Shown here: positions 1 through 18,984 of the stretch, one piece after another | Numbering within the stretch: the first letter of the stretch is position 1 | Layout: every line of letters starts with the position of its first letter | From: a virus | Reading direction: 5' to 3' (one strand) | Virus record (IMG/VR): IMGVR_UViG_3300045988_168459 | Length of the DNA: 18,984 nucleotides | Notes under the pieces: model-generated | What the model was told of the DNA's origin: nothing | The model's input: only the letters and a program-made list of their open reading frames with translations | Database searches by the model: none | Made by a program: the position numbers and the translations under genes

Positions 1-248
1 AAAAAATGCCTTAGCACATTTTTCGGGTGGTATCTTTCCCCCCATTAAGTAGTAATCAATACCATATAGGTAAAACATCTGTTCGCTTGTCCTATATAGT
101 ATACATTACCATATATTCATACAGTTCCATACATAATATATAGTATCAAATACCGTATAATAATCCTATATATAATTATAACATTATTGCTCCATATCTT
201 GATATAATATTTGTCGAAAATTTTTATAAATTTCTTTTAAATATTTAT
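1..248. repeat. Left inverted terminal repeat (ITR), 248 bp
   Basis: Checked block by block: 1-248 is the exact reverse complement of 18737-18984. The match breaks at 249 (c) against 18736 (a). The terminus starts AAAAAA. Confidence 0.97.
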
Positions 249-258
249 CCAAAAAGTA

Positions 259-287
259 TTGCATTTTTTGTTTAAATATTATATAAT
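259..287 (+). promoter_or_regulatory. Sigma-A-type promoter for the left-arm operon (TTGCAT-17-TATAAT)
   Basis: TTGCAT at 259-264, a 17-nt spacer, TATAAT at 282-287. It lies just inside the ITR boundary and about 50 nt upstream of the first RBS/ATG (339). Confidence 0.6.
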
Positions 288-338
288 TAAATCATGGAAA
301 GGGAATTAAATATTAAAGGTTAAAAGGAGATTAGTATT

Positions 339-851
339 ATGAAAAAATTAGTGTTCGGAAAAGGGTTAAATACAAGAGAAGAAAGAGATATAAAAAACTA
401 TGGTAAAGAATTAAACAATATGAAAAAATATTTAGTTAAAGAATTAGGTTTATCATTAACTAAAGCGCATAAAGTTATACAAACTTTAAATAGAAACAAC
501 AAAGTAATATTTAATAATGGTGAAAATAGTTTCTTTATAAAGGTTAAAGAGGTGGAAGAAATGAAAAAATTAGTAGCAGTTGTTAAAAATACAGAGGGAA
601 GAATAGAAATATTAAAATATGAATATAAAACAAAGAAAGCTTTTGAAAAGGATATAAAGGCTAACGGTTATTCTATAGTTTATTCATATATATTTACAAG
701 TGAAGAATATGAAAAATTTCTTAATGAAGATGTTAAATTTATGTCATGGTTTGAAAAAAGATTAAACAAAAGAAGAGTGTCTAATCAAAATGCTAATATT
801 AGAAAAAGAAACAAAATAGCATGGCAAAGGGAAGATGTTGCAAGTTTCTAA
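339..851 (+). CDS. Hypothetical early protein, 170 aa, with a possible N-terminal HTH (LVKELGLSLTKAHKVIQTL)
   Basis: ORF with RBS AAAGGAG 8 nt upstream of the ATG. An internal in-frame ATG at 561 has its own GAGGTGG RBS and repeats the MKKLV start. No family recognised. Confidence 0.7.
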   Translation: MKKLVFGKGLNTREERDIKNYGKELNNMKKYLVKELGLSLTKAHKVIQTLNRNNKVIFNNGENSFFIKVKEVEEMKKLVAVVKNTEGRIEILKYEYKTKKAFEKDIKANGYSIVYSYIFTSEEYEKFLNEDVKFMSWFEKRLNKRRVSNQNANIRKRNKIAWQREDVASF

Positions 852-867
852 AATAGGAGGTAAAGAA

Positions 868-1032
868 ATGAAAAGGTTATTAAATTTATGTAATAAATAC
901 GGTTTAAAGTATAAAGGTAGAAACTCAAAAGGTTTCTATCTTGTATATAATGAAACTAACAGACAATTAATAAAAGGTTGTACAATAGAAAGTACAATAT
1001 CAATAATAAATAAATATTATAAGGACGTTTAA
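868..1032 (+). CDS. Hypothetical protein, 54 aa
   Basis: The ORF track gives 835..1032. The ATG at 868 is preceded by AGGAGG (855-860) at good spacing, so the shorter start is preferred. Confidence 0.6.
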   Translation: MKRLLNLCNKYGLKYKGRNSKGFYLVYNETNRQLIKGCTIESTISIINKYYKDV

Positions 1033-1053
1033 TTTATCTTTATATAAAAGGGG

Positions 1054-1410
1054 TTGAGGGTTATTAATATAAAATGTATAAACAATTATTTATTAAAAAA
1101 CTATTTAACTATAGGTAAACTTTATAATGTTGAACTGAAAGAAAATAGAGGATTTACAATTATAGATGATACTGGTAATTTATTTGTTTATTGCTCTGAT
1201 AGGTTTACAATAGTAGATGACTTACCAGTTGTAACTAGTTTTAAATTAATAAAAGCAATAAATTCAGTTGGTATAAGTAAATATAAAATAATATCTAAGA
1301 ACAGTAAATATGTTGTATTAGAAGAAACAAGTACAAGCTATTATGTTATAAATGACAAAGGTGCAAAAGGTAAATATCCAAAAGCAAATTTTCAAGTTAT
1401 AAAGGGGTAA
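1054..1410 (+). CDS. Hypothetical protein, 118 aa, with two internal repeats of about 45 aa
   Basis: Long ORF. The TTG start sits directly after AAAAGGGG, which is very tight spacing, so the exact start is uncertain. The two halves share the pattern E-x3-[FY]-x-[IV]I[DN]D-x-G-x4-Y-x4-F-x-[IV]. Confidence 0.6.
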   Translation: MRVINIKCINNYLLKNYLTIGKLYNVELKENRGFTIIDDTGNLFVYCSDRFTIVDDLPVVTSFKLIKAINSVGISKYKIISKNSKYVVLEETSTSYYVINDKGAKGKYPKANFQVIKG

Positions 1411-1414
1411 TAAT

Positions 1415-1597
1415 ATGGGAAAGAGAATTGAAAATAGAATAAATAAAATAGAAAATACAGAATATCTTGCATATAAAGAGCCTATTGAAGCTATACGTTA
1501 TATTAAAAAGGCATATGGATTTAAATATTTATCTCAAGCGCGTGAGATTTATAAAAATTGGCGTAAGGAATATATAAAAGACAATATGAGGTGGTAA
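1415..1597 (+). CDS. Hypothetical protein, 60 aa
   Basis: ORF with RBS AAAGGGG 8 nt upstream, tightly packed after the preceding gene. Confidence 0.6.
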   Translation: MGKRIENRINKIENTEYLAYKEPIEAIRYIKKAYGFKYLSQAREIYKNWRKEYIKDNMRW

Positions 1598-1600
1598 ATT

Positions 1601-1714
1601 ATGGTCAATAATCAATTATGGGTAAATTATAAATTATACTGTTACAAAAACGGATTTACAGAGGGTAATTATAGAGTGTTTAGAGAATTTATGATAAAAA
1701 ACTTTACAATTTAA
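1601..1714 (+). CDS. Hypothetical micro-protein, 37 aa (MVNNQLWVNYKLYCYKNGFTEGNYRVFREFMIKNFTI), not in the ORF track
   Basis: ATG at 1601 is preceded by GAGGTGG, which overlaps the stop of the previous gene. TAA at 1712-1714. Confidence 0.4.
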   Translation: MVNNQLWVNYKLYCYKNGFTEGNYRVFREFMIKNFTI

Positions 1715-1731
1715 GGTTAAAATCATACAAT
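1703..1731 (+). promoter_or_regulatory. Promoter TTTACA-17-TACAAT
   Basis: TTTACA at 1703-1708, a 17-nt spacer, TACAAT at 1726-1731. The -10 lies in the loop of a 10-bp-stem hairpin (1713-1722 pairs with 1755-1764). Confidence 0.5.
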
Positions 1732-1737
1732 ATAGTA

Positions 1738-1864
1738 TAATCCTAATTTAAACTTTTTAACCTTTTTTCTATTTTTCTATAACATTTATTTTATCAGTAT
1801 TTTAATCAATCTATCTCAAAACTTGAACAGAATTAAGAGTAACAAAATAGTTACTCTTTTTTCT
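1738..1864 (+). ncRNA. Candidate small RNA of about 125 nt, bracketed by a promoter and a terminator
   Basis: No ORF or RBS between the promoter at 1703-1731 and the intrinsic terminator at 1835-1862. The sequence is U-rich. Ends are predicted only. Confidence 0.25.
1835..1862 (+). terminator. Rho-independent terminator
   Basis: Stem AAGAGTAAC (1835-1843) pairs with GTTACTCTT (1850-1858) around the loop AAAATA, followed by a T-run. Confidence 0.7.
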
Positions 1865-1883
1865 TTTTATTTTAAAAATTTTA

Positions 1884-1912
1884 TTAACATTTTTAATTAA
1901 ATAACGTACAAT
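1884..1912 (+). promoter_or_regulatory. Promoter TTAACA-17-TACAAT for the ssb-like gene
   Basis: TTAACA at 1884-1889, a 17-nt spacer, TACAAT at 1907-1912, about 45 nt upstream of the ATG at 1958. Confidence 0.55.
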
Positions 1913-1957
1913 ATATTATAAGGAAAAATAAAATATTAAAAAGGGGATTTTAACATT

Positions 1958-2383
1958 ATGAACAAAGTATTTATCAATGGGAATTTAACAAAAGACATGG
2001 AAGTTAATGTATTGCAAACTGGTACTTATGTAGGTAAGTTTACAGTTGCAAATACTGTAGGATTTGGTGATAAGAAAAAGACTTATTTTGTACCTTGTAC
2101 ATTATTTGGAAAGAGAGTTGAAAGTTTAGAGAAATTATTACTTAAAGGAACTGGAGTATTAATTGAAGGTCAACTTGATATAACAAATAAGCAAGATGAA
2201 AATGGTAATTGGAAGAATTACGTTAATGTTGTTGTTACAGAAATAGAAATAACAAAATTTAAAGAAGTTGTTAATTATGATGATAAGACAGTTGAAGAGT
2301 TAAGACAAATTTGTAAAGATAAAAATATAAAATTCACATATAAAGATACTAAAGAAGTTTTAATAAAGAAAATAAATGCTTAA
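1958..2383 (+). CDS. ssb: Single-stranded DNA-binding protein (bacterial SSB-type OB fold) with a C-terminal HeH/SAP-like motif
   Basis: The N-terminus MNKVFINGNLTKDMEV...FTVA...FVPCTLFGKRVESLEKLLLKGTGVLIEGQL...NYVNVVVTEIEI follows the canonical SSB OB-fold pattern. The C-terminus TVEELRQICKDKNIKFTYKDTKEVLIKKI resembles a HeH/Rho-N/SAP motif. There is no acidic tail. Confidence 0.85.
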   Translation: MNKVFINGNLTKDMEVNVLQTGTYVGKFTVANTVGFGDKKKTYFVPCTLFGKRVESLEKLLLKGTGVLIEGQLDITNKQDENGNWKNYVNVVVTEIEITKFKEVVNYDDKTVEELRQICKDKNIKFTYKDTKEVLIKKINA

Positions 2384-2398
2384 AGGAGAATATAAATT

Positions 2399-2668
2399 AT
2401 GTTAGAAAAATTAGAACTATTAAAAATTGAAGTTGAACAAGAAATTGAAACAATAAAGGAACAATTAAAAGTTTCAAAAGCTGATGTTAAGAAACTTGAA
2501 AATGGTAAAAAAGTAGTAGTTGATATAGGCGTTGATGTTAACCAAATTGATAAAAGAATAAGTTCTACAATTCATTTTATTGAAAATTTAAATAATAGAG
2601 TATCTGTATTAAAGAAAGTTAAATATAGATTAGAAATAGCAGAAAAAATGTTACATGAAATAGAATAA
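2399..2668 (+). CDS. Hypothetical coiled-coil protein, 89 aa
   Basis: ORF with RBS AAAGGAG. The sequence is heptad-like and rich in charged residues. Confidence 0.6.
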   Translation: MLEKLELLKIEVEQEIETIKEQLKVSKADVKKLENGKKVVVDIGVDVNQIDKRISSTIHFIENLNNRVSVLKKVKYRLEIAEKMLHEIE

Positions 2669-2705
2669 TAAATAATCATTGCAATTCACCTCTTTAAATA
2701 GATTT

Positions 2706-2730
2706 AGAGCAGAGAATATCTGCTCTTTTT
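2706..2730. terminator. Bidirectional intrinsic terminator between convergent operons
   Basis: Stem AGAGCAG (2706-2712) pairs with CTGCTCT (2720-2726) around a 7-nt loop, with a T-run after it on the plus strand. It lies between the stop at 2668 (+) and the stop at 2729 (-). Confidence 0.7.
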
Positions 2731-3727
2731 ATTTTACTCCTAAATCTTTTAACATTTCATACATAGCTATTTTTATTTCTATACTTTTAAATCTAACTTT
2801 ACCAAACTGAAAATATCTTATTAAGTTATTAAAACAACTATTCCCAATATATTTATTATTTAAGAATGTATTGTCGTTATGGTCGGACGCTAACACGCTA
2901 AAACATTTTGCAGTTTTAGTGGGTTTATCAGTAATGTATAGTATATCTTTTACAACATTACCCCAAATCATATATTTTTTGTTTTTGTATTCAACCGAGA
3001 AATATTCATCACAATGCTTTAAACTCATTTGCTCTACAAATGTATTGCTATCTCTTAAAGATTTATTTTCAATAGCATAATCACTATATTTTGTATTTCT
3101 TATTAGTTTACCAAACTTTGTTTGCTTTTTCATTTCAATAAAAATGTCATCTGTATTGTATTCTATTACCATTTCTCCATCACGAAGTAATGTAAATCTT
3201 TCACCCTCAACTATTTTTGCATTGAAATAAGTAAAGTAGGGATTAACTTTAGTAATGTTATTAGCTAAGAAAAACATTCTTACATTATTTCTAGTTCTTG
3301 CAACAGTTTCATAAAAATCTAAAGCAACATCAACTTCATTAGGAATATATCTCATACTTACGCTTTTATCAACAATAAATTCATCAAACATTATTGTAGT
3401 TACGTTTGGATAAGCAACCGATTTATACCTTTGTGAAACACTTAGTGCAACCGGAAATCCTGCGACTTTCCCATCTATATGAAATTTTCCCTGCTTATAT
3501 TCCAATTTGTTGTTTGGAAATTTATTTCTTATATCATCAAACCATTTATCATTATCTTTTAATTCTGTTTTCCACCTTCTTAAATATATAAACTGCTCAC
3601 CTTTTTTCAGAAAGTTTTTAATACATTTTTTTTTAAGTCCATAACTTTTACCAAACCCTCTATTTGTCAAAATAAAATTCCAAATCGCATTATAACTACA
3701 TATTTTATCATAATTGTAATAATTCAT
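2729..3727 (-). CDS. DNA encapsidation (packaging) ATPase, phi29 gp16-like
   Basis: Colinear with remembered phi29 gp16: Walker A RGFGKSY, GEQFIYLRRWK, DGKVAGF..LSV, AYPNV.TI.FDEF (Walker B), YIPNEV, NPYF. RBS AAGGAGG. Confidence 0.95.
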   Translation of the reverse strand: MNYYNYDKICSYNAIWNFILTNRGFGKSYGLKKKCIKNFLKKGEQFIYLRRWKTELKDNDKWFDDIRNKFPNNKLEYKQGKFHIDGKVAGFPVALSVSQRYKSVAYPNVTTIMFDEFIVDKSVSMRYIPNEVDVALDFYETVARTRNNVRMFFLANNITKVNPYFTYFNAKIVEGERFTLLRDGEMVIEYNTDDIFIEMKKQTKFGKLIRNTKYSDYAIENKSLRDSNTFVEQMSLKHCDEYFSVEYKNKKYMIWGNVVKDILYITDKPTKTAKCFSVLASDHNDNTFLNNKYIGNSCFNNLIRYFQFGKVRFKSIEIKIAMYEMLKDLGVK

Positions 3728-3748
3728 ATTTTACCTCCTTAAAGAAAA

Positions 3749-3765
3749 AGCACCATTTAGGTGCT
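3749..3765 (-). terminator. Short hairpin between the holin-like gene and the ATPase gene (possible attenuator)
   Basis: AGCACC - loop - GGTGCT palindrome, followed on the minus strand by TTTTCTTT. Confidence 0.35.
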
Positions 3766-3769
3766 TGTC

Positions 3770-3937
3770 TTATTTTTGAAATTTATTTTCTAAAGTTTCC
3801 ATGCGTGTTGATAATTCTTTTAATGTTACATTAAGATTAACTAATGCGTCTGTAAATTTAGCATTGTTAATAAACATTACAATACAACACCCGATTGGAA
3901 AACCTACATTTGAAATCATACTTACTATTTCTTCCAT
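3770..3937 (-). CDS. Holin-like small membrane protein, 55 aa (BhlA/UviB/YvrJ-like topology), not in the ORF track
   Basis: Hand translation gives MEEIVSMISNVGFPIGCCIVMFINNAKFTDALVNLNVTLKELSTRMETLENKFQK. This is one N-terminal TM segment plus a charged helical tail. An upstream purine-rich RBS (GAGAGAGG) is present. It occupies the phi29 gene-14 (holin) position just before the packaging ATPase. Confidence 0.55.
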   Translation of the reverse strand: MEEIVSMISNVGFPIGCCIVMFINNAKFTDALVNLNVTLKELSTRMETLENKFQK

Positions 3938-3982
3938 ATATTTTTACCTCTCTCATATAGTTTTACATAATTTAACTTATTG

Positions 3983-4543
3983 TTAATAAATAACTTTTAA
4001 ACTAATTTCTTTATTGGTTAAACTTATAGAATTATCGGTTACATTTGTGAACCTAAGACATAATACATTTTCATTTTCTATTCTATAATCATATATCACA
4101 CCATTTTCAATAGGTTCACTAAAATAAATATTAATTATAGATGTTTGAGGTATATTATCATCTAATGGTAACATAAAACATTTTGAAGTCTTTGGTTCAA
4201 TTATTGCATTTCCTCCAGTAATAAGCGATAAATCCGAAAAACTTTTTAAAGAAAAATTTAAATTTTTACTTATTTCTGTAATTAATTCATTTTTTAAATT
4301 GATAATTATATAGTTGTTTATTATTTCTTTTAAAGTCCCATCATCTTTCCATGTGTTAAGTATTTCTTTTACATTATCCTCTATACCTTCATTTTTTATC
4401 CAATCTAGTATTTCTGATGAATTGTTACATAAATCTATACATTCTTCTAATTTTTGAAAAAACTTACATTTCAATTCTTCGTTTGTCATTTCCGAAAAAT
4501 CATAAACTTTTTTTAATATATCCTCTGTAATCCCTTTTATCAA
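3983..4543 (-). CDS. Hypothetical late protein, 186 aa (possible tail or receptor-binding accessory)
   Basis: TTG start with RBS AAAGGAGG 8 nt upstream. It lies between the appendage and holin-like genes. No catalytic motif recognised. Confidence 0.7.
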   Translation of the reverse strand: MIKGITEDILKKVYDFSEMTNEELKCKFFQKLEECIDLCNNSSEILDWIKNEGIEDNVKEILNTWKDDGTLKEIINNYIIINLKNELITEISKNLNFSLKSFSDLSLITGGNAIIEPKTSKCFMLPLDDNIPQTSIINIYFSEPIENGVIYDYRIENENVLCLRFTNVTDNSISLTNKEISLKVIY

Positions 4544-4561
4544 ATTTATTCCTCCTTTTAT

Positions 4562-4598
4562 ACAATAAAATGTAAAATTTGCATTTACACTTTATTGT
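4562..4598. promoter_or_regulatory. 37-bp near-perfect palindrome overlapping the promoter -10
   Basis: On the minus strand ACAATAAAGTGTAAA-tgcaaat-TTTACATTTTATTGT forms 15 pairs if one G-T is allowed. It overlaps TACAAT at 4594-4599. Confidence 0.6.
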
Positions 4599-4622
4599 AT
4601 GTTTATATAATTATATCGTGAA
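4594..4622 (-). promoter_or_regulatory. Promoter TTCACG-17-TACAAT (minus strand)
   Basis: The reverse complement of 4617-4622 is TTCACG, then a 17-nt spacer, and the reverse complement of 4594-4599 is TACAAT. It shares the CATACAATAAAGTGTA context with 12371-12387. Confidence 0.45.
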
Positions 4623-4651
4623 TATAATACATAATTTTTATCAATTGCGAA

Positions 4652-6418
4652 TTAGTATTGATACATAGGGCAAGTTATATTAATTTTTAGAATATAATTT
4701 GTATCATTTTTAGAGTCGCAAAGAATGGTTCTACTATCATACATATCTTTTGTTGACATTATACGTATTTTTTGTTCACCAGAATTTATATAACCTCTTA
4801 TATACCCCATACATTGAAAGTTATTTTCGGTCATAATTCCATATTCAACTGGGAAAGAATAATCTCCATCTTTAAAATACATATAACTATTGGGTAACGT
4901 TCCTATACCTATACCAATTGTCGAAGGTAACACTCCTTTTTCGCTAGGGTTATATTCAAATTCAACTTGTAAAGAAAAAGTTTCTTGTGCTAATTTTATT
5001 ATATTTTTATTGATTGTTAATGATGTTGTAGTATTTATTAATTCATTGTTCATACAGCTTTGAAGTTTATTAAAACTATAAAAATGGTCTGTTGTATTTA
5101 GTTTTAACAATGTATGATTATTAGGGATATTTGTAATCTCATATTTATAGCTTCCATCTGTAGCTTTAAATCCATTCATTAAGCTACCATTCATTGATAC
5201 CCTATCTAGTAATGAAGCATTTGCGTCTTTGCAGTAGAAAATATAACCTTTATCTCCTTTTGAAAATATTTCATCACTTAATATTTCATAACTATTAAAA
5301 CCATAATTGTTAGTTATACTTAACTTTCCTTTATCCCCCATATAATAATATATTTGTTGGGTGTCGGGATAACATTTATCTAATATTACATGGTGATAAG
5401 AGTTCATTTTAAAAAATATTGAGTCTTTCCACATAACTTTAGGGTTCGTTATTAAACCATGAACCTCACTATAAAAGCAATTTCCTGAATTGTGTTCAAT
5501 AGAAATATGACAGTTAAATATATCCATATGGCTAACTACATTATCATAAACATTATTTTTAAAACCTATTGTATTAATTTTTGTTTTATTACCTTGTAAC
5601 CATATATAATTAAATTTATTAACATTCCCTTCATCACATTGAATACCTACACTATTTATATTTATAATTTTTATTGATTTAAATTCTCTTCTTTGAGAAA
5701 ATGAAAGTTTTAAACCTATATTTGAAATATTATTGCAATCTATAATAATATTTTCTATTTTACCATTATAACTATTTGAACCTTTATGATAAATGTCAAT
5801 TGCTGGATTTTCTGTAGTTGCCTTTATTGTAGAACCGTTGAAATTGGCATTTAATACACCATTTATATTTAATGTAGCATTTATTATATAAGTTTTATTT
5901 TTTTTTGAAACCAACAAAACATTATTAGATATAGCATAGTTTATAGCATTTTGTAATCTTTCAGTATCATTCGCTCCTTCAACCATTTCTGGTGTGATAA
6001 AAGTTGTAATATTATCCAATTCTGAATTAAATTCGTCAATTGTACTTTGAAAAGTTTCATTGTTTACTTTTTTATTAATTTCATTTTTATTTTCTTCAAT
6101 TTTATTACTATTTTCTTCAGCTTTATTTTTAGCATAATCAATTTTATTTTTATTATCTAATATTTCATTTTTATTAAATTCAATTTTATTATTTAGTTGA
6201 ACTTGTATATTTTCATCAATTATTATTCTTTTTAAACTTTCATAATCACTTTTAATTTTTTTCATTAAAGTAACTAAATTTGTATCACTTAATTTAATTT
6301 TTTCTGAAAGTTTTTCAATGACTTTTCCTAATCTCTTCCATTGCTGAAAGTCGATAGCATTTTGGTCTTGTAATTCTTTTACATTTTGTTGAATTTTGTT
6401 TATATCATTATCACTCAT
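4652..6418 (-). CDS. Pre-neck appendage / tailspike, 588 aa, with an N-terminal coiled coil and a right-handed beta-helix (pectate-lyase-like) domain
   Basis: Start moved to the ATG at 6418 (MSDNDINK), which has RBS AGGAGG. The track start at 6457 has none and overlaps the upstream gene. The beta-helix entry motif TPEMVEGANDTERLQNAINYA is followed by N/I/G-rich repeats. The position matches phi29 gene 12. Confidence 0.75.
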   Translation of the reverse strand: MSDNDINKIQQNVKELQDQNAIDFQQWKRLGKVIEKLSEKIKLSDTNLVTLMKKIKSDYESLKRIIIDENIQVQLNNKIEFNKNEILDNKNKIDYAKNKAEENSNKIEENKNEINKKVNNETFQSTIDEFNSELDNITTFITPEMVEGANDTERLQNAINYAISNNVLLVSKKNKTYIINATLNINGVLNANFNGSTIKATTENPAIDIYHKGSNSYNGKIENIIIDCNNISNIGLKLSFSQRREFKSIKIININSVGIQCDEGNVNKFNYIWLQGNKTKINTIGFKNNVYDNVVSHMDIFNCHISIEHNSGNCFYSEVHGLITNPKVMWKDSIFFKMNSYHHVILDKCYPDTQQIYYYMGDKGKLSITNNYGFNSYEILSDEIFSKGDKGYIFYCKDANASLLDRVSMNGSLMNGFKATDGSYKYEITNIPNNHTLLKLNTTDHFYSFNKLQSCMNNELINTTTSLTINKNIIKLAQETFSLQVEFEYNPSEKGVLPSTIGIGIGTLPNSYMYFKDGDYSFPVEYGIMTENNFQCMGYIRGYINSGEQKIRIMSTKDMYDSRTILCDSKNDTNYILKINITCPMYQY

Positions 6419-6428
6419 AATATACCTC

Positions 6429-7082
6429 CTAAAAAACAAATAAGAATAAGTTTTCAAGTTCTTTAAATATCATTAAGTCTATGTTAATTAAAACATTTCT
6501 CCATTTTTCTAAAAGTTCTGCACTTGATGTAACACCAATATTACCTTGTGATATTAATTCATACTCTTCTATATTATTTGACTTATTTTTTATTGTATTG
6601 TTTGCATTTGATGTTGAATTATTTGTTGAATTACTATTACTTTTACTTGCTGATGTCATGTATTTATCTAAGTCGTCAATTTTATTCTGTGGTGTATCAT
6701 TAGCAATTGTTAAATCATTACTGGTAGATGTGTTATCACTACTAGAAGTGGCTTGACTATTTCCCTCACTTTCTCCGTTCAACTTTCTTATATAACTTTC
6801 TTTTAAATCTTTATTTAGCATAAAATCTATATTTTGACATCTTATTTCTGTTTCATAAAGTTGTTTATATTTTGGATAAATGTCATTTAGTGTGGAAATT
6901 AAGTGTTGTTTAAAAATATTAATATTATCAAATCCAATTTCATAAAACATAAAGTGCTGAAAGAATTTTTCTTGAAAGTAAGGCTTTAACTCATTATTAT
7001 ATAAGTTATAAGGTTGGTCAAATAAATTGTAAGTATCATCTTTATAAATGTAATAAAGTTGTAATGTATATTTACTACTCAT
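6429..7082 (-). CDS. Lower collar protein (phi29 gp11 position), 217 aa
   Basis: Start moved to the ATG at 7082 (MSSKYT), with RBS AAGGAGG and an ATGAGTAG overlap with the portal stop. The call rests on synteny immediately after the portal gene. There is a central S/N/T-rich low-complexity region. Confidence 0.6.
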   Translation of the reverse strand: MSSKYTLQLYYIYKDDTYNLFDQPYNLYNNELKPYFQEKFFQHFMFYEIGFDNINIFKQHLISTLNDIYPKYKQLYETEIRCQNIDFMLNKDLKESYIRKLNGESEGNSQATSSSDNTSTSNDLTIANDTPQNKIDDLDKYMTSASKSNSNSTNNSTSNANNTIKNKSNNIEEYELISQGNIGVTSSAELLEKWRNVLINIDLMIFKELENLFLFVF

Positions 7083-7938
7083 TATTTTCCTCCTTTTCCT
7101 CATCATCTTGATAATATTTAGTTATCATTTTTTTGTTAGGTAATACTTTTACATTTAACCCAAATTTTTTATTAATTTCTTCACATGCTTGAAGTCTATT
7201 TTTATACATTAACATTGCATTTGTACTAATAAAATCATTATTAGAATTAATTTCATCTGTTAATAATCTTTCTTTTTTCTCAAAATTATTATTTAATGAT
7301 AAAAAAGTTAATATTTCTCTTTCAAGTTCATATTTATATTCGTTTAGTTTATCAGCTACATAAGGCGTTGGCATAGTTAACACTTCTAATGCATTATCCC
7401 CTAGTCCAATTTCCTTATTAGCTAAAATAAAAGGCTCAAAATTTTCTACCTTTTCAAATATTATTTCTAGTGATTTTTTGGTTTTTTCTGTCGCATTAAT
7501 GAACCATGGAAATTTTTGTTGATTTATATTTGCTCTTATACACATTTCAACTTCTAACATTCTTTCAGCATAATTAGCAATATAATCCCTTGTTGCTTTT
7601 GCTAAATCATTATTTCTAATTAAAACACAATCTTTATTATTTATATAATTAATAGTTTTTATATAATTATAACCCGAAGTTATTACCTCTGTACTTTCAC
7701 CATTGATATTCATTTCAGCTCCATAATTGCAAGGTACTGAAATTAATCCCATGTTGTTATCATCATTTACTAGACATAGACCACATTCATACAAAGCATT
7801 TTCAATATATCTTGAGTTCATAGTTTGAGGTAAATTTTCCCATGTAAACATGTTTAAAGCCAACATTTTATAATAATCATAAATTCTAGTAAAATTTATA
7901 TTTTTATAAACTTCTATTGCTTGTTTATTTTTACTCAT
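7075..7938 (-). CDS. Portal / upper collar connector, phi29 gp10-like
   Basis: Motifs shared with remembered gp10: F.WENLP.T.N, PYV.DKLN, EKKER..TDE..SN, GLNVKV. RBS GGAGGTG. Confidence 0.92.
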   Translation of the reverse strand: MSKNKQAIEVYKNINFTRIYDYYKMLALNMFTWENLPQTMNSRYIENALYECGLCLVNDDNNMGLISVPCNYGAEMNINGESTEVITSGYNYIKTINYINNKDCVLIRNNDLAKATRDYIANYAERMLEVEMCIRANINQQKFPWFINATEKTKKSLEIIFEKVENFEPFILANKEIGLGDNALEVLTMPTPYVADKLNEYKYELEREILTFLSLNNNFEKKERLLTDEINSNNDFISTNAMLMYKNRLQACEEINKKFGLNVKVLPNKKMITKYYQDDEEKEENNE

Positions 7939-7942
7939 AATA

Positions 7943-9232
7943 TTACACCTCCGTATTCCCTTGTAATTGACTTACTGAATAATCTCCAACACTTGCACCA
8001 TTATCAACATGCCAAATCGTTACACCTCTATTAAATATGTCTTTTATTTCTTCTAAGTATTCATGTGGTATTTCCTCCCCTACAATATTACAAGTATTTG
8101 TTTTAATAAAGTTAAAATAACGTCTTGAATTTACATTAATTTTTTCCCATTTATTAACCTTATACCCATACTTCACAAAATAATCATATATTCTATGCTT
8201 GTATCTAAAATCTAATCCAAATTCTATAATATCTATCTTTCTATTACTATTTACTAAATTAAATAGCGTGTCGTTACCACTTGTTTTGATTGAATTTGGA
8301 GTATTTAATAAGTCTGTTGTTTTAGCATTTGCCATTGACGATACTTCAAAATTTGATAATTTATTTTGTTCTTTTAATTGACTATTATTTAAATTATTTG
8401 ATAATGTATTAAAATGCTGGTTTATTCCTGCTTGTGCCACTCCCATTGCTCCGTTCACAACTCCACCAAAATTTAGTGAAAGTAAACTTGCAATTGCACC
8501 TAAACCACTACTAATACCCTGCATGTAATTATTTGTTGTATTTTGTCTATAATTTAAATTATTAGTTGCTAATCCTTGCTTTAATGATAAATCATTTTCT
8601 AACATAGCATTAATATTACCTTGGTTAAAGCTTGCTGAACTTGTTGCTAAAAATTGAGAATAAGCACTCGATAAAACTGGTAACATTAGAGGACTATTAT
8701 TGACAATTCCATTTAAATTTCCATTATAATCTCCTTTGTAACCATTAACATATAAATTATACTTACTTTCTGTTGCAATATTTGTTGCTTTTACTCTTAA
8801 TTTTAATGTCTTATTTTCGCATAATTCGGGTTTTATTACAAGAGGAGTATTCATGTAGTCAGTTACCATAAAATAACGAAAAGGAAAAGTGTATAATTTT
8901 GGTTCAAATGTAGGTAATCCATTATCACTATCGGGAAAAGTGTTTAATTCATATAATTGTTTATCAATTGTATCAAATCCCGACATTCTGTAACATTTAG
9001 GTATACCCCCCTTAGGTGAGCCATATCTATCACTATCGAATGAACACTCAACTATTGTACTCATATCATCAACTTCAATAAAAGGGTTGTATGTTAAACT
9101 TTGGATTGTATCAACAAATCCCAAGTAAGTTGCAGTATTAATTTTTTCCCTAGGTATACAATAATAATATAAACCAACTGGAATATTTCCCATTACACTA
9201 CTTTCAATGTCGTTTCCACTTACAATACTCAT
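7943..9232 (-). CDS. Tail knob protein, phi29 gp9-like middle and C-terminal portion (429 aa)
   Basis: Matches remembered gp9 at LYYYCIP (gp9 LCYYIHP), EPKLYTFPFRY (gp9 ESKLMMYPYC), the Gly/Ala-rich hydrophobic loop GISSGLGAIASLLSLNFGGVVNGAMGVAQAG, and the C-terminus F.KYGYK.N......R.YFNFIKT......IF.RG.T.WH. Confidence 0.88.
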   Translation of the reverse strand: MSIVSGNDIESSVMGNIPVGLYYYCIPREKINTATYLGFVDTIQSLTYNPFIEVDDMSTIVECSFDSDRYGSPKGGIPKCYRMSGFDTIDKQLYELNTFPDSDNGLPTFEPKLYTFPFRYFMVTDYMNTPLVIKPELCENKTLKLRVKATNIATESKYNLYVNGYKGDYNGNLNGIVNNSPLMLPVLSSAYSQFLATSSASFNQGNINAMLENDLSLKQGLATNNLNYRQNTTNNYMQGISSGLGAIASLLSLNFGGVVNGAMGVAQAGINQHFNTLSNNLNNSQLKEQNKLSNFEVSSMANAKTTDLLNTPNSIKTSGNDTLFNLVNSNRKIDIIEFGLDFRYKHRIYDYFVKYGYKVNKWEKINVNSRRYFNFIKTNTCNIVGEEIPHEYLEEIKDIFNRGVTIWHVDNGASVGDYSVSQLQGNTEV

Positions 9233-9244
9233 TCATTACACCTC

Positions 9245-10795
9245 CTAATCATTTATTATACTTCTATATCTATAATCGTCATTTGGTGTTCTATCATTTT
9301 CCATTATATTTGTACCAGTTTGTTTAGCTTCTATTACATGAATTGAACCATCACTATTTTTAGAAATAAACATAACTACATGACCATTATCTGTTTTTCC
9401 TCTTGTGAATACTAAGTCCCCCATTTTTAAATTGTCAAATGTTGTTTCTTTACCATCATTTATTTGTGTGTATGTTGTCCTTGAAATTTTTATTCCATTA
9501 TCATTATACGCCCATTGACATAATCCCGAACAATCAGTTCCATTATCTGAACCAAGTGGAGGGTAATTGCCACCCCACACATAAGGTTTACCTAGCAATT
9601 TTCTTGCACTTGCAATTACATTTTCTCTTATTGTAGAATGTGACGGTTCTTGTCTGTTATATGGAGCTGGTATATAACCCATACCGTTATTATCTGTTAT
9701 ATAACCACTACCGTCTAATATTTCAATTTTTTTATAATTATAGTCTGCATTTAAAAATACATTAGCTTCAGCCTTTCTTCTATTTCTTAAACCTTGCTCA
9801 AATTGTGAACCAGCCATAATAACAGTTGTTTTCCAAGTTTCTGCTATACTTTCTTTACTATCACCATTAATATATTTTGTAAATATTGAGCGACTTGTTA
9901 AACTTCCAGTATTATAATAAAAATCAACAAAAGCGTCAAACTCATTTTGTTTCATTTTATTCATGTCGAAGCCATATGAAACAAAAGTATCATGTACATA
10001 TTTTGAATAATTTTTATACAAACTATCACCCAATACCTCTGACGCTTGTTGTTCCGTACATTTAGGAGCAAGTTGATTATAATGCGCACTATCATATTCA
10101 CTTGTTGTACCATACCCAATAGTGAAAGTTCCATCCCCTAAATTGTAAGGAGTTGAAGAAAATCCTTCACTTTGTTTTATGAAGTAAATACCTAACATAC
10201 TCATGTAACCATCTTTGTATAATGTAGATTGATTACCAGTTGAACCACCACTAGAACCACCATTTATCATTCCAAGTCGTGTAGAACTTGTCAAAAAATA
10301 ACACCCTTTATCGCTATAGTCATAAGCATTGTAAATTTCTTGTACTTTTAACTCACCAACTTCCAAATCTTCGGGTTCTAATAAATTATCCAAGTCAATA
10401 TTGCCGTTACTGTCAAATCTATTACAATGTTGTCTTTCTATATAACTTTCGATTTTATCAAATTTAATGTTAAAATAATAAGTTTGAAATACATCTAACT
10501 TTAATGTAAGTTTTGTACTGTTTTCTGTTACATACTCTTTATTTACAATGAAAAAATATTCCCATCTTGTTCCATTGTTCCATAGACAATAATTATAATT
10601 CATACAATCATCAATATATTTATCAATTGTTAAACTTCTTTCCTTTCTTAAATAAGTACATTCTGTCATTACATATTTTGCTTTATTTAAAAACCAATTA
10701 ATTTGATTATTGATATTTGTAAAATTTACAGTATGATTATAATTAATATCAAGTTCGGGAATACTACAAAAGAATACTTTGCTTAATCGTGGCAT
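9245..10795 (-). CDS. Tail-associated peptidoglycan hydrolase, 516 aa: gp9-like N-terminal domain, phage lysozyme (GH24-like) domain and NlpC/P60 endopeptidase domain
   Basis: Residues 1-125 resemble the gp9 N-terminus (NWF, W.YFFIV, DVFQTYYFNIKF...IERQH). Residues 205-345 carry the lysozyme signature SEGFSSTPYNLGDGTFTIGYG and GLRNRRKAE. Residues 395-480 carry NlpC/P60 motifs GKPYVWGG, DCSGL (Cys) and GHVVMF (His). Confidence 0.9.
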   Translation of the reverse strand: MPRLSKVFFCSIPELDINYNHTVNFTNINNQINWFLNKAKYVMTECTYLRKERSLTIDKYIDDCMNYNYCLWNNGTRWEYFFIVNKEYVTENSTKLTLKLDVFQTYYFNIKFDKIESYIERQHCNRFDSNGNIDLDNLLEPEDLEVGELKVQEIYNAYDYSDKGCYFLTSSTRLGMINGGSSGGSTGNQSTLYKDGYMSMLGIYFIKQSEGFSSTPYNLGDGTFTIGYGTTSEYDSAHYNQLAPKCTEQQASEVLGDSLYKNYSKYVHDTFVSYGFDMNKMKQNEFDAFVDFYYNTGSLTSRSIFTKYINGDSKESIAETWKTTVIMAGSQFEQGLRNRRKAEANVFLNADYNYKKIEILDGSGYITDNNGMGYIPAPYNRQEPSHSTIRENVIASARKLLGKPYVWGGNYPPLGSDNGTDCSGLCQWAYNDNGIKISRTTYTQINDGKETTFDNLKMGDLVFTRGKTDNGHVVMFISKNSDGSIHVIEAKQTGTNIMENDRTPNDDYRYRSIIND

Positions 10796-10816
10796 TTTAT
10801 ACCTCCTAATATTAGA

Positions 10817-10836
10817 AAAGGGGAAAATTCCCCTTT
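10817..10836 (-). terminator. Strong hairpin just after the capsid gene (probable leaky terminator)
   Basis: AAAGGGGA (10817-10824) pairs with TCCCCTTT (10829-10836) around a 4-nt loop, followed on the minus strand by TCTAATATT. It sits in the 44-nt gap before the next RBS. Confidence 0.5.
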
Positions 10837-10839
10837 ATA

Positions 10840-11886
10840 TTATTCTTTTACTACAAATTTTACACAATTTACAAAGTTACAACTTGCAACAATTCCCCAT
10901 CTATTGAACCAAACATTTGTGTAAAGTGCTTGTGGGTTTCTAAATGTTTCAGAACTGTTTAAAGTTTCCCATATTTGTATTGCTTCTTTATCACAAATTA
11001 TACATTGAGTTTCTGTATCTTCGCCATAAGTGTAAGTAGAAGTTGACTTTGTGCATTTTTCGAAATAATCAATTGGTAATACATGAAGATTAATTTCGTC
11101 ATAACTTACATTAAATGCTTGTGCTAATAATTGAACGTCCATGACTGCAAGTAAGTCAGTTGGAACAAAGCAAACTAACTCATTAGGTTTACTGTATGTC
11201 ATTACACCTTGACCGTTATAATTATTAGATAAAAATTTCATCTTTAATATATAAGATTTTATTGCAGTAACTAAGCTTTCAGCCTTAGCTTTTAATGTTA
11301 ATTTATCATATTCAGTTTTTCCAATTTTTACTTCAGCACCTTTTATGTGAGCAAGTGCATGTTTTACTAATAAAAAATCATCATATTCAGCAGAATTTAA
11401 AGGTGCTTGTAAAATTCTACTTGTTAATTCACTTAATCCGTTTTCATTTCTAAACGCTCCCTTTAATTCCTCGTCAGAAATAGTTGCTTGATATTGCATT
11501 TGTTTATTTTCACTATAATATTCAACCGTTACCTTTGGTGCTTGCCTACTTAATAAATCACTTGCTAAATTTGTTGCAGTTGTTTGTCTTGTTCTATCTT
11601 TACCTTTTACAATATCAACAAAAATACTTTCAATTGATTTTCCGTAAGGTAGTATTCCTTTTTTAAATAGCTTGTACGGATTTTCATAAGCCTTATTAAA
11701 AAATCTTTGTTTAGCAACTTGGTTTGTAAGTACAGTTACAAACTCGTTTTTTACCGTAGGATAAGTTGAAATAATATCAGCAATTTTGTGCATATTTGCT
11801 TTTGTAACATCACCTATTCTATCATTAAATTCTTGACTTGTTGCACTTGCAAGTGCTTTTGTAAAAGTAACATTATCTAATGCCAT
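10840..11886 (-). CDS. Major capsid protein, phi29 gp8-like (HK97 fold), 348 aa
   Basis: Shared blocks with remembered gp8: N.F.T.L...., NP.K.FKKG..P.G..IE.I..DI.K.K, LA.AFN, ET.RNP..LY. RBS AGGGGGA. It follows the scaffold gene. Confidence 0.9.
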   Translation of the reverse strand: MALDNVTFTKALASATSQEFNDRIGDVTKANMHKIADIISTYPTVKNEFVTVLTNQVAKQRFFNKAYENPYKLFKKGILPYGKSIESIFVDIVKGKDRTRQTTATNLASDLLSRQAPKVTVEYYSENKQMQYQATISDEELKGAFRNENGLSELTSRILQAPLNSAEYDDFLLVKHALAHIKGAEVKIGKTEYDKLTLKAKAESLVTAIKSYILKMKFLSNNYNGQGVMTYSKPNELVCFVPTDLLAVMDVQLLAQAFNVSYDEINLHVLPIDYFEKCTKSTSTYTYGEDTETQCIICDKEAIQIWETLNSSETFRNPQALYTNVWFNRWGIVASCNFVNCVKFVVKE

Positions 11887-11898
11887 AATTTATTCCCC

Positions 11899-12180
11899 CT
11901 ATTTATCAAAATTCTTTAAAATATAATCTATGTCAATTTCATTATCAACATCTTTTTTAGAAGATGTATTATTATTCGAATTATTTGAAACTGGTATTTG
12001 CTCGAACAATTCATAATTTTTTATTTTTAATCTATTTATTTCTTCATTTAAAGAAGTTATATTGTTTTCTTTTTCTGTCATTGCTACTTTTTGATTTTCT
12101 AACAAATCATTTAAATTTTTATTTTTATCTTCAATTTTCTTTATATATTCTTTTGCCTCTTCAATTGTTTTAAATTCCAT
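11899..12180 (-). CDS. Putative scaffolding protein, 93 aa, coiled coil
   Basis: Small, acidic and heptad-rich, directly upstream of the capsid gene as phi29 gene 7 is. RBS AAGGGGG. Confidence 0.6.
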   Translation of the reverse strand: MEFKTIEEAKEYIKKIEDKNKNLNDLLENQKVAMTEKENNITSLNEEINRLKIKNYELFEQIPVSNNSNNNTSSKKDVDNEIDIDYILKNFDK

Positions 12181-12214
12181 AATTTAACCCCCTTATTCAT
12201 TATACTTTTATATT

Positions 12215-12369
12215 CTTATTAAAACCCTCATTTAAGAGGATTTTATAAAAATACAAAACTGCAATTATTTAAATGTATATAATAGTGTTGCAAATCACAA
12301 TATTACAGTTAAAGGCTCTTCACCTTTGCACTTAACTATAAGTATTATATTTAAACTTTTAAATAACTA
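12215..12369 (-). ncRNA. Candidate non-coding RNA or long structured leader of about 150 nt (pRNA candidate)
   Basis: The region is bracketed by the promoter at 12376-12404 and by a hairpin at 12221-12244 (AAAAUCCUC-uuaaau-GAGGGUUUU, which has a G-U pair only in the minus-strand RNA) followed by U-rich sequence. There is no RBS or ORF. A locally GC-richer core contains several short complementary segments. Confidence 0.3.
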
Positions 12370-12375
12370 CACTTT

Positions 12376-12404
12376 ATTGTATGTAAAAATAAAATAAAGG
12401 TTAA
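12376..12404 (-). promoter_or_regulatory. Promoter TTAACC-17-TACAAT (minus strand) upstream of the late block
   Basis: The reverse complement of 12399-12404 is TTAACC, then a 17-nt spacer, and the reverse complement of 12376-12381 is TACAAT. The -35 lies in the 3' arm of the upstream terminator hairpin. Confidence 0.5.
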
Positions 12405-12418
12405 CAAAAGTTAACCTT
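12397..12418. terminator. Intrinsic terminator after the sigma-like gene
   Basis: AAGGTTAAC-aaaa-GTTAACCTT perfect 9-bp stem with T-rich sequence on both sides, 19 nt downstream of the stop at 12437. Confidence 0.7.
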
Positions 12419-12436
12419 TTTTGTATTATTTTTGTA

Positions 12437-13126
12437 TTAATTGTATAATAATTCTTTTATTTCCTCATCTTTTTTGTTTTTAACAATTTGTTTTCTTAAA
12501 CATTCTACCCTTAAATAAACTGTATGTCTTGTAAATTCTTTCCCTTGTTTTGTTTTATAACCATGTTTGGTTAAATAGTTGGCTATTTGACTAAAACTAA
12601 ACCCATCTGATAACATATATAAAATTATTTTATTAATTTCATAATAATAAGAATTTCCACAATCTAAGATTTCATTTATTGCAGTTTCTAAAGTTTCAAA
12701 ATGGTATTCATCTTCTTTCCCAGTATACCTATCAAGTAAATTTTCTCTTTCACTATCACCATTATTTTCTAAAATGTAATCTGTAGAATAATCAGCTCCA
12801 AATTCATTAAATTTTGATTTTCTATCGTTATCCCTTAACTTACTACCTAACTCTCTAAAAATTACTGTTGCTACAAAAGTGTTAGCACTTGATATTTCAT
12901 AATTTAATTGACACCAAACCTTGCTTAATTTTACACAAACAATTGATACACAATCTTCATAGTCTAACTTTAATCTATTGAAACCACTTTTATATTTATC
13001 ATATACCACTTTTACCCTTGCATAAATATATTTCATATTTTCCTCGCAAAACTCGTTAAAGTCTTTATAAATTTTTCTTTCCTTTAATTCTCCAAACTTA
13101 TTTTCTCTTACTATTACTTTACTCAT
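12437..13126 (-). CDS. Sigma-70-family (ECF / group-5-like) RNA polymerase sigma factor, 229 aa
   Basis: Start moved to the ATG at 13126 (RBS AAGGGGA, 9-nt spacing). The region-2-like block is DYEDCVSIVCVKLSK...TFVATVIFRELGSKLRDNDRK. The region-4-like HTH is ILYMLSDGFSFSQIANYL...TVYLRVECLRKQI. Confidence 0.6.
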   Translation of the reverse strand: MSKVIVRENKFGELKERKIYKDFNEFCEENMKYIYARVKVVYDKYKSGFNRLKLDYEDCVSIVCVKLSKVWCQLNYEISSANTFVATVIFRELGSKLRDNDRKSKFNEFGADYSTDYILENNGDSERENLLDRYTGKEDEYHFETLETAINEILDCGNSYYYEINKIILYMLSDGFSFSQIANYLTKHGYKTKQGKEFTRHTVYLRVECLRKQIVKNKKDEEIKELLYN

Positions 13127-13150
13127 TTTCACCAATCCCCTTTTATTTTA

Positions 13151-15310
13151 TTATCTTTCAAAATAATTATTTAAACTAATCATGTAAGGTTGTTCTTGTA
13201 TTATTGTACCACCTTTTATAATTTTACTCTTTTTAGATTTTATTAACCCTTTAATCTTTTGTGTACATGCTTTATCTTTATAATAATATATACTACCTTC
13301 TTTTGTAAAGTATTCCATTTTTGCTAATTCTTTTGCAGAATATTCGCAAACATCAAATACTTTTATATCATCTAACTTTTTCATTATTTCATCAGTTAAC
13401 CCACAACATTTAATTTCCCATTTATGAGTTTTAGTATTTTTTTCTGCATATCTTTTAGAACCGATATATTTAAAATCTTCAAAACACATTTCATTATCCC
13501 ATAATCCATATATTTTCTTTCCAATTTCAACACCTTTTACTTGTTCAATTGTTCCAAACAAATGTAAACTGTCAGTATCACAATACATAAATCTTTCATA
13601 GTTGTTATTAATTGCTTGAACTAAATATTGTTTCGCCCAGCTTGTAATGAAAGTTGCCATTGGTAAATATATTGTATCACTTACAACATTTTCATGTGTG
13701 TGTTCAATTGTGAATACATCATCTACATTTTGAAAGTTTGTTAATTCTGTAACTCCTGCCATACCAAACTTACCATACAATCCATTTTGCATTAGCTTTG
13801 CAAATGCCCTTAAAGCACCCTCGTTTTCTTGTTTTATTTTGCTCCAAAAATCAATGTAATTTTTAAACAAATTATAACTCCCTCTAAAAGCCATATGACC
13901 ACCAAGTTTATAAGCCTTTACATCATAACATTCAAAAAGCAAATCCAATAAAACGTTTGTTAATCTTAAATGTAATGTTACTTTTTTCCCATCTTTAATG
14001 TTATTTTTTAAGCACTCCCTTCCACTAAAATATTTGTTGTCTTTTACTTGTAAGAATGACATTTTATTCTTTTTAACTTTCAAATCAAAAATCGTTATAT
14101 CTTGAATGTAAAGAGGGTAAACTTCTTTATATTTTTCATTCATATTTTTATATGGAGTATCCCTATATTGTGGGTCGCCATAAGGTAATAATCGTGAAGT
14201 CATTACAAAAGGATATAATGAATTAACATCTAAAACAATACCATGTTTATTTTTTCTTTTACTAAACTTTTTCACATTATTATATTCAACAGTAGAAAGA
14301 CCACCATAGTAACTATGCCTTTGCCATGCGTCTTGGAAATATGATTGCTTTGGAAATAAAGCTTCAAAAATTATATTACTTTTTATTTCTGTTACATTAC
14401 CTTTATTTTTTAGTTTATGAAAATTTGTTTTCATTAGTTTAGTATCAACCATTTCATATAAATTTTCATTTTCAAAACCATTTTGTTTGTTAATATAATC
14501 TTCTAAAAGTGTTAATTTATAATTTGCTAATGCTTGACCCGAATTTGTAAGTTTATCATATTTAATCTTTTGACCGTTTAAATCAATACCATTTATTTTT
14601 AATAATTTCACTAAATAACTTAATCCATAAACGTCCTCATAAATATACGTCATTTCTTGCTCTGTTAAATCATCATCAAGAGTTCTTTCTTTATCATAGT
14701 CTAAACCATCTTTACCCAAATTCAATCCTAGAAAATCAGAACAACATTTTTTTAATGAAAACGGAGCAAGTTTAAAGGTATCATAAAAATTTATTAATCC
14801 AAATTCTGTTGCTATTGTTAATTTATAAAATACACCATTTTTCATAAGTAATCGATATTCAAAAGGTTTTAATTCTTTATTTTCTTTATCAGAACTTTGA
14901 AAGTTTAAAACCTCATAAATTTTTTCAAATTCATTCCATTGTTTTTTCAAAAAATAATCCTCTTGTCTTTGTTTATTTCCATATCTCTTTACAAAGTCTA
15001 GTAAAAAAGGTTTTACATCATATAAGCAGTTATGAGCAAATAAATTAATTTGTTTACAATTTAGATTTATTAACATATCATTAAATTTACTAACATTATT
15101 GTACCAGTAACATAAATCACTATCATTATTACAACTCATAAGAGCAATTGAATAAGTTAACATCTCACTTTTATTATTTATTGCACACGCTTCTATATCA
15201 AATGCAAAATTCAATACGTCTCTTTCACTTGTTGCTTTTATTTTATCTTTAGAAATATAATTCATAATCCCATTATTCTTTATATCTTTTAACCTTTTAT
15301 TCAAATCCAT
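13151..15310 (-). CDS. Protein-primed family-B DNA polymerase, 719 aa
   Basis: All signature motifs are present: ExoI FDIEA, ExoII HNCLYD, ExoIII YIYED, motif A DVNSLYP, motif B KLMQNGLYGKFG, motif C YCDTDS, and KxY (SKRY). Confidence 0.97.
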   Translation of the reverse strand: MDLNKRLKDIKNNGIMNYISKDKIKATSERDVLNFAFDIEACAINNKSEMLTYSIALMSCNNDSDLCYWYNNVSKFNDMLINLNCKQINLFAHNCLYDVKPFLLDFVKRYGNKQRQEDYFLKKQWNEFEKIYEVLNFQSSDKENKELKPFEYRLLMKNGVFYKLTIATEFGLINFYDTFKLAPFSLKKCCSDFLGLNLGKDGLDYDKERTLDDDLTEQEMTYIYEDVYGLSYLVKLLKINGIDLNGQKIKYDKLTNSGQALANYKLTLLEDYINKQNGFENENLYEMVDTKLMKTNFHKLKNKGNVTEIKSNIIFEALFPKQSYFQDAWQRHSYYGGLSTVEYNNVKKFSKRKNKHGIVLDVNSLYPFVMTSRLLPYGDPQYRDTPYKNMNEKYKEVYPLYIQDITIFDLKVKKNKMSFLQVKDNKYFSGRECLKNNIKDGKKVTLHLRLTNVLLDLLFECYDVKAYKLGGHMAFRGSYNLFKNYIDFWSKIKQENEGALRAFAKLMQNGLYGKFGMAGVTELTNFQNVDDVFTIEHTHENVVSDTIYLPMATFITSWAKQYLVQAINNNYERFMYCDTDSLHLFGTIEQVKGVEIGKKIYGLWDNEMCFEDFKYIGSKRYAEKNTKTHKWEIKCCGLTDEIMKKLDDIKVFDVCEYSAKELAKMEYFTKEGSIYYYKDKACTQKIKGLIKSKKSKIIKGGTIIQEQPYMISLNNYFER

Positions 15311-16128
15311 TAATCATACACTCCTTTTAAACCTTTAAGTGTTTTATATTTTTCTATTGATTTAGTAACAGTATCATAAATATTTGTTTCAATTCTTTCT
15401 TCGTTTCCAATTACACTATCTTCGGGGTATCTATCTCTTAAATCTCTTAAAACTTCTTTAATCCACATATCTTTTTGTAGTGGTGATAATCTATTATATT
15501 CTTTCCTTATCATTTCTTGTATATAAGGCTTACACCCTAACTGTATGCTAGGTGATGTCATAAATTCATTATTAAACCAATTGTCATTTTCTGTACTGTC
15601 TGTTAATTTTTTATAGACATTGATAAATTTTATTTCTTTCATATCTTGTTTGAACTTCTTTATCATTTCCTTTTTAGTTTTACTGTCTGCAATGTAAATA
15701 TCATCTAAATGTTGTAATGGAATACCATCATAAATAAATGATTTTTTATCGTAATAAGTTAGAAATAAATCTTTACCTTTAAGGTAATTTACTTGTAAAC
15801 TAGGTAAATTCATAGTTTCAAGTGCTTGGAGTGTTTTATCAACTTCTCTATTGAACTTTTTAACAGTTTGATTATATTGATAGTCAATTGACTTTTTATA
15901 AGATTTTTTTATACTAGTTTCTTTTTTAATAACAGAATTTAATCCAGTAGTAATTTTATTAACTGCTTGTGTTAATTGCCTTTGTGTAAGTGATTTGCCT
16001 TGCAAATACGTTGGAATTGAGTACCCTAATAGTTCATATTTTTTAACTAAATATTTAATTTTTTGTTTATCATTTTTATTTGAAAAGTCTACCCTTTTAA
16101 GACCACTTAATTGACGTTTAGCGTTCAT
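15310..16128 (-). CDS. Putative terminal protein (replication primer), 272 aa
   Basis: Immediately upstream of the polymerase gene and translationally coupled to it (TAATG overlap). Its size matches phi29 gene 3 (266 aa). It is basic and Lys-rich. The call rests on position, not on sequence similarity. Confidence 0.65.
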   Translation of the reverse strand: MNAKRQLSGLKRVDFSNKNDKQKIKYLVKKYELLGYSIPTYLQGKSLTQRQLTQAVNKITTGLNSVIKKETSIKKSYKKSIDYQYNQTVKKFNREVDKTLQALETMNLPSLQVNYLKGKDLFLTYYDKKSFIYDGIPLQHLDDIYIADSKTKKEMIKKFKQDMKEIKFINVYKKLTDSTENDNWFNNEFMTSPSIQLGCKPYIQEMIRKEYNRLSPLQKDMWIKEVLRDLRDRYPEDSVIGNEERIETNIYDTVTKSIEKYKTLKGLKGVYD

Positions 16129-16177
16129 AATATATCCCCCTCCGAACCACTAAATCTTTAACCCTTTCCTTAATTAT

Positions 16178-16206
16178 ATTTTACCAAATATTACTCATGA
16201 TTTCAA
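16178..16206 (-). promoter_or_regulatory. Promoter TTGAAA-17-TAAAAT for the TP-pol-sigma operon
   Basis: The reverse complement of 16201-16206 is TTGAAA, then a 17-nt spacer, and the reverse complement of 16178-16183 is TAAAAT. Confidence 0.55.
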
Positions 16207-16220
16207 TAGAAAATACGAAA

Positions 16221-16246
16221 AATAGAGGATAATTTTATCCCCTATT
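16221..16246 (-). terminator. Intrinsic terminator after the small-gene early operon
   Basis: On the minus strand AATAGGGGA-taaaatta-TCCTCTATT (one mismatch) is followed by TTTTTCGTATTTT. It overlaps the stop codon of the MazG-like gene. Confidence 0.6.
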
Positions 16247-16511
16247 TATTATACAATCTTTCGAACCTTTCTTGTTTAAAATGCTTTATATAATTTAATT
16301 CTTTTTCTTGTATATTCATTATGTTTTTTAACTTTGTTAAACATAGTTCAACGTCTGCTATTTCTTCTAAAATCATGTACTCTATTTCAATTTTACTATT
16401 TCTTAAAGTTTCATCAGAATTTATATAGCGTACATATTTAGATAATGCTTGTATTAATTCTCCTAATTCTTCAATTGAAATTATTACTCTATCTAAACAA
16501 CTTTCATTCAT
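16242..16511 (-). CDS. MazG-like all-alpha NTP pyrophosphohydrolase, 89 aa
   Basis: Paired acidic helices EELGELIQALSK and LEEIADVELCL fit the EExxE / EExxD metal-binding pattern of small MazG-like proteins. Confidence 0.55.
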   Translation of the reverse strand: MNESCLDRVIISIEELGELIQALSKYVRYINSDETLRNSKIEIEYMILEEIADVELCLTKLKNIMNIQEKELNYIKHFKQERFERLYNK

Positions 16512-16711
16512 AATAATAACTCATTCCTTATATCTTTATTTTCTATTAAAAAATTAACCATATATTCATAATCATTTCTGCTCTTACACCCTGCATTAAC
16601 GTAATCATAACATATTGATACAATGTCGGGAGGGTATAAATTGTTGTAAGCTAATACTTGTCCGACTTTTCTTGATAGAATAACAAACATTGCAAATCTT
16701 TCATCACTCAT
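16508..16711 (-). CDS. Hypothetical early protein, 67 aa
   Basis: RBS AGGAGG. ATGA overlap with the downstream gene. Confidence 0.6.
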   Translation of the reverse strand: MSDERFAMFVILSRKVGQVLAYNNLYPPDIVSICYDYVNAGCKSRNDYEYMVNFLIENKDIRNELLL

Positions 16712-16748
16712 TATAAATATACCTCCTAATCTTAATCATTATTAGTAA

Positions 16749-16883
16749 TTATAATCTCATTATAAAAACCAATGCAAATTCTTCGTAAAAATCATCTTCA
16801 AAATTTTCAACAAAAACTGTATAATCTTCTTTACCATCTTCGATTAATATTTCCAATTTTTCTTTTAATTCTTTTAATGTCAT
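16749..16883 (-). CDS. Hypothetical acidic micro-protein, 44 aa (paralog A), not in the ORF track
   Basis: Hand translation gives MTLKELKEKLEILIEDGKEDYTVFVENFEDDFYEEFALVFIMRL. RBS GGTGG. TAATG overlap with the upstream paralog. Confidence 0.5.
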   Translation of the reverse strand: MTLKELKEKLEILIEDGKEDYTVFVENFEDDFYEEFALVFIMRL

Positions 16884-17026
16884 TATAACCAAACCACCTT
16901 ATTTTCTTTATTTATAATTATATTACTTTCATCAAGTTCATATAAACTATCATTTAATACTATAAAATCTTCTTTACCCTCTTCAATTAAACATTCTAAT
17001 TTTTCTTTTAATTCTTTTACTGTCAT
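16883..17026 (-). CDS. Hypothetical micro-protein, 47 aa (paralog B), not in the ORF track
   Basis: Hand translation gives MTVKELKEKLECLIEEGKEDFIVLNDSLYELDESNIIINKENKVVWL. RBS GGAGTG. The first 21 residues are nearly identical to paralog A. Confidence 0.5.
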   Translation of the reverse strand: MTVKELKEKLECLIEEGKEDFIVLNDSLYELDESNIIINKENKVVWL

Positions 17027-17027
17027 T

Positions 17028-17228
17028 TTAATACACTCCGTTTATTACCATATTTTCAATATCTCCCTCGCTCATGTAGCGATAAGGAAAACAATCTTTC
17101 CTTGTGTTACCCCATGCGTCCAAATATCTAATTATTAATATACCATCTTCTATTTTACTGCAAATAAATCTACAATGTAACCTTTCTAAAATATCCTTTA
17201 TTAATCTTTCAGCTTTAAATTTACACAT
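17028..17228 (-). CDS. Hypothetical early protein, 66 aa
   Basis: ORF with RBS AAAGGGG, tightly packed. Confidence 0.6.
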   Translation of the reverse strand: MCKFKAERLIKDILERLHCRFICSKIEDGILIIRYLDAWGNTRKDCFPYRYMSEGDIENMVINGVY

Positions 17229-17252
17229 ATTCCCAAACCCCTTTTAATTTAA

Positions 17253-17345
17253 TTAAATATTTCTTTTACAATATTCACATAAATGTCCATTACAATAATA
17301 TTCATAACTACTTATTTCTCTATAACAATTTTCACAATGATACAT
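17253..17345 (-). CDS. Cys-rich micro-protein, 30 aa (zinc-ribbon-like), not in the ORF track
   Basis: Hand translation gives MYHCENCYREISSYEYYCNGHLCEYCKRNI (CxxC-x10-C-x4-CxxC). GGAGGG lies 8 nt upstream. It overlaps the 3' end of the upstream gene in another frame. Confidence 0.45.
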   Translation of the reverse strand: MYHCENCYREISSYEYYCNGHLCEYCKRNI

Positions 17346-17712
17346 AATCATTTCCCTCCTTATATAATTTTGCATATTTCCATGGTACTAATTCACGATA
17401 GTTATAACTAAAACTTGTAGTTCCATTAGCAAAAGTGTAAATTTTACCATCTTCAAATTTTGCAAAATAACGTTTATACCATTTTTCGTTATCAAAACTA
17501 ACTAGAATTTTTGTATCAACTTCAACTTTGCTCCAGTCTACATTATAAAATTTTTTAAAATCTAAATCCAATAATTGTTTTAAAGTATATAAATTATATA
17601 AATTAAAACGTATATTTGTTAACTCTCCACCAATAACTTTCCATTTTATATTTTTATTATCTACCACATAATCACCATCATTACATTTTTCAAACACTTC
17701 TTTAATATTCAT
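17332..17712 (-). CDS. Hypothetical early protein, 126 aa
   Basis: ORF with RBS AAGGGGA. No family recognised. Confidence 0.65.
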   Translation of the reverse strand: MNIKEVFEKCNDGDYVVDNKNIKWKVIGGELTNIRFNLYNLYTLKQLLDLDFKKFYNVDWSKVEVDTKILVSFDNEKWYKRYFAKFEDGKIYTFANGTTSFSYNYRELVPWKYAKLYKEGNDYVSL

Positions 17713-17728
17713 TTTTATTCCCCTTTAT

Positions 17729-17923
17729 TTATTTTTCTTCCAATTTTTTTATTTCTATTGAATTAATAGTATCCCTAAATATAATTACATCAATATTTCC
17801 ATTTCCACATAATTCGATTAAATCTATATAACGTAAATCATTTTTAAATTCTTTAACCTCATCTTCGGTCATTGTTTTTTCATAACAATAACCATTATTC
17901 ATTCTAATTTTAACTTTATACAT
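17729..17923 (-). CDS. Hypothetical early protein, 64 aa
   Basis: ORF with RBS AAGGAGG. Confidence 0.6.
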   Translation of the reverse strand: MYKVKIRMNNGYCYEKTMTEDEVKEFKNDLRYIDLIELCGNGNIDVIIFRDTINSIEIKKLEEK

Positions 17924-17945
17924 TTTACAACCTCCTTATTATAAT

Positions 17946-18146
17946 CTATTCCTCCGTAATACAACTTTCTTTATATATTGAAATTAAATCCTCGTGTAAT
18001 AACAATAAACTATAATCACTTAATTCTTGTAATTTTTCCACCATTAATATAATTTCATCATCACCTAATTTAGTAACATCAAATCCAACTAATACCGACA
18101 TATAAGAAATTATATCATAACATAAAACTTTTCTATTTTCTTCCAT
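17946..18146 (-). CDS. Hypothetical strongly acidic early protein, 66 aa
   Basis: ORF with RBS GAGGTGG. About 15 Asp/Glu against 5 Lys/Arg. Confidence 0.6.
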   Translation of the reverse strand: MEENRKVLCYDIISYMSVLVGFDVTKLGDDEIILMVEKLQELSDYSLLLLHEDLISIYKESCITEE

Positions 18147-18161
18147 TTATATTCCACCTCT

Positions 18162-18449
18162 TTATTCTCTGTAATAATCATAAATTTCTATTGCGTATGG
18201 ATAATTATCTAAAAAATTATTAATAAAATCAACTGTATAAACCTCTTTTTCTTTATTAGGACATATTACACTACAAGAGTCAGTTAACACTAATTCACTA
18301 TTAATTTTATTACCAAATTCAAATAATTCGTTCAAAGTATTAATTTCAAATACTTTTACAACATAATCTTTAAAATTAAACTCCTCAATAATTTTATAAT
18401 CATAATTTTTAAAATCTCTTCCACTTGTACAATAAAAACAAATTTTCAT
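18162..18449 (-). CDS. Hypothetical acidic early protein, 95 aa
   Basis: ORF with RBS AGGAGGTG. About 17 Asp/Glu against 10 Lys/Arg. Its first 16 codons lie inside the 158-bp tandem repeat. Confidence 0.65.
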   Translation of the reverse strand: MKICFYCTSGRDFKNYDYKIIEEFNFKDYVVKVFEINTLNELFEFGNKINSELVLTDSCSVICPNKEKEVYTVDFINNFLDNYPYAIEIYDYYRE

Positions 18450-18460
18450 TTTAACACCTC

Positions 18461-18529
18461 CTATAAATCAGCTATTATGTATGAAGAAAATAATATAATA
18501 AATGAAAATACTATTATTGGTAATAACAT
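18461..18529 (-). CDS. Hydrophobic micro-peptide, 22 aa (MLLPIIVFSFIILFSSYIIADL), copy 1
   Basis: The ATG is preceded by GGGAGGTG at 6-nt spacing. It lies entirely within the repeat unit. Confidence 0.4.
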   Translation of the reverse strand: MLLPIIVFSFIILFSSYIIADL

Positions 18530-18541
18530 TTTATCACCTCC

Positions 18542-18607
18542 CTATATTATATTGTATGAATAATTTTTAAAATCTCTTCCACTTGTACAATAAAAACAAA
18601 TTTTCAT
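18542..18607 (-). pseudogene. Truncated duplicate of the 5' end of the 95-aa gene (MKICFYCTSGRDFKNY then SYNII-stop)
   Basis: Created by the tandem duplication. It has the same RBS and first 16 codons as 18449, then runs into repeat sequence and stops. Confidence 0.6.
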
Positions 18608-18618
18608 TTTAACACCTC

Positions 18619-18687
18619 CTATAAATCAGCTATTATGTATGAAGAAAATAATATAATAAATGAAAATACTATTATTGGTAATAACAT
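18619..18687 (-). CDS. Hydrophobic micro-peptide, 22 aa, copy 2 (identical)
   Basis: Identical to 18461-18529 with a +158 offset and the same RBS. Confidence 0.4.
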   Translation of the reverse strand: MLLPIIVFSFIILFSSYIIADL

Positions 18688-18708
18688 TTTATCACCTCCC
18701 TATATTAT

Positions 18709-18737
18709 ATTGTATGAATAATTTTTAAAAAAGTTAA
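18709..18737 (-). promoter_or_regulatory. Right-end early promoter TTAACT-17-TACAAT
   Basis: The reverse complement of 18732-18737 is TTAACT, then a 17-nt spacer, and the reverse complement of 18709-18714 is TACAAT. It abuts the inner ITR boundary, mirroring the left-end promoter. Confidence 0.55.
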
Positions 18738-18984
18738 TAAATATTTAAAAGAAATTTATAAAAATTTTCGACAAATATTATATCAAGATATGGAGCAATA
18801 ATGTTATAATTATATATAGGATTATTATACGGTATTTGATACTATATATTATGTATGGAACTGTATGAATATATGGTAATGTATACTATATAGGACAAGC
18901 GAACAGATGTTTTACCTATATGGTATTGATTACTACTTAATGGGGGGAAAGATACCACCCGAAAAATGTGCTAAGGCATTTTTT
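18737..18984. repeat. Right inverted terminal repeat (ITR), 248 bp
   Basis: Exact reverse complement of 1-248. Confidence 0.97.

Follow-up and report, generated by a model that had tools for sequence, protein, structure and literature searches.

A phi29-type tail knob encoded by two adjoining genes in a small gut phage, with two wall-cutting enzymes on the first piece

The published topology of phi29-type tail knobs runs from an N-domain at the top, through an extended linker, to a tip domain at the bottom, and then through a channel loop back to the top (PMC9710869). In solved knobs, the C-terminal domain returns to the top, where it completes the N-domain sheet (PMC9710869), and the channel loop functions as a membrane-active plug (PMC6542822, PMC9710869). 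Knob-borne tail-tip lysins have been described in the form of phi29 gp13, Andhra gp10, and P68 gp11 (PMC6542822, PMC9710869, PMC11476376), and the literature assigns gp13 a C-terminal metallo-endopeptidase (M23/LytM) domain. Knobs encoded by two genes are also known. A 2024 review reports them in Gram-negative phi29-like phages, where they were modeled as a hexamer of heterodimers joined by inter-chain beta-sheets and where AlphaFold3 models place the junction cargo laterally, not at the tip; the review traces the split to the ancestor of the Gram-negative group and leaves Gram-positive cases unmentioned (PMC11476376). Volozhantsev et al. (2012) reported a virion protein of 529 aa with a tail domain, a lysozyme, and an M23 domain adjoining a shortened gp9 homologue, and mass spectrometry of CP7R virions detected the lysozyme-peptidase (59 kDa) as well as the tail protein (46 kDa) (PMC3362512).

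The window analyzed here, a stretch of 18,984 nucleotides, is a complete genome with 248-bp perfect terminal repeats. It is of the ~19-kb protein-primed type, with a family-B DNA polymerase and a gp16 ATPase. In this small gut phage, a phi29-type tail knob is spread over two adjoining genes, with two wall-cutting enzymes attached to the first piece. We designated the products the N-piece and the C-piece. Their genes are flanked by those for the major capsid protein and the connector, as are the unsplit knob genes of the gp9 family, and the downstream collar block (6429..7938, minus strand) encodes the docking partners of the knob. The features are as follows.

10840..11886, minus strand: phi29-type major capsid protein, upstream neighbor (Pfam PF25622, E 6e-77)
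9245..10795 including TAG, minus strand: gene for the 516-aa N-piece with lysozyme and NlpC/P60 (ORF list, Pfam, PHROG, phmmer, AlphaFold, Foldseek)
10460..10795, minus strand: residues 1-112, beta-sandwich like that of a tail tube, counterpart of the gp9 N-terminal domain (Pfam, AlphaFold, Foldseek)
10265..10459, minus strand: residues 113-177, extended segment of gp9 type, counterpart of the Andhra gp12 "N-to-C linker" (alignments, pLDDT)
10205..10264, minus strand: residues 178-197, Gly/Ser-rich flexible tether, NGGSSGGSTGNQS... (sequence; pLDDT <50)
9746..10204, minus strand: residues 198-350, GH24 (T4/P22-type) lysozyme domain (Pfam, invariant columns, pLDDT ~90)
9248..9640, minus strand: residues 386-516, NlpC/P60 cysteine peptidase domain (Pfam, PDB NlpC/P60 matches, invariant columns)
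9233..9247, minus strand: gene junction, with TAG, AGGAGG, and an 8-nt spacer before the ATG at 9232 (sequence)
7943..9232, minus strand: gene for the 429-aa C-piece, equivalent to gp9 from about residue 190 to the end (Pfam, PHROG, phmmer, family HMMs)
8303..8674, minus strand: C-piece residues ~187-310, "channel / L loop", helical, hydrophobic, and rich in Gly, …GISSGLGAIASLLSLNFGGVVNGAMGVAQAGI… (alignments, helix prediction)
7946..8302, minus strand: C-piece residues 311-429, conserved C-terminal domain, TPNSIKTSGNDT…KYGYKVNK…RRYFNFIKT…GVTIWHVDN (sequence identity, HMM alignment)
7075..7938, minus strand: connector/upper collar, downstream neighbor (Pfam PF05352; phrog_2038 and phrog_5472 for the collar genes jointly)
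6429..7106, minus strand: lower collar, downstream neighbor (same Pfam and joint PHROG evidence)
3770..3937, minus strand: holin of 55 aa, 42 nt from the packaging ATPase gene (phrog_4898, E 3e-12)

The first part of the N-piece is homologous to the N-terminal region of gp9. Caud_tail_N (PF16838) matched residues 17-110 with an E value of 1.9e-6 and a score of 28.8 bits, exceeding the gathering cutoff of 27 bits. The gp9-type profile phrog_2248 (590 positions) aligned at positions 3-214 with residues 2-213 (E 3e-30), and the two pieces together cover this profile end to end. In a phmmer comparison with solved phi29 gp9 (5fb4), residues 17-163 aligned with gp9 21-171 (E 1e-10), with the motifs NQ.NWF, W.Y.F, DV.QT..F.IKF, and S.I.R.H in common. 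HMM alignment paired residues 3-177 with gp9 ~11-185. The AlphaFold model of the 516-aa protein, in which pLDDT is high at residues 1-112, matched the gp9 structures 5fb4, 5fb5, and 5fei in Foldseek (E ~1e-7), a check that the preliminary description had proposed. The likeness to the gp9 N terminus that it had noted for residues 1-125 thus extends to residues ~3-177. Residues 113-177 align to gp9 ~120-185 and Andhra gp12 ~118-183, with conserved residues that include S117, R121, H123, R126, E142, E145, G147, and E148, yet residues 113-189 are predicted to be disordered in the isolated chain (pLDDT <50 at 113-177). This combination fits a strand that needs the other subunit in order to fold.

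The lysozyme and NlpC/P60 domains first recognized in this open reading frame (ORF) from short motifs were both recovered by Pfam, as Phage_lysozyme (PF00959) at residues 207-343 (E 2.6e-18) and NLPC_P60 (PF00877) at residues 402-493 (E 1.3e-19). The predicted catalytic residues appear to be intact. Across 31 homologues with 46-95% identity, Glu210, Thr225, Gly227, Tyr228, and Gly229 (the GYG motif) of the lysozyme are invariant, as are Cys422 (in DCSG), His472, and Glu489, the predicted triad of the peptidase. The candidate for the usual GH24 Asp is shifted by 2 residues and falls below 90% conservation. The peptidase also aligns to solved NlpC/P60 domains in both PDB sequence and Foldseek matches.

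The 429-aa protein corresponds to the remainder of gp9, as the preliminary description had claimed. Pfam placed phi29_gp9_C (PF20934) at residues 257-420 (E 9.3e-25), phrog_2248 aligned at positions 193-587 with residues 12-426 (E 7e-38), and phrog_16740 also matched (E 1e-71). The phmmer match to 5fb4, of residues 107-421 to gp9 321-595 (E 9e-23), takes in the Gly-rich loop and the KYGYK..N..KT..WH block, and HMM alignment paired residues 88-420 with gp9 305-596. By alignment, the channel loop is equivalent to the membrane-active plug at gp9 ~409-490 and Andhra gp12 393-500; helices are predicted at residues 188-310 from a low-confidence AlphaFold model (mean pLDDT 32). The C-terminal domain has 38% identity to gp9 481-594. 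Residues 1-87 align weakly to gp9, but the PHROG profile, colinearity in unsplit or single-chain relatives, and length bookkeeping suggest that they may correspond to gp9 ~186-304.

At the junction (...AAT GAT TAG GAG GTG TAA TGA ATG) the TAG of the first gene (9247-9245) overlaps the AGGAGG Shine-Dalgarno site of the second (9246-9241), which lies 8 nt ahead of the ATG at 9232, in agreement with the original observation of a stop embedded in the next ribosome-binding site. The gap between the two ORFs is 12 nt. A member of the gp9 family is expected to have both regions on one polypeptide, and in the window they lie on two. Because the gp9-like parts (177 residues of the N-piece and 429 of the C-piece) sum to 606 aa, compared with 599 aa for gp9 and 588 aa for Andhra gp12, the split is loss-free.

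We consider it highly probable that the window encodes a two-gene phi29-type knob like that of the Clostridium perfringens podophages (Guelinviridae), which would assemble and act as follows. Six copies of the 516-aa protein would form a proximal ring whose tail-tube-like beta-sandwich docks on the lower-collar tube, and each copy would also supply an extended strand that descends along the knob's outer face. The 429-aa protein, likewise in six copies, would supply the distal tip domain, the hydrophobic loops of the channel, which first plug the tube and afterwards enter the membrane, and a C-terminal domain folded back onto the N-domain. At the cut, whose axial position on the knob is taken from the text description of Andhra gp12, the N-piece would continue through the Gly/Ser tether into the lysozyme, acting on glycan strands, and then into the NlpC/P60 peptidase, acting on peptide stems. 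The lateral cargo in the AlphaFold3 models of Gram-negative split knobs (PMC11476376) weighs against this reading. The virion would thus bear on its knob six tethered modules for wall degradation, a set of fixed size that would take over the task of gp13 in phi29 or of the tail-tip lysin in Andhra and P68, and would digest a hole through the thick Gram-positive peptidoglycan so that the knob reaches the membrane. The overlap of the stop with the ribosome-binding site of the next gene suggests translational coupling and near-equal synthesis of both pieces. From this arrangement we infer the stoichiometry of six plus six, the place that the enzymes take on the knob, and a role for them in entry, and the different tail-tip architecture that had been proposed may reasonably be inferred as well.

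There is a negligible chance that the two ORFs are one gene broken by a sequencing error (a concern raised in the preliminary description), by an assembly error, or by a recent inactivating mutation. The ORFs happen to share a reading frame, but they are parted by three in-frame stops (TAG, TAA, and TGA) and a strong Shine-Dalgarno site, and in relatives the genes lie in other frames with the same layout; in most of 33 IMG/VR relatives, a stop (TAA or TAG) and a Shine-Dalgarno site are followed by a start 11-15 nt downstream. The split was kept in all 33 IMG/VR relatives that have both genes, in three further metagenomic contigs at 63, 51, and 45% identity, and in phiZP2, phiQ, and CpV1, the cultured C. 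perfringens phages that were compared, and the identical 18,984-bp contig is present in JGI, ENA, and Logan. Since the two-ORF state is kept in every relative examined, it is not a sequencing error, and an artifact is ruled out. What comparison of the sequences demonstrates is homology for every part, a split that is clean and loses nothing, its retention, and intact catalytic residues. Placement of the N-piece away from the canonical top of the knob, for example in a separate ring or cap distal to a knob made by the C-piece, as a detachable tail-tip lysin complex, is very improbable. The N-domain is a generic tail-tube fold that can stack in several contexts (PMC11476376), and the predicted disorder of residues 113-189 would suit such a placement. 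However, the linker segment and the C-terminal block, which pack together in solved knobs, are both kept at gp9-like positions, single-chain relatives with an enzyme at the same point have the normal order of N-domain, insert, and C-region, and the bookkeeping of lengths gives one complete knob subunit from the two pieces.

A role for the 516-aa protein as the endolysin, in which unassembled copies leave via the holin and the gp9-like N terminus is secondary, or in which the protein serves both entry and exit, is unlikely, although the genome offers some encouragement for it. The lysozyme domain and the catalytic part of the phi29 endolysin gp15 are homologues (31% identity, E 6e-10) and belong to the same Pfam family, PF00959. 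In this complete genome, no other ORF has a recognizable peptidoglycan hydrolase domain. A holin is present, and the slot between the holin and packaging ATPase genes, which holds an Amidase_3+SPOR gene in relatives with 57-64% identity (loci L020, L029, and L033), is empty in the window. However, an unrecognized lysin could hide among the small ORFs, the homologue in phage CP7R is a virion protein, and no conserved internal start or Shine-Dalgarno site able to yield free enzyme was found in the N-piece gene. Sister clades have both the knob fusion and a dedicated endolysin, which argues that the ancestral role of the fusion was not lysis. It is possible, though doubtful, that after loss of the Amidase_3+SPOR endolysin the knob-borne lysozyme and NlpC/P60 peptidase became the only muralytic enzyme of this clade, serving entry as well as holin-aided lysis. 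If so, this would be a tailed-phage case of one structural lysin for both entry and exit. Such dual use of a single structural lysin is known for PRD1 P15 and phi6 P5.

The two-gene knob with enzymes at the cut fits a broader pattern. In a census of 83 representatives of 50% clusters that had the gp9 N-domain without the gp9-C region, the detached N-piece often bore hydrolase domains: lysozyme in 36, M23 in 24, NlpC/P60 in 13, glucosaminidase in 6, and SLT in 3. Single-chain forms also exist. One chain with N-domain, M23, and gp9-C regions (P0324) occurs in identical form on 3 contigs, which come from at least 2 samples, another (P0314) has a lysozyme in the same place, and in these relatives the C-family profile begins at position 13-17, directly past the inserted enzyme. 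Together with the Ig-like domains of the Gram-negative phages, these within-chain enzymes and at least six hydrolase families show, as judged from predicted domains, that the N/C junction of the knob is a general cargo site. The lysozyme and NlpC/P60 cassette also occurs, with ~50% identity, at the C terminus of 963-996-aa tail proteins on prophage-like contigs, which marks it as a virion-associated lysin cassette.

These findings leave unchanged the accepted view of how such phages work. A covalently fused lysin would mean a fixed, symmetric enzyme dose on the knob. The tail-tip lysins of phi29, Andhra, and P68 are separate proteins that occur in few copies and are poorly resolved, so a split-knob phage would offer a clearer view of how wall digestion is linked to the opening of the channel in a short-tailed phage. 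Knowledge of the junction could help to engineer lysins onto phi29-like phages, and the assignment has value for annotation because the two halves are now labeled "Major tail protein" or "NlpC family hydrolase."

The cassette itself has counterparts in long-tailed systems. Tail-tip proteins of low-GC clostridial siphophages and prophages (phi3626 gp15-type) have the same cassette, with ~50% identity over window residues 203-516, and the diffocin hub-hydrolase CD1368 (PDB 8V3W) has a lysozyme and NlpC/P60 cassette at the business end of the tail. In long-tailed phages and tailocins the carrier is a tail-tip or hub protein of ~965-996 aa, whereas in the window it is the N-domain of the knob.

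The beta-sandwich, linker, channel loop, and C-terminal block of phi29 gp9 (5FB4, 5FB5), Andhra gp12, and phage C1 gp12 are colinear with the window proteins. Those knobs are homohexamers of one chain of 588-599 aa, in contrast to the two chains of the window, where the cut falls at about gp9 residue 185-195 and ~340 aa of enzymes are added to the first chain. The preliminary description had likened these enzymes to gp13. The likeness is one of function: phi29 gp13, Andhra gp10, and P68 gp11 are virion-associated modules of glycosidase and peptidase on the knob, and the N-piece is predicted to bear one as well. The families differ, however, with PF18013 and M23 in gp13, GyH and CHAP in Andhra gp10, and PF00959 and PF00877 in the window. 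In Pfam, gp13 matched Phage_lysozyme2 (PF18013) only, and BLASTP of the 516-aa protein against gp13 gave nothing below E 0.9. The gp13, gp10, and gp11 lysins are polypeptides of their own, present in low or uncertain number (about 2 copies), whereas those of the window are fused.

The phages Phanie (Acinetobacter), Astrid (Salmonella), and DU_PP_III (Pectobacterium) have separate genes for the N- and C-parts of the knob, as in the window. The junction cargo differs: Ig-like domains start the C-part in the Gram-negative phages, and hydrolases end the N-part in the window. The Gram-negative N-part is without enzymes, whereas the N-part in the window has two and, from length bookkeeping, its C-piece has no extra domains. 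The Gram-positive cases show, on the evidence of gene content, that the split is wider than the Gram-negative group or arose more than once.

The closest likeness is to the Guelinviridae (phiCP7R, phiCPV4, phiZP2, CpV1, phi24R, CPS1, and others), which have a "lysozyme-peptidase" structural protein and a shortened gp9-like "tail protein." Their gene order of major capsid protein, N-piece-hydrolase, C-piece, (holin), and connector is that of the window, and in loci L001-L003 the gp9-C gene follows the lysozyme-peptidase gene immediately, as it does in the window. Common to both are a gp9-like region of residues ~1-180, a central PF00959 lysozyme, and then a gp9-C gene of ~400-430 aa; in phiZP2, phiQ, and CpV1, Pfam finds the same gp9-like N-region and PF00959 lysozyme. 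The Guelinviridae-type "lysozyme-peptidase" profile phrog_16615 matched N-piece residues 5-380 (E 1.6e-60), tblastn of the N-piece against Guelinviridae gave 26-30% identity over residues 4-443, and protein identities overall are 26-31%. The Guelinviridae have a separate amidase endolysin, whereas none is recognizable in the window. The C-terminal enzyme also differs, with Peptidase_M23 in the Guelinviridae isolates (E ~1e-28 to 1e-31) and NLPC_P60 in the window, where Pfam found no M23 domain in the 516-aa protein. This layout is standard in the C. perfringens Guelinviridae and is on record both in GenBank annotations and in PMC3362512, so the arrangement is of a known kind. A split knob with enzymes is a known design, that of the C. 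perfringens podophages and hundreds of metagenomic relatives; the window adds a member from an uncultivated lineage, with at most 31% identity to the isolates and with NlpC/P60 where they have M23.

The preliminary description of the window proposed that its homolog of the phi29 tail knob protein gp9 is divided between two genes, the first of which also encodes a lysozyme and an NlpC/P60 peptidase. Both open reading frames (ORFs) are located where they had been placed, and Pfam recognized both enzymes in the first.

9245..10795, minus strand: ORF of the 516-aa protein (Pfam: Caud_tail_N, residues 17-110; Phage_lysozyme, residues 207-343; NLPC_P60, residues 402-493)
7943..9232, minus strand: ORF of the 429-aa protein (Pfam: phi29_gp9_C, residues 257-420)

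The two proteins cover in turn one and the same PHROG profile of gp9 type (590 positions), with residues 2-213 of the 516-aa protein matching positions 3-214 and residues 12-426 of the 429-aa protein matching positions 193-587. The N-terminal residues of the 516-aa protein are thus linked to gp9 by this profile as well as by Caud_tail_N. When phmmer was used with the sequence of the solved phi29 gp9, residues 17-163 of the 516-aa protein aligned with gp9 residues 21-171 (E 1e-10) and residues 107-421 of the 429-aa protein with gp9 residues 321-595 (E 9e-23), and the alignments reproduced all of the gp9 motifs previously listed. Three domains are predicted with confidence in the AlphaFold model of the 516-aa protein, and confidence is low at residues 113-127 and 137-189. 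Foldseek comparison of this model, a check that had been suggested, returned gp9 crystal structures (E ~1e-7), NlpC/P60 peptidases, and GH24 endolysins. The AlphaFold2 model of the 429-aa protein, built on an alignment of near-identical homologues plus one at 58%, was unusable (mean pLDDT 32). The catalytic residues Glu210, Thr225, Cys422, His472, and Glu489 of the 516-aa protein are invariant across 31 homologues. These results confirm the original observation, and the similarities far exceed chance.

Two adjacent ORFs of this kind might be one gene broken by a sequencing error or might be fused in translation by readthrough or recoding of the stop. In the window the knob ORFs share one frame, with TAG-GAG-GTG-TAA-TGA between them (9230-9247), and the TAG stop of the 516-aa ORF overlaps the next ribosome-binding site, as had been noted. 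This site, AGGAGG, is 8 nt upstream of the next ATG. The shared frame is coincidental, because the knob ORFs of some relatives are in different frames. The split was kept in every relative examined: phiZP2, phiQ, and CpV1; three metagenomic contigs with first proteins 63, 51, and 45% identical to the 516-aa protein; and all 33 of the 33 IMG/VR podophage loci having both genes. Relatives have a stereotyped junction, in which the stop is TAA or TAG, a GGAGG-type site lies at or beside this stop, and the start follows 11-15 nt downstream. This arrangement argues for translational coupling and against sequencing error, readthrough, or recoding. Fusion of the ORFs by readthrough or recoding was also rejected because the window has three different in-frame stops and relatives have either TAA or TAG, some with a change of frame.

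The cut was mapped with an alignment profile built from gp9, Andhra gp12, and a further 30 unsplit knob proteins. On this profile, residues 3-177 of the 516-aa protein correspond to approximately residues 11-185 of gp9, and residues 88-420 of the 429-aa protein to gp9 residues 305-596. The lengths 177 and 429 sum to 606 aa, versus 599 and 588 aa in the unsplit gp9 and Andhra gp12. Judged from these alignments and lengths, the split is loss-free, with the cut near gp9 residue 185-195 and the enzymes appended at the cut.

Published structures trace the knob chain from an N-terminal beta-sandwich, which sits on top and abuts the lower collar, through an extended "N-to-C linker" to the "tip" domain, an elongated sheet at the bottom. 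A channel loop of helices first plugs the tube and afterwards becomes the membrane pore, and the C-terminal domain returns to the top, where it completes the N-domain sheet (PMC9710869, PMC6542822). Mapped onto this topology, the 516-aa protein would provide the top ring and the linker, and the 429-aa protein would provide the tip domain, the channel loop (residues ~187-310), and the C-terminal domain. Linker residues 113-177 are conserved, yet the monomer model of the 516-aa protein shows them disordered, as expected of a strand that folds against its partner. Beyond the linker, a Gly/Ser tether leads to the lysozyme and then to the NlpC/P60 peptidase. The mapping predicts a 6+6 knob whose outer surface carries six tethered pairs of enzymes; during penetration, these would cleave glycan strands and peptide stems, replacing a separate gp13 or tail-tip lysin. 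The position of the junction in the knob is taken from the published description of Andhra. In the passages of a 2024 review that treat Gram-negative split knobs, AlphaFold3 models position junction cargo laterally (PMC11476376), and thus a "distal tip" location for the enzymes should not be assumed.

The comparison previously drawn with gp13, the separate protein with wall-degrading activities in phi29, holds for function but not for homology. Homology of the enzyme part to gp13 was rejected because gp13 matched Pfam family PF18013 alone, whereas the window lysozyme belongs to PF00959. This lysozyme shares 31% identity with the catalytic domain of gp15, the endolysin of phi29.

The combination of Caud_tail_N, lysozyme, and NlpC/P60 is common to >120 database clusters with 45-94% identity. 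To survey what is carried at the junction, residues 1-195 of the 516-aa protein were compared with 1.84 billion cluster representatives. This census yielded 2,644 clusters at E <= 1e-3, and the best 150 were classified with purpose-built domain profiles.

Architectures among the best 150 of the 2,644 census clusters (N, gp9-like N-terminal region; gp9-C, remainder of gp9)
Unsplit (N + gp9-C only): 64
N + lysozyme + M23: 14
N + lysozyme: 13
N + lysozyme + NlpC/P60: 8
N + NlpC/P60 + lysozyme: 2
N + M23: 6
N + NlpC/P60: 5
N alone or with unrecognised domains: 35
gp9-C + enzyme in one chain: 3

In a Pfam scan of the 83 representatives without gp9-C from these best 150, lysozyme was found in 36, M23 in 24, NlpC/P60 in 13, glucosaminidase in 6, and SLT in 3. 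Two census proteins carry an enzyme inside a complete single-chain knob at the same N/C junction. P0324 (743 aa; comparison contigs L009:4001-6232 and L010:1675-3906) is N + M23 + gp9-C, and P0314 (812 aa; L008:546-2984) is N + lysozyme + gp9-C. Three contigs, from two or more samples, carry identical copies of P0324 in a normal phi29-like gene order. These proteins may be intermediates or re-fusions in the history of knob fission.

A lysozyme + NlpC/P60 cassette 47-58% (~50%) identical to residues 203-516 of the 516-aa protein also forms the C-terminal end of 963-996-aa tail proteins. These are encoded on 35-43-kb prophage-like contigs of 28-29% G+C from isolate genomes (L036, L039, L041, L042, L044, and L045; ORFs ending near locus position 11000). 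The similarity suggests that long-tailed and short-tailed phages have exchanged cassettes, and it points to a clostridium-like host. The census, the single-chain inserts, and the prophage cassettes together indicate that the knob N/C junction is a general cargo site and that its enzymes are virion-lysin cassettes open to exchange. In two distant relatives the pair is shorter (L052:1590-3582 and L053:3053-5035): a 350-aa protein has N + NlpC/P60 only, and the C-terminal piece is 309-312 aa. Each has a separate SH3_5-bearing lysin, with lysozyme in L053 (11304-12017) and glucosaminidase in L052 (6790-7482). Glycosidase activity may move between knob and endolysin.

The only recognisable peptidoglycan hydrolase domains in the complete genome are those of the 516-aa protein. 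Searches of the other window ORFs with Pfam, PHROGs, and PDB phmmer found no hidden endolysin. The relevant genes are located within window positions 2729-4543.

3770..3937, minus strand: holin, 55 aa, 42 nt from the packaging ATPase gene
2729..3727, minus strand: packaging ATPase

Relatives at 57-64% identity have a ~222-aa Amidase_3+SPOR endolysin in the slot between holin and ATPase, and Amidase_3(+SPOR) occupies it in relatives at 42-64% (compare L020:9881-10549, L029:12689-13354, and L033:13103-13852). More distant relatives have Amidase_3, glucosaminidase+SH3, or lysozyme+SH3 genes. The slot gene is absent from the window's own clade (>=81% identity; L011-L017, L028) and from the clade with N + NlpC/P60 + lysozyme (L043, L046-L051). 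Either the lysin is an unrecognised small protein or the knob protein doubles as endolysin. Because sister clades have both the fusion and an endolysin, the primary role of the fusion is considered to be entry, and dual use of the knob protein in the window phage is possible. An internal start yielding a free lysozyme-peptidase was rejected, as Met198 and Met200 are unconserved and have no upstream Shine-Dalgarno sequence.

The window is an 18,984-bp linear sequence (~25% G+C) with perfect inverted terminal repeats of 248 bp (1-248 and 18737-18984), which indicate that the genome is complete, linear, and protein-primed. Their length far exceeds the 6 bp of phi29 and the 25-30 bp annotated in CpV1 and phiZP2. 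The phi29-like gene set is full, including a family-B DNA polymerase, gp16-type packaging ATPase, phi29-type major capsid protein, connector, lower collar, and pre-neck-appendage-like protein. In addition, the N-terminal ~90 aa of a 186-aa protein (3983-4543, minus strand) resemble the phi29 pre-neck appendage anchor (phrog_17212; 6qz9 E 0.003). Relatives have this N terminus at the head of far longer proteins, of 450 aa with GH113 (L016:9957-11309), 496 aa with a metallo-beta-lactamase fold and a choline-binding repeat (L029:10877-12367), and 724 aa (L020:7105-9279). The 186-aa protein is apparently a modular appendage protein, the second one in addition to that of 601 aa. A 232-aa protein encoded between the genes for DNA polymerase and scaffold (12437-13135, minus strand) has a C-terminal helix-turn-helix with a weak Recombinase/integrase-type match; a non-homologous 211-aa ORF in several relatives matches ECF sigma-factor region 4 (compare L026:11649-12284). 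The 232-aa protein may be a transcription regulator in place of phi29 gp4.

An identical contig is present in JGI, ENA, and Logan, and the 429-aa protein has 96-100% identical counterparts on hundreds of metagenomic contigs of ~19 kb. A profile search with the family of this protein added no diversity, all relatives having at least 96% identity. No close DNA match was found among 50,697 deposited phage genomes. A scan of GTDB genomes with the enzyme cassette recovered short fragments alone, all in faecal MAGs with the label Bacilli or Clostridia. A low-GC Firmicute of the gut is the most likely host.

Among cultured phages, the nearest relatives are Clostridium perfringens podophages (Guelinviridae), with 26-31% protein identity. 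The initial interpretation of a split knob with fused hydrolases is right, but this is the family norm in Guelinviridae-like phages, because GenBank and Volozhantsev et al. 2012 already describe the same design. The phiZP2 gp21 annotation reads "PHA00380 Tail protein; lysozyme_like; Peptidase_M23," and a 399-aa "tail protein" comes next. Volozhantsev et al. 2012 described a 529-aa protein with phage-tail (1-150), lysozyme (200-350), and M23 (400-500) domains and a gp9 homologue "much smaller" than its Bacillus-phage counterpart; CP7R virions contained both proteins by mass spectrometry, and a gp13-like role was proposed (PMC3362512). The relevant passages of the 2024 review describe two-gene knobs with N and C parts, modelled as a hexamer of heterodimers, for Gram-negative phi29-like phages only, with Ig-like domains at the junction; these passages do not mention Gram-positive split knobs (PMC11476376). 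Our literature search found no structural work on a split knob that carries fused hydrolases. What is modestly new here is the mapping of a loss-free cut, the breadth and modularity of junction cargo, including single-chain inserts, and the missing endolysin. The window adds a new, uncultivated member to a known design, the Guelinviridae-type split knob with its lysin cassette; here NlpC/P60 replaces the C-terminal M23 enzyme of the C. perfringens phages.

Follow-up and report, generated by a model that had tools for sequence, protein, structure and literature searches.

A conserved structured RNA ahead of the capsid gene of a phi29-like phage genome is a candidate divergent packaging RNA

Does a gap without genes that precedes the scaffold and capsid genes of a phi29-like phage encode the RNA of its packaging motor? 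The question was raised by an inspection of the letters of the genome and their open reading frames (henceforth the sequence-only reading), in which a phi29-type packaging RNA was proposed for a gap of 256 nt. According to a 2024 review such prohead or packaging RNAs (pRNAs) are, to current knowledge, unique to phi29 and related Bacillus phages (PMC11476376). The proposal is supported by the analysis presented here, in which every feature that could be tested on sequence gave a positive result, and we conclude that the gap probably encodes a divergent member, or else a close structural analogue, of the phi29 pRNA.

The window, i.e. the whole stretch of DNA that was analysed, is a complete linear phi29-like genome of 18,984 bp and 25% GC, with perfect inverted terminal repeats of 248 bp at the genome ends. 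Its gene set was identified via Pfam and, in the case of the lower collar, via PHROGs:

2729-3727, minus strand: gp16-family packaging ATPase (Pfam Podovirus_Gp16, E = 1.5e-74, full length)
6429-7106: lower collar (PHROGs)
7075-7938, minus strand: phi29-type connector, i.e. portal (Pfam Phage_connector, E = 5e-51)
7943-9232: tail knob (Pfam)
9245-10795: tail lysin (Pfam)
10840-11886: phi29-type major capsid protein, MCP (Phi29_MCP, E = 6.3e-77)
11899-12180, minus strand: ORF of 93 aa in the scaffold position (start codon at 12180)
12437-13135, minus strand: protein of 232 aa with an HTH segment (ORF end at 12437)
13151-15310: PolB of the protein-primed type

The gp16 ATPase is 38% identical to that of phi29, is the final gene of the same minus-strand late block as the gap RNA and is presumed to be the protein partner of that RNA; the connector is presumed to be its docking site on the prohead. 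The sole match of the 232-aa protein is a recombinase/integrase-like HTH segment. The capsid protein is at most about 30% identical to those of GenBank phages, the nearest of which are Clostridium perfringens podoviruses. Close relatives of the window phage come from human-gut metagenomes, and from a few metagenomes only; a scan of the GTDB genomes with the capsid-protein alignment returned no relative.

The gap (12181-12436) indeed holds no gene, since the flanking minus-strand ORFs start at 12180 and end at 12437, respectively. A small protein was considered and rejected, because the ORFs that overlap the gap are merely 20-23 aa long and all lie on the plus, i.e. the wrong, strand. The genome has a GC content of 25% and the gap one of 21.1%, whereas the value is 34.8% in the stretch 12290-12335, which had been singled out as locally GC-richer. 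Read along the minus strand, the gap opens with the terminator of the preceding gene, after which come a -10 box, a core of 112 nt, a long 3' hairpin and the ribosome-binding site (RBS) of the scaffold-position gene:

12396-12419, both strands: bidirectional terminator-like hairpin AAAGGTTAAC-N4-GTTAACCTTT, which closes the upstream 232-aa gene
12376-12404, minus strand: promoter-like element, TTAACC (12404-12399), a 17-nt spacer and TACAAT (12381-12376)
12260-12371, minus strand: structured RNA core of 112 nt, pRNA-like domain I (covariance model, covariation, RNAalifold)
12206-12258, minus strand: 3' domain, a long hairpin (folding)
12244-12221, minus strand: inner hairpin AAAAUCCUC-UUAAAU-GAGGGUUUU, the tip of the long hairpin
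12188-12194, minus strand: RBS AAGGGGG of the scaffold-position gene (sequence and relatives)

When the gap was aligned with that of seven IMG/VR relatives of 87-97% capsid-protein identity, this non-coding stretch proved to be better conserved than the flanking genes, and its few substitutions fall in pairs whose pairing is preserved. The nucleotide identity of the core to the relatives is 92-99%, versus 72-95% for the coding genes, which makes the core the most conserved stretch of the genome. The minus-strand RNA of the gap folds at -37.2 kcal/mol (z = -3.9), as compared with -23.2 kcal/mol (z = -2.0) for the plus strand.

To quantify the covariation, 31 distinct variants were aligned with MAFFT (alignment A3) and a single structure, written down beforehand, was tested on them. 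Its positions pair in 94.1% of the cells, versus 36-50% in slid controls, whose 3' partners are displaced by 1-3 columns; changes on both sides are seen in 26 of the 43 pairs, and none of 500 shuffles reaches any of these measures. RNAalifold, which was given no prior structure, recovers the inner part of helix A and helices C, E and D. The covariance model built from A3 (R1; R1 and R2 are two models of the gap RNA family) finds one site in the window, at 12252-12377 on the minus strand, with 119.8 bits, the next best score being 16 bits. In a covariance-model-based alignment of 41 distinct members, which includes more distant ones, 96.0% of the cells pair, as compared with 36-46% in the controls, and compensatory changes are seen in 39 of 42 pairs. 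The conserved, covarying structure that the sequence-only reading had proposed to look for among relatives is thus present, and it is close to certain that the gap encodes a functional structured RNA. The core is built from the following elements:

12371-12358 with 12273-12260, minus strand: outer part of helix A
12357-12351 (7 nt) and 12276-12274 (3 nt), minus strand: internal loop of helix A
12350-12343 with 12284-12277, minus strand: inner part of helix A, 8 bp
12342, minus strand: single unpaired base between helices A and C
12303-12341, minus strand: C-E arm
12341-12332 with 12312-12303, minus strand: C helix, 10 bp (compensatory changes in 10 of 10 pairs)
12331-12326, minus strand: 5' bulge GUGCAA, equivalent to the CE loop
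12325-12323 with 12315-12313, minus strand: E helix, 3 bp
12322-12316, minus strand: E loop UGAAGAG
12302-12299, minus strand: U-rich junction strand UAUU between helices C and D
12298-12296 with 12287-12285, minus strand: D hairpin, stem of 3 bp (3 of 3 pairs covary; 99.2% of cells paired)
12295-12288, minus strand: D loop AUUUGCAA
12330-12326 (UGCAA) with 12293-12289 (UUGCA), minus strand: loop-loop contact between bulge and D loop

Helix D passes into the 3' strand of helix A without any unpaired base in between. Two G-U/U-G pairs of helix A are the same in all 31 sequences of A3, which identifies the minus strand as that of the RNA. Equally invariant in all 31 is the motif GTGAAGAGC, which is flanked by stems that differ wholly in sequence; among the distant members it takes the forms GCGAAGAGCC, GUGAAGAAC and GGUGGAGA(A/G)CC. 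All four pairs of short complementary segments that had been spotted in the core turn out, by covariation, to be genuine elements of the structure: AAAGG/CCTTT corresponds to the E helix, AGTT/AACT to part of the C helix, GTG/CAC to the D helix and TGCAA/TTGCA to the contact between bulge and loop.

This last contact is of particular relevance, for a search for loop-loop complementarity was among the checks initially proposed. Such complementarity was found: the bulge can pair with the D loop through its final 4-5 bases, and the two sides covary. Although the helix is absent from the covariance model that made the alignment of the 41 sequences, 93.2% of its cells are paired and four of its five pairs are compensatory; every one of the 41 sequences has 4-5 of the 5 pairs in register. 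At least seven sequence combinations of bulge and D loop occur (UGCAA/UUGCA, (U/C)ACCA/UGGUA, UAUC/GAUA, UACUA/UGGUA, CACCG/UGGUG, AUCA/UGAU and UAUCA/UGAUA), and the combination in the cultured Clostridium phage phiCPV4 is GCCA/UGGC. The sequences could accommodate either a pairing between molecules or an intramolecular pseudoknot.

How does this RNA relate to the pRNA of phi29? A search with Infernal and the Rfam pRNA model, as had been suggested at the outset, gives no match: RF00044 (gathering threshold 100 bits) does not hit the window even at E <= 10, nor does it hit phiCPV4 or the related contigs L156, L145, L048, L050 and L061, whereas the phi29 pRNA, used as a positive control, scores 145.4 bits. 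The matches of other Rfam families under permissive settings (snoRNA, MALAT1, Phe leader) were rejected as noise, all having E > 0.8. Conversely, R1 and R2 have no match in the whole phi29 genome with the filters switched off. As neither sequence model recognizes the other RNA, homology to the phi29 pRNA has to be argued from architecture alone. The architectures compare as follows, the phi29 side being taken from the minimum free energy fold and the consensus structure line of RF00044:

Gap RNA: outer helix A, 5' internal loop, inner helix A of 8 bp, 1 nt, C helix of 10 bp, 5' bulge of 6 nt, E helix of 3 bp with a loop of 7, junction strand of 4 nt, D helix of 3 bp with a loop of 8, 0 nt
phi29 pRNA/RF00044: outer helix A, 5' loop, inner helix A of 8 bp, 1 nt, C helix of 9 bp, 5' bulge of 9 nt, E helix of 4 bp with a loop of 6, UUU junction, D helix of 6 bp with a loop of 5, 0 nt

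The same elements thus follow each other in the same order (closing helix, three-way junction, C, 5' bulge, E and D), within a core of 112-120 nt whose 5' and 3' ends are paired with each other, and the strands of the junction measure 1, 3-4 (U-rich) and 0 nt in both RNAs, such that UAUU is the counterpart of the UUU bulge in the phi29 three-way junction. The bulge and the D loop are complementary at the same two places as the AACC (CE loop) and GGUU (D loop) of phi29. Downstream of the core, the phi29 pRNA continues with a single-stranded linker and a 3' hairpin domain, and a linker followed by a 3' hairpin is likewise found in the gap RNA. At the level of the organism, the carrier phage has a gp16 ATPase, a phi29-type connector and protein-primed replication, as phi29 has. 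On the other side of the balance, there is no detectable sequence similarity in either direction, the D helix has 3 bp instead of 6 and the bulge 6 nt instead of 9, and the E loop is different and has the invariant sequence UGAAGAG. Moreover, the gap RNA is not a separate early gene at the genome end but most likely the 5' segment of the late morphogenesis transcript, and it lacks a canonical terminator, which makes cotranscription with the mRNA probable.

Within the window there is no other candidate: besides RF00044, no other Rfam family, no second match to the models and no tRNA was found. The remaining gaps that were checked as pRNA sites (1-338, 1598-1957, 3728-3982, 4544-4651, 16129-16241 and 18450-18984) were rejected, being less conserved and without matches to the models. 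The view that the genome offers no alternative pRNA gene therefore stands.

With respect to its distribution, the RNA escapes detection by simple sequence comparison. A DNA similarity search against 50,697 phage records returned nothing for the region or the RNA, and scans of IMG/VR for exact 16-mers from two invariant core segments recovered only close relatives and chance matches (a partial 16-mer match in L027 was rejected, as it lies inside a coding region). In relatives with 60-70% capsid identity, the 232-aa gene and PolB are replaced upstream by an SSB and a small ORF, and a gap of 250-280 nt ahead of the scaffold and capsid genes is retained. In phiCPV4 the best match of R1 has 25.6 bits and that of R2 30.2 bits; it is located in a 213-nt gap before the scaffold-position and capsid genes, the same place as in the window, and the RNA has a GC content of 56% in a genome of 35% GC. 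At the same site the phages phiZP2 and CPS2 carry compensatory changes.

To cover a larger diversity, 80 phi29-like contigs were gathered via an alignment of gp16 and searched with the covariance models. In L156, L114, L115, L168, L159 and L131, whose gp16 is about 38-43% identical to that of the window, the RNA lies immediately upstream of gp16. The unit in L156 consists of an HTH gene, a promoter (TTGCCA-17-TATACT), the RNA, an RBS and gp16, and the capsid gene is found 7.5 kb from the RNA on the opposite strand. In a GC-richer group (L141, L143, L145, L146, L149, L151 and L181) PolB is followed by a TTGACA-17-TACAAT promoter with TG in front of it and then by the RNA, gp16, a scaffold-like ORF and the MCP; in phiCPV4 and L145 the RNA has 56-65% GC within loci of 35-46% GC. 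The RNA is promoter-proximal in every arrangement, with a coding gene directly downstream. The only carriers found are phi29-like genomes with a gp16, in which the RNA lies near morphogenesis or packaging genes. It thus accompanies the morphogenesis/packaging module and, in some lineages, gp16 specifically.

Where would the transcript begin and end? The hairpin at 12396-12419 is near-invariant among relatives and its 3' arm overlaps the -35-like TTAACC. The minus-strand promoter TTAACC-17-TACAAT has the sequence originally given for it, but because promoter-like sites are barely enriched genome-wide (188, versus 159 +/- 11 in shuffles) the match by itself is not significant. The promoter reading is supported by the position of the -10 box, which in all clades precedes the onset of pairing in helix A by 4-7 nt. 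The RNA would then be expected to start at about 12372-12368 on the minus strand. Between the RNA and the scaffold RBS we found no further promoter; TATAAT (12203-12198) was rejected as one, since it is too near the RBS and the stretch is deleted in the L004-L008 clade.

The hairpin at 12221-12244 is better paired on the minus strand, as had been noted, because a U-G pair forms there only, and it covaries among relatives (CCUC/GAGG to CCAC/GUGG; A-U to G-C). It is enclosed by an outer AU-rich stem, UAUUUUUAU with AUAAGAAUA, that is retained with different sequences in the L061, L050 and L048 clades; equivalents of the long hairpin as a whole, formed from different sequences, are present in the clades with the RNA upstream of the scaffold gene (L061, L050, L048 and L087 types). 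After the RNA of phiCPV4 there is only a small hairpin, and in the clades with the RNA upstream of gp16 there is none, the RNA ending 10-20 nt before the RBS. The claim that the hairpin is followed by U-rich sequence does not survive, for no usable U tract is left after the full stem. A function as intrinsic terminator was rejected, as the stem consumes the U run and the other clades have no U tract, and the hairpin is absent from the list produced by a terminator scan. The promoter-plus-terminator unit of the sequence-only reading is therefore only half retained, i.e. with a promoter at the start of the RNA and no canonical terminator at its end. In view of this, and of the lack of a second promoter before the scaffold gene, the late mRNA most likely begins with the gap RNA. 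Free RNA would need leaky termination or processing; it is plausible, if speculative, that the 3' hairpin of about 20 bp is an RNase III-type site.

A divergent pRNA is the reading that we favour, because the topology matches, including the sites of the covarying complementary loops, because all carriers found have the gp16/connector motor, because the RNA is relocated next to gp16 in some lineages, and because the genome is complete and holds no other pRNA candidate. Some observations run against it. As would be expected of a cis-acting leader, the RNA invariably lies close to a promoter and just ahead of a coding gene, and no second promoter was found; the 3' hairpin has no U tract, so that no discrete 3' end is evident; the Rfam pRNA model is silent; and the D helix is half as long as that of phi29.

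These observations could be taken to mean that the RNA is a cis-acting 5' leader of the late/packaging operon without any role in the packaging motor. It might then serve in processive antitermination, as in lambda (Q/6S) or HK022 (put), be bound by a late regulator of the phage, allow the scaffold protein or gp16 to regulate its own translation, or shield the 5' end of the mRNA from a 5'-exonuclease. The layouts (terminator-promoter-RNA-scaffold, promoter-RNA-gp16 and RNA-gp16-scaffold-MCP) agree with a leader, in that the RNA starts at the promoter and directly precedes a coding gene in all arrangements seen, and in that neither a second promoter nor a canonical terminator parts it from the mRNA or gives it a defined 3' end. 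The late block further holds internal terminator-like hairpins (e.g. 10817-10836, after the capsid gene), and in Gram-positive bacteria the sequestration of the 5' end in a helix is a known means of stabilizing a transcript. Phage late operons that open with a short structured transcript are known, namely the late leader of lambda (pR'-6S RNA-tR', with antitermination by Q) and the put RNAs of HK022, and the gap RNA resembles these in its position at the very start of the late operon, just before the structural genes. Lambda 6S ends in a strong intrinsic terminator and requires Q, whereas for the gap RNA we find no U tract, hence no strong intrinsic terminator, and no gene of the Q or another antiterminator family upstream: none was detected in the 232-aa protein, and its gene is missing in other clades that keep the RNA. 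HK022 put consists of two simple stem-loops, and neither put nor 6S has a three-way junction with covarying loop-loop complementarity. A stabilizer or a put-like element does not need a three-way junction of 112 nt, an invariant 7-nt loop and a covarying pairing of bulge and loop, and the element-for-element match to pRNA would have to be a coincidence. The downstream gene varies by clade (scaffold or gp16), which speaks against autoregulation by a single protein, and a unit with gp16 only, as in L156, hardly needs antitermination. We therefore deem a function restricted to that of a leader unlikely, while noting that the roles of leader and motor part are compatible and that the RNA could be both.

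A second alternative is a trans-acting structured phage RNA with another function, such as a decoy for the host RNA polymerase or for a defence system or a protein sponge, in which case the bulge-loop pairing would be an intramolecular pseudoknot. Covariation proves structure and not function, the pseudoknot is formally compatible with the pairing, and nothing in Rfam resembles the RNA in sequence. Nevertheless, we regard this as very improbable, given that the topology equals that of pRNA and that the carriers found are exclusively gp16-bearing phi29-like genomes with the RNA near morphogenesis/packaging genes; judged by geometry, moreover, a C helix of 10 bp as opposed to a D helix of 3 bp should set the complementary loops far apart within one molecule. 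Finally, the idea that there is no functional RNA at all, and that signals in the DNA itself (a late promoter, operators, a site of packaging or of replication) or recent common ancestry account for the conservation, finds some footing in the location at the early/late boundary, where regulators would bind, and in the origin of the closest relatives from few metagenomes, but it is effectively refuted by the pairing and covariation tests, as the pairing survives many double substitutions in sequences that differ completely at 60-70% MCP or 35-50% gp16 identity, the G-U pairs are strand-specific and the slid controls drop to about 40% pairing, a pattern that DNA-binding sites do not produce.

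For a divergent pRNA, we infer the following course of events, which takes in the start of transcription, the release of the RNA from its mRNA, the assembly of a ring, the partner proteins and a role in packaging. A promoter just past the terminator of the early/replication genes would start minus-strand transcription at about 12370, and the first 112 nt would fold into the three-way junction. The helix that closes the 5' and 3' ends would be the counterpart of the arm by which the gp16 ATPase of phi29 is held, and the C-E arm together with the D hairpin that of the part that docks on the connector and the capsid vertex. If the analogy with phi29 holds, the bulge would pair through its last 4-5 bases with the D loop of a neighbouring molecule, and several copies would thereby be joined into a ring on the prohead. 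The invariant E loop UGAAGAG could be a site of protein contact, and the 3' hairpin may, more speculatively, be a processing site or a stabilizer that frees the RNA from the mRNA.

Extending this line of thought, we incline slightly towards the view that pRNA is an ancient and widespread part of gp16-type motors, with a second, sequence-unrelated class in the Guelinviridae (C. perfringens phages) and in uncultured phi29-like lineages of the human gut, whose members would be transcribed as the beginning of the late or gp16 mRNA and would either be loaded co-transcriptionally or be freed when the conserved 3' hairpin is processed. In that case a single transcript would supply both the RNA of the motor and its partner proteins.

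Outside the Bacillus phages, the only pRNA proposal that we found in the literature searched is an old and unconfirmed one for Streptococcus phage Cp-1, a phi29-like phage whose putative pRNA was predicted in 1996, according to a paper that cites it (PMC6266182). Cp-1 has the same layout as the window, with a terminator at 4659-4682, the late promoter PL1 with its mapped start at 4740, some 136 nt and then the scaffold gene at 4876; R1 has no match in Cp-1. A published covariance model based on Nf and GA-1 did not find the Cp-1 pRNA reliably either. In papers on C. perfringens phages, pRNA is mentioned just as the presumed partner of gp16 (PMC3362512). The literature on pRNA in Guelinviridae and in C. 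perfringens, staphylococcal and lactococcal podoviruses, in which subscription journals were only partly covered, contained no report of such an RNA, and the gap RNA is absent from Rfam 15.

In RNA nanotechnology, pRNA is widely used as a building block. If the gap RNA is a pRNA, then an RNA-dependent motor would be a general feature of a far larger set of small podoviruses, with consequences for the question of whether the RNA is ancestral or a late invention. There would be a second, independent sequence family with the same architecture, from which the required features could be read (lengths of the junction strands, bulge-loop pairing and E loop), and a different mode of expression, with the RNA as leader of the late mRNA. 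Should it be a cis-regulatory leader instead, it would still represent a new and well-supported family of phage RNAs outside Rfam. As a pRNA it would be open to study in cultivable phages, i.e. phiCPV4, phiZP2, CPS2 and the CPQ phages. The RNA sequence is carried, with 91-100% identity, by 17 records of C. perfringens phages (phiCPV4 and 16 others); it is annotated in none of them, and in three a 'hypothetical protein' annotation overlaps it.

The window begins and ends with perfect inverted terminal repeats of 248 bp (1-248 and 18737-18984) and is therefore a complete linear genome; the repeats are also consistent with protein-primed replication, as are the PolB and terminal-protein-position ORFs listed below. 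The features considered besides the candidate packaging RNA itself are as follows.

Features of the window
1598-1957, between plus-strand genes: largest non-coding gap (360 nt) besides that of the RNA
1703-1731 and 1884-1912: two promoter-like sites in this gap
1835-1858: bidirectional terminator-like hairpin in this gap
10817-10836: terminator-like GC hairpin, AAAGGGGAAAATTCCCCTTT, directly 3' of the capsid gene and within the late gene block
12437-13135, minus strand: 232-aa protein, upstream of the RNA
13151-15310: PolB
15310-16128: ORF at the terminal-protein position

The gene directly preceding the RNA has the lowest DNA identity among the genes compared (72-73%), and in the more distant clades L048 and L050 its place is taken by an SSB gene plus a small ORF, with the RNA being retained. 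Residues 171-220 of the encoded 232-aa protein match recombinase/integrase families, the match being confined to the HTH part; a role in regulating late transcription is possible. The RNA promoter of the GC-richer group (TTGACA, 17 nt, TACAAT, with TG before TACAAT; 5275-5303 of contig L145) is contained in the 3'-terminal part of the PolB reading frame. In GenBank records of C. perfringens phages, the conserved RNA is overlaid by the annotation of a 40-aa 'hypothetical protein' (for instance CPS2_5, at 399-521 of the Clostridium phage CPS2 record, and likewise in phage cpx), an ORF that is probably spurious.

The layout of Streptococcus phage Cp-1 (L099:4659-4876) is the same as that of the window, in that a terminator is followed by the late promoter PL1, about 136 nt and the scaffold gene. 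The PL1 transcript, whose start has been mapped experimentally at 4740, has AGCAAG at its 5' end and CUUGCU about 80 nt further downstream, so that a closed structure is possible; Cp-1 yielded no match to the covariance model of the RNA (R1, built from 31 aligned sequences). The gap at 1598-1957, which shows an identity of merely 73-74% within the 87%-MCP (major capsid protein) clade, likewise yielded no match in a search with the RNA model.

In some close relatives the stretch separating the scaffold RBS from the RNA's 3' hairpin holds tandem repeats of a 16-nt unit (TATACTCATTTACGAG / TATACTTATTTACGAG). There are about seven copies in L003 (6190-6310) and about one in L002, the array is also found in L073, L077 and L079, and there are zero copies in L004-L008 and in the window (counterpart at ~12205-12195). 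The hairpin at 10817-10836 suggests attenuation of the tail and packaging genes downstream. Finally, PolB of L156, a contig with the RNA directly upstream of gp16, is divided between two neighbouring ORFs that overlap each other (5420-6583 and 4834-5466, within 4834-6583, minus strand) and match successive portions of the DNA_pol_B_2 profile; possible causes of this split are a frameshift, an error in sequencing and programmed recoding.

Follow-up and report, generated by a model that had tools for sequence, protein, structure and literature searches.

How does a phi29-like phage switch from early to late transcription if its genome shows no activator of the phi29 type, and could a sigma factor of its own do this job? 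In phi29, late control is exerted by the activator p4, together with p6, on the host sigma-A polymerase. A sequence-only reading of the genome studied here had proposed a different solution, namely a sigma-70-family factor of 229 amino acids encoded at the boundary between the early and the late genes. No p4-like regulator was recognizable in this genome, as Pfam gave no such match for the 229-aa protein or for 10 small or early ORFs, and none was found in the PHROG scans. The gene of the 229-aa protein is the sole recognizable transcription factor gene of the genome.

The window, i.e. the whole stretch of DNA that was analyzed (IMGVR_UViG_3300045988_168459, 18,984 bp), is a complete linear phi29-like genome with a GC content of about 25% and perfect 248-bp inverted terminal repeats at its ends. 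Among the encoded proteins are a protein-primed PolB, the major capsid protein, the connector, the lower collar, and a packaging ATPase of the gp16 type. Starting at the right end of the genome, the minus strand encodes small ORFs, among them a MazG-like protein, followed by a 272-aa ORF at the terminal-protein position and, further on, the 229-aa ORF, a 256-bp intergenic region, and the late block. The late block starts with the scaffold-position gene for a coiled-coil protein of 93 aa (11899–12180, minus strand) and continues with the phi29-type major capsid protein (10840–11886, minus strand), a tail lysin, a tail protein, the upper and lower collar, a fibre, an appendage protein, a holin, and the gp16-type packaging ATPase. 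This late operon comprises about 9.7 kb, with the scaffold-position gene at one end and that of the packaging ATPase at the other, and the holin gene (3770–3937) lies within it, 8.5 kb downstream of the sigma-like gene. The left end carries a short plus-strand block that includes an SSB, and an integrase was not recognized in this 19-kb genome. The 272-aa ORF is termed "terminal protein" by position and size alone, as it had no family match and no detectable similarity to the same-position gene of the C. perfringens phage susfortuna. The closest isolates are podoviruses of Clostridium perfringens (Guelinviridae), the polymerases of which are just 32–33% identical to that of this genome. All relatives found come from contigs of 17–20 kb in metagenomes and viromes of the human gut. 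As none of 185,579 bacterial species genomes encoded a relative, there is neither a clue to the host nor a prophage copy.

The sigma-like gene is the last cistron of the TP-PolB operon (12437–13126, minus strand; 229 codons plus stop). Its start codon is the ATG at 13126, preceded by a GGGGA ribosome-binding site at a distance of 9 nt. Sixty-eight homologues with 59–97% identity were found on contigs of about 17–20 kb; all of them are 229–230 aa long and share the N-terminus MSKVI. In comparison to five relatives, dN/dS was 0.10–0.19, which indicates purifying selection, and dS exceeded 1.2 between the two clades of the gene, i.e. synonymous sites are saturated. The conservation of the homologues at such dN/dS values shows that the ORF is a real, constrained gene. 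It follows PolB after 24 bp that contain no terminator, and a hairpin with a T-run that resembles a terminator (12396–12419, minus strand) directly follows it and forms the border between the replication operon and the late block, which share this strand. The order of PolB, sigma-like gene, and late block was identical in all 21 related loci, and the gene occupies the proposed position at the end of the replication operon.

In a profile search of 1.84 billion representative proteins, the family formed a single cluster at 50% identity. Neither megablast nor tblastn found a relative of the gene in 50,697 phage isolate records, and tblastn against plasmids gave just one weak match, to a recombinase helix-turn-helix. 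Two database entries from human-gut viral contigs belong to the same family and bear automatic labels that contradict each other: GenBank DAH28175.1 (95% identical) is labelled "MAG TPA: Sigma24, RpoE ...", and UniProt A0A8S5PZV5 (62% identical) is named "Recombinase". The sigma-like label on the near-identical protein thus predates our analysis and comes from an automatic pipeline. A study of this protein or of its genomic role was not found in the literature searched.

We are highly confident that the 229-aa protein is a remote homologue of the sigma-70 family, based on remote homology and architecture. With the window protein itself, TIGR02937 gave 31.3 bits over residues 24–185 (E 1.4e-7; cutoff 42.9) and Sigma70_r2 gave 15.8 bits over residues 53–102 (E 0.012; curated cutoff 24), i.e. 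both scores are below the curated cutoffs. Among 22 family members tested, TIGR02937 matched every one (best E 7.4e-9) and Sigma70_r2 matched 20 (best E 2.3e-5), and sigma models other than TIGR02937 matched weakly in one to five members.

A further connection came from the nearest relatives outside the family, which are proteins of 185–196 aa that matched over residues 24–186 with E-values from 4.7e-7 to 9e-4 among the 1.84 billion proteins. These proteins are sigma factors, as two of them pass the TIGR02937 cutoff and all score on SigH, SigK, SigE, or ECF models. Where their genomic context was examined (two cases), they were encoded on integrase-bearing, prophage-like contigs. We compared the alignment of the family (A1) with that of the outside relatives (A2) and also used a merged profile (A3). 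Hhalign aligned A1 with A2 at 98.9% probability (E 2.4e-17) over 153 columns, corresponding to residues 23–185. The A2 profile found the sigma-H structure 3mzy in the PDB with an E-value of 1.6e-14 and RpoD/SigA region 2 with about 1e-6, and A3 found 3mzy with 7e-26. For the two profiles together, the E-values for SigA/RpoD region 2 ranged from about 1e-6 to 1e-10. The family profile alone matched no PDB entry, and the link to the PDB therefore needed the intermediate group A2.

The AlphaFold model (pLDDT 68.6) consists of two helical domains, residues 1–98 and 145–229, that are connected by a disordered linker. When the PDB was searched with this model using Foldseek, all of the top 50 matches were sigma factors, none of which was individually significant (E at least 0.04). 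The viral fold matches were mostly phage ECF/RpoE-like sigma factors, and the top match in BFVD is named Recombinase. Taken together with the profile matches, the PDB fold matches agree with the sigma-70-family membership that had been read from the sequence.

The N-terminal part begins with a family-specific extension of residues 1–22 (13061–13126, minus strand), for which AlphaFold2 predicts strands at residues 4–8 and 14–18 and which is missing from the A2 relatives in alignment A3. It is followed by the sigma-2-like helical domain with regions 2.1–2.4 (residues 24–98; 12833–13057, minus strand), which is indicated by Sigma70_r2, TIGR02937, hhalign, and the fold. The N-terminal domain of SigE (8b3z) matched the model with a TM-score of 0.67, normalized to the target, and an rmsd of 3.3 Å. 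D58 and T83 are kept in this domain. In the window protein, D-C-V-S-I stands in place of the region 2.2 motif D-L-x-Q-E, i.e. the canonical Q-E is exchanged to S-I, and the more distant relatives P0089, P0123, and P0124 retain the Q-E. According to the alignment, the tryptophan pair that sigma-70 factors have in region 2.3 is also missing from the window protein.

The two domains are connected by an acidic linker (residues 99–143; 12698–12832, minus strand) with pLDDT values below 50. Despite its predicted disorder, this linker belongs to the most invariant parts of the protein. The A3 profile aligns the linker segment YSTDYILENNGDSERENLLDRY with ISLETPIGKEEDSRLGDFIESD of SigA region 3.2 (8h3v, 8gzg), at per-domain E-values of just 1.3–3.2, and the linker thus appears to resemble region 3.2, the "sigma finger". 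Region 3.2 is not known to have a role outside RNA polymerase, and the sigma factors known so far have this segment ordered only within the polymerase. The conservation of such a segment would therefore be difficult to reconcile with a DNA-binding protein that acts on its own.

The C-terminal domain (residues 144–229; 12440–12697, minus strand) is a five-helix, sigma-4-like domain that was modelled with a pLDDT of 88.4 and contains a helix-turn-helix at residues 176–216 (12479–12601, minus strand). In the domain model, a conserved basic loop of 12 residues, HGYKTKQGKEFT, takes the place of the short turn of this helix-turn-helix. The best fold match was region 4 of E. coli sigmaE on -35 DNA (2h27; TM-score 0.58, normalized to the target; E 1.2), and DNA-binding domains of serine integrases were also among the matches. 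The Sigma70_r4 and r4_2 profiles did not match the window protein at E-values up to 10, and the hhalign alignment of A1 with A2 extends just to the first helix of the helix-turn-helix. What did match is the Pfam Recombinase family PF07508, which scored above the gathering threshold in 22 of 22 members at residues 168–217. This match covers profile positions 10–51 of 102, i.e. one helix-turn-helix, and the same module occurs in repeats in many unrelated, non-sigma proteins. Both sequence blocks that had originally been quoted for regions 2 and 4 are present (residues 56–105 and 175–214), and the former is indeed region-2-like, whereas the latter corresponds to PF07508 and not to a region 4 profile.

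The 256-bp intergenic region downstream of the gene (12181–12436) is the most conserved stretch of the genome, in spite of saturated synonymous sites and of differences of up to 40% in the proteins encoded on either side. Overlapping the terminator-like hairpin is a TTAACC-17-TACAAT promoter-like site (12376–12404, minus strand), which matches in type the early promoters near the genome ends (TTAACT/TTAACA-17-TACAAT). Next comes a near-invariant 31-mer, GTAGTTATTTAAAAGTTTAAATATAATACTT, that contains a perfect TATAAT and has no sigma-A -35 box (12340–12370, minus strand). We infer that this 31-mer may be the best candidate for a promoter of the phage sigma factor. Its -10 box is also sigma-A-like. 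As a second copy was not found in the genome and the GTAGTT...TATAAT element is single, a motif cannot be derived from it. A shared 17-mer, ACATACAATAAAGTGTA, at 4586–4602 was considered as a second copy and rejected, as it is part of a long AT-rich hairpin (4560–4600) that is conserved in both clades and has no conserved -35 box. By eye, no convincing match to a sigma-H-type or TcdR-type promoter consensus was seen in the intergenic region. Upstream of the TP-PolB-sigma operon, a sigma-A-type promoter-like site, TTGAAA-17(TG)-TAAAAT, is present (16178–16206, minus strand). It is kept in the clade of the window and missing from the clade with the approximately 60%-identical sigma protein, and the operon must therefore be read from further upstream in that clade. 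Throughout the genome, every recognizable -10 box was TACAAT or TATAAT-like and a recurring non-sigma-A promoter motif was not found.

With moderate confidence, we consider the most likely reading to be that the 229-aa protein serves as a dedicated late sigma factor of this phage. The homology to the sigma family, the domain architecture, the purifying selection, the conserved synteny, and the layout of the transcription units were obtained directly. Core binding, the promoter used, and the late timing are what we infer. In this scheme, the sigma-like protein would be made as a distal product of the TP-PolB operon and would accumulate when replication starts. It would then bind the host core RNA polymerase, and the resulting holoenzyme would initiate in the adjacent conserved intergenic region, with the TATAAT element without -35 box at 12340–12370 as the best candidate site. 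Initiation at this position would drive the late operon of about 9.7 kb via a structured RNA leader.

The main alternative, which we regard as possible but doubtful, is that the protein descends from a sigma factor and regulates by binding DNA, having lost the ability to take the place of sigma-A. Such a regulator would bind invariant intergenic DNA with its recombinase-type helix-turn-helix and either activate a late promoter without -35 box in a p4-like manner or repress early transcription, and the host sigma-A holoenzyme would transcribe the genes. This would suit the sigma-A-like -10 boxes of all recognizable promoters, the loss of the canonical Q-E of region 2.2, and the fact that the helix-turn-helix matches a stand-alone DNA-binding module that is repeated in many non-sigma proteins. 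The phi29 promoter A3 lacks a -35 box, and the late candidate promoter resembles it in this aspect. Also, the two (near-)invariant DNA blocks of 31 and 41 nt in the intergenic region would be suitable as protein operators. However, strong conservation extends over all of the sigma-2 domain and over the region-3.2-like linker, which would be difficult to account for if the protein did not insert into RNA polymerase, and the hhalign match to the A2 sigma factors spans residues 23–185 and is not confined to the helix-turn-helix.

Another explanation, which we consider very unlikely, is that the late genes are not the target at all and that the protein is a host-directed sigma mimic. It would then compete for the core enzyme or redirect it to host genes, for instance the regulons for sporulation or stress in a Firmicute, resulting in host shut-off or reprogramming. 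In favor of this view, the nearest relatives score on the sporulation models SigH, SigK, and SigE, and phage sigma factors that alter dormancy have been documented (PMC9429907). The family itself, however, matches mainly the generic TIGR02937 and other sigma models only weakly, in one to five members. Moreover, dormancy control would be of little use to a strictly lytic-looking 19-kb genome without integrase, and the gene keeps an invariable position between early and late genes, beside an ultra-conserved phage element.

A recombinase or another DNA-processing protein is scarcely credible, as the PF07508 match in every member and the name of the top BFVD match concern one helix-turn-helix, whereas neither the catalytic domain of a resolvase nor another part of a recombinase was detected in the 229-aa protein at E-values up to 10, the N-terminal 185 residues are sigma-like, and the linear, protein-primed genome offers no integrase context. 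The UniProt name of the 62%-identical relative is due to the PF07508 match, and our analysis corrects this automatic label.

Phage sigma factors for the switch to middle or late transcription are known from the Bacillus phage SPO1 (gp28, gp33/gp34) and from T4 (gp55). The use of phage sigma factors by SPO1 is on record (PMC13401047). Like these proteins and the ECF/RpoE-like phage sigma factors, the window protein is a small sigma-family protein that is encoded by a lytic phage at a position before the late genes, from which it would be suited to redirect the host core polymerase. It differs from all of them by the phi29-type genome of only about 19 kb, by the atypical helix-turn-helix of its sigma-4 domain, and by the lack of a detectable close sequence relationship. 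The gene thus adds a divergent member to the sigma factors known to be encoded by phages, and it stands out by its phi29-type surroundings and by the unusual helix-turn-helix of its product.

With the sigma-H/ECF factors (TIGR02937; 3mzy; E. coli sigmaE; SigL, SigH, and SigK of M. tuberculosis), which are the best profile and fold matches, the protein shares the arrangement of a sigma-2 domain, a linker, and a sigma-4-like domain, as well as the lack of a sigma-1.1 or sigma-3 domain. In contrast to them, it has an extra N-terminal beta-hairpin (residues 1–22) and a longer linker of 45 residues, it has lost the Q-E of region 2.2, it has gained the 12-residue loop in the helix-turn-helix, and no anti-sigma partner is evident. 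Outside the family, no closer relatives were detected than the prophage-type sigma factors P0082, P0089, P0109, and P0121 of group A2, and even these share just 17–24% identity with the window protein. Their genes are located beside genes of GmrSD_N-domain proteins in integrase-bearing elements and not in phi29-like genomes, and the helix-turn-helix of these proteins looks canonical, without the inserted loop.

The sequence-only reading had also likened the protein to the clostridial TcdR/UviA/BotR group, and this kinship was not supported. Hhalign of the family profile against UviA of pIP404 gave a probability of 0.7%, and the broadened profile A3 reached 11.8% over 43 generic sigma-4 columns only, whereas the nearest relatives are the sigma-H/ECF-like factors of integrase-bearing, prophage-like elements described above. 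The TcdR/UviA/BotR/TetR sigma factors are small, Lys-rich proteins of low-GC Clostridia, and the protein has the small size, the Lys-richness, and a generic sigma-4 similarity in common with them. Unlike genes of that group, it has no adjacent toxin, bacteriocin, or UviB-type gene; PolB flanks it on one side and the scaffold and capsid genes on the other.

Within the phi29-like phages, we searched the ORFs of susfortuna and of 12 further phi29-like viral contigs with the A1, A2, and A3 HMMs at E-values up to 1 and found no sigma homologue. The polymerases of these 13 comparison genomes are 26–33% identical to that of the window. The susfortuna proteins at the equivalent positions, gp11 after PolB and gp23 before the late operon, are of similar size and are not sigma-like. 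In a review of phi29-like phages from 2024, sigma factors do not come up at all. The literature searched did not tie sigma factors to the four families of phi29-like phages, Guelinviridae, Salasmaviridae, Rountreeviridae, and Madridviridae, and it did not report a phi29-like phage with its own sigma factor. The 229-aa protein could have the same job as phi29 p4 in a genome of the same type, namely to switch on a late promoter without -35 box, but the two proteins are unrelated. The genome layout also differs from that of phi29, as early and late genes are not divergent here and lie on the same strand with a terminator in between. Should the protein be a working sigma factor, this phage would spend 3.6% of its 19-kb genome on the sigma-like gene, and the smallest tailed phages would have a second, independent solution for the early-to-late switch. 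A low-GC gut phage would then also provide a compact orthogonal sigma-promoter pair.

As an independent lead beside the sigma-like gene, the intergenic region contains a conserved structured RNA of about 129 nt (12215–12343, minus strand), a leader or small RNA that was indicated by covariation, alignments, and the conservation profile. It comprises hairpin 1 (12303–12341, minus strand), with compensatory changes at four positions of the stem and an invariant loop (12315–12331), an invariant 41-mer (12261–12301, minus strand), and a covarying hairpin 3 (12221–12244, minus strand). The ribosome-binding site of the first late gene (12188–12194, minus strand) follows directly downstream of the structured RNA. 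In the clade with the approximately 60%-identical sigma protein, the counterpart of the hairpin at 12221–12244 is located just about 13 nt from the ribosome-binding site, and at this spacing the late mRNA must be transcribed through the element. In the covariation analysis, 98.7% of the cells were paired and the score was 0.239, in comparison to 0.107 with shuffled controls, none of which reached 0.239 in 500 trials, and 0.015–0.049 with slid registers. That the RNA is encoded by the minus strand follows from its G-U pairs. We considered the prohead RNA (pRNA) of phi29 as an identity of this RNA and rejected it, as Rfam gave no match with the whole window at E-values up to 1 or with 12150–12450 at E-values up to 10; no Rfam family of any kind matched the RNA. 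Blastn of the RNA against phage isolate records had no match either, and a covariance model found no copy in the 13 phi29-like genomes that lack the sigma homologue.

A far-reaching and rather unlikely idea is that the sigma-like protein and its ultra-conserved neighbor together form a late-switch module of phi29-type phages. In such a module, the domain that reads the -35 region would have been remodelled to a recombinase-type helix-loop-helix that serves a unique promoter, and the transcript would begin with a structured portion of about 130 nt with invariant loops. The RNA might then be an analogue of the packaging RNA that is released from the late leader, or it might be an element that controls read-through. 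In the clade with the approximately 60%-identical sigma protein, the counterpart of the hairpin at 12221–12244 is located just about 13 nt from the ribosome-binding site, and at this spacing the late mRNA must be transcribed through the element.

The best-conserved stretch of the genome is non-coding and lies at 12215-12343 on the minus strand, inside the 12181-12436 intergenic region. It corresponds to a structured RNA of approximately 129 nt with two covarying hairpins, which is located immediately 5' of the late operon and contains an invariant loop of 16-17 nt (GUGCAAAGGUGAAGAGC) as well as an invariant 41-mer. The RNA matched none of the Rfam families, including the prohead RNA (pRNA) of phi29. 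It might serve as a leader element or as an analogue of packaging RNA, or it might be processed into a small RNA.

Within the late region, two hairpins are conserved, each with varying loops. The GC-rich hairpin at 10817-10836, which is followed by a T-run and lies directly 3' of the capsid gene, is kept in all relatives and probably acts as a partial terminator, setting how much capsid and scaffold is made relative to the tail proteins. The second is a long AT-rich hairpin (ATACAATAAAGTGTAAA...TTTACAyTTTATTGTAT) at 4560-4600 on the minus strand, between genes of the tail-fibre region. This hairpin is kept in both clades, with counterparts in the related gut viral contigs L001 (near 12126), L007 (near 13890), L029 (near 12270), and L024 (near 15324), and one 17-mer occurs both in it and in the promoter-like site at 12376-12404. 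The AT-rich hairpin may terminate transcription, mark a site of processing, or act as a promoter in both directions.

In the operon encoding terminal protein, PolB, and sigma, the ORF of 272 aa that occupies the terminal-protein position (15310-16128, minus strand) had no family match, nor did it show detectable similarity to its positional counterpart in the C. perfringens phage susfortuna; it is a candidate terminal protein only by its position and size. A sigma-A-type promoter precedes the operon at 16178-16206 on the minus strand in the clade of the window only, whereas the only elements at this position in the other clade are a hairpin and a ribosome-binding site, and the timing of sigma expression may therefore differ between the clades. 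At the distal end of the operon, PolB and the sigma gene are separated by nothing more than a 24-bp gap in the window clade (13127-13150 in the window). The clade with approximately 60% identity in the sigma protein (L001, L005-L008) carries variable inserts here, such as a Cys-rich ORF of 94 aa in L001. The PolB-sigma gene junction is a hot spot of gene gain and loss.

The automatic names given to members of the sigma-like protein family conflict, as DAH28175.1 is called 'Sigma24, RpoE...' and UniProt A0A8S5PZV5 is called 'Recombinase'. The latter label is misleading, since it derives from a Pfam PF07508 match to a single helix-turn-helix.

The fibre gene has been exchanged between the clades and is likely a host-range module. 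The window encodes a 601-aa fibre protein (4652-6457, minus strand) for which no family match was found, whereas the 648-aa protein of L001 (12178-14124) contains a glycoside hydrolase 43 domain.

The window is a full genome, as it is bounded by perfect inverted terminal repeats of 248 bp (1-248 and 18737-18984). The terminal repeats of phi29 are far shorter, with only 6 bp. Just inward of the right terminal repeat, a stretch of at least 129 bp occurs twice on the minus strand, in identical form and in the same orientation (18440-18568 and 18598-18726, copies 158 bp apart). This direct repeat doubles a TACAAT -10 element and a mini-ORF of 22 codons (MLLPIIVF...), along with the beginning of the first 95-aa ORF.
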